Source of the DNA: Alphaproteobacteria bacterium
GTDB taxonomy: Bacteria > Pseudomonadota > Alphaproteobacteria > UBA828
Length of the DNA: 64,000 nt
Assembly: GCA_965237415.1 (NCBI GenBank)
Contig: CBDEFM010000002.1
Location: forward strand, 2,112,001 to 2,176,000
Reading direction: 5' to 3'
Both the position numbers and the translations under genes were made by a program. Shown here in pieces: positions 1 through 64,000 of this stretch. The notes beneath the pieces were generated by a model that was not told the origin of the DNA, made no database searches, and saw nothing but the letters and a program-made list of their open reading frames with translations. How positions within the stretch are numbered: the first letter of the stretch is position 1; the number at the start of each line of letters is the position of its first letter.

Positions 1-713
1 ACGAAAGTCTCGATGAGCACGGGCGTTGTGTTGTAGCGCTCGGTCCAGTCCTCGGGCAGGCGCCGGCGGATGATGGCGAGGATGTGCGAGCCCAGGTTGG
101 GGATATTGATCCAGGGCAGGATCAGGAACCGCGGGTTATCGACCACGAGGGGGAGGTTCTTCTCGCGCAGTTGCGGCGTCCACCCGATGAAGGTGTCGCG
201 CGGGGCGAGCTTCCAGGCGGCGGTGGAGAAGCCGAGCATGGCGACGGGCCAGCCGTTGCGGTCGTGGGCGGCGTAGCGCATCTGGGCGCCGACCAGGGTC
301 CTGTAGCCGAGATAGTGGTAGCGGGCGATGAACTCGTTCCACAGCTTGCCCTCCCGGGTGCCGCGCACGACGGGCCGCAGGGTGAGCGGACGGACCTCGT
401 CGAGGGTTGTCGGCGTCGGGAACAGCGGCGGTTGGGTGTGCGGTCCGAAGATGATGGGCTTGGGCCGGTTCTGCCGTCCCTGCTTCGGCGGCAGAACGAT
501 GAGGCCGTCGCGGTGCATATCGAGCATGGTGACCCTGGCCATCATGTCCTTGAGGCCGCCGTCGGGCTTGAACCAGCCGATGCGCCGGCAGAACGCCTTC
601 GACAGGCGATGGCGGTTCAGCGCCGGAGGGTCGGCGATCAGGGCGCGCAGCAGCGCCATCTCTTCGGCGGTGAAGTCGCGGCCGTAATAGCGGCACTCGA
701 CGGCGCCGGTCAT
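1..713 (-). CDS. DUF4338 (DruA-like) domain protein, partial (runs off window start)
   Basis: Manual translation from ATG 713 (ATGA overlap with IS66 stop): MTGAVECRYYGRDFT...WNEFIARYHYLGY...GFSTAAWKLAPRDTFIGW...NPRFLILPWINIPNLGSHIL...PVLIETF; absent from the ORF track because there is no stop in the window. Confidence 0.8.
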   Translation of the reverse strand, partial: MTGAVECRYYGRDFTAEEMALLRALIADPPALNRHRLSKAFCRRIGWFKPDGGLKDMMARVTMLDMHRDGLIVLPPKQGRQNRPKPIIFGPHTQPPLFPTPTTLDEVRPLTLRPVVRGTREGKLWNEFIARYHYLGYRTLVGAQMRYAAHDRNGWPVAMLGFSTAAWKLAPRDTFIGWTPQLREKNLPLVVDNPRFLILPWINIPNLGSHILAIIRRRLPEDWTERYNTTPVLIETF

Positions 714-3271
714 CCCGGCGCCGTCAGTGCGAGCCTGTGTTCCTCGTTCATCGACCATGGCAGCCAAGGCGACAGGTCGTCCGGCGGTCGACGGCCATTC
801 TTCGCGCATTCTTCCAGCCACGCCTCAAGCCAGCGCAGGACATCGATGCCGTTCAACGCGAGGGTGCCCACCACCGAGTACATCATGGCCGTGAACCGGG
901 CGCCGGTCTCGCTGTCGGAGCCGAACGACAGGCGTCTTCCGATCGCTGGCCCTCTGAGCATCCTTTCGGCGAGATTGTTGTCCATCGGCGTCAGCGGGCG
1001 GTCGACGAAGACGCTCAGCCCCTCGCGATGGTTGATGAGCGAGCGCAGGGCCTTGCCCTCACGCGCCTCGTCGGGCAGGCCGGCGAGCTCCCGTTCGGCC
1101 TGCGCGAACAGGCCGTCGAGCGTCTCCTTCAGCGCGCCCTGTGCCGTGTCGAACGCCGGCGTCTGGCGCTCAAGCCCGGCGCCGTAATGCTCCAGCCGCG
1201 CCTCGTTCAGGCGGTAGATCGACGCGATCCGCTCGATCCATCCCCGGCACCATTCCGTCAGGCTGACCTGGCCGGCCGCGCACTCGATAAAATCGCGCCG
1301 TTGATGAGACCAGCAGAACGCAAGGGTCACCAGCCCCCCGCGAAGGCGAGCGAGCCGCTTGTAGGCGCTATAGCGGTCGCAGACGATGACCGTGTGGAGG
1401 AGGGCCGCCGCGAACAGCTTCTCCGCCGCTTCGGCGCTGCGCGAAGGGTCGATATGGAAGTAGACGGCATCGCTGCTGACCGAGGTCCACAGCCAGGCGC
1501 GGCTCGACCGGTCTTCCCCGCGAAGCTCTTGCACGCGCCAGCTGGTTTCGTCGGCATGGCGCAGCGCCGCCTTGTCCTGGTGCGCGAGGATCGCCCCGGC
1601 GACTGGCTCGAACAGTGGCACGAAGCGGAGCATGCTGTCGGCGAGCGTGCCGGGAGAGATCGGCAGCCCCCGGTCGGACAGCCACGCGGCGACCCGCTTG
1701 AGCGGGCGGTAGCAGGCATAGCGTTCGAACAGGACGCAGGCCCACACGCTGATTCCGTAGGGCGTGTTGCGGAACAACCGCGGCACCGGGGGCGCCGACA
1801 CTTCGATCGGCGACGACGCGCAGCCGCAGGCCCGGCGCCAGCGCGGACGGCGGATCACACGCTTGTGGGCCTTGACGTCGATCTCGACGAGCGGGGAGAT
1901 ATCGGCGCCGATCGCCGCATAGGGCTTGCCGCAACAGGAGCACACACGCGCCTCCTTCGGCGGGTTGATCTCCTCCTCGCGCTCCTCGAGCCCGGGCCGT
2001 CGGGTACGGCCATGGCCTGGGGCGCCGCGCTGCTGGCCGCGCGGGCGTCCGGAACGCGGCGTCTCCTGCTTCTCGCTCTTTCGGCCGAACAGCGCCTTCG
2101 ACAGCACCGCCCCGGTCGCGCGAAGCCTGGCAAGCTGCGCTTCCAGCGTCTGGATCCGATTCCACGACGCCTTCGCGCCCTTGCGCAGCCGGGCGTTCTC
2201 CCTGGACAGCGATTTGATCGTGGCCTTCTGGCGCCGCGATCTCCGCAATGCCCTGCGCAGGTCGGCATCCGCAATGGACAGCGACTTCGACAGCGTCTTC
2301 CTGACCGCTCGAAGCCCGGCAAGCTCGGACTCAAGCGCCTTTCTGATTGCACGAAGTTTGGCAGGCTGAACCTCCAGCGACGCTTGCCGCCTCTCCAACT
2401 TCCGCACGGTCCTGCGCAGCCGGGCGTTCTCCTTGCCGAACGACGTGATCGTGGCCTTCTGGCGCCGAGATCTCCTCAGGGCTGTACGAAGTTGAGCAGC
2501 CTCGTCGCACGACAACTTTGACAGCGTCGCCCCGGTCGCGCGAAGCTTGGTAAGCCGCGCCTTCAATTTGTCCTTTTGGGCCTCGGACACGTTCAGAGCA
2601 ACGCGCAGCCGGTAGCCCTCGCCGGACAAGGATTTCACCGCGTCCTTCTGGTCGCGCAGTCGCCTCAGTTCCGCAACAAGACGAACGATCTCGCGGTTCT
2701 GCGATCCGATCGTCTCCTTGTGGGTTTCCGCGCCCTGCAAATCCTTGCGCAACTCACGGACCTCGTACTCCAGCAACCCGGCCTTCGCCGCCCGGGCCTG
2801 CGCCACCTTCAGAGCCTTGCGCAGCTGGTTGACCTCCGTGAGCGACACAACCGGGGGCTGCCTGGCGGCCTCGATGCGGGATTCCGAAGGCCGCTGCTCA
2901 AACCGCGTCACTTCCGCCTTCGATGATTGCGCGGCCTTCACCGCGCGACGCAGTTCCTTCACCTCGACGCGGGACGCCTCCAGCTTGCCCCGACAGCTGT
3001 CGAGCTGCCACTTGAAAGAACCCGCCCGGGAACGAGCATCCACATCTGACCGGCGCAGCTCTTCACAGCGTGCTTCGGCCGCGTCCGCCCGCGCCCGTTC
3101 CCGCTCCGCACGGGCGTGCTGCCGCTCGTACAGCGAACGCCAGTCGCGCGGCTGCTGCTCCAGCACGGACGCAGGGAACGACCAACCTGCATCGTCACCA
3201 TCGGCCTGCGTCAGCGCTGCGCCAATATCTTCGTCGAGAACCGCCATGCGCTCAACGATAGCCCATGGCAA
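710..3271 (-). CDS. IS66 family transposase (single ORF) with long N-terminal coiled coil
   Basis: LFGRKSEK, GGQ-like PRGQQRGAPGHG, CSCCG zinc ribbon, HADETSW, CDRYSAY, FCWSHQRR, MDNNLAERMLR motifs. Confidence 0.92.
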   Translation of the reverse strand: MPWAIVERMAVLDEDIGAALTQADGDDAGWSFPASVLEQQPRDWRSLYERQHARAERERARADAAEARCEELRRSDVDARSRAGSFKWQLDSCRGKLEASRVEVKELRRAVKAAQSSKAEVTRFEQRPSESRIEAARQPPVVSLTEVNQLRKALKVAQARAAKAGLLEYEVRELRKDLQGAETHKETIGSQNREIVRLVAELRRLRDQKDAVKSLSGEGYRLRVALNVSEAQKDKLKARLTKLRATGATLSKLSCDEAAQLRTALRRSRRQKATITSFGKENARLRRTVRKLERRQASLEVQPAKLRAIRKALESELAGLRAVRKTLSKSLSIADADLRRALRRSRRQKATIKSLSRENARLRKGAKASWNRIQTLEAQLARLRATGAVLSKALFGRKSEKQETPRSGRPRGQQRGAPGHGRTRRPGLEEREEEINPPKEARVCSCCGKPYAAIGADISPLVEIDVKAHKRVIRRPRWRRACGCASSPIEVSAPPVPRLFRNTPYGISVWACVLFERYACYRPLKRVAAWLSDRGLPISPGTLADSMLRFVPLFEPVAGAILAHQDKAALRHADETSWRVQELRGEDRSSRAWLWTSVSSDAVYFHIDPSRSAEAAEKLFAAALLHTVIVCDRYSAYKRLARLRGGLVTLAFCWSHQRRDFIECAAGQVSLTEWCRGWIERIASIYRLNEARLEHYGAGLERQTPAFDTAQGALKETLDGLFAQAERELAGLPDEAREGKALRSLINHREGLSVFVDRPLTPMDNNLAERMLRGPAIGRRLSFGSDSETGARFTAMMYSVVGTLALNGIDVLRWLEAWLEECAKNGRRPPDDLSPWLPWSMNEEHRLALTAPG

Positions 3272-3334
3272 AACGCGTTACCAGCCCAATTTTAGAGTTC
3301 ATCCCGACATGGATGATGAGCCCAACGTCGGCCT

Positions 3335-3358
3335 ATACCGGCCCGACCGAACCTTTAC
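3335..3358 (-). mobile_element. IS66 terminal inverted repeat (upstream end of the transposase element)
   Basis: Reverse complement GTAAAGGTTCGGTCGGGCCGGTAT; IS66 ends begin GTAA. Confidence 0.85.
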
Positions 3359-3365
3359 AGAGGTC

Positions 3366-4528
3366 GTAAAGGTTCGGTCGAGCCGGTATGGGGGTGAGTG
3401 AAAGTTTCGTCGTGCGGCGATGACGGGATTCGTATCAGCGGCTGCAGGGATAGGCTCCCCTGGGTTCCTAGGGCAGCCTGTCGCGGTCGTAGCATCCGCG
3501 CCGCTGAGTGGTCTCAACACAGCCCCTTCGCGATGCCTTGTATACGGCGCCTGTGAAGGTTAAGGAACCAGTGCCGATCGCCCCCAGAACCAGCAACGCG
3601 ACATCCCATGGCGACGAGAGTGCCGGGGCGGGGCACATGATCGAGCGGCATGACCGCAACGACCAGGAGGCGCAAGTGGTCAAGATCGGGGTGCTTATCG
3701 TCGGCTCGCTGTATTGGGACCTTGAGTCACCTCGACCGCGCTGGCGTGCCGAACGCCTTGACTGTGCGCATCAGGAGCATGTGAGGGTCCCCATCCGCTA
3801 CGGACGGCGCTCAACCAAGAGGGGATATTCTTACACCATGGTTGTCTCGCCGGCGCTGGGTGCCGACGAATTGGGCACTGCGATCGCGGTCCCATACCAT
3901 TCCTGCAATCTCGTTGAGGAGGCCGAAGAGCTTTGGGCGGCCGAGGACAACAGCAATAATGCGCCGACGGGCCGCATTTCGGCTGGCTTCGGCTGCGTGG
4001 CTCTTCTGGAAAACCCAGACCTTCTCCTTTCGGACGAACTGCGCAAGGCGTGGACGGGCCGTGTAGAACGAGAGGAGGACTACAAGACTCCGATACGTAT
4101 GGATGGGGAAGACAGAGACGTGGTCGATCCGCGTTCCGGCTTCCTGACAATCGATTGGCCGCGGACGGTGGCCGGACCGCCACTCGGTTGGAGCGCGCTG
4201 CTTGTCACCGCGACCAGCCCCAGGGGCCCCCAGCGGTCTTCTCGCCGCCACCCCTCGCCACGGGAGATCGCCGACGCTTGGAACATTCCGGAAGACCGCG
4301 ACTCGCGGTCTCGCCGAACGGTGGACTACTTCTGGAAGAACCGGGAAAACGGGATCACGACCCATCAGGACCCTGAGATCCAGGCTCAGCTCAGGCAACT
4401 GGGCCTGACGCCGTAACTGATCGGCCCGACCCCACATGTTGATCCGAACTGACATACCCACCGGTTCGGGCAGGACACCGGATTGCGACGACTCAGGCGC
4501 CGTGATACCGGCCCCACCGAACCTTTAC
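3366..4528. mobile_element. Non-autonomous IS66-ended cassette carrying one passenger gene
   Basis: 24-bp inverted ends GTAAAGGTTCGGTCGAGCCGGTAT (3366-3389) and rc GTAAAGGTTCGGTGGGGCCGGTAT (4505-4528); flanked by AGAGGTC (3359-3365) and GAGAGGTC (4529-4536); no transposase inside. Confidence 0.8.
3676..4416 (+). CDS. Hypothetical passenger protein, possible gamma-glutamylcyclotransferase-like fold
   Basis: AGGAGG then GTG 3676; N-terminal KIGVLIVGSLYWD resembles the GGCT/ChaC 'GSLxW' loop. Confidence 0.55.
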   Translation: MVKIGVLIVGSLYWDLESPRPRWRAERLDCAHQEHVRVPIRYGRRSTKRGYSYTMVVSPALGADELGTAIAVPYHSCNLVEEAEELWAAEDNSNNAPTGRISAGFGCVALLENPDLLLSDELRKAWTGRVEREEDYKTPIRMDGEDRDVVDPRSGFLTIDWPRTVAGPPLGWSALLVTATSPRGPQRSSRRHPSPREIADAWNIPEDRDSRSRRTVDYFWKNRENGITTHQDPEIQAQLRQLGLTP

Positions 4529-4583
4529 GAGAGGTCGACCGTAACGCCCGCGTCGACGCGGCCTGTCACCCGACGCGCCGCGT

Positions 4584-5196
4584 TCATCGTTTCGGACGCC
4601 GTGATCCGTTCCCGTGGCTGGCGAGCGGGCCGCGCCGCCGCCGCGCCATGTTCTCCATGCCGAAACGGGCCCTCGCCTCGTCGAAGCCGATCGGATTGAA
4701 CGGCCCGCCATACCAGCGGACCATGTCCCGGTGTTCCTCGTGCGCCGGATCGAGGACCGCCTCCAGAAAGTCCATAAAGCAGTCCGCGCCGCCGACGTCC
4801 TCCGGCGCACAGCGCCGGGCCCCGTCCACGAAGGCCGGATACTCCATATCCGGATCGCCGTCGCGAACGTCCTCGACGATCACGTCGTGGCGCCAGTTGT
4901 CACCGTAGTCGTAGACGTAGACGAACCGGTCCGCGCCCCGCGCGATCGCGGTGCCCAGCCGCAGGCCCTTCGTCTTGTAGACCGGCGGCTCGTCGTCGAA
5001 CTCGCGCAACGACGGATCGCCGTAGCACCGGCCGTCGATCTCGAATTCCCAGAGGTGCGAGAATGTCCAGCCCATGGTCATCTGGATCGCCTCCTGCAAG
5101 GCCTCCAGCGTCGTAGACAGCGGCATGTCGATGCGCCGCCACATCTTCGGCTCCAGCTCCTGCAGCTCGATGCGCAGCCGCGATCCGCTCGCTCAC
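4584..5196 (-). pseudogene. Plasmid pRiA4b ORF-3 (IS1096 passenger TnpR-like) family protein, 5' frameshift
   Basis: WRRIDMP..TLEALQEAIQ..MGW..SHLWEF, YVYDYGDNWRH, CAPEDVGG; upstream LRIELQELEPK is in frame, but the GTG start at 5196 is shifted (ATCGCGGCTG, about 2 nt missing). Confidence 0.7.
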
Positions 5197-5746
5197 CGCC
5201 CCGTTCCCTCGGCCTTCCGTTCGCCCGACAGGGCATAGGACCGGCGCCGGAACCCGTCAATCGGCACCTCTTGCGGCCTCGGATCGATGCGTGCGCGGTT
5301 GCCGCCACCGAGGCGGGCCAGCGCATCGCGGCATGTTCATGCTTGATTTGCCAGAATGCCTGCAGGCGCAAGCAGAATGCAGTCTAACCCGTTAATTGTG
5401 CAGGATTTCCCGGTAGCGGGGGCACCGGTTCCCGGCACGCTCGTCTTCGTACCGTAAGCAGCCGGATTCAACCTCACGTCCCTGCATGGTGTCCGTTGGC
5501 CTCATCACCGAAATTGAGAGCTTAACCATCGATCTCCCGACCATCATCATTGGAAACTGCGGCTTTAGAAACACCCGCCGCAAGACCAGTCACGCCGGAC
5601 GCTTACTCAGCATGCCGAGATATCGATTCCGCTGCATTCAACGGGAGTCATTCGCCGATGCCGATAAACAACGGCGCAAAAGCGGAGAGACCGACTCGCC
5701 CGCCTCCGGAATGTCGGCCTCGGTGATCGCCGGGGGTTCATGCATT

Positions 5747-5949
5747 CGCTCCCTGAGGTCGCTGAGGGTTCAATTTGCGGCGCCTGGGTAGCACGCTGCG
5801 GTGTCCGGTGCGAGACGATGGCGCGCTTTCTCGCCGACGGCTCGCACTCCAGGGCCCGGCGCGCCTTTCGGTCGGACACCGCCCTGGCCGGCTCTACACC
5901 GACCGTCCACGCAGAATATACCAACGTTATCCGTGTCTCCCGCGTTCGG
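5747..5949 (-). repeat. ~200-bp degenerate direct repeat, copy 1 (HU-leader-like)
   Basis: Shares blocks TAGCACGCT.CGGTGTCCGG, ACACCGACCGTCCACGC.GAATAT and ATCCGTGTCT.CCGCGTTCGG with 8829-9023. Confidence 0.75.
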
Positions 5950-6006
5950 GGCGGCCTTCAGTCGTCCTTACCGCAGATACGGGCGTATTCCTTTCCCGAT
6001 CAGCTC

Positions 6007-7029
6007 TCAGCCATCGGCTCGTTTGACCAGCATTTCGGCAAGCCGATCCAGCTCGTCCCCTTGATTTTCCATGATCTTGTCCGCCTCGTGCAGCAGGGCA
6101 ATGATATTAGCCCGGTGCGCGGCGTCCAGGTCGTCCAACGCATCCTCCAGACGGATATCGAAGCGGAAGTACCGCTGTTCCCGGGTGTCATCGGCGGAAT
6201 CGGGCAGCAGTTGCCGGGCATGGTAGTCCGCTGAATCAGACATGCCATCCATCATCACGGAAATAACCGGCTTGGCCCAGCCGAGCGGTCCCCAGTCTTT
6301 GGCGTCCTCGTAGGGAATTTTGCGATCGTTCATCCCGGTGCCAGCAGCACACAGGAGGATCTCGTTCATGTCGGTCCCGGAGGACAGCGCCTCCGAGAGC
6401 GCGATCATGGACGGGTTGTTCGCGAACACCCCACCGTCGACAAGCGCTCGCCGGTTGTCCTTTTCGCCTTTCCATTGCTCTTCGTCCAGAAGGAACGCCT
6501 CGAAAAAGGTCGGAGCGGCGGAGGTCGCGCGCGCAACGTGGCGGAGAAGATGGTTGCGGCCTTCCTCTCCGGCACGAGCCTTGCTGGTTTTGAACAGGTA
6601 GGGTTCGCGCTTCTCAATATCGTAGGATGTCACGATGATGTCCGGCACGGTATCCGACAGTTCCGCATCGCCCAGCATTTCATGCAGGATGCCCTCCAGT
6701 GGCGCGGCATCGTATTTTTCATCCGAAAGCCCGCCCAGGCTGGTCACCCCCTTCCAGAGAGAGCGACTGAAGATCTTGTGCCCACGCTCGGAATAGAGCT
6801 GAACCAACTCTTTTGCGGAGCACGGGCCTCCGGCTTGTCCTTTCTCCGGCCGTGCGAGGCCGGTCGCCAGGATGCCGCCGGTCGATGTGCCGACGATCAG
6901 GTCGAAGAGTTCGTGGATGCACCGTCCTGTCCGGTTTTCGAGTGCCTGCAGGACGCTGGCCGGTATCAGGCCCCGGATGCCGCCACCGTCGAGGCTCAGG
7001 ATGGTCTTGTAACCGGCTTCTTTAGCCAT
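6007..7029 (-). CDS. Patatin-like phospholipase (CapV-like)
   Basis: DGGGIRG, GTSTG, ATSAAP, DGG motifs. Confidence 0.92.
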   Translation of the reverse strand: MAKEAGYKTILSLDGGGIRGLIPASVLQALENRTGRCIHELFDLIVGTSTGGILATGLARPEKGQAGGPCSAKELVQLYSERGHKIFSRSLWKGVTSLGGLSDEKYDAAPLEGILHEMLGDAELSDTVPDIIVTSYDIEKREPYLFKTSKARAGEEGRNHLLRHVARATSAAPTFFEAFLLDEEQWKGEKDNRRALVDGGVFANNPSMIALSEALSSGTDMNEILLCAAGTGMNDRKIPYEDAKDWGPLGWAKPVISVMMDGMSDSADYHARQLLPDSADDTREQRYFRFDIRLEDALDDLDAAHRANIIALLHEADKIMENQGDELDRLAEMLVKRADG

Positions 7030-7331
7030 TGACCCTTTCCTTTTTCCGAATTACGATATGAATAGAATCAACCATAACAAGTGTTACACAACAAGTGTTA
7101 ACGGCATTCCAATCATGCTCCACGTAAGCGTCTGGGCGGTCTGGACGCGGCGGCTCAAAATGGGCCTCCTATAGCCCCTTGTCTGTTTGGGCACGGGGCG
7201 GAGGATGTACCGAGTGGAGTTCCACGCGGCAGTTCCTCTGACGGTTATCGATTACGCCGTGTCTCCCGACCCAAGGTGCGCCTCGCTATTTACAATTTCA
7301 ATGAGCGTGAGAAATAAAGGGAAAGCCAATC

Positions 7332-7532
7332 ATGAACGTGCCCATCTTAACCGTCATCGTAACTCTAAGTCTGTGTTCTCTAGCTCTTGGGGACGAGAAT
7401 CCACTGCCGGACGCTTCTGATGCTTCCAAAGCGGACAATTCCGGCACGGAGTATAAAACGCAAAGCTCTGGAACGATAGGCGATTTTTGTGACGAAAATC
7501 CGTCAGCTCCTCAGTGCCCACAGGCCCAGTAG
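7332..7532 (+). CDS. Small secreted protein
   Basis: Signal peptide-like N-terminus, C-terminal Cys pair, AAGGGA upstream; low GC. Confidence 0.5.
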   Translation: MNVPILTVIVTLSLCSLALGDENPLPDASDASKADNSGTEYKTQSSGTIGDFCDENPSAPQCPQAQ

Positions 7533-7555
7533 AAGGAAGATACAAGGGAATAATC

Positions 7556-8125
7556 ATGGCTGAACAAAATGAACAAAATGCACTTGGTAGAGTTGTACAG
7601 TGGGCAACATTGTTCGGTATTTTAATTGGTATCGCCACATTAATTTTCGCTTGGTGCGAATACAAAAGTAATCAGAATAGCGAGAGAATCAACAGAACTC
7701 TTCAGTTTTCCGAAGACTATCGCAGCGGACAATTCTTAAAAACGAGAAGGAATGTGCTTATGGTTTATCAGGATGCACGATACGATAAATCCGGCGCACG
7801 CCGCTCATGGCAAGAGAAGGTGAAGTTTATGGACGAGAGGTTAAGCGTAGGAATTGACGCCATTGACTACGGATTGACTATGGAATTTTTTGATACACTC
7901 CAGGTTTGCACAATTCAGAACATCTGTGACGAAGAATCAGCGCTCAACCTATTCTCATATGATGCGTGCTATCTCCTTAATGTATATTTTCCTTTTGTTA
8001 TAGAACGCGTGCGTAAGGATAAACTACACGCCTATGGGCTGCGGTATTTCGCTAAACGGTACATAGATGATAAAGGAGCTTCCTGCTTTGCGGAACAACA
8101 ATTACCCGACGATATAAGACTATAG
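7556..8125 (+). CDS. Membrane-anchored hypothetical protein (DUF4760-like)
   Basis: N-terminal TM helix followed by helical domain (FFDTLQVC...ICDE); low GC. Confidence 0.6.
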   Translation: MAEQNEQNALGRVVQWATLFGILIGIATLIFAWCEYKSNQNSERINRTLQFSEDYRSGQFLKTRRNVLMVYQDARYDKSGARRSWQEKVKFMDERLSVGIDAIDYGLTMEFFDTLQVCTIQNICDEESALNLFSYDACYLLNVYFPFVIERVRKDKLHAYGLRYFAKRYIDDKGASCFAEQQLPDDIRL

Positions 8126-8544
8126 AATGTCGGTTGTGAGGTTTGTAGATAGAAAATTTTCCTCAAAATTAGTCTTCTTCCATTCTTTGTGCCTTCCGCC
8201 CGCGCCCGTGCCTTCCGTCATGCGCTTTAACTCGCCCTCATCGTCTTTCCCCAGAAAGCGACGGGTCCAAAGAAATCGATCCTCCATTGCCTGCCTCGCC
8301 ACCGTCTAGAGTCGCCATTTGGAGCCAGACATCGAAATCCTGTTGTTTCTGCTTGATTTGTCATCTCGTCGCCAATCAGACAACCGAATAGCCTCCAAGC
8401 CGTTGGCCTGCCACGGGTCCTGATAACGCCGAACGCTCAACGCCTGGACGCCCGTCTTCGTGCGGCAACCGCCCGGTTTCAACATCCAGGGCGTTGGTGG
8501 CGTCGTGTGTCCCGATCAACGTCCAATCTCCGTACTCACTACCC

Positions 8545-8823
8545 CTAACCGTCATTCACCGCGTCCCTGAGCGGCTTGCCCGCCCTGAATGACGGTGTCT
8601 TCGAGGCCGGTATGGAAAGCACCTCGCCGGTCTGCGGGTTGCGCCCGGTACGGGCTGCCCGGCTCCTGGCGGCAAAGGTTCCGAAACCCGCAAGCCGAAC
8701 TTCCTCGCCCTTCGCCAGAGCCTCGCCGATCGCTTCGAACACGCCGTCGACCGCATTCTTTGCCACGGCCTTGCTCAATCCCAGCCGATCGGCCAGACGA
8801 TCGCTGATATCCGACTTGTTCAT
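8545..8823 (-). CDS. hup: HU family DNA-binding protein
   Basis: MNKSD...GEEVRLAGFGTF...RTGRNPQTGE...PSFRAGKPLRDAVN. Confidence 0.93.
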   Translation of the reverse strand: MNKSDISDRLADRLGLSKAVAKNAVDGVFEAIGEALAKGEEVRLAGFGTFAARSRAARTGRNPQTGEVLSIPASKTPSFRAGKPLRDAVNDG

Positions 8824-8828
8824 GCTCC

Positions 8829-9023
8829 CGCTCCCTGAGCTCGCGGAGGCCCAGTTTCCCGAGCCTGAGTAGCACGCTACGGTGTCCGGCGCGAGGCGCG
8901 GTTTCTCTCCGGCGGTTCGCGCGCCAGAACCCGGCGCCACTTTCGATTCGGCACAGCCAGGCCGGCTGCACACCGACCGTCCACGCCGAATATGCCACCA
9001 TCATCCGTGTCTTCCGCGTTCGG
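8829..9023 (-). repeat. ~200-bp degenerate direct repeat, copy 2 (directly upstream of HU start)
   Basis: See 5747-5949. Confidence 0.75.
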
Positions 9024-9049
9024 CAATAGCGCAACCCGCGAAGCCGCCG

Positions 9050-9315
9050 TCATCCTGGCCCGAACAGCGCATGGATGTCCTCTTCCGTGAGCGTCAGCGC
9101 GCCCTGGCCCGTGCCCTCGAAAAAGGCGTCCGCCAGGGCTTACTTGCGAAGCTGCATCCGCTGAATGGCGGCCTCCACGGTATTTTCGGCGATCAGGCGA
9201 TCAACCAATACCGGCTTGTCCTGACCGCTCCGGTGCGCCCGGTCCATCGCCTGTCGTTCCACCGCCGGGTTCCACCACGGATCGTAGACGATCACGGTGC
9301 CGGCCGCGGTCACCC
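9050..9315 (-). pseudogene. SNF2/SWI2 helicase C-terminal remnant
   Basis: [29 protein letters not shown]...TVE; internal TAA at 9140, then ALADAFFEG...DIHALFG*. Confidence 0.85.
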
Positions 9316-9598
9316 GAGCAGACGCCGCAGCCGCCCGATCCGCTGGTTTCCGGGTCGACACCGATCGCATCTCATCCGCGCGCACCCGGTGCGGCATCAC
9401 GCCGCTGCCTTCCGCGGCCTGCAAGGCCGCCCCGCTTCAGCCGATCCGGCCCTCGCGCGATCGATCCTGCCTTGCCGGCTCATCCCTGCCGCCCTGCCGC
9501 CGAGAGCGAGAGGGGGGCCGTGACGCGAGCGGCGGGCGGACGTTCGGGGAAAGGGCGCGCCCGCCGTTCCCACCCACGGACCGGGAGGAGGCCGGACG

Positions 9599-9922
9599 AT
9601 GCGGATTGCCGGAGCCATTCATCGCAGCGCCAGGACGTATTTGATCCACGAGTTCGGCCACGGCCTTGCCGGCGACCGCTACGTCGTCGAAAGGTATCGC
9701 TCGCTCTCCGATGGGGAGATCCGACCCGTCCAGGCCCAGCAGCCGAAGACCAAGGGGCGGTGCAAGTCGCGGCGCACAATCGCGAGCGTGAGCACCGTCA
9801 AGCGGATGCGGCCCGAGCGCGACGAGATCATCGTCTGTACCGCGCTCAACCTCAAAGGATCTGGAATCCAGCTATGGGGCGTCGCCGCCACGGGCCTGTA
9901 CGCCGCCCGCAACGTGCGCTGA
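9599..9922 (+). CDS. Hypothetical protein
   Basis: GGAGG RBS, 107 aa, directly precedes the Cys-rich ORF. Confidence 0.45.
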   Translation: MRIAGAIHRSARTYLIHEFGHGLAGDRYVVERYRSLSDGEIRPVQAQQPKTKGRCKSRRTIASVSTVKRMRPERDEIIVCTALNLKGSGIQLWGVAATGLYAARNVR

Positions 9923-9936
9923 GCGGGGCGCCGATC

Positions 9937-10755
9937 ATGCCTGACCAGGACCCCGCGAAGGAACGGGCTGACGGTCGCCTTCGCCAGCGGCTGCGCCATG
10001 CCGAGCGCGTCGCACAGGGTTTGTGCACGCGATGCAGCAAGGCCCCACCGGAGCCCAACCGCAAGATGTGCCGCAGCTGCAGCGAGAAGCGGCGTGCCGC
10101 CGACCGAGCCCGTTGCGCCAAAGCCAGGGCGCAGGGTGTGCCCTACGGCGGTCGCGATCCGGTTCTGTGCCGCCATGCTGACCGCGCCGGGGACAGGCGC
10201 CGCCGCCGGGCGCGGCGCGACGCAGGACTCTGCACATCTTGCGGTCGTCACCCTCCCGCCGATGGCGGTTCCGTCTGCGATCCCTGCCGCGAGGCACGCC
10301 GCGCGTTCGACCGCCGGCGCTACGCGGCACGCAAGGCCGCCGGCGTCTGCGTGCGCTGCTGCCAGCCTGCATTGGGCGGCACATCTCGCTGTGGCCGGTG
10401 CTCGGCGCTCGAAACGGAACGCCCCTCATCCGAACGCAGGAGCGCCACTAGCAAGAAGCGCTACGCCAGACGGCGTGCAACCGGGGCATGTGTTGATTGC
10501 GGGGTGCATTCCGCTGGCTGGGCCCGCTGTCCGACCTGCTCGTACCGGTCCAATGTACGCGCGCCCATGCGTGACGGCCTGCCGGCCTGGCCGCCGTCCT
10601 ACACCGTGATCGAGCTGGAGACCGGGGTCGACCTCGGGTCGTTCGAGCATGAAGCCGAGGTGGCGGCCTGCCTCGCCTTTGCCGGCCTGCGGCCCGACCA
10701 GGTGGAAATCCGCTCGGATGCAAATCTCATGTCAATTGACGTGGCCACATCGTAG
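9937..10755 (+). CDS. Cys/Arg-rich protein with four paired CxxC...CxxC units
   Basis: CTRC/CRSC, CTSC/CDPC, CVRC/CGRC, CVDC/CPTC separated by Arg-rich helices. Confidence 0.7.
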   Translation: MPDQDPAKERADGRLRQRLRHAERVAQGLCTRCSKAPPEPNRKMCRSCSEKRRAADRARCAKARAQGVPYGGRDPVLCRHADRAGDRRRRRARRDAGLCTSCGRHPPADGGSVCDPCREARRAFDRRRYAARKAAGVCVRCCQPALGGTSRCGRCSALETERPSSERRSATSKKRYARRRATGACVDCGVHSAGWARCPTCSYRSNVRAPMRDGLPAWPPSYTVIELETGVDLGSFEHEAEVAACLAFAGLRPDQVEIRSDANLMSIDVATS

Positions 10756-10865
10756 CCATCCCACGGGGAACAACGCGACCGGCAGGGACCCGGAAGAGCC
10801 CGCGGGCGCCGGGGGGATGATCCCGGCACCCGCGCGCCCCGCCGGCGTGGAGACAGGAGGATGCC

Positions 10866-11150
10866 TTACGACCGCGCCGGCTCGACAATGATACGACCGC
10901 GGCCCCGCCTGAGGAGATAGCCGCCGCGCGGGATCGCCAGAGTGCCCTGCTCGACCAGCGGCCATAACGTGTCCACGATCAACGCCACGCTCCCCTCCGC
11001 CTTCGTTGCTCGCCGTTGCGACGACAGCCACGCGGCGAAGGCGCGCTCGCCGACCTCGTCGCCAACACTCCTGCGCAGCGCGGTGAGCTTGCGCCGCTGC
11101 CCCTTGGTCAGCGCGCTTTCGTCGATCCTACCGCTCGATGCCTCATCCAT
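10866..11150 (-). CDS. Conserved small hypothetical protein (paralog of 32598-32888)
   Basis: ALTKGQRRKL.ALR.SVGDE...TLWPLV.QGTLAIPRGGYLLRRGRGRIIVE conserved between two copies. Confidence 0.75.
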   Translation of the reverse strand: MDEASSGRIDESALTKGQRRKLTALRRSVGDEVGERAFAAWLSSQRRATKAEGSVALIVDTLWPLVEQGTLAIPRGGYLLRRGRGRIIVEPARS

Positions 11151-11221
11151 GATCGCGTCCCCGCCTGGCCGACTCCAATCCGTGCCGCAATTATATATGT
11201 AGCGACGCCTCCCCGGCGGGC

Positions 11222-11369
11222 CTATCCCTCTTGCCCGGCGCCGGCTACGCCGTCGCCAATTACTTGTTTCAGGATCGGCGAGGCCCGGAACACCACGACG
11301 CGGCGCGCCGCGATCGCCGCCGCCTCGCCGGTCTTCGGGTTGCGGCCCATGCGGCGCCCTTTGTCGCGC
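11222..11369 (-). pseudogene. IHF-alpha C-terminal remnant
   Basis: [34 protein letters not shown]; no 5' half. Confidence 0.7.
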
Positions 11370-11871
11370 TAGTGGCAGTCTATCCGCGTGTCGCGAGGTC
11401 GAGTGCAGCCTAACCAGTTGTTACAACGTCATATTGCACAAACTGGCTAGTCCTGCACCAACACCCACGACAGCAAGGTGTAAGTAAAACGCAAGAGGAT
11501 TGTAAATTACTCAGGCGTACCACAGAGCGCCCCAGTCAAATCAGTGCCCATCTTATGTCTCGAACGTAGTGAGCATTCCGTCGGCGGGTGGCGGAGGTGG
11601 GGGCAACCGACCGATCCTTCCGCCCTGCGTGCGCTCTCAACAACGATCCCGGCGAACCGTCACCCAGCGACGAATCGAATTGCAGCGCATGGCAGCCGTT
11701 CAGTAAGGCCGTGATTGGTCGCCGGCGAGAGAGATCGTCGCCAGGACTGGCACGGTTCGCTGTTCTTTCCGTACTCGGCCCTCATGGCCAGCACACTTGC
11801 CCAATGCGCGGTGGCAGGACGTCCGCGCGAACCGCGCGGCACAGCCAGAACTCTCACCGATCATCAGGTCT

Positions 11872-12155
11872 AGGATCGTGTCCCGTGAGGTGGTGTAGAA
11901 GCCTGGCGTCCGTTGCGGCATCCGGCGGTTGGGCCGGGACGCTCAGGCTGCCACGGCGGGCAGCTTGATGGTCGGATTGTCGCTGGTCTGAGCGATCGAT
12001 TCCAGCGTCATATATCTCCTTGAGACGGCCCACTCGTCGTTCTGCTCGAGGAGTATTGCACCGACGAGGCGGGTGATGGCGTCTTCGTTAGGGAAGATGC
12101 CGACAACGTTGGTGCGGCGCTTGATCTCGGCATGGAGGCGTTCGAGTGGGTTCAT
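11872..12155 (-). mobile_element. IS256 family remnant (transposase C-terminus and right end)
   Basis: NPLERLHAEIKRRTNVVGIFPNEDAITRLVGAILLEQNDEW; IR-like GATCGTGTCCCGTGAGGTGGTGTAG near 11875-11899. Confidence 0.85.
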
Positions 12156-12291
12156 AACCGGTATGAAGATGTCGGTGCCGCTCTCTCCGTCACGGTCCTT
12201 GGGGCTGTGACGTATGGTGTGAGTTGGCCCCACCTTTTCGGACAGTTTGGCGGCTGACCTAAGGTGTATTCCGGTTTATTCCGGTTTTCGT

Positions 12292-13227
12292 TCAGGCCGC
12301 CAGAATCCCCTTGAACCGACCTTCCTGTTGCTGCTGTTGCGCCTGTGGAGATGTGGGCAAGGCGCGGAGCGGCTTGTCCATCATATCCACAGGCGTCTCG
12401 CCTCGGTAGGCCTCGGCCGGGGTTCTCTCACCCAGCGCCGAGTGCGGCCTCTCGGCGTTGTAAAAGCGGAGCCATTCGCCGATCAGGCGCCGGGCGGTGA
12501 GGCCGTCGGCGATCTCGTGCAGATAGATCGCCTTGTATTTGAGCGAGCGCCACAGCCGCTCGATGAAGATATTGTCCATGCACCGGCCCCTGCCATCCAT
12601 CGAGATCCGGATGCCGGAGGCCTGCAGGCGTCCGGTGAAGACGAAGCTGGTGAACTGGCTGCCCTGGTCGGTGTTGAAGATCTCCGGCGCGCCATGCCGG
12701 GCCAGAGCCTCGTCGAGAGCCTCAACGCAGAAGCTTGCATCCAGCGTGTTCGACAGCCGCCAGGCCAGGACGTAGCGGCTCGCCCAGTCCATGATCGCCA
12801 CCAGGTAGAGGAAGCCGCGGCTCACCGGGATGTAGGTGATGTCGGCGCACCAGACATGGTTCGCCCGTTCGATCGCCAAGCCCCTGAGCAGGTAGGGCCA
12901 GACCCGGTGCTCGGGGTGGGGCGCGCTGGTCCGTGGCGCCCGATAGACCGCCTGAAGCCCCATCAGGCGCATCAGACGACCGGCCCGGCGGCGGCCGATG
13001 TACACGCCTTCGCGGCGCAGATGACGGACCATCTGGCGGGCGCCGTAAAACGGGTACTTCAGGAACAGCTCGTCGACCCGCCGCATCAGTGCCAGCGTCT
13101 CCGCGCTCTCCCCCTTCGGCTCGTAGTAGAGCGACGAGCGCCCGATCGACAGCAGGCGGCATTGCCGGCTCAGGCTCAGCGCCGGGTGATCGCGCACCGC
13201 CAGCGCGCGGCGTTCCGACCGGCTCAT
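12292..13227 (-). CDS. IS3 transposase OrfB (DDE)
   Basis: WCADITY, NTDQGSQF, DNIFIERLWRSLK. Confidence 0.92.
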   Translation of the reverse strand: MSRSERRALAVRDHPALSLSRQCRLLSIGRSSLYYEPKGESAETLALMRRVDELFLKYPFYGARQMVRHLRREGVYIGRRRAGRLMRLMGLQAVYRAPRTSAPHPEHRVWPYLLRGLAIERANHVWCADITYIPVSRGFLYLVAIMDWASRYVLAWRLSNTLDASFCVEALDEALARHGAPEIFNTDQGSQFTSFVFTGRLQASGIRISMDGRGRCMDNIFIERLWRSLKYKAIYLHEIADGLTARRLIGEWLRFYNAERPHSALGERTPAEAYRGETPVDMMDKPLRALPTSPQAQQQQQEGRFKGILAA

Positions 13228-13508
13228 CGACCCGATCCGCGTGACAAAATATCCCGCTCAACGATCAGCTCCCCGATCTTCGCGTGAAGATCGCGGACCT
13301 CGCCCTCATGATCCCGGGCCCGACCCTCGGCGCCCTTCGAGAACACCTCGCCAAGCCCCTCGATCGCCTGGCGCTTCCAGGCGCCCACCTGGTTCGGGTG
13401 AACCTGGTATTTCGAAGCGATCTCCTGCAGCGTCCGGTCGCCCCGAAGCGCCTCAAGCGCCACCTTCGCCTTCAGTTCCCCTGAAAACCTGCGTCGCTTG
13501 CTACTCAT
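13224..13508 (-). CDS. IS3 transposase OrfA (HTH)
   Basis: RRFSGELKAKVALEA...IASKYQVHPNQV..WK, LHAKIGEL; ATGA overlap with orfB. Confidence 0.9.
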   Translation of the reverse strand: MSSKRRRFSGELKAKVALEALRGDRTLQEIASKYQVHPNQVGAWKRQAIEGLGEVFSKGAEGRARDHEGEVRDLHAKIGELIVERDILSRGSGR

Positions 13509-13670
13509 CTGTATCCCTCCGTCAAGCGGTGGAATACACCTTATCGACCTGTCCGATTTTCCGGGGCCACCTCAGACCCGGCTGCACGAGCTCCTACCCT
13601 GGCACTGGAAGGCTGATCTCGAGCAGGCCCTCGCCGCATAGCCTGCGGCCCCCGCCGGATGCTTACCACT

Positions 13671-14300
13671 CTATTGCAATGCCTGCGGATTATTCGCCAA
13701 GTATCGCCACATTACGACATCCACGACACTTCTTGGCTCACCAGTCACTCTCGAAATCTCTCTACACACCTCAAATGCGTCCTTGAAACCGAACTTTTTC
13801 GCCAACCGTGACAAGTGTCGATCAGGCTTTACAACGTCCAATCCCAAGTTTTTAGCCAAGTGCCAAGTCGTTATTGGTCCAATTTGAGGAAATTTTCGAA
13901 ACTCCGTTATAGGATCCCTTTCTATAGATTCTCTAACTGCGTCGAATCCCTCCGCATACACACGGCGCGCTATATCGAGTATAGCCGCAAGTTTCCGCTC
14001 GTTTCTAAACGCGCTCCTAGCGCAAATGCGACATATCGGGTCTGCCTCTACGATCGCCTCCGCAGACTCCCAGTCACAAAAGCATAAGGACACATATCCA
14101 AATCGCTCGCGAATGATTCTCTCACTAAATCCGGAACAAAGAACAACCCATGCCGTCTCCCTCAACAAGTCTGTCTCCGTGAAACTCGCGAACTGCAAGT
14201 TTCTCTGCCACTTTACCTCGTGCCTCCACTCTTCCCTGCTCGAATACCACGAAGCATCCGCAAAAAAAAGAAGCGCCCCCCTCAAATCAGCCTTTCTCAT
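13671..14300 (-). CDS. cap11: N-glycosylase/DNA lyase (OGG/HhH-GPD-like), type IV CBASS Cap11-like
   Basis: FPQIGPITTWHLAKNLG...KPDRHL HhH motif; last gene of the CD-NTase operon. Confidence 0.78.
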   Translation of the reverse strand: MRKADLRGALLFFADASWYSSREEWRHEVKWQRNLQFASFTETDLLRETAWVVLCSGFSERIIRERFGYVSLCFCDWESAEAIVEADPICRICARSAFRNERKLAAILDIARRVYAEGFDAVRESIERDPITEFRKFPQIGPITTWHLAKNLGLDVVKPDRHLSRLAKKFGFKDAFEVCREISRVTGEPRSVVDVVMWRYLANNPQALQ

Positions 14301-14880
14301 GTTTGCCCCTTTTGACGTTATCCTTCCACCAAAACTTCATTTTTGTCATCACTAGAGATGCTGACGGGTGAGAGTCGAGGTGCCTGCTCAGTGCGATTTT
14401 TCTCAAATGTCTGCGCTTTTGTGGCAAGAAATCTGCCTCCGAAACTGCTTCTCCAACGGCCCCCGCCAAATCGTACTGCGCCAAGACTCGCCGTATCGCC
14501 GACTCATCACGGTTGCTAGCAGTCAATATATAACCTGCTTCCCGTTTCACCGCCGCATACAGTTCGAACGTCCGTCTGTGAGCATTCGCCCTGCCCATCC
14601 AATCGACCTTCAGTTGTATGAGCGTCAGCATGAAGGTCGCGAAGCCCAATAAACCCATCCAGATCCTATCATTCATATCAAATGGCGTGAGCTGAAAGCC
14701 AATTTGTGGTTCGACAAAAGCCAACGCGACCAGCCACAGAGCTATAGCGAGCCTTGCAACGTCAAGGGTTAGTGCTCGCCGCTGATACCTGTCGCGCAAA
14801 CCCGCGTGAGCACTACAAAGCATATCTGAAACCCGCCTTACTCGCGCAAGCTCTGCATAAATATCTGCGCACTCGCTCAT
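14287..14880 (-). CDS. 2TM (SLATT-like) CBASS effector
   Basis: Two hydrophobic helices, SAH...RYQR before TM1, W..RA.AH after TM2; ATGA-coupled to the CD-NTase. Confidence 0.75.
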   Translation of the reverse strand: MSECADIYAELARVRRVSDMLCSAHAGLRDRYQRRALTLDVARLAIALWLVALAFVEPQIGFQLTPFDMNDRIWMGLLGFATFMLTLIQLKVDWMGRANAHRRTFELYAAVKREAGYILTASNRDESAIRRVLAQYDLAGAVGEAVSEADFLPQKRRHLRKIALSRHLDSHPSASLVMTKMKFWWKDNVKRGKHEKG

Positions 14881-15821
14881 TCATCCAATCCAAACAGCGC
14901 TCGCCACTGCGCCAAAGATCTAGCAGCAGTCGCATTTCTCATTCTTCGGGCAATTCTGCCCAACAAATGGCTCGCTGCCTTTCGTTCCGGACTCTCAGCT
15001 GCACCGAGATACCCGTCCACATGAACTGACTGTCCTGTGCTATCCCTTATGGGCCTCAATACGAACTCACGTGCCCGTTCAAAAAACTCTGGGAGCATCG
15101 CTGCAGTCGATTTCACACCACTATAGTTGCGAAATATAGAGATAGCAAGAGATTCAGTGTGATAACCACTTAATCTACGTGTCTCTGGTAGTTGACCTAT
15201 AACTGCCTTTATCAATTTAATGGTTGGCACTAGCTTGCCGCCACATTCCGCATTGCGCCGTGTAAGAGCTTCCTGAAATTTTTGTGGATCAATCAACGAC
15301 CACGAATTTCGATCTCTTGAAGAGGGAACCTGAAACTTCCCGTCCGCTGTACGCAGCGCCGGAAGTAGCTGAACTACCACACCATCACCATAGTCTAGCG
15401 TTACTGCCATTTGACCAACAGACACAGTGGCTAGTCCACGTAGCTCCTGGGACAAGATATCCCGCATCCGCACAAGCGCTTCCCTAGGTGCCTCGTTCAT
15501 TAGGCCACTCTCGTTAATCAGCAGTAACGAGTCGATGTCACTAAGCCCGTTTACGTATGTATGTTTTGCTACAGAACCACCATAAAGGTGCTCAAATGGT
15601 CCTCTTAGTGCGTCACCCAACAGTTCGCTCAGCCCATCCAGCAACTCTCGCGCGGTCTCAGTGTCGCGCGCGTTATACTGACCCAACAGCTCCCCCAACC
15701 CAACGGCCAACTCAGTGTCGAACGCCACGTCCCTTGTTTTGTCTTCTTCCTTGCGAACCTGCTCACGCAATGCCGCTGGGCTTCGGTAGACGAATGCACC
15801 ACCACTGCCGCTTCCGCCCAT
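14877..15821 (-). CDS. cGAS/DncV-like nucleotidyltransferase (CD-NTase), type IV CBASS
   Basis: GGSVAKHTYVNGLSDID, QLLPA, KLIK, LSGYHTE; likely start MGGSGSGG at 15821, just after the TGT-like stop. Confidence 0.88.
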   Translation of the reverse strand: MGGSGSGGAFVYRSPAALREQVRKEEDKTRDVAFDTELAVGLGELLGQYNARDTETARELLDGLSELLGDALRGPFEHLYGGSVAKHTYVNGLSDIDSLLLINESGLMNEAPREALVRMRDILSQELRGLATVSVGQMAVTLDYGDGVVVQLLPALRTADGKFQVPSSRDRNSWSLIDPQKFQEALTRRNAECGGKLVPTIKLIKAVIGQLPETRRLSGYHTESLAISIFRNYSGVKSTAAMLPEFFERAREFVLRPIRDSTGQSVHVDGYLGAAESPERKAASHLLGRIARRMRNATAARSLAQWRALFGLDE

Positions 15822-15822
15822 A

Positions 15823-16794
15823 TCACTCTCCAACTTCTTCCATGACGCTTTCCAGGGATTGCCGGAAAAGGTCTCGGTGATGCCCAAATACATTGGGGTC
15901 GTGATCCTGCAAGTACCGGCGCATCTCTAACTCTAGTTCTCTTATATAGTAGTAGTTATCGTTCCAACAGCGTCCATCAATTACGTGCGCCTTCGTAGTC
16001 ACACCATATTTTACTGCTCCGTAGTTGTGCTTATATACTGTGTAGCCGTCACTAAAGGCGAACCGCAACCAGGTTAACCCATCGAATATATCCGCCCCGG
16101 CCAAAAAGTATAAGGGCGTAGTAACGGTGTCAAGACTGCCAAACACGTGTATGGGTGTCTCTAAATCAACCTTGGTGAGAGCAAGACGCAGACGAGCTAT
16201 ATTTTTCATTCGATCAAGAATGGAATTGCCTACCTCCTTCTCAGTCACCCCAATAACATCGAATTCGCCTAGCTGGCGGACATGATCTATTACGCTTTGA
16301 ATCTTTAACAGTGTTTGCCCACCGGTTTCAGGCTTAAAAAGAACTTCCCTGAGACAGTCCCCCTGGGGTAGCTCCATTTGAAGCGCACGTTCAATTTGTG
16401 ACTTTACCGGCAGCCGCTCATCAGGGTGATCATAGCTTATAATCACAGTAGGCACGCCGGACCTCCACTTGGTCAACTCGCTAGCGTGCATTTCTTGTGA
16501 CCAGAGCTTAGGAATATGCTCCCTGTCGCCAAAGTCTGAGAGCTCTCGGTCCTTCGACGCCTCGTAACCCCCACTGTCCAAAAAAATGAGAGAAGGAAAA
16601 TTTAATGATGGAAGCCGCTGTTCGTAATAGAGGTCGTATGCACTAACCAAGGTAGCGCCATCAATAAGTTCAGAGCTGTATTCCACAATTTTATGAATGT
16701 CAAGGAATCCCTTACTCGAAAACGACGGGACAAGAAGGGGAGTTCTTTCAACCTCCATGTTGTGCAGCTTCAAACTGCGGCGTTGTGCTAGCAT
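15823..16794 (-). CDS. cap10: TGT-like protein (Cap10-like)
   Basis: FLDSGGYE, PIHVFG, GADIFDG motifs of the tRNA-guanine transglycosylase fold. Confidence 0.8.
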   Translation of the reverse strand: MLAQRRSLKLHNMEVERTPLLVPSFSSKGFLDIHKIVEYSSELIDGATLVSAYDLYYEQRLPSLNFPSLIFLDSGGYEASKDRELSDFGDREHIPKLWSQEMHASELTKWRSGVPTVIISYDHPDERLPVKSQIERALQMELPQGDCLREVLFKPETGGQTLLKIQSVIDHVRQLGEFDVIGVTEKEVGNSILDRMKNIARLRLALTKVDLETPIHVFGSLDTVTTPLYFLAGADIFDGLTWLRFAFSDGYTVYKHNYGAVKYGVTTKAHVIDGRCWNDNYYYIRELELEMRRYLQDHDPNVFGHHRDLFRQSLESVMEEVGE

Positions 16795-17408
16795 CCGAGC
16801 ATGCTTCGGTCATGACAAGACAGGCATGTTCCGCAAGGAGGTTCTGCTCCTGCTTCACAACTATATGTTTGGTCAATCGGAAGGTCGGAGTTGCAAAAAT
16901 AGGAGAAAATATCTGACTTCGACCACGTAACAAAAGGTGCAACAACAGTAACACGACCGTCGGTATGTTCCTTGATTACCCTATCGATGCTATCAATGAA
17001 ACTCTTGGAACAGTCATAATAGGGTGTACCAGAATGCACTCCGATGGAGAGAAGCTGAGTTCGAAAATTGTTGGAAAAGAGTGCCAGAAATAGAAACAAG
17101 GCGTTGCGCCCAAGCAGTTCCCCGGGGCCCGAGCGTGAGAGCCCGCTCACCGACAAGACACGAAATGGTATAGACAGAAACGTAGAGATTGACCTTGCTG
17201 ACCTAAGTTCAGGTCTACTCGCGGCTTGTCCGTAATCGATGAATAGGGCGTCCACAGAATAATTCTGTTGGAGCAAATAGTGCGCGCAGCAGGTTGAATC
17301 TATACCACCGCTCAGGAGGACCGTCGCTGATGCTTGTTCCTTCAAGGCGTATTCCTTCGCGCATCCCTTTGCATGTACAGTTGAAGCATTCGCTTCTGGA
17401 TCAGCCAA
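16788..17408 (-). CDS. cap9: QueC-like protein (Cap9-like)
   Basis: LLSGGIDS PP-loop, DYGQ, GRN, YYDC, SC-x7-CGTCLSC zinc motif; start uncertain. Confidence 0.85.
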   Translation of the reverse strand: MADPEANASTVHAKGCAKEYALKEQASATVLLSGGIDSTCCAHYLLQQNYSVDALFIDYGQAASRPELRSARSISTFLSIPFRVLSVSGLSRSGPGELLGRNALFLFLALFSNNFRTQLLSIGVHSGTPYYDCSKSFIDSIDRVIKEHTDGRVTVVAPFVTWSKSDIFSYFCNSDLPIDQTYSCEAGAEPPCGTCLSCHDRSMLGC

Positions 17409-18224
17409 GCGTTGACGCTGCGGGTAGAAAAAACCCGAAGTGACGATGCTCTCCTATTAAGCTATCCAACGCTGGCGATGGGGCCCGGGCCAGATGCGCA
17501 GTGAGGTGTGATCACTCGATGTCACTGCCACGCCGAACTCGTAGTTCAGGGAGAGACTGGACTTCCGCTTCGGGCCCCCGCTCATGGGGACCTCTCAGGG
17601 TCTGTTGCGAATCTAGTGTGGCTACTACATCAAGCACGCCTCTGCCTGCAAGCTAGTATCTAGAGCACAGAGCGGCCTAGCGTCACGTGGACGGGGAGCA
17701 CGAGGAAGCGGCTCGGCAAAGGATAGCCTGGTTGTGTCCACCCGCTTCCCACACGGACCACGGCACCCACGAGCTGCTGTCAACGCAACCACGGTATCCT
17801 GCCCTGTCCGCCGCAGCCATCGCGTTCATGGTTGGAGTATTGCAACCATCTCTTCGCGCCATTTGCGGTCATCATGACTGCGCGCTCCGAGAGGATCCAC
17901 TCAACCAACTGGTGCGGCGCGGCTTTTGCCAATCTCATGCGGCGTTGCCCTGCAAATCGGAAAACTCTCGGCAAGCGCTCCGCAAGCGACGCGATTCCAA
18001 GGTGTGCGCGTCCATGACACACACGGCGGCCCACCCTGAACGCATCGACCCTACTGTTAGGTGTCAACGGCAGTGTGAACGCGCGCCAGTGCGGCAGCTG
18101 AGGTACGGGAACGACGCCCCGAGACCCATCGAATTCGGCTTGTTCGACACGGGGCTTCTCCTCCTCTCCCTCGGGCGCCCTTGCCCCGGACGACATTCCT
18201 GGCCTGGTCCCACCGGCAGATCAT

Positions 18225-18551
18225 TCAATCGCCGATGGGCGGCGAGCACGGCGCGGGGTTCATCACCATCACGTCCTGCTCCTGAATTGCGTCGAGCGCC
18301 CAGACCGAGCTGATGAAGGCCTGCCACGCGGGGTCCGCGCTCATCGCGGCCCGCTGCTTCTCGCGATCGGCGAGGCTGTCGTAGGCCCAGATCAGGACGA
18401 TCCGGTGGAGCCGGCCGATTTCGGAGACGTAAAGCCCGACGAAGCGGCCGAGGTGGCGCTTCTGGATGGGGAGGCCTTCCGCCTCGTACTTCTTGAGCCA
18501 GCCGTCCACCGTGCCGGGACGGAAGGTGTAGGTCCGGTGCTCGACGATCAT
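18225..18551 (-). CDS. NIPSNAP family protein
   Basis: MIVEHRTY...SEIG...WAYDSLADR..RAAM..DPAW. Confidence 0.88.
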   Translation of the reverse strand: MIVEHRTYTFRPGTVDGWLKKYEAEGLPIQKRHLGRFVGLYVSEIGRLHRIVLIWAYDSLADREKQRAAMSADPAWQAFISSVWALDAIQEQDVMVMNPAPCSPPIGD

Positions 18552-20206
18552 TCCTGGGTCCCTTCTGATGATGCTTGGGCTACGGCTAGCGCGAGGATGA
18601 ACTCGGCCGCCTTCTCGCCGATCATGATGGTTGGTGCGTTGGTGTTGCCGCTGACGATGACGGGCATGACCGACGCATCCGCAACCCTGAGCCCCGTGAC
18701 GCCGTGGACCGCGAGTCTCGCGTCCACCACCGCCATCGGGTCCGTGCCCATGCGGCAGGTACCGACGGGATGGAAAGTCGTCATCGCATTGACGCGCAGC
18801 CACGCGGCGAGCTCGCCGTCGCTCTTGACCGCGTCGCCGGGCGCGAGCTCGCGCCCGCGATAGGCGGCGAAGGCCGGCTGCGCGATGACGTCGCGAACCA
18901 TGCGAATGCCCGCGATCGTCGTCCGGCAATCGGCCTCGTCCTGCAGATAGTTGGGCTGGATCAGTGGCGGCGCGGCTGAATCGGCGGAGCGCAGCCCGAT
19001 CCACCCCCTGCTCGCGGGATTGATCGGGCCCACGCGCAGGCTAAAGCCGTGGGTCTCCTCGAGCGGCGGCTTCCTGAACGGCTTGGGGAAGTGCAGTTCG
19101 GCCGCATTCTCCAGCGCCGGCATGAAGTGCACCTGGACATCCGGCGCCAGCAGGTCCGGCCGGGTCTTGAGGAACGCGCCGGCCTCGTAGGGGAAGGTGG
19201 TGGCGATGCCGCGGCCGAACAGCATCCCCGCGATCACGGAGCCGATCAGCCTGTCCGCCCGCAGGTTGCGGTGGAGGGTGATCGGCTGCGTGCACGCATA
19301 GGCGATGACGCAGTCGACATGATCCTGGAGATTGCGGCCGACGCCGGGCAGGTCGTGGAGCACGGGGATGCCGTGCCGCTTCAGCTCGTCCACGGGTCCG
19401 ATCCCAGAGAGCATGAGGAGCTGGGGCGAGTTGACCGTGCCGGCACAGAGGATGACCTCGCGCTCGGCACGAATGGTCCGCGCGTCGGTTCCCTGCGCGA
19501 ACTCGACCCCCGTCGCACGGCCTCCCTCGACAACCACGCGCCGCACCAGACTCTCGGTAGCGATCGCCAGATTGCGCCGATGCCGGATCGGGCGTAGGAA
19601 GGCCGCCGAGGCGGAGCAGCGCTTGCCCCGCCTGATGGTGAAGTCGTAGCGGCCGAACCCCTGCTGCTCCGCGCCGTTGAAGTCATCGTTGACGGGATGG
19701 CCGGTCTGGCGGCCCGCCTCCACGAACGCGTCGAAGAGCGGATTGGCGCCGCGCGCGCGGCAGACGGTGAGCTCGCCCGCGCGCCCGTGATAGGCGCCGT
19801 CGCGCTCGGCATGCCCTTCGGAACGGCAAAAGGCTGGCAGCACGTCGTCGTAGGACCATCCGGCAAGGCCCATTTGCGCCCACCGGTCATAGTCGTGGCG
19901 GTTGCCGCGCACGTAGATCATGCCGTTGATGGTTGACGAGCCGCCCAGCACCTTGCCGCGCGGCCAGTAGAGCGAGCGGCCACCGAGGCTTGGCACCGGC
20001 TCGGTGTGGTAGCGCCAGTTGTAGATGCCGGAGTGGAACAGCTTGCCCATCAGCATCGGCAACCGGAACAGGGGGTTGCGGTCCTTGCCGCCGGCCTCGA
20101 CCAGCAGCACGGAGCATTCGGGATCGGCAGAGAGCCGGTTCGCGAGCACGCATCCCGCCGAGCCAGCGCCGACAATGACGTAGTCGAAGGCGCGCTCCCG
20201 CGGCAT
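18548..20206 (-). CDS. GMC oxidoreductase (choline dehydrogenase-like)
   Basis: GAGSAG, RGKVLGGSSTINGM, NLQDH, FHPVGTC, GNTNAP. Confidence 0.93.
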   Translation of the reverse strand: MPRERAFDYVIVGAGSAGCVLANRLSADPECSVLLVEAGGKDRNPLFRLPMLMGKLFHSGIYNWRYHTEPVPSLGGRSLYWPRGKVLGGSSTINGMIYVRGNRHDYDRWAQMGLAGWSYDDVLPAFCRSEGHAERDGAYHGRAGELTVCRARGANPLFDAFVEAGRQTGHPVNDDFNGAEQQGFGRYDFTIRRGKRCSASAAFLRPIRHRRNLAIATESLVRRVVVEGGRATGVEFAQGTDARTIRAEREVILCAGTVNSPQLLMLSGIGPVDELKRHGIPVLHDLPGVGRNLQDHVDCVIAYACTQPITLHRNLRADRLIGSVIAGMLFGRGIATTFPYEAGAFLKTRPDLLAPDVQVHFMPALENAAELHFPKPFRKPPLEETHGFSLRVGPINPASRGWIGLRSADSAAPPLIQPNYLQDEADCRTTIAGIRMVRDVIAQPAFAAYRGRELAPGDAVKSDGELAAWLRVNAMTTFHPVGTCRMGTDPMAVVDARLAVHGVTGLRVADASVMPVIVSGNTNAPTIMIGEKAAEFILALAVAQASSEGTQE

Positions 20207-20209
20207 CGA

Positions 20210-21061
20210 CTACCAGTCCACCGCCGCGCCCATCGCCTGGAGGCGCCGGTTGCAGAGCGTGAACGGGTTCTCTTTCGCGAGGACCTCGTCGGCTTCAGCG
20301 GGGTGCGGGCGGAGGATGACGCGCCCTGCGGCGCTTGCATCCGTCTCGCCAAGGCCTGCCGCCGCGAGCGTCTCAGCCGCCGTATCGCCGAAGCCGATAA
20401 AGATGACCGGCGCGTCCTGCGCTGCGAGATGACTGAGAACCCGGACCAGCAGCGGACGCCAGAGAGGCAGGTGCCCGCGCACCTGATGCGGATCGCCCTC
20501 GCGTTGGAATCGGGTCAGCGTGAGCGAGGAGTTGAGGAGCAACACACCGGACGCCACCCACCGATCGACCAGAGCGCCGGGCGCTTCCAACTCGACCGCG
20601 CCGCCTTCAATGGCCGCGAGCGTCGCCGGCCACCGCGCGAAGCCTTCGGCGTAGTGCGCCGCGCCCGTTCGCTCCGCGACCACTAGCTGGATCACCGCGC
20701 GCACGCTGGGGGAAAACATCTTGTCCAGCTCTCGCCAGCGAGCGACGTTGCCGGCCTCGAAGGCCCGCCCTGTCGAGAACGCGGGGCACGGATAGGGGTC
20801 CTGGCCCAGGATCACGCAGCGCACATCTTCGGGCGGGAGATTGTCGAAGACGCGGAGCATGTGCGCGCCCGCCGGTGCACCCGGAAACGTCCGGCCTCGC
20901 CGGGCGGGAAATATCGGCTCCCAAGGCTCGAGTTCGAGCGTGGCGTCCACATCCTCGAAGCCCAGCGCGACATCGCCGATGAGGCGGCGCCAGGGCGCGT
21001 CTATGTCCTCGTGCCAGTCCTGAAGCGTCTCCCGAAGCGCCGGTCTCAGTTGCATCGCCAT
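20210..21061 (-). CDS. Uracil-DNA glycosylase (UNG family 1-like), divergent
   Basis: LGQDPY, GRAF, GVLLLNSSLT, HP motif; start MAMQLR supported by RBS and by the duplicated copy at ~23490. Confidence 0.82.
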   Translation of the reverse strand: MAMQLRPALRETLQDWHEDIDAPWRRLIGDVALGFEDVDATLELEPWEPIFPARRGRTFPGAPAGAHMLRVFDNLPPEDVRCVILGQDPYPCPAFSTGRAFEAGNVARWRELDKMFSPSVRAVIQLVVAERTGAAHYAEGFARWPATLAAIEGGAVELEAPGALVDRWVASGVLLLNSSLTLTRFQREGDPHQVRGHLPLWRPLLVRVLSHLAAQDAPVIFIGFGDTAAETLAAAGLGETDASAAGRVILRPHPAEADEVLAKENPFTLCNRRLQAMGAAVDW

Positions 21062-21094
21062 GGGGTCCGCTCGCTCCCCTACATCGACATGAAC

Positions 21095-21142
21095 TGACGC
21101 GTGTGTCATGTTCCGCGTTTCGGGAACTTGACACGCGCGTCA
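21095..21142. promoter_or_regulatory. Pair of TGAC-N6-GTCA operators (RutR-box-like)
   Basis: TGACGCGTGTGTCA 21095-21108 and TGACACGCGCGTCA 21129-21142, 34 bp apart, upstream of the UNG-like gene. Confidence 0.65.
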
Positions 21143-21453
21143 CGCTATTTGGCCCATATTTTCCTAACAATCATAGCGTACTCCACTTTCTACCGTTTTG
21201 CGTTGGTACGCAGTATCTCGTAAGCATGTCGTCGGCGGATTCATTGCAACGCCTGCGCTTTCCTGCGTGCTTTGGTGGCCGCAGCCTGACGATCCTTGTG
21301 GTAGGGCGAATAGGTTCCGTTGGGCCGTGGTGAGGCCCTTGATTTAGCGATTTGAGAGTTCGCTTTCAGTCCCTCCGGAGGGGCCGCAGACAGATGCCCT
21401 TGCCGGAAAACCGTCTGCAACGCAAGTCGGATGCACTGTGTACGCCGTAGTCC

Positions 21454-22737
21454 TTACTCCGCTGGGATTTCCGTTGGACATGCGTAGGTCGCGCAGGGTT
21501 TATTGTCGTGGCTCTTGCAGTAATTGACAGCCGTTGCGAAGTCGATGTCCTTGCCAAAGCACTCGTTGCTGTCAATTCTAGCCTGAGCGCAAAAAGTCAA
21601 ATCGTCTTGAGGAGAGCGATTTGTTACCCATTTTTCCTTGCAATTAGCCAGGGTCGTATCGGGGTCGGCATCCGGATTCGCCGATATGGCCTGTGTCCAG
21701 CATGCGATCTGCATGTCGACCTCTTCGTCCGTTAACAGATCGTGGGAGTCACAACTCGAGCTGGTGTCTCCGGGGCAACACTGATAGGTCGTCAAATCGG
21801 GATGGTTACCCAGTATGTAGGGAGTTGGTTTGCTCGCTCCTGGGATCGTTGCCGTACCGGTTTTCAAAACCTCCTCGCCCGTGCCGGTGATCGTGTTCCA
21901 TTCCTCACGTGCTGACGTACCCAGGACGACGACAGGAAGCGTGTGCTTGTGTGTACTCGACTCTGGGTTCGGATCAACCGTCAACGAGAGCTGCGGATTT
22001 ATGTAATAGCCACCGGTTGTCAGCGTTTTGTCATTGAAATACTTCTGGGCATCGGGCAGATTTTCGGTAGTGCCGCTTCCCGGCGCGGCGATCGGCCGAA
22101 TGTCGACTATCGTTTCATAAAGCGTAGGGTCTTCGATACCAACTGCCTTAAGAACGTTACTCCATCGATTCATAGTGAAATTGTTGAGGTAGTCTTTCTC
22201 TGTAAGAGCGTCAGTGGGAGGATAGTTCAACATCAACACCGACCGTTGCATGACCATTGGCAGGCCGAGTGGTGCAAGAAAGGCCCAAGGTTCGTCCTTG
22301 TGGGTGTTGTTCTTGTTCCAGCAGTTGTCGGTATTCATGCATTTCTCAGCGCCGACATTGGCGGAGATGAAGTTATCAACGGACTTGGGGTGCACGGTTG
22401 AATACAAAGACGCGTTTGAATCACTGGTCGCGATAGTGACAACATAGGCCGGTAGTGAGCCATCAAACTCGACTGTAACGGAGTCGAACGTGATTCCATC
22501 AAGTGTTAGAGAATTCTTGGTAAAGAGTTCAATAGACTTCTCAACGGTAATTCCTTCGTAGTACTCCTTATACGGTGCAGGTACCGAATCTTCGGTTGGA
22601 TAAGCAATGTCTGTTTCGTCAGCTAGATTATAGGTTACGCTGTCCTCTGCTCGAACCTCCTGCCAAGATGGCTGCAAATGACCAATTGCGGCAATTGAGA
22701 GAACCAGTCCGACTTTGAGAATTCGAGAGTGATACAT
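21454..22737 (-). CDS. Secreted Cys-containing hypothetical protein
   Basis: Signal peptide (VRA|E), GGAGG RBS, Cys-rich C-terminus, lower GC. Confidence 0.8.
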   Translation of the reverse strand: MYHSRILKVGLVLSIAAIGHLQPSWQEVRAEDSVTYNLADETDIAYPTEDSVPAPYKEYYEGITVEKSIELFTKNSLTLDGITFDSVTVEFDGSLPAYVVTIATSDSNASLYSTVHPKSVDNFISANVGAEKCMNTDNCWNKNNTHKDEPWAFLAPLGLPMVMQRSVLMLNYPPTDALTEKDYLNNFTMNRWSNVLKAVGIEDPTLYETIVDIRPIAAPGSGTTENLPDAQKYFNDKTLTTGGYYINPQLSLTVDPNPESSTHKHTLPVVVLGTSAREEWNTITGTGEEVLKTGTATIPGASKPTPYILGNHPDLTTYQCCPGDTSSSCDSHDLLTDEEVDMQIACWTQAISANPDADPDTTLANCKEKWVTNRSPQDDLTFCAQARIDSNECFGKDIDFATAVNYCKSHDNKPCATYACPTEIPAE

Positions 22738-22868
22738 AGAATGACCTCCGGTTGGTTTTCATGCCGATTTTGCGGTTCATCCGACAACTAGGCAACGACA
22801 CTTTCAAGACGGGAGAGCCGAAGAAGTTTCTGGTGACGCGGCAACTAGTGGCGAGCTTCGCACGACGC

Positions 22869-23490
22869 CTAGCGGACATCAAAAGGGTGCCGCAGGCGGT
22901 ATCCGCGGGCTTGGGTAACCCCGTCGCCGACGCGCAGCCGCACGGTGGTGGCGATGCCGCGGCCGAACAGCATCTCCGCGATCACGGAACCGATCAGCCT
23001 GTCCGCCCGCAGGTTGCGGTGGAGGGTGATCGGCTGCGTGCACGCATAGGCGATGACGCAGTCGACATGGTCCTGGAGGTTGCGTCCAACGCCGGGGAGC
23101 TCGTGGATCACCTCGATGCCGTGCCGCTTCAACTCGTCTCCGGGCCCGATTCCAGAAAGCATGAGGAGCTGGGGCGAGTTGACGGTGCCGGCACAGAGGA
23201 AGACCTCGCGCTCGGCGCGGATGGTGCGCGCGCGCCCTGGGCGCCCTCGACCCCGGTCGTGCGTCCCCCTCGACGACGACTCGCTGCACCAGGCTATCAG
23301 TGAGGATCGCCAGATCGCGCCGAGTTCGGATCGGGTCGAGGAAGGCAGTGGAGGCAGCGCAGCGCTTGCCCCGCCTGATGGTGAAGTCGTAGCAGCCGAA
23401 GCCCTGCTGCTCGGGCCCATTGAAGTCGTCGTTCACAGCCTGCCAGCCCTCAAGCGTCTGCCGCAGCGCCGTTCTCAGTTGCATAGCCAT
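22869..23490 (-). pseudogene. Deleted duplicate of the UNG-GMC operon (UNG 5' end fused to an internal GMC fragment)
   Basis: MAMQLRTALRQTLEGW joined to [14 protein letters not shown]; near-identical to about 19200-19690; frameshifted. Confidence 0.85.
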
Positions 23491-23521
23491 GGCGCCGGCT
23501 TCTCCCGCCCCGTGAAAAACT

Positions 23522-23569
23522 TGACACACGCGTTAGGTTTCATGATTCTGGAACCTGACGCTAGCGTCA
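23522..23569. promoter_or_regulatory. Second pair of TGAC-N6-GTCA operators
   Basis: TGACACACGCGTTA 23522-23535 and TGACGCTAGCGTCA 23556-23569, again 34 bp apart, between divergent operons. Confidence 0.65.
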
Positions 23570-23740
23570 ATGTTTTTCTGGCCTGCCATGAGAGACATGA
23601 AAGGCCGCGGTCGGGATGTCGGTGAGGTGGTTACGAAACAACCAGCATTGCATCACCGCTCCCGCAGGCGGGCCGTCCCGGATCGCAGGAAGTCGCGGCG
23701 GGCCGTTCCTTCATCCGGCTTATGCATCAAGGAGGCTTCG

Positions 23741-24910
23741 ATGAGAGACACCGACAAGACGAAGAGGGCCGACCGCACTGGCCTTACCGTGAACCGGCGG
23801 ACCCTGCTGAAGGGGGGCGCTGCGGCGGCGGGCGCGGCGGCGGCGGGCTCGCTCACCATCTTCTCGCGCACGGCGCGTGCTGCCGACACACTACGGGTGC
23901 TGTGTTGGCCGGGCTATGAAGAGAAGGACGTGATCCAGGAGTTCGAGGACACGCACGGCGTCAAGGTCGAGTTCAAGATCTATATCGGCGGCGAACAGAT
24001 GCTGCAGTTCTTCAATCAGACGCCGCGCGGAACCTACGACAACGTCCTGGCGGACGCCGAGTATGTCCGTAAGCTTGCGGCTATCGATGCGATCGAGACC
24101 TACAACCCGGGCGAGGTGCCCGAACTCGCCAACTACCACCCGAAATTCAACAGCATGCACCAGGTGCAGGCGGGAGACGGGATGGTCTGGGGCACGCCGA
24201 CGCGCTTCAGCTTCTACGCCATCTCGTATAACTCGGATCACATGAGCTTCGAGGAGAGCGGCGACTGGAACTCGCTGTTCCTGCCCAAGTTCGAGGGCAA
24301 GATCGGCATCTTCGACTGGTACTTGCCGAACATGGGCAATGCGAGTCTCGCGGTTCATCCCAACAAGGAGAACCCCTACGACCTGACCGACGAACAGCTC
24401 GGCGCCGTCCGCGACTGGCTGCTGAAGCTTAGGCCCCAGGTCAACATGTTCGGCTCCGGCGCCCAGGCCATCGTGCAGGCGATGATCAACGGCGATGTCG
24501 TCGCGGGGATGATCGGCGACCTCGACATCGACCTGAAACTCGCAGGCTACACGAACATGGAATCGACCATTCCTGTACAGGGCGGCATCCGCTGGCAGGA
24601 AGTGGCCACCATGTGCAAGCAGAGCGAGAACAAGGAGCTGGCGCTGGAGTGGATCAAACACATGAGCCAGGCCCACATCCAGGCCCGGCTCGCCTACACC
24701 AAGGCGTTCAAGGCCCGCGGCCCCAACCTTAAGATCGCCGACTACTGGACGGAGGAGCAGAATCAGCTCCTGGGCTACTATCCCGATCCCAACAACCCCA
24801 GCCAGATGTGGGTGGAGACGCTGATTGACCGCAGCGTTGGCCGCGACCTTCCGGTGCAGCAGGACGAGAAGGCGTGGATCGACATCTTCAACGAGTTCAA
24901 GACGGGCTAA
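23741..24910 (+). CDS. Polyamine-type ABC substrate-binding protein (PotD/PotF-like), Tat signal
   Basis: NRRTLLK Tat motif; WPGY..FE..GVKV; KENKELA..WI. Confidence 0.88.
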   Translation: MRDTDKTKRADRTGLTVNRRTLLKGGAAAAGAAAAGSLTIFSRTARAADTLRVLCWPGYEEKDVIQEFEDTHGVKVEFKIYIGGEQMLQFFNQTPRGTYDNVLADAEYVRKLAAIDAIETYNPGEVPELANYHPKFNSMHQVQAGDGMVWGTPTRFSFYAISYNSDHMSFEESGDWNSLFLPKFEGKIGIFDWYLPNMGNASLAVHPNKENPYDLTDEQLGAVRDWLLKLRPQVNMFGSGAQAIVQAMINGDVVAGMIGDLDIDLKLAGYTNMESTIPVQGGIRWQEVATMCKQSENKELALEWIKHMSQAHIQARLAYTKAFKARGPNLKIADYWTEEQNQLLGYYPDPNNPSQMWVETLIDRSVGRDLPVQQDEKAWIDIFNEFKTG

Positions 24911-25005
24911 ATCGCCGCAGCCCGGTACATATCGAGGGGGCGGACCGCCGGCGCGACAGCGCGCCGGCGCCGCCACATGCCTGATCCTCACGAGCCTGGC
25001 CGACG

Positions 25006-26139
<1,134 letters not shown>

Positions 26140-26178
26140 GCACGGCGTACGCAACGCCTCGCTGAAGACGAGGATTTT

Positions 26179-27087
26179 GTGACCGACGGCAGCGTCATTC
26201 CCCCCTCCAACAGGAGTCCTCTCAAGCTCATCTTCCTGGCGCCGCCGATCGGGTACTACGCGATATTCTTCATCGCGCCGCTCGCGTTCCTGGTCGTGCT
26301 CGGCTTCTGGATCGTCAGGGACTATCAGATTGTCGCCGAGTTTTCGGTCATCAACTACGTCGACATATTCTCCCAGTTCTTCAGCCGCTCGCGCTTCGGT
26401 TGGGCGCTGGTTCAGTCGATCTATGTCGCGGTGACCACCAGCGTGTTCGCCGTGATCTTCTGCTACTTCCTGGCGATGGGGATCGTCTTCTGCGTGCCCG
26501 AACGCTATCAGCGGCTCTTTCTGGTGCTCGCGATACTGCCGTTCTGGAGCAGCTACATCCTCAGGCTGTTCTCATGGCAGCTGATCCTGGCGCAGAAGGG
26601 GGTGCTCAATTCCGTCCTCGGCGAACTCGGCCTCGAGGATCCCCTGATCATCACCAACACGCAGATCGGCACGCGCATTGGCCTTGTCCACTACCTGTCG
26701 CCGATTCTGGTCATCATCCTCTACGTCACGCTCATCAACGTGAACCGGAACCTGATCGAGGCGGCGCGCGAGCTCGGCGCGACGCGCCTACAGGCGTTCT
26801 GGCGCGTCATCGTGCCGCTCAGCCGGCTTGGACTGACCTTCGCCTTCGGCTTCGGGGTGATCGTCAGCTTCGGCGACGTGCTCTCGGGCCTGTTGATTGG
26901 CGGCGGGATCGGCCAGTCCTGGCTGGGCTCCTACCCGCTCTACTCCAACATGATCATGGCCGACTACAACAGCTACACGAACCTGCCCCGCACCGCCGCG
27001 CTCGCGACCGTCATGGTGATCATCATGGTGGTGATGCTGGTGGTCGCCTATCGCATGGCCGACCGGGCCCGGCACCGGATGTCGTGA
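26179..27087 (+). CDS. ABC permease (PotB-like)
   Basis: LPFWSSY, EAARELGA. Confidence 0.9.
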   Translation: MTDGSVIPPSNRSPLKLIFLAPPIGYYAIFFIAPLAFLVVLGFWIVRDYQIVAEFSVINYVDIFSQFFSRSRFGWALVQSIYVAVTTSVFAVIFCYFLAMGIVFCVPERYQRLFLVLAILPFWSSYILRLFSWQLILAQKGVLNSVLGELGLEDPLIITNTQIGTRIGLVHYLSPILVIILYVTLINVNRNLIEAARELGATRLQAFWRVIVPLSRLGLTFAFGFGVIVSFGDVLSGLLIGGGIGQSWLGSYPLYSNMIMADYNSYTNLPRTAALATVMVIIMVVMLVVAYRMADRARHRMS

Positions 27088-27089
27088 CC

Positions 27090-27908
27090 ATGGGCCACCT
27101 CGACGTCTATTTTCGCGAGAACGGCTACAAGCTCGCAGGCCGGGTCTATCTCTTTCTCGGCTTCATTTTCCTGCTGCTGCCGATCGCTTTCCTGATCCTC
27201 TTCTCGTTTCAGAAGAACGTCTATTCGTCGCTCCCCCTCAAAGGCTGGTCGCTGCAGTGGTACGACAAGCTGATCTACGACGGCGTCCTCTTCGACGCCC
27301 TGCTGAACAGCCTCCAGGTCTCGCCGATCGCGGCGACTGCGGCCTCGGTCCTCGGTTTCCTCGCGGCCTACGCGCTAAACCGCTTCGTCTTTCCCGGCCG
27401 CCTGCTGACGGCGACGATCCTGATCCTGCCGATCCTGATACCGCCGCTGATCCTGGGCGTCTCGATGCTGGGTCTGCTGGGCCGCATCGGTCTGCACGGC
27501 GAGCTCTACAGCATCATCATTGCGCACACGCTGCTGCTGACGGCGCCCGCCATGGCGATCATCCAGCTCAGGCTCGCGCAGATGCCGCCGGCGCTGGAGG
27601 AGGCCGCCTGGGACCTCGGCGCGAACGAGCTCCAGACCGTCTGGCGCGTGGTGCTGCCCTGGGCGCTGCCCGGCATTGCCGGCGGCTGGCTGCTGGCGTT
27701 CACCTTCTCGTTCGACGAATTCATCATCGCCTGGTTCGTGTCGGGCTTCGACCAGACGCTGCCGGTCGCCGTCTACAATGTCATGATCGCCTCGCACGAT
27801 CCCTCGCTCAACGCGATCGGGACCATCGTGTTCGGCCTGCTCCTGCTGACCCTGCTTGGCGCCGAGCTGCTGATCATTCCGTTGTTCATGAGACGCCGCA
27901 CGGCGTGA
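27090..27908 (+). CDS. ABC permease (PotC-like)
   Basis: WSLQWY, EEAAWDLGA, SFDEF. Confidence 0.9.
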   Translation: MGHLDVYFRENGYKLAGRVYLFLGFIFLLLPIAFLILFSFQKNVYSSLPLKGWSLQWYDKLIYDGVLFDALLNSLQVSPIAATAASVLGFLAAYALNRFVFPGRLLTATILILPILIPPLILGVSMLGLLGRIGLHGELYSIIIAHTLLLTAPAMAIIQLRLAQMPPALEEAAWDLGANELQTVWRVVLPWALPGIAGGWLLAFTFSFDEFIIAWFVSGFDQTLPVAVYNVMIASHDPSLNAIGTIVFGLLLLTLLGAELLIIPLFMRRRTA

Positions 27909-27940
27909 CGGCGTGCGGCGGCCGACTGAAGGAGAGCGTC

Positions 27941-28456
27941 ATGGACAAGACAGACTATATGAGACGGGCGATCGATCTCGCGCGGACGAAGATGCGTGAG
28001 GGCCGCGGCCACTGGCCGTACGGCTGCCTCATCGTCAAGGACGGCGAGATTGTGGGCGAGGGCTGCAATGACATGGGCTTCTCGCTCGACCCGACAGGCC
28101 ATGGCGAGATCGTGGCGATCCGCGATGCCTGCAAACGGCTCGGCACGATGGACCTTTCGGGTTGCGAACTCTACACCAGCTGCGAGCCCTGCTCGCTCTG
28201 CTCCAGCGCGATCTGGCTGACAAACATCGCCACGGTGTATTACGGCGCTTCGCTGGAGGATTGCCGCGGACATGGCTCGGATTTCGAGCCGCTGCGAATC
28301 GACGTCGGCAAGCCAATTCACGAGCGGAGCATACCGGCCGAGCGCGTGCTCGGCGAGCAGGGGAGCGCCCTGCTCGCGGAGTGGGCCGCCCTCATTGAGA
28401 AGTCTCCGGCGATGCAGGAGGAGCGCAGCCGCCACGCGCCCATCGGCGAGCGCTAG
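27941..28456 (+). CDS. Nucleoside/guanine deaminase (CDA fold)
   Basis: HGE, PCSLC zinc motifs. Confidence 0.88.
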   Translation: MDKTDYMRRAIDLARTKMREGRGHWPYGCLIVKDGEIVGEGCNDMGFSLDPTGHGEIVAIRDACKRLGTMDLSGCELYTSCEPCSLCSSAIWLTNIATVYYGASLEDCRGHGSDFEPLRIDVGKPIHERSIPAERVLGEQGSALLAEWAALIEKSPAMQEERSRHAPIGER

Positions 28457-28510
28457 CCTGAATTCGGCGCGGCCGGACGAGAGCCGCGTGCGAGCGGCCG
28501 GAGGGCAATC

Positions 28511-28924
28511 ATGAGCCTCGAAGCCTTGCGCAATCTGACCGACATCGGTCTCTTCGTCTCGGACATGGAGCGCGCCCTTGCCTTCTACGGCGAGACGCTC
28601 GGTTTCGAGCTCAAGCGCCGCGACATCGGCTTCGCCGAGTTCTGCACGAACGGGGTCAGCCTCGCGCTCTGGGAGGTCTCGGACGTGACCCAGGCGCTCG
28701 AACTCGCGGAGACGCCCCGCCAGGGCCTCTCCGCCATGGTGGCGGTCCGCGTCGAGACGGCGGAAGCCGTGGATGCGCTCTACGACGCGCTGGCGGCCAA
28801 AGGCGTGACCATAGTCCAGGCGCCGACCACGCACGCCTGGAACGCGCGCACCACCTACTTCAGCGATCCGGACGGCAATCTGTGGGAGATCTATGCGTGG
28901 GTCGACGCCCCGCGAACGCTCTGA
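28511..28924 (+). CDS. VOC/glyoxalase family protein
   Basis: LFVSDMERALAFY...YFSDPDGNLWE. Confidence 0.88.
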   Translation: MSLEALRNLTDIGLFVSDMERALAFYGETLGFELKRRDIGFAEFCTNGVSLALWEVSDVTQALELAETPRQGLSAMVAVRVETAEAVDALYDALAAKGVTIVQAPTTHAWNARTTYFSDPDGNLWEIYAWVDAPRTL

Positions 28925-29021
28925 GCCGCCGGGTCGAGGTCGAGCGCGCCCTCGCCGAGGACCCCGGCGCCTCATCGTGACGGCCGACTGACGGCTCCCT
29001 GAAACCGGGACCGAGGCGCCC

Positions 29022-29684
29022 TCACCGCCCCGAGCGAGGCGGGCCGCAGCATCCGTCCAGGATTACCCGGGTTATGGTCTCCGCCGCAGCGTCGAAGTCC
29101 CTGCGTGTGAGCCGTCGCCTCTCCAGCACGTCCGCCGCCAGCGCCCCGAAGTCCGCGTAGAACTCGGTCGCGGACCACAGCATGATGAAAAAGTGGCGGG
29201 GGTCTACCGGCGCCATCTGCCCCCGGCGGATCCATTCCTCCACCACGTGGGCGCGCTGGATGGTTACGTCGCGAATGTGCTGGCGCTGACGCCGCTCCAG
29301 AAGCTGCGCACCACGCAAGATCTCGTTGGCAAAAAGGCGCGAGTCGGCGGCATGGCGGCGGGAATACTCGAGCTTGGCACGGATATAGGCGGCGATGGCG
29401 TCGCGTGGCTCGCGCTCGGGCACAATATGCTCGAAGGCAAGATCCCAGCCCTCGATCAGCCGCTCGATCAGGGCCGTGTAGATGCTCCCCTTGGTCGGGA
29501 AGTAGTAGTAGACGTTGGCCTTGGGCAGGCCGCTCGCCTGCGCGATTTCCTTCATATGGGTGCCGTGGAAGCTCTTGTCGGCGAAGAGACCGACGGCGGC
29601 GTTTAAGATACGCTCCTTGTTCCTAGCCCGAATTCTCGGCTCCGGCCCGTCATTTCCCGCCTCTGCCCGCATCGTCTTGGTCAT
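29022..29684 (-). CDS. TetR family regulator, RutR-like
   Basis: TetR HTH; YIRAKLE.SR, SRLFANE, VDPRH...LWSAT.FYADF (RutR C-terminal domain). Confidence 0.88.
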   Translation of the reverse strand: MTKTMRAEAGNDGPEPRIRARNKERILNAAVGLFADKSFHGTHMKEIAQASGLPKANVYYYFPTKGSIYTALIERLIEGWDLAFEHIVPEREPRDAIAAYIRAKLEYSRRHAADSRLFANEILRGAQLLERRQRQHIRDVTIQRAHVVEEWIRRGQMAPVDPRHFFIMLWSATEFYADFGALAADVLERRRLTRRDFDAAAETITRVILDGCCGPPRSGR

Positions 29685-29768
29685 GCTCTTCCCTCGCGTC
29701 GCAGGGGACTTCCTGCGTATGCCCGTAACGCATGCAGTCTAGCCGCTTGGTCTGGCCGGGTCGCGCTG

Positions 29769-29885
29769 GTGCAGTTGGCGACTCGATTGCTCGTCGAGGA
29801 AGCGCTGGAGGGTGAGAGCCGGGACGTCCTCGGCCGAGAGCACTACGAGCATGGCGCGTCGCCGGGCCAGAGCTGGCGCAACAGT
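29769..29885 (+). mobile_element. IS256 transposase N-terminal remnant
   Basis: LLVEEALEGE...LGREHYEH...WRN. Confidence 0.55.
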
Positions 29886-29908
29886 GTGCCCATGGGTTGT
29901 CTGCGTAC

Positions 29909-30050
29909 TGAGGTGGCCTCGCCTTTTCGGACAACCTGGCGGCTGAGCCAATGTGTATTCCGGTTGATTCTCAGGCCGCCAAGAATCCACTTGATGCGCT
30001 CTTCCTGTCGGTGCTGCTGCGCCTATGGAGATGTAGGCAAGCGCGACGAT
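29909..30050 (-). mobile_element. IS3 right-end remnant related to 12220-12370
   Basis: TGAGGTGGCCTCGCCTTTTCGGACA...TCAGGCCGCC...GGAGATGT.GGCAAG similarity. Confidence 0.75.
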
Positions 30051-30432
30051 GCCCGCATGAGCCTCGGATTCGAACGCCTGCGCATCGCTGTCTGCGCCGA
30101 GCTGCTCGCCCATTCCAGCTGCGCGGGTGCAGCGGGCCATTTGGATCTCTGCACAAGGGCCACGCAGCGTCAGTTTGCGCCACAGCAGCGCTTGTACTTG
30201 CGCCCGGAAGGTCCAGGCGGCGAGCCTCGCCAAACTCTCGGCTCCCGGTGCTCTCTTCCGTCGGGAGAGCCCGGCAGCCCCGCCTCGACCACCCCCTGAT
30301 GCCGCCACGCGCGTGTCCGGTGACACCGCGCCGAACCCGAACCATCCACCAGCCACCGCGCGGCCACCGCCGTCAGCCAATGACCGCCCATCTGAAGACC
30401 GCACTCGAGAACACGCACCGCTACCCCCCTCG

Positions 30433-30468
30433 TTTGACTCGCGATAACTGTTGTTATCGCGAGTCAAA
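30433..30468 (+). other. lox-like recombination site A
   Basis: TTTGACTCGCGATA-ACTGTTGT-TATCGCGAGTCAAA (14-8-14). Confidence 0.85.
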
Positions 30469-30504
30469 CTCCGGGCCGTATTCCACGGACCTGGAGGCTT
30501 CCCC

Positions 30505-31476
30505 ATGCTTGTCGACACCCTGAACCGCCCGCCGCAGGCGAGTGGCGGCCACACTTGCCGGGACCCGTTCGACGCCTGCGCCTGCGCCGCGCGCGGGGCG
30601 CTGAGTGCCAACACCGAGCGGGCCGTGCGCTCAGACCTCGCCATCTACGCCGCCTGGTGCAGGGAACGCGGGGTGCCGGCGCTGCCCGCGAGCGCCGAGA
30701 CCATCGCCGCGTTCGTCGACGCCAGGGCGAAGCTCCGTGCCCCCGCGACGGTGCGCCGCTACGTGGCGAGCATCGCGGCTGCGCACCGGGCGCTGGGGTC
30801 GGGAAAGACGGCGAGAAGCGAGCCGGTGCGACGGGCGCTGCAGCGCATGCACCGGCGAAAGGGACGGCGTCAGGCGCAGGCCAAGGGGCTCACCGGGGCG
30901 CTGCGCCAGCGCCTTCTCGACGCCACGAGCGATGGCCTCATCGACGCGCGCAACCGCGCGCTGCTCGCCGTCGCCTACGACACGCTGCTGCGCCGCGGCG
31001 AGCTCGTCGCGCTGCAAGTGACGGATATCGTTGAGGAAGTGGACGGCGCGGCGACGGTGCTGGTGCGCCGCGCCAAGGCCGACCCCGAAGGCCGCGGCGC
31101 GACGGTGTACCTGGCGCGCGACAGCGTGGCGCTGGTGCGCGAGTGGCTGGAGCGAAGCGGGGTTATCGAAGGCAGGCTCTTCCGCTCGCTGTGCCGGGGC
31201 GCGGTCGGCAAGGGGCTCGACGCGAGCCAGGTCCCGCGCATCTTCAAGGCCATGGCCGAGCGCGCCGGATTGCCTGGCGAGGTCGTCGAGCGCATCTCCG
31301 GGCACAGCACGCGGGTCGGGGCGGCGCAGGACATGGTCGCAGGCGGCATCGGCATGGCGGCCATCCTGCACGCAGGAAGGTGGAAGACGTCGGCGATGGT
31401 CAACCGCTACGGCGAGCGGCTGCTGGCGCGGCGAAGCGGCGCCGCGCAGCTCGCCCGTCTGCAGCATCGCGAGTAG
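30505..31476 (+). CDS. Cre-like tyrosine recombinase
   Basis: SAM-like N domain; LLRRGEL, KAD, SGHSTRVGAAQDM, GRWK...MVNRY (Cre-type Trp/Tyr); GGAGG RBS. Confidence 0.9.
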   Translation: MLVDTLNRPPQASGGHTCRDPFDACACAARGALSANTERAVRSDLAIYAAWCRERGVPALPASAETIAAFVDARAKLRAPATVRRYVASIAAAHRALGSGKTARSEPVRRALQRMHRRKGRRQAQAKGLTGALRQRLLDATSDGLIDARNRALLAVAYDTLLRRGELVALQVTDIVEEVDGAATVLVRRAKADPEGRGATVYLARDSVALVREWLERSGVIEGRLFRSLCRGAVGKGLDASQVPRIFKAMAERAGLPGEVVERISGHSTRVGAAQDMVAGGIGMAAILHAGRWKTSAMVNRYGERLLARRSGAAQLARLQHRE

Positions 31477-31577
31477 GTGCGCGGTGGTGTATCATTCGGC
31501 GTATCCTCGGCTGGCGGCTGGCGCCTGCCGCCGTCCGACCGCCGCGAATCGCTCCAGAGGGCGGATTTCCCGAAAAT

Positions 31578-31593
31578 GTTATCGCGAGTCAAA
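31578..31593 (+). other. lox-like half site
   Basis: GTTATCGCGAGTCAAA, identical to the right arm of sites A/B; left arm absent. Confidence 0.7.
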
Positions 31594-31777
31594 ATCGCCG
31601 ACCCGGCGCATGGCCGGCATCGGGCGTCGGATGCGCGGGCAACGCGCACCGCGCGCCTGGAAAGACGAAAGCTGTCTTGCAATCAACAGCTTGCAGCATG
31701 TTGCGGAACGCTCTACGGTTGCCGGGTCGCGACTGGGCGGCTTCCGGGTCGCCCGTCGAAAACGGCGAACTTGACAG

Positions 31778-31813
31778 TTTGACTCGCGATAACAACAGTT
31801 ATCGCGAGTCAAA
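31778..31813 (-). other. lox-like recombination site B (inverted relative to A)
   Basis: TTTGACTCGCGATA-ACAACAGT-TATCGCGAGTCAAA; exact reverse complement of site A. Confidence 0.85.
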
Positions 31814-32597
31814 TGCCCCCGCGGGCGCCGTGCCTCCACGGCCTGAGAATCGATCCAACCGGCTGATTTCGTGTGCGTTTCTCGACCCGGAGCGGCCGCT
31901 CCGGCCCGCGCGGCGCACGCACCGCCTCCTGCGCCTTCCCAGGAAGCCCGTCCGCCGCCGATCTGCCCTTGCAGGCACGCCCTTTCGGTCCGCGGCCCGC
32001 ACGGCGCGCGGCGCCCGAACCAGGGCCGCGCCGACGCCACGCACCCGCACGCTTCAGGGCCGGGCGTTGAGCTCCAGGCCGCGCCCTGCCGGGCACCGAC
32101 CGGCGTGATGGGACCAATCCAGGATGAACGGGGGAGGTGAGCACCGGGGGCCGCGCGTGCCACGAGTAGTTGGCCGCGCTTGGCGACGATGCCTGCGGAT
32201 CTGCCGGGGAAGCGCGCGAGTGCCGGCTGCATGTTCTCCATCGATCCATATCGGGCAGAAGCCCCGTCCACCGGACCGCTCCTGAACGTTTGACTGTCGC
32301 CCGCACGCGTCGTTCGGCGGGTGTTTCTGGAGCCGAGGCGACACCAGACACGCAGAGCGCGCCGCATGCAGAACCGCATTCAATTCATTAGGGACACTCG
32401 GGCACTTTGAAAAATGCCCACCGCAACAATCTTCATGCCGGAGCGACATGAGGACGTGCCCATCCGCATCGATACCGACCAGCGGCGTCTCCGACCCGCT
32501 TGTCACGGAAGAGACCACCGTCCGCCGCTCCCGGTGCGCAGCCTTTCTGTTATAAGCTCATGAACCGACGGTTCCCCTCACCACCGGAGGCAGGTTC

Positions 32598-32888
32598 ATG
32601 GCCGACAGTTCCGCGACCAGGATCGACGAACGCGCCCTGACGAAGGGTCAGCGTCGCAAGCTCAATGCCTTGAGGAAGTCGGTGGGAGACGAGATCGGTG
32701 CGCAGGCCTTCGCCGCCTGGCTCTCCTCGCAATCGGCGTCAGCGGCGGGCCCGACGGACGAGAACGCCACGCTGATCGTCGACACTCTTTGGCCTCTCGT
32801 GCAGCAAGGCACTCTGGCGATCCCGCGCGGCGGCTACCTGCTCAGACGCGGACGCGGACGCATCATCGTCGAGCGCGCAAGCTCATAG
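32598..32888 (+). CDS. Conserved small hypothetical protein (paralog of 10866-11150)
   Basis: GGAGG RBS; strong similarity to 10866-11150. Confidence 0.75.
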   Translation: MADSSATRIDERALTKGQRRKLNALRKSVGDEIGAQAFAAWLSSQSASAAGPTDENATLIVDTLWPLVQQGTLAIPRGGYLLRRGRGRIIVERASS

Positions 32889-33399
32889 AGCGTCCCACAA
32901 CGGCGCCGGCTTCATGACGGCCGCCGCCTCTCAAGCTCCGTCGGATGCGCGCTCTTTCCGGTGTCTGAGATCGACGGGACAAGAGCACCGCACCCCCGTC
33001 CATCTCGCTGGGGACCGAGCCGGAGAATCTCACCGCGCCGGTCGCAGCTGCTCACTCAGCCGACAGTCGCCATCCCTTCATGGCGCGCCACGCCGCCGCA
33101 GTGCTCCAGAGTACGGCGGCCGACAAGTGCCTCCCGTTCCTTCGCGTCTCCCCACCTCGACGCCTCGCAGCGACGCTGCTGCCAAGAGCCGTCGGACACG
33201 CGCGCGACTTCGATTCGCTGTGTTTGCCAATAGTTTTCCGAACGTGGACACGTCCGGGCACGGCAAATCTACGCTCCCCCGAATCACGCCCATTCCGCGC
33301 GGCCCAATCCATCACCTGCTCGGCCAGCTAACCGCTGACCGTCAGGTTACGCATCAGAGAGCACTTGTAACCCACTCATATCCTCCGCACGACATAGCC

Positions 33400-33560
33400 G
33401 CATCTTGCCACTTCGCGGACTCCGGCCTTGACGCACGGCGTGCATTCGGGTTGTGAAGGTTCTGAATGCCGCGATGGTGACGGTTTCCTCGCGCGCAAGA
33501 GCGTCGGTGATGGCCGATAACAGGGCAGCGGCCACGATATCGGCCGTGGCCGAGACGCCG
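33400..33560 (-). pseudogene. HU remnant
   Basis: ITDALAREETVTIAAFRTFTTR..AVRQGRSPRSG, a degenerate HU motif. Confidence 0.6.
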
Positions 33561-33603
33561 GCCGGGCGCAACGGCGGAATGGTGAGACGGAGCGGGGTAT
33601 ACC

Positions 33604-34782
33604 TCAGTATGTGTCGGGCTCTCCCATCTCGGCCAGTGCCTCGGCGGCCTCGGTGTCGCCCCGCGCGGCGGCCTGGCCGAACCAGTACCGGGCGAGCGCA
33701 AGGTCCTTGGGCACACCCTCTCCATACCGGTAGGTGATGCCGAGGTCGTACTCGGCGTCGGCGAGTCCGCTCTTCACCGCGCGGTCCAGCCACGCGTTCG
33801 CCTTGTCGATGTCCCGGGGCACGCCCTCGCCGTTGAAGTAGTAGATGGCGGTGATGCGCTGCTCGGTCTCGTCGCCCTGCTTCGCCGCCTCTTCGGACCA
33901 GTACGCCGCCTTCTTCAGGTCTTTGGGGTAACCGGGCGCACCCTCGTCGTACACGCCCGCGAGCTCACTCTGCGCGGTCGGGTTCCCCCGTCTCGCCGCG
34001 CGCTCCAGCAGGTCGAGCTCCCTGGCTCCGGGGATGTAGCGGTCGCTTCTCCCGAGCTGGTACTGCGCGTCTGCATTACCTTCTTTCGCCAAGGTCCGCG
34101 TGTGTCCGATCGCCTTCTCGAGACAGGGTGCGAGCGTGCGGTTATCGCAGCGCACCCCGATCACGCCCGCGAGGAACTCGCGCACGGTTCCGGGCGGAAT
34201 GACGCCGGCCATGTTCGCGGTCGATGTCTTCTGGATGCCGACGATATCGTCGTTCGGCGCGAGCACCGCGCCTCCGCTGAATCCGGCCTCGACCATGCGT
34301 TCCATCGGCAGCCGGTAGCTTGCCCTGGTGACGGAGTTCATCTCTTGCGTGGCGCGCAGCGTCGCGAACCGTTCTTTCGGATACCCCACCATGTGGAGCT
34401 GGTCGGCGCGCCCGAGCGGGACGGTGCGCGCGATGCGCAGGTGGCGCGGCATCGATTGCGCCGTCTCGAGCAGGGCGAGATCGTAGGTGGCGGAGATCGC
34501 GATGGGCCCGACGATGTCGACGGTCTCCTGCCCGCGGGCGCGGGTGAGCACGAGGGAAGTGCTGTCCTTGCGCACGAATTCGTAGAGGACATGGGCGTTG
34601 GTGAGTGCGTGCTTCGCCCCGACTGCGACCGCTGTCGCCTGGTTGCGCCGCTTCGTGTCGATGATCTTCCAGACCGCCTGATGGGCGGGATTGTCGGATG
34701 CGTCTTGCGCGGGCTGTGCCGCCGCTACCGTACCCACCGCGATTCCGAGCAGCAGTGCGACCGCGCCTGCAATCCGCTTCAC
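33604..34782 (-). CDS. Secreted trypsin-like serine protease with Sel1 repeats
   Basis: Signal peptide; TNAHV, DLALL, GFSGG triad; Sel1 repeats (AQYQLG, GEGVPRD, GEGVPKD). Confidence 0.88.
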   Translation of the reverse strand: MKRIAGAVALLLGIAVGTVAAAQPAQDASDNPAHQAVWKIIDTKRRNQATAVAVGAKHALTNAHVLYEFVRKDSTSLVLTRARGQETVDIVGPIAISATYDLALLETAQSMPRHLRIARTVPLGRADQLHMVGYPKERFATLRATQEMNSVTRASYRLPMERMVEAGFSGGAVLAPNDDIVGIQKTSTANMAGVIPPGTVREFLAGVIGVRCDNRTLAPCLEKAIGHTRTLAKEGNADAQYQLGRSDRYIPGARELDLLERAARRGNPTAQSELAGVYDEGAPGYPKDLKKAAYWSEEAAKQGDETEQRITAIYYFNGEGVPRDIDKANAWLDRAVKSGLADAEYDLGITYRYGEGVPKDLALARYWFGQAAARGDTEAAEALAEMGEPDTY

Positions 34783-34984
34783 CGGCCGTCCTCCCGTCCT
34801 GGTGCCCCGTGTTCGACTCTACAACCCATCCGTCTCGACACGACAAGTTCCTGCCTGCGGGTCGTTCCGGTCATGCATCCGTCCTCGCTCCCGAACGACC
34901 CATGGCCCTGGCGTCACCACCGCCGCGTGGTCCGGCGTGGAGGAGCGAGACGCGATTCGCGCCGGCCGGTGTGTGCGTAATGCT

Positions 34985-35472
34985 CCAGCGATACCCGTCA
35001 CGGGAAAGCGCTCGAACAGGCCGTCACGAACCATCCGGTTGCCGCCGCACTCCTCGTCGCCCGTCTCTTCTGCCGGCTGGAAGATGAAGCGGACGGTGCC
35101 GTCGAAGCGCCTATTCCGCGACAGGTACCTGGCGGCGCCGAGGAGCATGGTCGAGTGCCCGTCGTGGCCGCAGGCGTGCATCTTGCCGTCGTTCCGGGAA
35201 CGATGCGCGAAGTCGTTCTCCTCCTGCAGAAGCAGCGCGTCCATGTCGGCCCGGAGAGCGATGGCCCTCCCGCTGGTACCGCGTGTCAGCGTCGCCACCA
35301 CGCCCGTGCCGGCGAGGCCCCGGTGCACGTCGAGCCCGAAGCCCGACAGCTTCTCGGCGATGAAATCCGAAGTGCGATGTTCCTCGAAGGCAGTCTCGGG
35401 ATGCTCGTGCAGGTCGCGCCGCCACGCCGTCAGCTCCTCGTGCATCTCTCCAATGTCACGCATCAGATCCAT
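34985..35472 (-). pseudogene. M20D amidohydrolase (hippurate hydrolase-like), 3'-truncated
   Basis: RRDLHEHPE, LRADMDAL, HACGHDGH, FQPAEE; homology ends at FERFP. Confidence 0.85.
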
Positions 35473-35710
35473 GATGGGGTGCCCTCCGAGCCATTCTTCC
35501 GCGCATGATCCGACACCAGTGGCGAGCGGACACCGCAGCCGGCACAACCCTATCCACTATCGCCGAGCATGTATCGTACATTACAGAATAATTAATATTG
35601 GCCACACATGTAACGTTCGAGTACATTGACGATGTCGGTCGCCTGAGACCCTGGGGTCGGACTGGACGGGCCGTCGAAACAGGGACCAATAACCAATAGG
35701 GAGGAGCGTC

Positions 35711-36979
35711 ATGCTGAGCATCGGCATAGGAAAGCGCGTCCTGCGCGGAGCGAGGCTGGGTGGCATGGCCGCTCTAGCGCTCGCAATCGCCTCCGGCTTT
35801 TCGATCGGCGAGGCATCTGCCGAAGACAAGCTGGTGAAGATCGGCGTTCTCGCCGCCTTGACCGGCCCTGGTGCCGCAGATGGCGAGGAGACGGTACGCG
35901 GCGCCACAATGGCGTTGGAGGAGTTCCAGGCTGCCGGCGGCATGCCGGGCTACACCTTCGAAATTGAGGTCTCGGACATACGCGATCAGACGTCGGACGC
36001 GGTGATGAGCGGCGTCGAGCGCCTGATGAACGACGACGCGGTCGATTTCATCATGACCGGCTATGCCAGCCTCTCGAACTTCGAGATCGAGTTCATGCGC
36101 GAGGAGGAGATGCCCTACTTCGTCGCGGCCAACTCGCAGCAGACCCGGGAGATCGTGAGCAAGGACCCGGACGCCTACTGGATGGTCTGGTCGCTGACCC
36201 CGTCATACGACGCCTACGAGACCGAGATGCTTCCGGTGGTGGAGGGACTTGCCGCCGGCGGCAAGATCGAGCTCAAGAACAAGAAGCTCGCCATCATCTC
36301 GTCCGACAACGCCTATTCCAAGACGATCTACAACGGGTTGAAAAAGAGCTTCTCCGGCGCCGGCTGGGAGATCGTCGTCGACGAGGTGATTCCGAGCGGC
36401 GAAGTCAACGACTGGCGGGCGTTTCTCGCTAAGGTCCGGCAGGACCCGCCTGACCTCGTGGTCAACACGGATTGGGTGCCGGCCAACGCGTCTACGTTCA
36501 TCACGCAGTTCCTCGAGGACCCGACCGACAGTCTGGTGTTCATCCAGTACGGACCGTCTGTGCCGGAGTTCCTCGACCTGACCAAGGACAAGGCCAATGG
36601 CGTCATCTACAACCTGCTCGGCGGCCATGTTCCCACCATTCCCCGCACCAAGGAGGTGATGGCGAAATACGAGGAGCGCTGGGGCTCGGCCCCCGGTCCC
36701 TATGGGGTTGCTCTCTACGAGATGATGCAGCTCTACCTGGAGGCCGTGCAGAAGGCGGGCGATCCGACCGATCGCCGGGCAATGGCGCAAGCGATTTCAG
36801 AGACGGACAAGCTCGTCTCGGAGGGCCGGCTGGCGTTCGATCCGGCCACCCATCTCGCGCGCCAGGGCAACGACTACATCCCGATCACGTTCTATCAGAT
36901 CTGGGACGGTGAGCGGACGCTGTTCTATCCGGACCAGTGGTCGAACGGCGAGTTCAGGCGCCCGCCCTGGATGCAGTAA
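35711..36979 (+). CDS. Branched-chain amino acid-type ABC substrate-binding protein
   Basis: Signal peptide, VKIGVLAALTGPGA. Confidence 0.88.
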   Translation: MLSIGIGKRVLRGARLGGMAALALAIASGFSIGEASAEDKLVKIGVLAALTGPGAADGEETVRGATMALEEFQAAGGMPGYTFEIEVSDIRDQTSDAVMSGVERLMNDDAVDFIMTGYASLSNFEIEFMREEEMPYFVAANSQQTREIVSKDPDAYWMVWSLTPSYDAYETEMLPVVEGLAAGGKIELKNKKLAIISSDNAYSKTIYNGLKKSFSGAGWEIVVDEVIPSGEVNDWRAFLAKVRQDPPDLVVNTDWVPANASTFITQFLEDPTDSLVFIQYGPSVPEFLDLTKDKANGVIYNLLGGHVPTIPRTKEVMAKYEERWGSAPGPYGVALYEMMQLYLEAVQKAGDPTDRRAMAQAISETDKLVSEGRLAFDPATHLARQGNDYIPITFYQIWDGERTLFYPDQWSNGEFRRPPWMQ

Positions 36980-37053
36980 GCGGTTCCAGTCGTCGCCCGG
37001 CCACCCTGCGCGGTGGCCGGGCGGCGGCCGCATTCTTCCTGTAGTCTTCCGTC

Positions 37054-37794
37054 GTGGATTCGATCCTCGTCGCCGACAGCGTCTCCAAGTCGTTCGGCTC
37101 GCTGCGCGCCGTCGACGACGTGTCGTTCTCGGTCGCGCAGGGCGAAATATTCGGCATTGCCGGCCCCAACGGCAGCGGCAAGAGCACGCTGTTCAACATC
37201 GTCACGTCCATCCCCTTTCCGGCGGATGCCGGTCGCGTCGTCTTTGAGGGGAAAGACATCCAGCGCATGCGCGCCAACAGGATATGCCGATCGGGCTTGG
37301 CCCGTACCTTCCAGAAGGAAACCGCATTCGACACGCTGTCGACGCTCGACAATGTGATCCTCGGCTCGACCTATGGCCGGGGCACGGACGACAGCGCGGA
37401 GAGCCGGAGGCAGGCCAGCGAGACCCTGGAGTTCGTCGGGATCGGCGCGGACCAGTTCGAAAGGCCCGCGGCGGAGCTCTCCGTATTCGACAAGAAGCGC
37501 CTGATGATCGCGTCCGCCATCGTCACGGAGCCGCGCGTGCTCCTGCTCGACGAGCCCGCATCGGGCCTGACCAAGCCGGAGATCGACGAAACGATCGATC
37601 TGATCCGGCGTCTGAACGAGCGCGGCGTTACGCTGCTCGTCATCGAGCATGTGTTGCCGCTGCTGCTGACGGTGTCGGCGCGTCTGCTCGTGCTCAATCA
37701 CGGGAGCGAGCTCGTCACCGGCACGCCCGACGACGTCATCCGGGATCCCCTTGTCGTGGAAGCCTATCTTGGGTCCCGGGCACGCCATGGGTAA
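37054..37794 (+). CDS. ABC ATP-binding protein (LivG-like)
   Basis: GPNGSGKST, LARTFQ, V.EAYLG. Confidence 0.9.
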   Translation: MDSILVADSVSKSFGSLRAVDDVSFSVAQGEIFGIAGPNGSGKSTLFNIVTSIPFPADAGRVVFEGKDIQRMRANRICRSGLARTFQKETAFDTLSTLDNVILGSTYGRGTDDSAESRRQASETLEFVGIGADQFERPAAELSVFDKKRLMIASAIVTEPRVLLLDEPASGLTKPEIDETIDLIRRLNERGVTLLVIEHVLPLLLTVSARLLVLNHGSELVTGTPDDVIRDPLVVEAYLGSRARHG

Positions 37795-37814
37795 TGGCGA
37801 GGTACCGGCAGCTC

Positions 37815-38534
37815 ATGGCTGAGCCGATCCTCGACGTCCGCGCGCTCTCGGTGGGCTACGGCAAGACCCAGGTCCTCTGGGACATCAGCCTCACGGTGCC
37901 CGAGGATCAGCGGATCGGTCTGTTCGGCCCCAACGGACACGGCAAGACGACCCTGCTGCGTACGATCTCCGGCCTGCTCAGGCCCTGGAGCGGCGAGGTC
38001 CATCTCAGGGGCGAGCGGATCGACAAGGCATTGCCGCGCGCCATCGTCGATCGAGGCGTCGTCCAGGTGCCGCAGGGAAACGTGCTCTTTCCTGAGCTCA
38101 CGGTGGCGGAAAACCTGAGACTGGGCGCCTATTGCCGGCGGGCCCGGCCGCGGTTGGCCGACAATCTGGCGCGGGTCTACGGCTTGTTTCCACGCCTCAA
38201 GGAGCGTCGGCGCCAGCAGGCGAAGACCCTTTCCGGCGGCGAACGCCAGATGCTCGCGATCGGCGCGGGCCTCATGGGCGAGCCGACGATGCTCATGCTG
38301 GACGAGCCGACACTCGGCCTCGCGCCGAAGCTGAAGGACGAGTTGTTGCAGGCAATCGCGGAAATCTCGCGCTCGGGCGTGCCGTTGATGCTGGTGGAGC
38401 AAGATCTGGAGTTCCTGCTCGCGCTCACGGACCGCCTCTACATGATCAACCACGGCGTGGTCGCGCTCGACCTCGACGCCAGCGAAGGGTTCGATCACGA
38501 CCAGATCATTCAGATGTATTTCGGCAAGGAGTGA
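37815..38534 (+). CDS. ABC ATP-binding protein (LivF-like)
   Basis: GPNGHGKT, FPRLKER, LSGGERQML. Confidence 0.9.
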   Translation: MAEPILDVRALSVGYGKTQVLWDISLTVPEDQRIGLFGPNGHGKTTLLRTISGLLRPWSGEVHLRGERIDKALPRAIVDRGVVQVPQGNVLFPELTVAENLRLGAYCRRARPRLADNLARVYGLFPRLKERRRQQAKTLSGGERQMLAIGAGLMGEPTMLMLDEPTLGLAPKLKDELLQAIAEISRSGVPLMLVEQDLEFLLALTDRLYMINHGVVALDLDASEGFDHDQIIQMYFGKE

Positions 38535-38537
38535 CGC

Positions 38538-39413
38538 GTGGACATTGGCACCGCGCAATCGGTCCTGCTGAGCGGCATCGTCCTCGGCTCGCTCTACGCC
38601 CTGATGGCGACCGGCCTCTCCCTCATCTGGACCACGCTCGGCATCTTCAACTTCGCCCACGGCGTGTTCATGACGATCGGCGCTTTCGTCGCCTGGCAGA
38701 TCGGCGCCGACCTGGGCTGGGGTATGGGGCCGGCGGCAGGCATCGCCGTCGCCATTGCCGCCCTGATCGGCCTGGGCTGCCTCTCGGAGTTCATTCTGGT
38801 CCGCCCGTTCCTGCGCCGGCCCGATGTGGTCCTCGTTGCGGTGATGACGACGCTGAGTGCCGCCATCTTCCTGGAGAACTCGGCTCTCCTGGTATGGGGT
38901 GGGCGTTACAAGCAGCTTCCTCCCCTGATCGAGGGCAAGGTGGGCATGCTGTCGACAGCGATCTCGACCCACGAGGTGCTGATCATTGCGGTGGCGCCGC
39001 TTACCTTGTTCGCGCTCTGGGCCTTCCTCAAGTTCACGCGCACCGGTTCTGCGATCCGCGCCGTTGCGCAGAACCGGGAATCGGCGCTCCTCATGGGCAT
39101 GAACGTGCCGCTGCTCTACAGCTTGGCGTTCGGGCTCTCGGCGGCGCTCGCCGGCTTTGCCGGCATACTGCTCGGCTCCATCCGCTTCATCACGCCGGGG
39201 CTCGGAAACGAGCCGCTGGTGAAGGCGCTGATCGTCGCCATCTTCGGCGGTCTCGGCAGCCTCGGCGGCACCATCGGCGCGGCCTACGTCATCGGCCTGA
39301 TGGAAGCAATCAGCATGTTCTTCATCGGGCTCTACTGGACGCCTGCGGTCCTTTTCGGCGTGATGATCCTGGTGCTGCTGGGCCGGCCGACCGGCCTGTT
39401 CGGCAAGCGGTAG
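38538..39413 (+). CDS. ABC permease (LivH-like)
   Basis: YALMATGLSL, NFAHG, GGLGS. Confidence 0.9.
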   Translation: MDIGTAQSVLLSGIVLGSLYALMATGLSLIWTTLGIFNFAHGVFMTIGAFVAWQIGADLGWGMGPAAGIAVAIAALIGLGCLSEFILVRPFLRRPDVVLVAVMTTLSAAIFLENSALLVWGGRYKQLPPLIEGKVGMLSTAISTHEVLIIAVAPLTLFALWAFLKFTRTGSAIRAVAQNRESALLMGMNVPLLYSLAFGLSAALAGFAGILLGSIRFITPGLGNEPLVKALIVAIFGGLGSLGGTIGAAYVIGLMEAISMFFIGLYWTPAVLFGVMILVLLGRPTGLFGKR

Positions 39414-39419
39414 GGCGCG

Positions 39420-40415
39420 ATGCGTGAGTTGCTCACCGGGCCGAACCTGGCGAGGCTGATCTGCCTCCTCATCCTGATCCTGCTACCGCTCGTCATCCCT
39501 TCACCTTATATCCGCCACCTGCTGATCATCGCCTTCATCTACGCGATTGTCGCGTCGAATTGGGATCTGAGTCTGGGATATGCCGGCGTGTTCAACTTCG
39601 GCCACATCGCCTTCTTTGCGGCCGGCGTCTATGGCTCGGCGATCATGTCGAAGACGATCGGCATCACGCCCTGGCTAACGATTCCCCTTGCGGGGGTGGT
39701 CGGCGTCATCGCTGCGCTGATCGTCTGCCTGCCGGTGCTGCGGCTGAAGGGCATCTACGTCGTGCTGGTCACCTTCGCCTTCAGCCAACTCTGCTTTCAG
39801 CTTGTCCTGAGCCAGGAGGAGATCACTGGCGGTTCCATGGGCATGCCGCTGCTGCCGCCGCTCAAGATCGGGGACTACAATTTCGCCCGCGACGGCAAGT
39901 TCGGCTACTACTACGTCGGACTGTTCCTGCTTGTCCTCTCCACCATCTACCTCCACCGTCTGGTCCATTCGCGCTTCGGCACGAGCATCATCGCTCTGCG
40001 TGACAACGAGGACTATGCGATCAGCCGAGGCATCTCACTGGCACGCCAGCGCATGCTCACGCTAGGCCTGAGCGCATTCTTCACTGGCGTCGCAGGGGGC
40101 TTCTATTCGACATACGTGCGGGTCGCCTCGCCGGAAATTTTCGGGTTCGGCTTCCTGTCTCTGGCGCTCTCGATGCTGCTGTTAGGCGGGCTCAACAGCA
40201 TCTATGGACCAATTCTCGGCGCCTTCGTGATCACGCTTCTGTCGGAAGCGATGGTCGACCTTGGGCCGATGCGCTTCCTCATCATCTCGGCACTCATCAT
40301 CCTGATGCTGCTGTTCTATCCGGGCGGCCTCATCAATGCTCTTCAGCAGACGTCATCTTTGTTTTCAAAGTCCGGTATGGCCGTAAAGTACATTCGAAGG
40401 CTTGTAGGAAGATGA
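39420..40415 (+). CDS. ABC permease (LivM-like)
   Basis: GYAGVFNFGH, LRLKGIY, ALRDNE. Confidence 0.9.
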   Translation: MRELLTGPNLARLICLLILILLPLVIPSPYIRHLLIIAFIYAIVASNWDLSLGYAGVFNFGHIAFFAAGVYGSAIMSKTIGITPWLTIPLAGVVGVIAALIVCLPVLRLKGIYVVLVTFAFSQLCFQLVLSQEEITGGSMGMPLLPPLKIGDYNFARDGKFGYYYVGLFLLVLSTIYLHRLVHSRFGTSIIALRDNEDYAISRGISLARQRMLTLGLSAFFTGVAGGFYSTYVRVASPEIFGFGFLSLALSMLLLGGLNSIYGPILGAFVITLLSEAMVDLGPMRFLIISALIILMLLFYPGGLINALQQTSSLFSKSGMAVKYIRRLVGR

Positions 40416-40815
40416 TGTTCTCTACGTGCGCGACAGGACAAATTACTTCGTGTGGGACTGCCTTTTATGGACGCGTTGGAGGTTCGAACCTTATCGCCGC
40501 CAACCCGCCGAACCTGCCTCTGCGTCTACCACCGTACCCACGTTGCGAACGCTTATTGGATACACACGGTGAAGTCCCCTACGAGATCCGTATACCCCTC
40601 GTCCTCGAAAATACCAGCCGCAGAAAGAGACAATGCGCAGCAGACTTGCACCCGTGCACGATGCAGCCGCCGAAGAGCCTCTCGGCCGACTGACGGTGTC
40701 CTCGCCATATCCTTGGCCACCCGCAGGAGACAGGACCGAGCAGTAAATAGCTTTCCAAATGGACGAGCCGGTGAGGACCGGTCAGGGTAACAAACGAACC
40801 AAGGAGACCGATCAC

Positions 40816-42243
40816 ATGAGCATAGAACTGGAACAATATGACGCCTTGGGTCTGGCTGAACTCGTGGCGCGTAAGGAAGTTAAGCCGATCGAGCTGGTGG
40901 AAGCAGCGATCGAGCGGATCGAACGCGTCAATCCCGAACTCAACTGCGTGATGTTCAAAAACTATGACGCGGCGCGCGCGGCCGCCGAGCAGCCGCTTCC
41001 CGACGGGCCGTTCACCGGCGTGCCCCTGCTCCTCAAGGATCTGTTGACGGCATACCGGGGCCTCCCGCTGACGGGCGGCTGCCGTTACCTCCAGGACTTC
41101 GTCGCGCCCGACGACAGTGTCATTGCCGAGCGCATCGCCGAGGGCGGCTTCATCCGCCTGGCGAAGACCGTCACGCCTGAGATGGGCTATTGCGTCGCAT
41201 CCGAGCCGCCGCTCTACCCGCCGGCGCGCAACCCGTGGAATCCCGATCATACGCCGGGCGGTTCCAGCGGCGGCTCGGGCGCCGCCGTGGCTGCACGCAT
41301 TCTGCCCCTGGCGACCGCCAACGATGGCGGCGGATCGACCCGCATCCCCGCCTCGAACAACGGCCTGGTGGGGCTCAAGCAGTCGCGTGGCCGCACCACG
41401 ACGGCGCCGCTCTACGCGGATCTCTGGTACGGCTGTGTGGTCGAGGGTTGCGTGTCGCTGAGCGTGCGCGACCACGCGGCCTACCACGACCTGACCCAGT
41501 ATGCCGTACCCGGCGACGCCAACGCGCACGCGCGGCCCGAGACGCCGTTCCTGGACGAAGTCGGCAAGGATCCCGGCCGCCTCAAGATCGGGCTGATCAC
41601 GAAGGCCGCCAACGGACGGCCGGTCCATCCGGAGTGTGTGGCGGCGGCGAACAACGCGGCCAGGCTGTGCGCGTCGATGGGCCACGCGATCGAAGAGGTG
41701 GAGTACAGCTTCGATTTCGATGCGCTGGGGGAGGTCTTTTCGCGCATCGCCTGCGCGGCGACGGCGGCCGGCATCCACAGCCTGGAGCCGGTGATGGGAC
41801 GCCCGCCGGGGGAGGGCGAGCTGGGCAACGTGATCCGGGAGATGGTCGAGCGCGGCGAGCGAATTGGCGCTCCGGCCCTGGCCCAGGACATCGAGGCCAT
41901 GCACATGGTGGGCTGGACCATCGCCGGGAACTGCGCACCCTACGACGTGGTCATCACCCCGACCATGCCCAACCCGCCTCACCGGGTCGGCTACTACGAC
42001 ATGTCCCTGCCGTTCAAGAAGTACAACAACGAGCTCTTGATGCCCGAGGTCGTCTTCACGTTGCCGCACAACGTCAGCGGCCTGCCGGCCATCTCGCTGC
42101 CGCTGCACTGGAGCGCGGACGGCCTGCCCTGCGGCGTGCAATTCATCGCAAGCCACGCAAACGACGCGCTCCTGTTTCGCCTGGCGGCGCGCCTGGAGGA
42201 GGCGCAGCCCTGGTTCGACGCACTACCCCCCGTCCACGCCTGA
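40816..42243 (+). CDS. Amidase signature family enzyme
   Basis: [20 protein letters not shown]. Confidence 0.92.
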
Positions 42244-42486
42244 GGCCTCGGCGCTCTGACCTCGCAGGCATTGGTATCGCCGCTGCGAGTACCGCGTGCA
42301 GCAACGGGATTGGATCAGCCGGGCAATGGAACCGATATCTACCAACCTCGTCGCTATGGTTTTTCCAGTTGACCGGTTGCCGCGAGCCGGCGAGTCAGGC
42401 TCTGAATCGATTCGAGCAGGGTCTTCGCATAAGGCTCGTGAGCCCGACGAGGTCGTTCCATACGAGATAGATCAGCTCGCCGCTCG

Positions 42487-43386
42487 TCACGGTCCTTTTT
42501 CCTCGGGGCCTTGCGGGAATTCTTGATCGTCCCAGGTATATCCCTTGCGCAGGTGCTCAAGCGTCGAGATCCGCTGGCGGGTGGCGTCGCCGAGCCGACC
42601 CACGATCCCTGCGACCAGCGCCTCGACCAGCGCAATACAGGGCACCAGGGTGTCGTAGGGCGAGGGGGCATCTATATCTACCGTCAGCACCTGGTCGGCG
42701 AGATCGGCGATGGGGGAGAGCCATGGGTCAGTAATGAGCACGATCGTGCCGCCCCGCTTCTTGGCGGCCTCGGCAAGAGCGATCGTATCCTTCTGATAAC
42801 GGCGCACATCGAACATCACGACCACGTCCCGACGACAAACGTCGAGCAGGGCATCGGCCCTTCCCTGAGGGGTGTAGGCGATGACGCGCGCGCGGGGACG
42901 CAGCTGGTAGAGGTGGGCGTGCAACATCTCTGCACAGGCTTGCGTGAAGCGCCCCCCGCTGGTGTAGACCGTCCGCCGACGGTCCGCGAGAAGGGCGACC
43001 ACCTCATCGAACTCGCCCCGGGGCAGGTTGGCGAAGGTCGATTTGACACTGTGGATGAAGGAATCGCCGGCGATGTCGAGGAGATGTTCGCGGCGTTGCT
43101 CAGGCGGGCTCCGACCATAGAGGCGAAGCGGCGAATCGATGCGCGCGGCCACGTCGCGCTCGAGTGCGCGTTGGAATTCGGCATAGCCGGCGAAGCCGAT
43201 CTTGCTCGCGAACCGCAAGACTGTCGGCCCGCTCACGCCCGAGCGCGCGGCAAGCCCTGCCACGGTGTCGAATCCCGCCATCAGGTTGCTGGCAAACAGC
43301 GCTCTGGCCACCCGCCTCTCTGCCGGTGTCAGGTCGGCCGTCCGCTGGTGGATGAGATCTCCGAGAGTCGTGCCGGGATCGGTCAT
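42487..43386 (-). CDS. RpiR/MurR family regulator
   Basis: LTPAERRVA, VSGPTVLRF..KIGF.GY; SIS domain. Confidence 0.9.
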   Translation of the reverse strand: MTDPGTTLGDLIHQRTADLTPAERRVARALFASNLMAGFDTVAGLAARSGVSGPTVLRFASKIGFAGYAEFQRALERDVAARIDSPLRLYGRSPPEQRREHLLDIAGDSFIHSVKSTFANLPRGEFDEVVALLADRRRTVYTSGGRFTQACAEMLHAHLYQLRPRARVIAYTPQGRADALLDVCRRDVVVMFDVRRYQKDTIALAEAAKKRGGTIVLITDPWLSPIADLADQVLTVDIDAPSPYDTLVPCIALVEALVAGIVGRLGDATRQRISTLEHLRKGYTWDDQEFPQGPEEKGP

Positions 43387-43699
43387 GGCTGGCCCCACGT
43401 GTAATACCTATTATATTTCTGGCCACCTATTACACGACTGTGAGAAATTTCAATGTTCTGATCCTGTGTCCCAATGGCGTGAACGCCGACCCGAGGGCGT
43501 GATTCAGCACTCAGATCAGGACTCGCAAGTCACTTCGGTCGACTTCGGCATGCGTTGCCGAGCCTCCGGCGTCCGTCCGTTCACCGGGTCGGTCGGAGCG
43601 GTTAGATGCGGCGGGAAAGCGCCGAGCAGGCGGTGACCTTGGGGGCCCAAGAGGCCTATCCTTGCGAGTTGAGCGGCGCGTGACCCGCCAACATCTTGG

Positions 43700-43905
43700 G
43701 TATCGATCCCCTCCCGGTGCCGTGTCGCGGCAGGATAGATGGTCTCCCGCTCCGGCCGGTCGTCGACCAGCAGGAAGGCCCGGTCGACGGTCAGCCCCTG
43801 GGCCGAGGCGATGGTCATCGCATAGCCGTAGTCGAGGCGGATGTTGTCGTGAAAGTCGCGGATCTCGTCGTGCTGGAACCTCACCTACCGCCCGTCGTCG
43901 GTGCG
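43700..43905 (-). pseudogene. Conjugative relaxase/helicase TraA C-terminal remnant
   Basis: LDYGYAMTIASAQGLTVDRA...YPAATRHRE helicase motifs V/VI. Confidence 0.7.
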
Positions 43906-44109
43906 GGCGGTGATAACAACGGAGGGCTGTCGGGTCGCTGCGAACGGACTATCTGATGGGTTCTCAGTCACCCGTCCGGCCCATCCCGGCTTGGCCGAAG
44001 GCTTGCAAACGAGCCGCCGTCTATCGCGGATCCGTAGTCTGGAAGTACCTGGACGGACCTGCAGAGAGATTCCTTGTGATTCCCAATCACGGATCAAAGC
44101 AAGTGGGAC

Positions 44110-44153
44110 AAAGAAAAACGCCTCTAACGGGCTGACTTAGATGCGTTTTCTTT
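44110..44153. terminator. Hairpin/terminator downstream of the tRNA fragment
   Basis: AAAGAAAAACGCCTCTAA...TTAGATGCGTTTTCTTT imperfect inverted repeat. Confidence 0.5.
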
Positions 44154-44197
44154 GGTTGCGGGGGTAGGATTTGAACCTACGACCTTCAGGTTATGAG
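44153..44197 (-). other. 3' half of tRNA-Met(CAT), integration att site
   Basis: rc CTCATAACCTGAAGGTCGTAGGTTCAAATCCTACCCCCGCAACCA; 5' half absent; 8 bp from the integrase stop. Confidence 0.88.
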
Positions 44198-44205
44198 AAA
44201 GAGAA

Positions 44206-45405
44206 TCAAACAGCATCCGAGCGCACCTTTTCCTCCAGGAGATGGGCGCCGATGCTGGCTGCAATCCTGGCAGCTGAGTCCCTGACCGAGTCTCGCGTCA
44301 GGTGGGCGTAGCGAGCCGTGGTCTCTACCTGTGTGTGCCCGAGTAGCTTTCCGATCACCGGCAGGCTCTCCCCGAGAGCCAGCGCTCGGCTGGCGAAGGA
44401 GTGCCTGAGATCGTGAAGTCGCACATCCTCCAATCCCGCTCGCTTTCGCACAATCTCCCACGGGTCGTTGACGTTCCGCATGTGCGTCCCCGGCTTCTTG
44501 CCGGGGATCACCCAGGGACTGCCAGAAAGACGCGGTAGAGTCGCCAGCACTTGTACCGCCGCCGGAGACAATGGAACGGCGCGCGCACCTGTCTTGGTGT
44601 CCTTCAAGTTAAGCTCGCCCGCATCGAGATCGACGCCTTTCCACCGAAGCGTCAGGATCTCATTGCGGCGGCACCCCGTCAGCATCAGCAGCCGGATCGC
44701 TGCAACCGCGTATGCCGACACTCCGCCCTCCGTCTCCGCCTCGACAAGCACCCGTCCCAGACGACGAAACTCCTCCTCGGTCAGGAAGCGCTCGCGCCTG
44801 CGCTCCTTGTACTTGACAGCGGACCGGCAAGGATTGCGTCCCTCCGGAACCACTCCCCAAGCTTCGGCCATACCGTACACGCGCGACAGTGTATCCACGA
44901 CCCGATTGGCCATGGTGGGGACCTCCCGCAACTTGTAATGCAGGTTGGCGACATGCTCTCGCTCAATCTCCGCCAGGGGCATGTCGCCAAGCGCGGGCAG
45001 GATGTGCTTCTCGATGGTCAGACGGTACATCTCCGCCGTCCTCGCCTTGCAGCGTACTGCAACATGCTCGTCGAGATAGCGCGCCGCGATCTCGGCCACC
45101 GTCGGCCCGCCCTTCGGCTTCGACGCCATCGGCTCGGCGATGGGCTCCTCTCCCGCCTTGATCCGGGCGATGATCAGGGCTGCCCGACGACGTGCCTGGT
45201 CAGCGGTGATGACCCCATGTCTGCCGACCGTGACCCGCTTCGGCCCGTCGGGCCCTCGAGTCTGCACGACGTAGTACTTGCTGCCAGACGCATAGACCCG
45301 CACACCGAAGCCCGTCAGCTCGCGGTCCCAGAACACCGTGTCCTTCTCGACTTCGAGCGCCTCCACCGTGCGCCTGGAGATCGTCGTGTTGTGCAGCTTT
45401 GCCAC
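44206..45405 (-). CDS. Tyrosine integrase with N-terminal arm-binding (DUF4102-like) domain
   Basis: WD.EL.GFGVRV, TGCRRNE, HDLRHS, LLGH...TARY. Confidence 0.93.
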   Translation of the reverse strand: MAKLHNTTISRRTVEALEVEKDTVFWDRELTGFGVRVYASGSKYYVVQTRGPDGPKRVTVGRHGVITADQARRRAALIIARIKAGEEPIAEPMASKPKGGPTVAEIAARYLDEHVAVRCKARTAEMYRLTIEKHILPALGDMPLAEIEREHVANLHYKLREVPTMANRVVDTLSRVYGMAEAWGVVPEGRNPCRSAVKYKERRRERFLTEEEFRRLGRVLVEAETEGGVSAYAVAAIRLLMLTGCRRNEILTLRWKGVDLDAGELNLKDTKTGARAVPLSPAAVQVLATLPRLSGSPWVIPGKKPGTHMRNVNDPWEIVRKRAGLEDVRLHDLRHSFASRALALGESLPVIGKLLGHTQVETTARYAHLTRDSVRDSAARIAASIGAHLLEEKVRSDAV

Positions 45406-45459
45406 GCCGCCACTCCGTCGCCTTGGTTCTGTCCCGTCGATTGTCCGAACCCGTCTACC

Positions 45460-46644
45460 CTACGCCGCAGCCGCATCCTCCGGCATGATGTCGACGCCGA
45501 TGCTGCCGCCGACCTTGGCAGCCGATGCCCTCTCGGTGTCCCGTGCCAAATGAGCGTAGCGGGCGGTGGTCCCGATCTTGGAATGACCCAACAGCCGGCC
45601 GATCATGCTCAGGCTTTCGCCCAGCGCCAGCGCGCGGCTCGCATATGAATGCCGGAGGTCATGGATCCGAACGTCATCCAGCCCGGCCTTCGCCCGCAGA
45701 CGCCGCCACGCCTCGTCCACGTTCGACAGATGAGCGCCCGGTTTCCTGCCGGCGATCACCCAGGGGTTGCCGGGAACGCGCGGGATGCCGGCGAGTACGT
45801 CTTCAACCGTGGGCGTCAGCGGGATCATGCGCGCGCCCGTCTTGGAATCGCGCAACCGGAACTCTCCCGCCGTCCGGTCTACATCGTCCCACCGCAGCGT
45901 GGCGATTTCGTTGCGCCGACAGCCGGTCAAGATCAGCAAGCGGATCGCATGGATCGAATAGGGCCAGACCGAGCCATCTGCCTCGGCCTCATCCAGCACT
46001 CGGCCGAGGCGGCGGTACTCGTCTTCCGTCAGGAACCGCTCGCGCTTATGCTTCTTGTACATGCGCACGGACCGACAGGGATTCATGCCAGGCGGTGCCA
46101 GTCCCCACGCCTCGGCCAGCGAGAACAGCTTGGACAGCACGTTCAGGACATGGTTGGCCTGATAGGGCTTGTCGCGGAGCTTGTAGTGCAGCGCCATGAC
46201 CTGCGCGCGGTCCACCGCGCCGATGGCAAGCGAGCCCAGCTCGGGCACGATGTAGGAATAGAGCGCATGCCGATAGAGCTCCACGGTCTTCGGACGGCAG
46301 TTCACCTTCACATGCCCGCTCATGCAGCGCTCCGCCAGGTCGGCCACCGTGAGCTCGGGCGCCGGCGGAGCGGGGACCGGATCCATGCCACGCTTAATGC
46401 GGTCGATGATCGTCGCCGCTTCCTTGCGGGCCTGCTCGGCGGCGATATCGCCGTGCCGGCCGATGGTCACGCGCTTCGGGCCGCTCGGTCCGCGCGTCTG
46501 CACGACGTAGGTCTTTCGCCCCGTACGATGGACCCTCACCCCGAAACCGGGGAGATCGCAATCCCAGAAGACGGCATCCTTGCTCTTGACGCGGAGGCCG
46601 TCCACGCTGCGTTTGGAGATCTTGAGCTGGCTCCTCTTCGGCAT
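45460..46644 (-). CDS. Tyrosine integrase, tandem paralog
   Basis: Same motifs as 44206-45405. Confidence 0.93.
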   Translation of the reverse strand: MPKRSQLKISKRSVDGLRVKSKDAVFWDCDLPGFGVRVHRTGRKTYVVQTRGPSGPKRVTIGRHGDIAAEQARKEAATIIDRIKRGMDPVPAPPAPELTVADLAERCMSGHVKVNCRPKTVELYRHALYSYIVPELGSLAIGAVDRAQVMALHYKLRDKPYQANHVLNVLSKLFSLAEAWGLAPPGMNPCRSVRMYKKHKRERFLTEDEYRRLGRVLDEAEADGSVWPYSIHAIRLLILTGCRRNEIATLRWDDVDRTAGEFRLRDSKTGARMIPLTPTVEDVLAGIPRVPGNPWVIAGRKPGAHLSNVDEAWRRLRAKAGLDDVRIHDLRHSYASRALALGESLSMIGRLLGHSKIGTTARYAHLARDTERASAAKVGGSIGVDIMPEDAAAA

Positions 46645-46949
46645 GGCCCTTCCCGAACCTCAAATTCTGTGTTCCGGCATGCGGCGCGGGCGTGTAATCA
46701 ATCTGCATACGACCGCAATCGAGTCAGGGCTCATTCAAGCGGACCCGTGTCCTCGACGCAAGGGGTTTCTGATGGCGATGAGGGAGAATATTTGCGTAAT
46801 ATCAGCAGTCTATCGCACTACAGCGTATCCAACTGCGTTCGTGACATACCCACACAAGCTTACACCATCTGTGTCGCGTCCAGGCGTTCGATCCGCCAGG
46901 AGCGGGCCGAAAAGCGTAGCGGGGACTACGGTTGAGGCTCGCGACGCCG

Positions 46950-47235
46950 CGGGCGGGCGCTCGATCACGATGGGATTGGCTGCCATGAGGTCGATCAACG
47001 CGCGGCGGGAGAGGCTTTCGTCGGCCATGCCGGCCTCACGGTAGGCGGCCTCCTTCCCCCGCATCGCCGCGCGAGGCTCCAGGCGGAGCTTCGAGAGCAC
47101 GGCATCGATCTCGTCGGCGGACGGCGGTGTCTTCAGATAGTCCACGATTTCCGGCTCGATGCCCCGGTCCCGCAACAACTGCAATGCTTGACGGGACTTG
47201 GAGCAGCGCGGGTTGTGGTAAATAGTCACCGCCAT
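46950..47235 (-). pseudogene. arsC: Arsenate reductase ArsC (glutaredoxin type), 3'-truncated
   Basis: IYHNPRCSKSR...NPIVIERP, then homology lost (GRP motif missing). Confidence 0.75.
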
Positions 47236-47257
47236 GTCGTCCCTCCCGGTGAATCGC

Positions 47258-49669
47258 ATGGCGGCGGGACTCTGGCACGCGCTTCTGCCGGGTGTCCAGA
47301 GGCCGGCCCTGCACGCCCCGCGCGCACTCGTCGCGGCGGCGGCGCTGCTGCTGGCGGCCCTATGGCTCGCGGCGAGCGCACCGGCGCTCGCGCAGGAGAG
47401 CACGACTAGCGCCGACGCGGCCGATGCCCAGGCCCTCGAGAACCTGGTCGAGACCCTCGAATCGCCGGAGCAGCGAGAACGGTTCCTCGCCGACCTGAAG
47501 GCCGCGCTCGCAGCCCAGCAGGCGGCGGCGGAGAGCGAGGACGCGGAGGGCGCGTCCGCCATGCGCGCGATCTCCGACGGCGTCGCCGTGCTCGGCAAGC
47601 ATATTGTCGAGCTCGCGCGGGAGATCGCGGGCATTCCGGATGCCATCGCCTGGCTCATCGAGCACTGGGGCGAGCCCGACGAGCGCGACGCCTGGCTGAT
47701 CTCCTTCGGCAAGCTCGTCGCCGTCCTCGCCGGCGGGATAATCGCCGGCTTGATCGCCTTCTACGCGCTGACCGCGCTCAGGCGCCGGGTGGAGCGGCGG
47801 GAGGCGCCCTCCCCCTGGCTCCGGCCGCTGCTGCTGCTCTATCACGCCCTGCTCAGGGCGGCGCCCAACCTGATCGCGGCCGGCGTGGCCTACGGCGTCC
47901 TCACAGTCATCGCGCCGGGCGATGCTGTGCGGGTGATCGCGCTCGCGATCATCAACGCCCACCTGATCGTGAGCGTCGTCAAGGCGGCGGGCACCCTGGT
48001 TCTCGCGCCCTACGCGCCGCAGCTCCGCCTCGCCCCGCTCACGGACGAGAACGCCGCCTACTGCTCGGTCTGGTGGCGGCGTCTGGTGAACATCGGGGCC
48101 TACGGCTACGTCTTCTGCCAGGCGGCGCTGCTGCTGGGCCTGCCGGAGAGCGGCTATGCCGCGCTGGTGCGGCTGCTTGGCATCCTCCTGGTCGGGCTCC
48201 TCATCACTCTCATCCTGCAGAACCGCGCGCCGCTCGCGCGCTGGCTGCACGAGACCGGGCGGACCAGCGGCACGCGGGCGCACCTCAGGGTCTTTGCCTT
48301 TCTCGGCAAGCTCGCCGATTTCTGGCACATCCCGGCGATCCTCTACGTCGTCGCCGGCGGGCTGCTGGCGGCTGCGGAGGGGCCGGCGGGCTTCCTCTTC
48401 CTGATCAAGGGGAGCGCCGCGACGATCGTCATCGCCTGGGCGACGGGCTTCGGCTTCGCCGGGGTCCGGCGTGGCTTCGAGCGGGGCTTCCGCATCCGCG
48501 CCGAGCTCCGCGAGCGCAATCCGGGGCTTCAGGCGCGGGTCAACCGCTACCTGCCGGTCGCGCGCCGGACGGCGCAGGCGGTGATCCTGCTGCTGGGGCT
48601 CTGCCTCATCCTCGAAGCATGGAACGCCGACATCTTCACCTGGCTCGCGAGCGACACGGGCCGGGCCGTGATCGCCACCCTCGCCTCCATCGTCGCCATC
48701 GCCGTCATCGCCGTCATCGTGCTGGAGGTGGTAACGACTCTCGTCGACCGCTACCTCACTCAAGTCGACGAGAGGGGCGAGCTGGTGGAGAGAAGCCAGC
48801 GCGCCCGCACGTTGCTGCCGCTCGCGCGCAACGCGCTCCGCGTCGTCGTCGGCGTGATCGCGGCCCTGATGATCCTCTCCGAGATCGGCCTCGACATCGC
48901 GCCCGTGCTCGCCGGCGTGGGCGTCGCCGGCCTCGCCATCGGCTTCGGCGCGCAGACCCTGGTGAAGGACATCATCACCGGGCTCTTCATCCTGCTGGAG
49001 GACAGTGTCGCCGTCGGCGATGTCGTGACTGCCGGCAGCCATACCGGCACGGTCGAGGCGATCACGATCCGCACGATCCGGATGCGGGACCTGCAGGGCC
49101 ACGTGCATACCGTGCCCTACAGCTCGGTCGACACGATCTCCAACATGACCAAGGAGTTCTCCTACTACCTGATCGACATGGGCGTGGCCTATCGCGAGGA
49201 CTACGACGAGGTGGTGGCGGTCATGCGCGAGGTGGGCGCGGCGCTGCAGCAGGACCCCGAGTTCGGCCCCAACATGCTGGAGCCGCTGGAGATCATGGGC
49301 CTCAACAGCTTCGGCGATTCGGCCGTCATGGTCCGCGCCCGGCTCAAGACCAAGCCGCTCAAGCAATGGGCGACCGGGCGGGAATACAACCGCCGCCTCA
49401 AGGCCGCCTTCGACGCACACGGCATCGAGATCCCCTTCCCGCACACCACGATCTACTTCGGCGAAGACAAGCAGGGGCAGGCACCCGCAGGCCGGGTGGT
49501 TATCGAGGATGCAAGGGGGAGCACGGACGCCTCCGCCCCGCCCCACTCTGCCGCTGACGCAGAGGGGGAGAGACGGGCGAAGCAGCGTGACCGCACGCCG
49601 CGCGACCGGATCGGCGATGGACCGGAAGACGCAGGGGGGAGCGGTTCGGGCGACGACGCGCCCGGCTAG
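47258..49669 (+). CDS. Mechanosensitive channel MscS family (YbiO-like, large N-terminus)
   Basis: GLAIGFGAQTLVKD, VGDVV, GIEIPFP; multiple TMs; start uncertain. Confidence 0.9.
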   Translation: MAAGLWHALLPGVQRPALHAPRALVAAAALLLAALWLAASAPALAQESTTSADAADAQALENLVETLESPEQRERFLADLKAALAAQQAAAESEDAEGASAMRAISDGVAVLGKHIVELAREIAGIPDAIAWLIEHWGEPDERDAWLISFGKLVAVLAGGIIAGLIAFYALTALRRRVERREAPSPWLRPLLLLYHALLRAAPNLIAAGVAYGVLTVIAPGDAVRVIALAIINAHLIVSVVKAAGTLVLAPYAPQLRLAPLTDENAAYCSVWWRRLVNIGAYGYVFCQAALLLGLPESGYAALVRLLGILLVGLLITLILQNRAPLARWLHETGRTSGTRAHLRVFAFLGKLADFWHIPAILYVVAGGLLAAAEGPAGFLFLIKGSAATIVIAWATGFGFAGVRRGFERGFRIRAELRERNPGLQARVNRYLPVARRTAQAVILLLGLCLILEAWNADIFTWLASDTGRAVIATLASIVAIAVIAVIVLEVVTTLVDRYLTQVDERGELVERSQRARTLLPLARNALRVVVGVIAALMILSEIGLDIAPVLAGVGVAGLAIGFGAQTLVKDIITGLFILLEDSVAVGDVVTAGSHTGTVEAITIRTIRMRDLQGHVHTVPYSSVDTISNMTKEFSYYLIDMGVAYREDYDEVVAVMREVGAALQQDPEFGPNMLEPLEIMGLNSFGDSAVMVRARLKTKPLKQWATGREYNRRLKAAFDAHGIEIPFPHTTIYFGEDKQGQAPAGRVVIEDARGSTDASAPPHSAADAEGERRAKQRDRTPRDRIGDGPEDAGGSGSGDDAPG

Positions 49670-49837
49670 CGCGTGCTTCCACCGCCGTCGGGACAATCCC
49701 AGCGGCGGCCCGGAGAACTACAAGGTGGGCGACGGTGCAGGACGTGACGGGGGAAGAGGGGCCGGCAAACGTGCCTCGTCGTGCGGCGGCATCGCGCGCA
49801 GCGTTGACTTTGGTAGGCCATTGACCTACATCATGCC

Positions 49838-50119
49838 ATGGAAGTCGAATGGGACGATGCCAAGAGCGATGCCTGTCTCGCGCAGCGCGGCTTCGATTTT
49901 GCCCACGCCATCCGCGCCTTTCTGGATGACGACCGGATCGTCGGCCGGGACCGCCGTTGGGACTACGGCGAGGACCGCTATCGGCTGCTCGGGGCGGTAG
50001 AGGGTCGCGTGTTCGTCGTGATCTACACCGTGCGCGGTTCGGCCATCCGCATCATTTCGGCGCGCAAAGCCAACGGCAAGGAGGTTCGGGAGTATGAGCA
50101 GAACACGCGTCAGGATTGA
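49838..50119 (+). CDS. BrnT family toxin
   Basis: EWDDAK, DYGEDR, IRIISARKAN. Confidence 0.9.
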   Translation: MEVEWDDAKSDACLAQRGFDFAHAIRAFLDDDRIVGRDRRWDYGEDRYRLLGAVEGRVFVVIYTVRGSAIRIISARKANGKEVREYEQNTRQD

Positions 50120-50429
50120 CCCGGACAATCCGCGCAGCCTTCCTCCGGGACGGGTCGATCATGCGGTGCTGGACGCGACGACCGAGGAGGATATCGCGCG
50201 GCAGGCGCGCGATGACGACGCCGAGGCGATGCAGGATATGGCGCGGTTTGCCCGTCGGGTGCGCAGGCGCCTGGGGCTGACACAGGTAGAGTTCGCTCGC
50301 CGCATCGACGTGCCGCACGAGACGATCCGCAACTGGGAGCAAGGCAAACGCGGGCCCACGGGCGCTGCCAGGGCCTTGCTCAGGATTCTCGACAAAGCGC
50401 CCGAGACGGCCCTGCGCGTGCTCGACTGA
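50094..50429 (+). CDS. XRE-HTH antitoxin
   Basis: LGLTQVEFA...NWEQGKRGP.GAARALL; overlaps the toxin. Confidence 0.88.
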   Translation: MSRTRVRIDPDNPRSLPPGRVDHAVLDATTEEDIARQARDDDAEAMQDMARFARRVRRRLGLTQVEFARRIDVPHETIRNWEQGKRGPTGAARALLRILDKAPETALRVLD

Positions 50430-50651
50430 CTTCCGGGAATTGCGCTCCGCTCCGCCTCGTCATTCTGGCCAGGCTCGCATCGCGCTGGACGCCGGCCGTC
50501 CAGGCCGCAGACCCGGTACGATCCTTCAACTCTTCAAACAGAGGCGTGATCCGCCGGGCCAGCGCGTTGACTTGGGCGCAATGCAGCCGCATCGTGCGCC
50601 GCGCACTTGAGCTGGCGCGGCGGGAGAGATCGCGCCCTGGAAGGGGACTCC

Positions 50652-52319
50652 ATGAAAGCGTCCGATCTTCTGGTCAAATGCCTCGAAACCGAGGGCGTGA
50701 CACACATTTTCGGGATTCCCGGCGAAGAGAACGCCGACGTGATGATGTCGCTGATGGAGAGCGACATCGACTTCGTCCTCTGCCGCCACGAGCAGGCGGC
50801 GGCCTTCATGGCCGATGTCTACGGCCGGCTCACGGGGAAGGCCGGCGTCTGCCTCGGCACCCTCGGCCCCGGTGCCACCAACCTGGTCACCGGCGTCGCC
50901 GATGCCAACATGGACCGCGCGCCGCTGGTCTGCCTCATCGGCCAGGCCGGCACCCAGCGGCTCCATAAGGAAAGCCACCAGAACATGGACTCGGTCTCCA
51001 TGTTCCGCCCCATCACCAAGTGGGCGCAGACGGTGCACCAGCCGGACAGCATCCCCGAGATCGTGCGCAAGGCCTTTAAGGTCGCGGAAGCCGAGAAGCC
51101 CGGCGCGGTGCTGATCGAGCTGCCGGAGGACATCGCCGAGCACGAGGCGAAAGGCGAGCCGATCGCCCCCATCAAGACCCGCCGCCCCGGCGCCGACTAC
51201 AAGGCGGTGGCGCGGGCAGTGGACGCGATCGTGGGCGCCAAGAACCCGATGATCCTCGCCGGCAACGGCGCCATCCGCAAACGCGCCTCGACCCAGCTCA
51301 GGCGCCTCGCCGAACTCACCGGCATCGGCGTCGTCAACACCTTCATGGGCAAGGGCGCGGTACCCAGGGGCGACGAGCATTGTCTCTACACCGTGGGCCT
51401 GCAGGGCAAGGACCACATCATCGCCGCACTGCGCGAGGCCGACGTGATCGTCTCGGTCGGCTACGACCTGGTGGAGTACTCGCCGGCTTTCTGGAACCGC
51501 GGGGTGGAGAAGACCATCGTCCATATCGACTTCTGGCCGGCCGAAGTGGATGGCGACTACGAGGTGGAGGTCGACGTCCAGGGCGACATCGCCGATGCGC
51601 TCTGGCAGATCAACGAGGAGATCGAGCGGCGCGGCGCCGAGGGCGGCGCGAGCCTGCCGCTCTTCGATATCGGCGCGCGGCAAGCGCTCCGACATACCAT
51701 TCACGACGATCTCACCGCCGAGAAGGGCAGCAGCCACTTCCCCATGCGCCCGCAGAAGGTGCTCTACGACGTGCGCGAGGTCATGGGGCCGGGGGACGTG
51801 CTCCTCTCCGACGTGGGCGCGCACAAGATGTGGATCGCCCGCTACTACCAGTGCGACGAGCCGAACACCTGCCTCATCTCCAACGGCTTTTGCACCATGG
51901 GCTTTGCCTTCCCCGGCTCGATCGGGGCCAAGATCGCCATGCCCGACCGCCGGGTTCTTTCGATCAATGGGGACGCCGGGTTCTTCATGAACGCGCAGGA
52001 CATGGAGACCGCGGTCAGGCGCAAGGTCAACGTCGTCGCCATGATCTGGATGGACGGCGCCTACGGCCTGATCGAGTGGAAGCAGCGCAATGCCTTCGAC
52101 GGCCGGCACTTCGATCTCTCCTTCACCAACCCGGACCTGGCGCTCTGGGCCCAGTCCTACGGCGCCTGGGGCCGCACCATCGAGAAGGCGAGCGAGCTCA
52201 CCCCGGCCCTTGAGGAAGCCTTCAAGCAGCCGGGGCCGGCGGTGATCGGCGTGCCCATCGACTACGGCGAGAACATGAAGCTTTCGGCACGCCTCGGGAA
52301 GATCGAATACCCGATCTGA
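50652..52319 (+). CDS. Acetolactate synthase large subunit-like TPP enzyme
   Basis: FGIPGEEN, RHEQ, GPGATN, GDAG. Confidence 0.92.
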   Translation: MKASDLLVKCLETEGVTHIFGIPGEENADVMMSLMESDIDFVLCRHEQAAAFMADVYGRLTGKAGVCLGTLGPGATNLVTGVADANMDRAPLVCLIGQAGTQRLHKESHQNMDSVSMFRPITKWAQTVHQPDSIPEIVRKAFKVAEAEKPGAVLIELPEDIAEHEAKGEPIAPIKTRRPGADYKAVARAVDAIVGAKNPMILAGNGAIRKRASTQLRRLAELTGIGVVNTFMGKGAVPRGDEHCLYTVGLQGKDHIIAALREADVIVSVGYDLVEYSPAFWNRGVEKTIVHIDFWPAEVDGDYEVEVDVQGDIADALWQINEEIERRGAEGGASLPLFDIGARQALRHTIHDDLTAEKGSSHFPMRPQKVLYDVREVMGPGDVLLSDVGAHKMWIARYYQCDEPNTCLISNGFCTMGFAFPGSIGAKIAMPDRRVLSINGDAGFFMNAQDMETAVRRKVNVVAMIWMDGAYGLIEWKQRNAFDGRHFDLSFTNPDLALWAQSYGAWGRTIEKASELTPALEEAFKQPGPAVIGVPIDYGENMKLSARLGKIEYPI

Positions 52320-52414
52320 TCCTTCTCCCCTTGGCCGAAAAGCGCCCGCCCGCGTTGACTTGAGGAGCCCGCGAACGGATAGTGCGCGCTTCCCAAATTC
52401 AAGGAGGCGCTGCC

Positions 52415-53584
52415 GTGTCCACCTCATTGATGGCCAACTATGCCCGCATCGGGCTTACCTTCGAGCGGGGCGAGGGGTCGCACCTCTACACGGCCGACGG
52501 CGAGCGCTATCTGGATTTCGGCTGCGGCATCGGCGTGACCAGCCTCGGCCACGCGCATCCGCATGTCGTCGCCGCGCTCGAGGCCCAGAGCAGGCAGCTC
52601 TGGCACGTTTCGAACCTCTACGAGATTCCGCCGCAGGCGCGCCTTGCCGAGCGCCTCACCGCCGCAACCTTTGCCGACCGTGTGCTCTTCTGCAATTCCG
52701 GCGCTGAGGCGATGGAATGCGCGCTCAAGCTCGCGCGCATCTACCAGACGAGCCGGGGCGCGCCCGAGCGCTACCGCGCGGTTACCTTCCGCAACGCCTT
52801 CCACGGGCGGACGTTGGCCACCATCGCGGCGGGCGGGCAGGCCAAGCACCTCAAGGGCTTCGAGCCGGCCATCGATGCCTTCGACCAAGTGGACTTGGGC
52901 GATCTGGATGCGACCCGGGCCGCCATCGGCGACGAGACGGCAGCGCTGCTGGTCGAGCCGGTCCAGGGCGAGGGCGGTGTCTTTCCGGCCAGCGATGACT
53001 TCCTGCGGGGCTTACGCGCGGTCTGTGACGAGGCCGGCCTCGTGCTCATCTTCGACGAGGTGCAGTGCGGCGTGGGGCGCACCGGGCGGCTCTTCGCCCA
53101 TGAGTGGGCGGGCGTCACGCCCGACATCATGGCGGTTGCCAAGGCGCTCGGAAACGGCTTCCCCATCGGTGCCTGCCTCGCGCGGGAGGAGGTCGCGGCC
53201 GCCATGGTCCCCGGCAGTCACGGCACCACCTTCGGCGGCAATCCGCTGGCCTCTGCGGTCGGCAACGCCGTGCTCGAGGTGGTGCTCGGCGATGGCTTCC
53301 TCGACAAGGTGCAGGAGATGGGAACGCTGCTCACCGAGCGCCTCACCGCGCTCGCCGGCAACAAGAGCGTCTACACCGGCGTGCGCGGGCGCGGGCTGAT
53401 GCTGGGCCTGGAGTGCGTCATACCCAACATTGAGCTTCTCACCGCGCTGCGCGAGAACAAGCTGCTGGCGCTGCCGGCGGACGGCAATGTGCTCCGCATG
53501 CTTCCCCCCCTCACCATCGGCGAGGCCGAGGTCGACGAGGCCTGCGACGCGCTGGAACGGGCCTTGGGCCAGGTGGCTACGTGA
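52415..53584 (+). CDS. argD: Acetylornithine aminotransferase
   Basis: NSGAEA, FHGRT, DEVQCG, AKALG, HGTTFGGNP. Confidence 0.93.
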   Translation: MSTSLMANYARIGLTFERGEGSHLYTADGERYLDFGCGIGVTSLGHAHPHVVAALEAQSRQLWHVSNLYEIPPQARLAERLTAATFADRVLFCNSGAEAMECALKLARIYQTSRGAPERYRAVTFRNAFHGRTLATIAAGGQAKHLKGFEPAIDAFDQVDLGDLDATRAAIGDETAALLVEPVQGEGGVFPASDDFLRGLRAVCDEAGLVLIFDEVQCGVGRTGRLFAHEWAGVTPDIMAVAKALGNGFPIGACLAREEVAAAMVPGSHGTTFGGNPLASAVGNAVLEVVLGDGFLDKVQEMGTLLTERLTALAGNKSVYTGVRGRGLMLGLECVIPNIELLTALRENKLLALPADGNVLRMLPPLTIGEAEVDEACDALERALGQVAT

Positions 53585-54486
53585 CCGCACCGCGCCACTT
53601 CCTCGACTTCGACGGGATCGACGCCGCCACGCTGCGCGCGACCATCGACCGCGCACGCACGCTCAAGGGGCGGAACGGCGCCGCGCCGCTCGCTGGCAAG
53701 ACCCTTGCCGCGATCTTCGAGAGCCCATCGACGCGGACGCGGGTCTCGTTCGAGGTCGCCATGGACGAGCTCGGCGGCAAAACCATCGCCATGACGGCGT
53801 CTGACATGCAGCTCGGCCGCGGCGAGACCATCGAGGACACCGCGCGCGTACTTTCGCGCTATGTCGATGCCATCGCGCTCCGCACACGCTCCCACGAGAC
53901 CCTGATGGCGCTGGCCGAGGGCGCGAGCGTGCCGGTCATCAACGCGCTCTCCGACCGCAGCCACCCCTGCCAGCTCGTGGCCGACGTGATGACCTATGAG
54001 GAGCACCGCGGCCCCATCGCCGGGCGCACGGTCGCCTGGCTCGGCGATGGCAACAACATGGCCGCGACCTGGGTGCAGACGGCCGCGCTCTGCGGCTTCA
54101 GCCTGCGCCTCGCCTGCGCGCCCGGCTTCCCGCCGGAGCCCGCAATCGTCGCCTGGGCCAAGGAGCGGGGCGCGGACGTTGAGGTGGGCACCGACGTGGC
54201 CAGCGCGGTCGCAGGCGTCGATTGCGTGGTGACCGACAGCTGGGTCTCGCTGCATGACGACCCTGCGCGCAAGGGGGACGTCCTGTTCGAGCCCTATCGG
54301 GTGGACGAAGCCGTCATGGCGATGGCGTCGCCCGATGCGATCTTCATGCACTGCCTGCCGGCGAAGCGCGGCTGCGAGGTGACCGACGCGGTGCTCGACG
54401 GCCCGCAATCGGTGGTGCTCGACGAGGCGGCCAACCGCGTGCCCGCCCAGAAGGCGATCCTGCTCTGGTGCCTCGGCGGCGGCTGA
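53581..54486 (+). CDS. argF: Ornithine carbamoyltransferase
   Basis: STRT, HPCQ, HCLP. Confidence 0.93.
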   Translation: MTAPRHFLDFDGIDAATLRATIDRARTLKGRNGAAPLAGKTLAAIFESPSTRTRVSFEVAMDELGGKTIAMTASDMQLGRGETIEDTARVLSRYVDAIALRTRSHETLMALAEGASVPVINALSDRSHPCQLVADVMTYEEHRGPIAGRTVAWLGDGNNMAATWVQTAALCGFSLRLACAPGFPPEPAIVAWAKERGADVEVGTDVASAVAGVDCVVTDSWVSLHDDPARKGDVLFEPYRVDEAVMAMASPDAIFMHCLPAKRGCEVTDAVLDGPQSVVLDEAANRVPAQKAILLWCLGGG

Positions 54487-54599
54487 CGCTCTCCGCCCTC
54501 ACCCCGGCCACCCCGGCCACCGAACTAAGTCCCGGCGCCTTCCAAAGGCATCGCCTGCCGTCGGTTGCCGCGGGAGCAACGGTGACTGTCTGCGGGGGA

Positions 54600-54632
54600 C
54601 ATGGATGCCCGGAACAAGTCCGTGAGTGACGC
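54600..54632. repeat. REP/RPE-like palindromic unit
   Basis: ATGGATGCCCGGAACAAGTCCGTGAGTGAC resembles alphaproteobacterial REP units. Confidence 0.45.
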
Positions 54633-54788
54633 GGAAATGGGCAAGCAGGGGGGTTCGTCATGCCCTGTCGCCGATTCGCCGATCGATCCATGCCGACCAA
54701 TCTCGAAAAATGTCGTTGACACTTTAGTTTCTTTGTCACATAGTGACTTATAAACATATTCACATCGTCGTGGTTGAGGAATAGAAGC

Positions 54789-55364
54789 GTGCCGACAATC
54801 CGCATTTCGGACGAATCCATGCACCGCCTCAAGGCGTGGGCGGAGCCGCTCGTGGACACGGCGGACTCGGCCCTTGCAAAGGCTTTGGATGCCGCCGAAC
54901 GCTATCGGGAGACGCCCGACCCGACGGAATCTGGTCCCGTCTCACGGTCAGGGCCAGACGGTGAGCCCTCTCCGGAACTGCCGGAGGGGGAGTTTCGAGA
55001 GCCCCTCCTCGAAGTCATCTATGAGCGGGGCGGTAGCGCCCGGGGGCGCGATCTATACCCGGCTCTGAGGGAGCGTATGAAGCGCTATCTGACGCCCGGC
55101 GAGTTCGACCGCGCCAAGTCGGGCGATGAGAGATGGAGAAGTACCGTGAAGTTGGCCCGCGAACACTTGGTTCAAGAGGGATATCTCCGCGAAGACTCGC
55201 CGCGCGGCGTCTGGGCCCTGTCCAACGAAGGCGTCGCGCTGGTCGAGAGCCGGCGTGCGGTATCCTCGGGGAGCTTCGTGGATCACCTCCTGGCGTTCCC
55301 GGAGGTCGGCGACGATTCCGACTTCGATCAGCCGCGCTCCGGGCCGCGGCCGCTCGACCTGTGA
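54789..55364 (+). CDS. Antitoxin-like protein with Mrr N-terminal-type winged helix
   Basis: PLLEVI..GG, ERW......AR..L...GYL...PRGVW.L; acidic C-tail; GTGA-coupled to the PIN gene. Confidence 0.7.
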   Translation: MPTIRISDESMHRLKAWAEPLVDTADSALAKALDAAERYRETPDPTESGPVSRSGPDGEPSPELPEGEFREPLLEVIYERGGSARGRDLYPALRERMKRYLTPGEFDRAKSGDERWRSTVKLAREHLVQEGYLREDSPRGVWALSNEGVALVESRRAVSSGSFVDHLLAFPEVGDDSDFDQPRSGPRPLDL

Positions 55365-55789
55365 GCTATCTCGTCGATACCAATGTGGTCTCCGAACTGC
55401 GGAAGAGGCGCCGCGCCAACCAAAGCGTCGTCGCCTGGTTCGAGGAGCGCGAGCCGGAGGAGCTCTATCTCAGCGTACTGGTGATCGGGGAGCTTCGGCG
55501 CGGCGCCTCCCGCATCCGCCGCCGCGACCCGACCGCCGCAGACTCGCTCGACCGGTGGGTGACACAGATCGGCGAGCGATTCGGCAACCGCGTGCTCGCC
55601 GTGGATCAGGCCGTCGCTGAACGATGGGGCGAGATCACCGCACAGCCGACGGTGCCGGACGTGGACGGCCTTATCGCCGCCACGGCGCTCGTGCACGATC
55701 TCGTCGTCGTGACGCGGAACGTGCGCCATATCGCGCCGACCGGCGCCCGCTGCCTCGATCCGTTCGGCGGAACCGTCGGGATTTGCTAG
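55361..55789 (+). CDS. VapC/PIN toxin
   Basis: YLVDTNVVSE, GEL..G, DGLIAATA, VTRN. Confidence 0.9.
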   Translation: MSYLVDTNVVSELRKRRRANQSVVAWFEEREPEELYLSVLVIGELRRGASRIRRRDPTAADSLDRWVTQIGERFGNRVLAVDQAVAERWGEITAQPTVPDVDGLIAATALVHDLVVVTRNVRHIAPTGARCLDPFGGTVGIC

Positions 55790-55794
55790 TCTAG

Positions 55795-57291
<1,497 letters not shown>

Positions 57292-57348
57292 GGTACGATA
57301 GGGTACGCGGAACAAGAGACGATCGGACACGGCAGGGGAGGCCGAGCG

Positions 57349-57888
57349 ATGAGCAACGACATCATCACGGTGGACGAGTTCGAGAAGACGCGTGTCGCGC
57401 GCTTCGACCAGCTGGAAGGCAGCCGGCTTCCCATGCTGGACGCGGTGATCCCCGGTTGCGAGCGCGAGATCTACCAGATCATCGGCCGCGGCGTCGGCGA
57501 GGACGCGACTCAGAAGGCCGCGATCACCGACAACCGAGATTTCAACGTCGGCGTGGTGCGTTGCGCCCCCGGCAAGGGCACGCTGCACCACGATCACGAG
57601 ACCAACGAGGTCTTCATGCCGCTCAAGGGCCGCTGGAAGATTTTCTGGGGCGACGACGAGGAGAGCCGCTACGTTCTCCTCGATCCCTGGGACGTGGCCT
57701 CCTGCCCACCCCACGTGATGCGGGGCTTCCGCAACGTGGGCGACGAGGAAGGCTTGCTCTTCGTCATCGTCGGCGCCACCGACCCCGGCCGCGTGCAATG
57801 GCGCGACGACGTGCTGGCCGAAGCCGAGCGCCGCGGCCACAAGCTGACCGAGAACGGCATCGAACGGGTGCCGGCAGCAGCCGAGTAG
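57349..57888 (+). CDS. Cupin domain protein
   Basis: HHDHETNEVF, PPHVMRGFRN. Confidence 0.82.
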   Translation: MSNDIITVDEFEKTRVARFDQLEGSRLPMLDAVIPGCEREIYQIIGRGVGEDATQKAAITDNRDFNVGVVRCAPGKGTLHHDHETNEVFMPLKGRWKIFWGDDEESRYVLLDPWDVASCPPHVMRGFRNVGDEEGLLFVIVGATDPGRVQWRDDVLAEAERRGHKLTENGIERVPAAAE

Positions 57889-58033
57889 TCTCGCCGGGCA
57901 ACGCCCCGCGGAGGCGGCATTTTTTCGCTCACGGCAGCCGGCCTGCGGCCGGCGCCTCCGCGAGGGCGCCGCATAAGCGGCGGGCCGCGGTCGCGGCCTG
58001 TCGCGAGTCCGTCAGAAACGGACTCGCTCTAGC

Positions 58034-59482
58034 TTACGAGACGAGCGCCGGCCAGCGGTCGCGCCAGGGGCGGGCAGCCTCGAAGGCGGCAGCGGCCTTG
58101 AGCACCGTCGCATCGTCCAGATGGCGGCCCACGATCTGCAGCCCGACCGGGAGGCCGTCCGCTGTCCAGCCTGCCGGCACGCTCGCCGCCGGCTGGCCCG
58201 TCATGTTCATGGGGAAGGTGAAGGCGAGCCAGGCGAAGGGCGGCACCAGGCGCCCCTCGATGATCTCCGGCCCCTGCATGTAGAGGCCGAAGGGCGGGCA
58301 CGCGAGCGTCGGCGTGAGCAGCAGGTCGTAGCCCCGCATGAAGCGCCACATCTTGTTCACGACCGCCTTCCGCCCGATCACCGCGTCGGTGAGGTCCTCC
58401 GCTGTCCACGGCCGGGTGATGAAATCCACCAGATGGGGCGTCATCCGTGAGCCGTGTTCGGCCACCAGCCGGCGCATCCCGGCGAGGTCGGTCTCCGCCG
58501 CCACCAGACCCCAGAAGGTGAGATAGGGGTCGTCCCAGCCGGGGTCGGCCTCCTCGACCGTGCAGCCGAGCTCGCTCTCGAACACCTTGACTGCATCGCC
58601 CACGATCTGGCGCACCTCGGGGTCGACGGCGGCATAGCCCCAGTCCGCGCTGTAGGCCACGCGCAAGCCCCTGAGGTCGCCGCCGGCAGTCGCGCTTCCG
58701 AGCCAGTCGACGTCGCCGGCGGGCAGCGAGTGGCGGTCGCGATCGTCCGGGCCGGCCATGACCGAGAGCATGAGCGCTGAATCCGCCACGGTCCGCGTCA
58801 TCGGGCCGATATGCTCGATCCCCTCCCAACTGGAGACGCCGGGGTAGCGCTCGTCGCGACAACCGGGATAGAGCGGCACCCGCCCCATCGACGCCTTGAC
58901 CCCCACGAGCCCGCAGAAGGACGACGGAATCCGCACCGAGCCGCCGCCGTCGCTGCCGACCGCGAGCGGCCCGACGCCAGCCGCCACCGCGGCGCCCGAG
59001 CCCGCGCTGGAACCGCCGGGGGAGCGTTCCGGGTTCCAGGGGTTGCGCGTCGCCTCGAACACGGCGTTGTGGCTCGCGCCGCTGTAGCCGAACTCCGGCA
59101 CGTTGGTCTTGCCGAGGATGACGGCGCCGGCCGCCTTCAGGCGCTCGACCGCGACGTCGTCCTCCTCCGGCAAGAAACCCTCGTAGGCGATGGAGCCCGA
59201 GACGGTCGGCAGGTCCTTGGTGCAGACGAGGTCCTTGATGCCGACCGGCACACCCGCGAGCGGCCCCGGGTCCTCGCCCGCCTGGACGCGGGCATCCACC
59301 TGCCGGGCGGCGGCGCGGGCATAGTCGGGCGCAGGCGTGCAGAAGGCGTGCAGGTGAGGCTCCACCTCTTCCATGTGGGCGATCACCGCGTCCGCGACCT
59401 CGATTGCCGAGAGCTCCTTAGCCCGCACCCGCGCCGCCAGCGTGACGGCGTCCATGCGGCAGATTTCGCTTGCTCGCGGCAT
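58034..59482 (-). CDS. Amidase signature family enzyme
   Basis: IKD, GKTN, GGSSAGS, SDGGGSVRIP. Confidence 0.92.
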   Translation of the reverse strand: MPRASEICRMDAVTLAARVRAKELSAIEVADAVIAHMEEVEPHLHAFCTPAPDYARAAARQVDARVQAGEDPGPLAGVPVGIKDLVCTKDLPTVSGSIAYEGFLPEEDDVAVERLKAAGAVILGKTNVPEFGYSGASHNAVFEATRNPWNPERSPGGSSAGSGAAVAAGVGPLAVGSDGGGSVRIPSSFCGLVGVKASMGRVPLYPGCRDERYPGVSSWEGIEHIGPMTRTVADSALMLSVMAGPDDRDRHSLPAGDVDWLGSATAGGDLRGLRVAYSADWGYAAVDPEVRQIVGDAVKVFESELGCTVEEADPGWDDPYLTFWGLVAAETDLAGMRRLVAEHGSRMTPHLVDFITRPWTAEDLTDAVIGRKAVVNKMWRFMRGYDLLLTPTLACPPFGLYMQGPEIIEGRLVPPFAWLAFTFPMNMTGQPAASVPAGWTADGLPVGLQIVGRHLDDATVLKAAAAFEAARPWRDRWPALVS

Positions 59483-59790
59483 GCGACTCCCTCCCCCTCG
59501 GATTGAACCCCTGGGCCCGGCGCCTCGGTCTTGCGATGGGCTTGGCCCTGGGGCGTGGCAGTAAGGATTTGTGTGGCCCGGCAATGCACGAAAGGCAACC
59601 CTGCGCCGCCCTCCCCGCCTGCGGCACCAGGCCCTTACGCATGCAGAGAGCAGGGTCGAGCCGACGGGTGCGCACCGCGCGCCGGGGCGCGACCTGCACC
59701 GCGCGCCGGGGCGCGACCTTCACCTTTCGGGCCGGATGTGATATAAGACCACAGAGGCAAAAAAACCAATGTTTTTGGGGAGATACCAGA

Positions 59791-61188
59791 GTGAGCGTTC
59801 ACGCGATCCCGCGGACAACGGTCCTGCGAGACTGGCCGAGCGCGAACCGTCCGCGTGATCAAAAGGAGTCCGCGCGACCGAGCACCAAGTTTCAGGCGCT
59901 AACACGGAGAAATCTCGATTCGATTTCCCAATATGGGAACGTGACTGGCGACGATCTGTTTGCCATGAAGGTCGTCAGCGCCGTGCTGCCGTTCCGGACC
60001 AACCGCTACGTGATCGAGCGCCTGATCGATTGGGACCGGGTGCCGGACGATCCGGTCTACAAGCTGGTGTTCCCGCAACGGGGCATGCTGGACGACGGCG
60101 ACTTCCGCCGAATCGCCGACCTCATGGTGCAGGGTGCCACGCCGCAGGAGATCGAGCGCGCTGCCGCCGACATCCGCAGCAAGCTCAATCCGCATCCGGC
60201 CGGGCAGCAGGAGCTCAACATTCCCCGTGAAGAAGGCGAGACTTTCGAAGGACTCCAGCACAAATATCGCGAAACCATTCTGTTCTTCCCGAGCCAGGGC
60301 CAGACCTGCCACGCTTACTGCACGTTCTGCTTCCGCTGGGCGCAATTCGTTGGCGAGAAGGAGCTGAAGATCTCGACCAAGGATGCGGTCGGCCTGCACC
60401 GTTACCTCGCCGACCATCCCAAAATCTCGGACGTTCTGTTCACGGGCGGCGACCCGATGATCATGAAGACCCGGGTGCTGGAGAGCTACTTGCGGCCCTT
60501 CGCCGAGGATCCGGCGCTGGCCCATGTGCAGAACATCCGGATCGGCACCAAGGCGCTCACCTTCTGGCCGCATCGCTTCGTCAATGACGCGGATGCGGAC
60601 GATCTGCTGCGCCTGCTGGCGGACCTCGTCCGCGCGGGCCGGCACGTCGCGGTCATGGCCCACTTCAACCATTGGCAGGAGATGCGGACCGACGTGGTGC
60701 AGGACGCGATCCGCCGCATCCGCGATACCGGCGCGGTCATCCGCAGCCAGGCGCCGCTGCTCGCCCACATCAATAACGATCCCGCCATCTGGGCGCGGAT
60801 GTGGCGCGAGCAGGTGCGCCTCGGCGTCATCCCCTACTACATGTTCGTGGAGCGGGATACCGGGCCGAGGCACTATTTCGAAGTGCCGCTGGTGCGCTGC
60901 TGGGAGGTCTTCAGGAGCGCGACCCAGCAGGTCTCGGGCCTGGGCCGCACGGTCCGGGGGCCGAGCATGAGTGCCACGCCCGGCAAGGTCGAGGTGCTGG
61001 GCGTGCAGGAGATCGCGGGCGAAAAGGTGTTCGTGCTGCGCTTCCTGCAAGGCCGCGACCCCGACTGGGTCGGCCAGCCCTTCTTCGCGCGCTTCGATCC
61101 GAAGGCCACCTGGCTCGACCAGCTGGAACCGGCTTTCGGCGAGGACTCGTTCTTCTTCGAAGACGGCCTCCGGGCGCTGACCGCATAG
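59791..61188 (+). CDS. KamA-like radical SAM (lysine 2,3-aminomutase-like)
   Basis: HKY.ET.L, CHAYCTFC, TGGDP, PYY, PGK; start uncertain. Confidence 0.88.
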   Translation: MSVHAIPRTTVLRDWPSANRPRDQKESARPSTKFQALTRRNLDSISQYGNVTGDDLFAMKVVSAVLPFRTNRYVIERLIDWDRVPDDPVYKLVFPQRGMLDDGDFRRIADLMVQGATPQEIERAAADIRSKLNPHPAGQQELNIPREEGETFEGLQHKYRETILFFPSQGQTCHAYCTFCFRWAQFVGEKELKISTKDAVGLHRYLADHPKISDVLFTGGDPMIMKTRVLESYLRPFAEDPALAHVQNIRIGTKALTFWPHRFVNDADADDLLRLLADLVRAGRHVAVMAHFNHWQEMRTDVVQDAIRRIRDTGAVIRSQAPLLAHINNDPAIWARMWREQVRLGVIPYYMFVERDTGPRHYFEVPLVRCWEVFRSATQQVSGLGRTVRGPSMSATPGKVEVLGVQEIAGEKVFVLRFLQGRDPDWVGQPFFARFDPKATWLDQLEPAFGEDSFFFEDGLRALTA

Positions 61189-61378
61189 CGCAGGCGCCGG
61201 GGGCCCACCCTCGGCCGGCGGCGGGGCACCGCTCTGCGGCGCGCCCGTAATCCATTCCCACGACCGGCGCGTCGTTGCGGAATCCGCGACCCTGCGCCAT
61301 CCTCGGCCTGTTGTGGGCGAGTCGGCATACGCCGGCTGCTATGTTTGTGCTGCGGGCCGTGTGGGGGGAAGCCGCTCG

Positions 61379-62272
61379 ATGTTGCGCATCGTCCTCGAGA
61401 ACAACCTGAAGATTCTGCCCACGCTTGGCACGGGCAGCATCGACCTGATCTATATCGACCCGCCCTTCAACACCGGAAAGACGCAAAAGCGGGTCGCGAT
61501 CCAGACGGAGCGGGATGCGGACGGCGACAGGACCGGCTTCCAAGGCCAGCGCTATCGCACGACCACGCTCGGTGCCACCAGCTATGCTGACCGCTTTGAC
61601 GACTACCTGGCTTTCCTCGAGCCGCGCCTTGCGGAGGCCCACAGGGTGCTCGCCGATTCAGGCTCGCTCTTCTTCCACATCGACTACCGCGAGGCACACT
61701 ACTGCAAGGTGATGCTGGACGGCATCTTCGGGCGCGAGAGCTTCATCAACGAGATTATCTGGGCCTACGACTATGGTGGGCGGCCCAAGAACCGCTGGCC
61801 GGCCAAGCACGACACCATCCTCTGGTACGCCAAGGACCCGGCAACTTACACCTTCCATTTCGATGCGATGGACCGCATCCCTTACATGGCGCCGGCGCTG
61901 GTAGGGGCAGAAAAGGCCTCGCGCGGCAAGACGCCGACGGATGTCTGGTGGCACACCATCGTGCCCACCAACTCGAAGGAGAAAACCGGCTACGCCACCC
62001 AGAAGCCCCTCGGGCTTCTGGAGCGTATCGTCAAGGTCCATTCCTCGCCTGAGGACACGCTGATGGATTTCTTCGCGGGCTCCGGCACCTTCGGTGAAGC
62101 TGCCGCCAAGCACGGCCGCTCGTGTCTCCTCATCGACAACAACCCCGAGGCAGCGCGCGTCATGGCACGTCGCCTCGCTCGCTTCGCCCCCTGCCTGGAG
62201 GGCTTTGAGCCGGACTTCGACCAACCCGTCGAACCGCAAAGTCAGCTATCGTTTGGAGGCGATTTTGCCTAG
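61379..62272 (+). CDS. DNA N4/N6-methyltransferase (beta class)
   Basis: DPPF before TQKP and DFFAGSGT. Confidence 0.92.
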   Translation: MLRIVLENNLKILPTLGTGSIDLIYIDPPFNTGKTQKRVAIQTERDADGDRTGFQGQRYRTTTLGATSYADRFDDYLAFLEPRLAEAHRVLADSGSLFFHIDYREAHYCKVMLDGIFGRESFINEIIWAYDYGGRPKNRWPAKHDTILWYAKDPATYTFHFDAMDRIPYMAPALVGAEKASRGKTPTDVWWHTIVPTNSKEKTGYATQKPLGLLERIVKVHSSPEDTLMDFFAGSGTFGEAAAKHGRSCLLIDNNPEAARVMARRLARFAPCLEGFEPDFDQPVEPQSQLSFGGDFA

Positions 62273-62828
62273 ATCGCGGGAGATAACCGACCCGGATGTT
62301 AGGCTCCTGGCGGGCCTTGCCGCAACGCTTGAGGCTGACTACGGAGACGACTCTTTGGATTGGGAAGGCAGTCCTTTCGCATGGATTAAGTCGCGCCCTT
62401 CAAGACAGGTTGGTGCGATAGGAGAGCGGCTAGTTGCCGGATGGCTCGCGGCCCGGGATTTCGCAGTCGGGCCCGCCGGCGACAACGAGGCTGACCGCAT
62501 TGTGAACAACAAGCGTGTTGAGGTAAAGTTTTCAACGCTATGGGCGGGGGGACACTATAAATTTCAACAAATAAGGAACCAGAGATACGATCTATTGATT
62601 TACTTAGGTGTAAGTCCTTTTGATGCGCACTCTTGGGTGTTTACAAAGGACTTCCTGCTCGATGGCTGGGGTAATCTTCAGGGGTTCAGTCCACAACACG
62701 GCGGACGTGCAGGCATAGATACAGCATGGATCCAAGTGGATCCAGCGGCGCCCCAACCGTGGATCATACCGCACGGTGGGACGCTGCGAGACTCGATCAA
62801 TACGCTAGCTCAACTGCTGTCGAGGTAA
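62265..62828 (+). CDS. Putative type II restriction endonuclease (PD-(D/E)xK)
   Basis: G..GE, EADR...VEVK, FQQIR; overlaps the MTase; lower GC; TTG start after GGAGG. Confidence 0.7.
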   Translation: MPRSREITDPDVRLLAGLAATLEADYGDDSLDWEGSPFAWIKSRPSRQVGAIGERLVAGWLAARDFAVGPAGDNEADRIVNNKRVEVKFSTLWAGGHYKFQQIRNQRYDLLIYLGVSPFDAHSWVFTKDFLLDGWGNLQGFSPQHGGRAGIDTAWIQVDPAAPQPWIIPHGGTLRDSINTLAQLLSR

Positions 62829-62906
62829 ATCTCAGCTGCGCGGCCAACGAGTCGGCTTTGTTCGGCAACGGCAATCTGCTTGCGTTCACGAGCATGTCGA
62901 GCGTGG

Positions 62907-63245
62907 TCAGTATTTTGGCGACATCGCGCCGCCCTGCTCGCCAATGCTATCGATATACGCGGGCGCCCGGTCGGGGAGCTCGACGACCAGCAGGAGCTTT
63001 CCGCCCATGCTTTCGATGTAGCCGCGCAGTGTGGAGGTCTTGAGGTCGCTGCGCTCTTCCATCTGGGCGACCGAAGCTTGGCGGATGTTCAGCGCCTTGG
63101 CGATCTCGATCTGGGTGAGTTCCCGCGCCTTGCGAAGCTCTTGAAGGGTCTTGTATTCGTAGTACAGGCGGTCGGTCTCGGCGTCGATGCGCGCCCGCCT
63201 CTCCGGCGACAAGCCCTTAATCTTGTCTCTTAGAGTCGTTGCCAT
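62907..63245 (-). CDS. XRE-HTH antitoxin (HigA-like)
   Basis: LQELRKARELTQ...STLRGYIESMGG. Confidence 0.85.
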   Translation of the reverse strand: MATTLRDKIKGLSPERRARIDAETDRLYYEYKTLQELRKARELTQIEIAKALNIRQASVAQMEERSDLKTSTLRGYIESMGGKLLLVVELPDRAPAYIDSIGEQGGAMSPKY

Positions 63246-63248
63246 CGG

Positions 63249-63305
63249 TCTATCCCTTCATCGCCGCGAGATGACGATCGAAGCGCTCATCGGCCTTGCC
63301 GACAA
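63249..63305 (-). pseudogene. RelE/HigB-like toxin C-terminal remnant
   Basis: KADERFDRHL..* immediately upstream of the antitoxin; 5' part missing. Confidence 0.5.
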
Positions 63306-63849
63306 ATACTACAGACCAATTATAGGCCTCAACCTATACACCGTTGAGCGTGACTCCCTGGACCATGGTGCGGTGCACAGGGCACGTCGCCTGCGTAAGG
63401 ATCGCGCCGTGCAGAGCGAGAGCAAGCGGGCCGGGGCAGGCGGAGGCGACCCTGCTCTTGCGCCCGCGACCCAATCTACTGCGCCCGCGACTTCATCTAC
63501 CGAGCCCGCGACTCTGCGGGCGCTGCCGACGCGGGCGCGGGCGATGCGGGCGTGCAAGATCCCGTCTACCGCGTGCACAACCTTATCTGACGCGCGCGTG
63601 ACCTTTCAGGCACGCGCGCGTCAGGCATGCGCAACCCCGTCCCTCGGAATCCCACTTATCCCACTTAATCCCACTTAATCCCGGCGAATCCCGCTTTAGG
63701 AAAAGTTGTGGGACTCGCACGGCGGCCCGAGAGCGCCGCCCTCGCGCCTCCGCCCCCGCCTCCCGAGTGCCCTTCCGCCCAGGCGGCATCTGCGCCATGA
63801 TCCGGCCCTCGCGCGGCACGCGCGGCACGGCACGGATGGGGAGTGGGTC

Positions 63850-64000
63850 ATGGCCAAGGTACTCGTAATCGTTCCCTTCGCCTTCGACGAGAAGGGGCTT
63901 GCGAACCGGCGCTCGCAGCTGGAATCGGTCGCGCTCGGGCCGGACATTGAGTTCGACTTTCGCGGCGTCAAGGCGGGGCCGGCGCTGCTCGACTGCTATC
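63850..64000 (+). CDS. Asp/Glu/hydantoin racemase family protein, partial
   Basis: MAKVLVIVPF...NRRSQL...VKAGP; GGGGAG RBS; runs off the window. Confidence 0.6.
   Translation, partial: MAKVLVIVPFAFDEKGLANRRSQLESVALGPDIEFDFRGVKAGPALLDCY

What the first reader, a model, noticed from the sequence alone, without database searches (positions are those of the whole stretch)
30433..31813. Cre-like recombinase enclosed by its own inverted lox-like sites
Seen: two identical 36-bp sites with perfect 14-bp arms (TTTGACTCGCGATA) and an asymmetric 8-bp spacer (ACTGTTGT vs ACAACAGT) flank a single gene in opposite orientations. A lone half-site lies at 31578-31593. The protein has Cre-type catalytic motifs (GHSxRVG, Trp in place of the second His, terminal Tyr) and no arm-binding domain. 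Known: Cre/Dre/Vika act on 13-8-13 sites, and inverted sites give inversion. Inference: this is a candidate new orthogonal recombinase/target pair that flips its own ~1.4-kb locus. Site A lies about 36 bp upstream of the ATG, so it may also autoregulate.
Basis: partly seen in the sequence, partly recalled or inferred. Interest (0 to 1): 0.88.

Follow-up and report, generated by a model that had tools for sequence, protein, structure and literature searches.

The report
Cre-like recombinase DNA-flipping cassette
A small gene for a Cre-like DNA recombinase sits between two mirror-image copies of its own target site, one member of a widespread family of self-contained flip switches that usually lie in front of giant bacterial surface-protein genes.

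Summary
Window 30433-30468 and 31778-31813 are identical 36-bp sites (16-nt perfect arms, 4-nt asymmetric centre TGTT/AACA) in inverted orientation. They flank one intact 323-aa gene whose best solved relative is Cre (E 3.6e-22), with all six Cre catalytic residues present. A lone half-site lies at 31578-31593.

This is one copy of a family. The genome has 4 full cassettes plus remnants. In 31 of 35 genome loci from at least five phyla of MAGs, the gene lies between two such sites, and the arms co-vary with the protein. Two loci of one MAG (L020/L024) carry the inner segment in opposite orientations between homologous flanks, with hybrid arms at the junctions. That is a natural inversion at the sites.

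A TTGACA box abuts the inner arm of the far site in 21 of 31 loci, against 0 of 31 at the near site. In 27 of 31 loci a giant outward-facing gene (fn3, cadherin, SWM, Calx-beta domains in those scanned) starts just outside the near site.

Best reading: a Hin-like inversion switch run by a Cre-type recombinase. The window copy is an intact orphan with no giant gene beside it. Flipping of this copy, the promoter and orthogonality are all untested. My paper searches found no description of this family.

The parts
30433..30468 (.). Site A (L site): lox-like recombination site, 16-nt arm, TGTT centre, 16-nt arm. Lies next to the 5' end of the recombinase gene.
   Evidence: The same position and core (GATAAC-NNNN-GTTATC) are found in 31 of 35 related loci.
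30493..30497 (+). GGAGG ribosome-binding site, 7 nt before the ATG
   Evidence: Read directly.
30505..31476 (+). Cre-type tyrosine recombinase gene, 323 aa (P0001)
   Evidence: translation. (PF00589, E 1.3e-17). (Cre, E 3.6e-22 over residues 28-307, all six catalytic residues aligned). (28.9% identity to P1 Cre, 28.8% to D6 Dre). (catalytic residues invariant in 16 family members).
31578..31593 (-). Lone half-site (a single arm), 105 nt after the stop codon and 184 nt before site B
   Evidence: A co-varying single arm on the same strand lies 96-138 nt after the stop in 17 of 31 related loci (an 18th hit, in L020, is a second L site).
31771..31776 (+). TTGACA, a -35-like box abutting the inner arm of site B and facing outward
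   Evidence: At least 5 of 6 matches at this exact position in 21 of 31 loci, against 0 of 31 at the mirror position of the L site. The consensus promoter scan did not flag it in the window.
31794..31799 (+). AACAGT, a candidate -10 hexamer 17 nt after TTGACA. It consists of the crossover centre plus 2 nt of the outer arm.
   Evidence: It is weak: 3 of 6 matches to TATAAT here. Across the 31 loci, 1 scores 5 of 6, 7 score 4, 18 score 3 and 5 score 2.
31778..31813 (.). Site B (R site): same arms as site A, centre AACA, so it is the inverted copy

Best explanation
Window 30433-31813 is a self-contained site-specific inversion cassette. The 323-aa Cre-type tyrosine recombinase binds as dimers to the two lox-like sites that bound its own gene. 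Because the 4-bp asymmetric centres are inverted, recombination flips the 1.3-kb segment between the crossover points rather than excising it. The outer arms stay with the flanks, and the inner arms, the gene, the lone half-site and the TTGACA box turn round. The TTGACA box abuts the inner arm of the far (R) site, with a candidate -10 hexamer lying on the crossover centre. This would make an outward promoter that is rebuilt identically in either orientation, pointing into the right flank in one state and the left flank in the other. In most family members the left flank is a giant secreted surface-protein gene. The cassette would then work as a phase-variation switch, with the layout of the Salmonella Hin H segment but the chemistry of Cre. 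The window copy has an intact gene and perfect sites but no giant gene beside it, so it is an orphan copy of the switch. What is shown: the anatomy, family-wide conservation and co-variation of the sites, catalytic residues, one natural inversion in a relative, and the association with giant genes. What is inferred: that this copy flips, that TTGACA-N17-NACAGT is a promoter, the direction of ON and OFF, and any role for the half-site (a possible accessory or operator site that makes the two ends unequal).
For: The enzyme is Cre-type. One search gives Cre at E 3.6e-22 against XerD at 1.1e-06, with R163/K191/H267/R270/W293/Y302 aligned to Cre R173/K201/H289/R292/W315/Y324. One search makes Cre and Dre the best phage hits, at about 29% identity over 85% of the protein.

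The genome holds four full cassettes with the same layout. The arms diverge together with the protein: TTTGAC.., TTTGGC.., ATTGCGC... Full sites occur nowhere in the genome outside cassettes or remnants, and a reversed-genome control gave 0 hits.

In 31 of 35 loci from genome collections (31 external plus 4 own) there is a core match on both sides of the gene. In 30 of those 31 the centres are exact inverted copies. In metagenome contigs, 18 of 80 loci show the pair, all at 59% or more identity to the query.

There is one natural inversion. In L020 versus L024 the inner 1941 bp are 96.7% identical in the same orientation. The two flanks are swapped and reversed (94.6% over 646 bp and 80.9% over 867 bp). 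The breakpoints fall inside the site cores, and the sites are hybrid P/Q in one locus and P/P and Q/Q in the other.

The TTGACA box is conserved at the R end in 21 of 31 loci, against 0 of 31 at the mirror position of the L end.

A long outward-facing ORF opens within 700 nt of the L site in 27 of 31 loci. L020, the inverted state, has it at the R site instead. Scanned examples carry fn3, cadherin, cadherin-like, SWM_repeat or Calx-beta domains and signal peptides.
Against: Inversion of the window copy was not observed. The only public runs were short assembled contigs that break at the sites.

Only one clean both-orientation pair was found among 115 loci compared all against all. The 27 loci with a left-hand giant gene all show the same orientation. 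So either flipping is rare, or one state dominates assemblies, or the flanks have become fixed.

The L020/L024 breakpoints could also arise from homologous recombination across the 20-bp identical cores.

The consensus promoter scan found 0 promoter-like sites in 29600-32700. The -10 candidate is weak (3 of 6 here), so TTGACA could instead be an extended protein-binding site.

The giant genes have leaders of roughly 100-560 nt that could hold their own promoters.

The window copy has no long outward-facing gene on either side, so a switch function for this copy is not evident.

Related recombinases L078-L081 and L088 (60-64% identity) have no detectable sites.
Confidence: 0.68

Rival explanations
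1. The cassette is primarily a selfish, IS-like mobile element. The two palindromic sites are its terminal inverted repeats and the recombinase is its transposase. The association with giant genes reflects target preference or hitch-hiking.
For: It is multi-copy, with 4 full copies and 2 remnants in this genome and up to 5 copies in one MAG. Homology between the window copy and the C1 copy (86%) ends within 4 bp of the outer edges of the sites, and the same holds for L009 versus the window and C1 copies. Relatives at 83-89% protein identity sit in Gammaproteobacteria and Vicinamibacterales MAGs. Within the host genus only 6 of 21 genomes have the family, and none but this genome has this subtype. 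Orphan copies (window, p3) and a solitary hybrid site in another genome point to turnover.
Against: There are no target-site duplications at any of the 4 copies. The copies within the genome are old (86% and about 75% nt identity), not recent transposition products. No empty site was found. Tyrosine-recombinase chemistry on inverted sites gives inversion, not excision. In several lineages homology runs 0.2-2.5 kb beyond the sites, so what spreads there is larger than the cassette. This rival does not exclude the switch model, since a switch cassette could move by double crossover (cassette exchange) between loci.
Confidence: 0.17
2. It is an ordinary Cre/loxP-type resolution or integration system of a plasmid or prophage remnant, and the second inverted site is incidental.
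For: The nearest characterised proteins are Cre and Dre of P1-like phages. Homologues at about 50% identity sit on Methylobacterium plasmids, and one has a single palindrome just upstream of the gene.
Against: The two-site inverted layout is conserved in 31 of 35 loci, so it is not incidental. The window copy lies 2.14 Mb into a 4.0-Mb contig, next to deaminase, glyoxalase, TetR and trypsin/Sel1 genes, with no phage or plasmid genes among the five neighbours scanned. Inverted sites cannot resolve dimers.
Confidence: 0.05
3. The palindromes are mainly operators. The protein acts as an autoregulator or DNA-binding protein, and little or no recombination occurs today.
For: Site A lies 36 nt before the ATG, and site B overlaps the candidate outward promoter. 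A lone half-site that cannot recombine is conserved. Nearly all loci are in one orientation.
Against: All six catalytic residues are invariant across 16 diverse members. The centres are kept asymmetric and exactly inverted in 30 of 31 loci, which matters for recombination but not for simple binding. The L020/L024 pair shows an exchange at the sites.
Confidence: 0.07

Closest known systems
Cre/loxP of phage P1 and the Cre-type set (Dre/rox, Vika/vox, Nigri/nox, Panto/pox, and the candidates of Jelicic et al. 2023)
   Same: Two-domain tyrosine recombinase of about 320-345 aa without an arm-binding domain. It has the same catalytic hexad including Trp and about 29% identity to Cre and Dre. The target is two symmetric half-sites around a short asymmetric centre, close to the gene. 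The search rule in PMC10250229 (passages read) is palindromes of 13-15 bp with an 8-bp gap within 1 kb of the gene, which this locus would satisfy.
   Different: Known members were each matched with a single predicted native site near the gene (passages of PMC3553980 and PMC4957104), in P1-like phage or plasmid contexts. Here there are two sites in inverted orientation enclosing the gene, on a chromosome. There is also a conserved extra half-site and an outward -35 box. The arms are perfect over 16 nt and only 4 bp are asymmetric. The natural product would be inversion, not resolution or cyclisation. Whether this protein is among the roughly 500 predicted pairs of PMC10250229 could not be checked, because supplements are closed.
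Hin/hix H-segment of Salmonella (recalled, not from a call)
   Same: The layout matches: site, recombinase gene, outward promoter, inverted site. The enzyme is encoded inside the segment it flips, and the promoter faces out of the far end toward a surface-structure gene.
   Different: Hin is a serine recombinase that needs an enhancer and Fis. This enzyme is a Cre-type tyrosine recombinase. The two have no sequence relationship.
FimB/FimE-fimS and IpuA/IpuB-ipuS switches of E. coli (fim recalled; ipuS from the listing and abstract start of PMC6083910)
   Same: Tyrosine recombinases invert a promoter-bearing element to switch an adhesin ON or OFF.
   Different: Those recombinases lie (largely) outside short invertible elements of about 0.3 kb with short inverted repeats, and they belong to the fimbrial-invertase group. 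The NCBIfam invertase model PRK09870 scores only 18 bits here, against a cut-off of 221.
Recombinase-in-trio (RIT) elements and XerCD pdif modules (RIT from passages of PMC3414803; pdif modules recalled)
   Same: Discrete multi-copy units carrying, or acted on by, tyrosine recombinases. They are bounded by inverted repeats or inverted recombination sites, lack target duplications, and have an unproven mode of mobility.
   Different: RITs carry three recombinase genes in about 3.5 kb, and pdif modules carry no recombinase. Neither has lox-like symmetric full sites at both ends of a single Cre-type gene.

Membership tests
Cre-type tyrosine site-specific recombinases | Catalytic residues equivalent to Cre R173, K201, H289, R292, W315 and Y324 (the criterion named in PMC10250229) | tested here: met
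   One search aligns R163, K191, H267, R270, W293 and Y302 with them. All six are invariant in 16 family members.
Cre-type tyrosine site-specific recombinases | Full-length sequence similarity to Cre/Dre, better than to Xer or integrases | tested here: met
   Cre scores E 3.6e-22 over query residues 28-307, against XerD at 1.1e-06. The best phage hits are Dre and Cre at about 29% identity. No curated NCBIfam model reaches its cut-off.
Cre-type tyrosine site-specific recombinases | 300-400 aa, two domains, no arm-binding domain | tested here: met
   323 aa. Pfam finds only PF00589 and a weak SAM-like N domain. The AlphaFold model was too poor to add anything (pLDDT 60.5).
Cre-type tyrosine site-specific recombinases | Simple lox-like target (symmetric half-sites, short asymmetric spacer) close to the gene | tested here: met
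   The sites read as 16-4-16, or equivalently 14-8-14, and lie 36 nt upstream and 301 nt downstream of the gene.
Cre-type tyrosine site-specific recombinases | Recombines its predicted site without host factors | not testable with these tools
   The only support is comparative: the L020/L024 exchange at the sites.
Cre-type tyrosine site-specific recombinases | Natural setting of a single site on a phage or plasmid, used for resolution or cyclisation | tested here: not met
   There are two inverted sites on a 4.0-Mb contig, and the layout is conserved in 31 of 35 loci.
Invertible promoter switches (invertons) | Segment bounded by inverted repeats that a site-specific recombinase recognises | tested here: met
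Invertible promoter switches (invertons) | Both orientations exist | tested here: inconclusive
   The window copy could not be tested, because the public runs are short contigs. Within the family, one clean pair was found among 115 loci.
Invertible promoter switches (invertons) | Promoter inside the segment facing outward | tested here: inconclusive
   A conserved TTGACA lies 17 nt before the crossover centre in 21 of 31 loci. However, the -10 candidate is weak and the consensus scan found 0 sites in the window.
Invertible promoter switches (invertons) | A regulated gene directly outside the repeat | tested here: not met
   For the window copy there is no long outward ORF on either side. Within the family, 27 of 31 loci have a giant outward gene at the L site.
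Insertion sequences / transposons | Target-site duplication or defined target | tested here: not met
   No direct repeats flank the 4 copies.
Insertion sequences / transposons | Near-identical copies or empty sites showing recent movement | tested here: not met
   The copies are 86% and about 75% identical. No empty site was found in 30 relatives or 20 same-genus genomes.
Insertion sequences / transposons | Homology between copies ends at the terminal repeats | tested here: met
   This holds for window versus C1 copy, L009 versus window, and L009 versus C1 copy. In other lineages homology extends beyond the sites.

The most novel reading that the evidence does not exclude
The cassette is a portable phase-variation module: recombinase, both target sites, an accessory half-site and an outward promoter in 1.1-1.4 kb. 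It spreads horizontally between bacterial phyla that share a habitat and plugs in ahead of giant adhesin genes, probably by recombinase-mediated cassette exchange at its own sites. Its many natural variants, each with unambiguous co-varying target sites, would form a ready-made library of mutually orthogonal Cre-like/lox-like pairs.
Probability: 0.3. Interest if true: 0.85.

Novelty: new variant of a known kind. Interest (0 to 1): 0.7.

Why it matters
There are two reasons.

The first is biological. Cre-type recombinases are known in nature as phage or plasmid resolution and cyclisation enzymes. Here a large clade of them appears to run chromosomal inversion switches placed in front of giant fn3, cadherin and Calx-beta surface proteins. 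The hosts are uncultivated bacteria of at least five phyla, and some record titles suggest they are sponge-associated. That would mean phase-variable giant adhesins in symbiont communities, controlled by a horizontally shared device.

The second is for genome engineering. Jelicic et al. (PMC10250229, passages read) name finding the native target site as the main obstacle to discovering new Cre-like tools. In this family the target is given twice per locus, it co-varies with the protein across dozens of variants, and the arms are longer than loxP arms. Candidate orthogonal pairs can therefore be read straight from the sequence.

Tried and rejected
Read evidence for flipping. The look-up of sequencing runs listed 16 runs, all kept as Logan contigs, and no RNA holder was listed. 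Read laying on X1-X4 gave only short contigs that end at the sites, and no joint changed strand. The loose ends at about 30431 and 31812-31817 lead into other flanks; one matches the C1 copy's flank. This says nothing for or against inversion.

Empty-site search. The window with flanks against 30 relatives, and the C1 copy with flanks against 20 same-genus genomes, found only gene-family and repeat matches. There was no syntenic empty or occupied site.

Apparent orientation variants relative to a sensor-kinase gene. L033, L035-L038 and L082 have the gene on one side, and L078-L081 and L088 have it on the other. I rejected these as evidence, because L078, L079 and L088 have no detectable sites.

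Structure. The AlphaFold2 model built on a 16-sequence alignment had mean pLDDT 60.5 and pTM 0.36. It was too poor, so no fold search was run.

Other negative results. Rfam on 29000-33200 gave 0 matches at E up to 1. The consensus promoter scan found 0 promoters and 2 terminator-like sites, against 1.8 expected. Methylobacterium plasmid homologues at about 50% identity have no flanking inverted pair. tblastn of the two giant proteins against the window found no remnant.

I considered a hairpin-telomere (protelomerase-like) reading of the palindromic ends and dropped it. The centre is not symmetric, the protein has no extra domains, and cutting both ends would break the chromosome.

Literature. 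Searches found no paper describing this family or a Cre-type natural inverton. These searches cover only the held open-access library, and supplements were closed.

Full report
OBSERVATION.
- Site A is at 30433-30468 and site B at 31778-31813. Both have perfect 16-nt arms (TTTGACTCGCGATAAC and its complement) around a 4-nt centre, TGTT in A and AACA in B.
- Together they form a 38-nt, 100% complementary inverted repeat separated by 1305 nt.
The outer two pairs of the 8-bp spacer are symmetric, so only 4 bp define polarity.
- A single arm lies at 31578-31593 on the minus strand.
- The arm occurs 5 times in the window with up to 3 mismatches allowed, against 0.45 expected, and 0 of 100 shuffles reached 5.
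- The enclosed gene runs from ATG 30505 to 31476 (323 aa). GGAGG lies 7 nt before the ATG, and site A ends 36 nt before it.

THE PROTEIN.
- Pfam finds the tyrosine-recombinase catalytic domain (PF00589, E 1.3e-17) and nothing resembling an arm-binding domain.
- No curated NCBIfam model reaches its cut-off. The Xer models score 47-55 bits against cut-offs near 300, and the fimbrial invertase model scores 18 against 221.
- Among solved structures the best match by far is Cre (E 3.6e-22, query 28-307 on Cre 32-329), with XerD at 1.1e-06.
- In that alignment R163, K191, H267, R270, W293 and Y302 fall on Cre R173, K201, H289, R292, W315 and Y324.
- Among phage records the best hits are Dre of D6 and Cre of P1, each at about 29% identity over 85% of the protein.
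- The label 'Cre-type' is therefore supported by sequence. An AlphaFold model from 16 sequences was too poor to use (pLDDT 60.5).

NOT A SINGLETON. The arm pattern, with one or two changes, recurs elsewhere in the same genome.
- tblastn finds three more full genes, at 86%, 70% and 70% identity, plus two C-terminal remnants.
- Each full gene is bounded by its own pair of inverted palindromic sites in the same layout, and the arms differ between copies. The window copy has TTTGAC..., the C1 copy TTTGGC..., and the two 70% copies ATTGCGCTCGATAAC.
- A genome-wide scan for the generic core finds full sites only in these cassettes or their remnants: 8 in the four cassettes, 1 in a remnant and 1 degenerate copy. 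The remaining hits lack matching arms and look like chance. The reversed genome gave 0 hits.
- Homology between the window copy and the C1 copy (86%) starts 4 bp before site A and stops at the last base of site B.
- No direct repeats flank any copy.

THE FAMILY ELSEWHERE. The protein search returned 2744 hits among 8000 scored candidates. The top 120 are all at least 74% identical and nearly all 323 aa. Several share a contig.
- A scan of species-representative genomes gave 32 loci in MAGs. Their labels are Gammaproteobacteria, Alphaproteobacteria (including Defluviicoccus, Rhodobacterales and a Rhodospirillaceae 'Spongia' bin), Vicinamibacterales, Longimicrobiales and Latescibacterota. Identities are 62-89%, and there are up to 5 copies in one MAG.
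- I dropped one 61-residue fragment (L039) and added the 4 own copies, giving 35 loci.
- 31 of the 35 have a core match (GATAAC-NNNN-GTTATC, up to 2 changes) on both sides of the gene. The exceptions are one contig end (L013), one 5'-truncated gene (L014), one locus with only the upstream site (L032) and one with none (L030).
- In 30 of the 31 the 4-nt centres are exact inverted copies. L011 is the exception.
- The arms fall into clade-specific types that follow the protein tree.
- The lone half-site, co-varying with the arms and always on the same strand, lies 96-138 nt after the stop in 17 of 31 loci.
- In JGI and ENA metagenome contigs, 18 of 80 loci show the flanking pair at 28 bits or more. 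All 18 are at 59% or more identity to the query. None of the loci at 56% identity or less shows it, although many of those contigs are short.
- Methylobacterium plasmid homologues at about 50% identity lack the pair, and one has a single palindrome just upstream of the gene.
- The two-site layout therefore marks a clade nested among single-site, plasmid-type Cre relatives.

EVIDENCE THAT THE SITES RECOMBINE. Two loci of one Rhodobacterales MAG, L020 and L024, share a 1941-bp inner segment at 96.7% identity in the same orientation relative to the gene.
- L020's left flank matches L024's right flank in reverse (94.6% over 646 bp). L020's right flank matches L024's left flank in reverse (80.9% over 867 bp).
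- The breakpoints fall within the 19-bp cores.
- L024 has sites with arm types Q/Q and P/P, and L020 has the hybrids P/Q and Q/P. The outer arms travel with the flanks and the inner arms with the gene. This is the expected footprint of a crossover in the site centre.
- It is a single case among 115 loci compared all against all. Homologous recombination across the 20-bp identical cores cannot be excluded.
- For the window copy itself no test was possible. The public runs that hold it are kept only as short contigs that break at the sites.

WHAT THE FLIP WOULD DO.
- Directly inside the inner arm of the R site lies TTGACA (window 31771-31776).
- At this exact position 21 of 31 loci match TTGACA in at least 5 of 6 places, with 3 more shifted by one base. 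At the mirror position of the L site the count is 0 of 31.
- Seventeen nucleotides further on, on the crossover centre plus two bases of the outer arm, lies NACAGT or a relative. It is AACAGT here (3 of 6 to TATAAT), TACAGT in 5 loci and TACAAT in one.
- Because the centre and outer arms are the same at both ends, this arrangement is rebuilt unchanged after inversion, but it then points the other way.
- The simple promoter scan did not flag it in the window, so the promoter is an inference.

NEIGHBOURING GENES.
- In 27 of 31 loci a long ORF with coding-type GC3 opens within 700 nt outside the L site and runs away from the cassette. Most run off the 2.9-kb flank at more than 900 aa.
- In the host genome the two examples are 3066 and 2700 aa, with SWM_repeat, fn3 and Calx-beta domains. 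In other phyla the scanned examples carry fn3, cadherin and cadherin-like domains.
- Signal peptides begin roughly 100-560 nt from the site, and several of the proteins share an N-terminal motif.
- L020, the inverted state, is the one locus where such an ORF starts at the R site, next to the TTGACA end.
- 12 of 31 loci also have an outward ORF at the R side. Those scanned or read include a hybrid sensor kinase/regulator, a LysR-like protein, an LRR protein and a STAND-type NTPase.
- The layout is that of the Salmonella H segment (recalled): site, recombinase gene, outward promoter, inverted site, then a surface-protein gene. Here it is built with a Cre-type tyrosine recombinase.

THE WINDOW COPY.
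- Its gene is intact and its four arms are perfect, but it has no giant gene beside it.
- The left neighbour is a TetR gene about 750 bp away, and the right neighbour is a 96-aa ORF about 785 bp away. Both point away from the cassette.
- There is no ORF of 600 aa or more within 14 kb, and tblastn finds no remnant of the giant proteins.
- It is one of 3 orphans among the 31 loci, with p3 and L034.
- About 190 bp of its left flank, together with a site, recur in another genome of the same class as a solitary hybrid site with no recombinase within 4.5 kb.

MOBILITY. Several observations show turnover and horizontal spread:
- a patchy distribution (6 of 21 genomes of the genus, with this subtype only in this genome);
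- closest relatives in other phyla;
- homology that stops at the sites in several comparisons;
- orphans, remnants and a solitary site.

Against a classical insertion sequence:
- there are no target duplications;
- there are no near-identical copies;
- no empty sites were found;
- in several lineages homology continues 0.2-2.5 kb beyond the sites.

Recombinase-mediated exchange of the segment between two site-bearing loci would fit both sets of facts, but this is speculation.

COMPARISON WITH THE KNOWN.
- The passages I read on Cre-type systems describe a single predicted site near the gene in P1-like phage or plasmid settings, found by palindrome search (PMC10250229, PMC3553980 and PMC4957104).
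- Classification papers on tyrosine recombinases (PMC3414803 and PMC8138268, passages) do not describe this layout.
- Six full-text searches found no description of a Cre-type natural inverton or of phase variation in sponge-associated symbionts.
- The supplementary list of about 500 predicted pairs in PMC10250229 could not be seen and may contain members of this family.
- Tyrosine-recombinase promoter inversion in front of adhesins is well known as a principle. I recalled the fim system, and saw ipuS only in the listing and abstract start of PMC6083910.

VERDICT. I classify it as a new variant of a known kind: a natural inversion cassette run by a Cre-type enzyme. It is widespread across phyla, usually coupled to giant surface-protein genes, and offers many co-varying enzyme/site pairs. 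Confidence that the cassette is an inversion module acted on by its own recombinase is about 0.68. Confidence in the promoter-toggle function is lower, about 0.45. A function for this orphan copy beyond self-inversion is unknown.

Noticed in passing
window 32598-32888 (+): A 96-aa ORF with no Pfam hit. Its DNA recurs in several places in this genome and in nearly all same-genus genomes at about 73-78% identity. It appears to be a multi-copy small gene family of unknown role.
   Followed up: partly
window 29907-30045: A repeat of about 139 nt, present in many copies in related genomes, for example eight in G029 and several in G008 and G013. It has no Rfam match.
   Followed up: no
L062 4355-4398 (G029:C1, about 4407857-4408084): A solitary lox-like site whose two arms are of different clade types. 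About 190 bp of adjacent sequence resemble the window's left flank. There is no recombinase gene within 4.5 kb. It may be a scar of recombination between two cassettes.
   Followed up: partly
G000:C2:2247122-2249632 (L050): A cassette remnant: the 3' end of the gene and the half-site, then about 2 kb of unrelated DNA, then the last 100 bp with site B. The inserted DNA was not identified.
   Followed up: no
L060 34-9234 and L061 68-8170 (G000 C1 and C2), and the left flanks of L010, L021, L024, L025, L035: Giant secreted proteins next to the cassettes share a short N-terminal motif after the signal peptide, in MAGs labelled as different phyla. This suggests one family of giant surface proteins coupled to the switch.
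   Followed up: partly
L020 2855-2920 and L024 2700-2765: These two relatives carry two L-type sites in tandem, 47 bp apart, and a longer inner segment (1.94 kb, with about 830 bp after the gene). They may hold extra cargo.
   Followed up: no
G003:C1:651335-656139: A same-genus genome has two family genes on the same strand about 3 kb apart. Closely spaced cassettes could allow larger rearrangements.
   Followed up: no
window 31887-31904: A perfect 18-bp palindrome (CCGGAGCGGCCGCTCCGG) lies 74 bp outside site B. Related clades have a different GC-rich palindrome about 170 bp outside their R site. It could stop outward transcripts in the state seen here.
   Followed up: no
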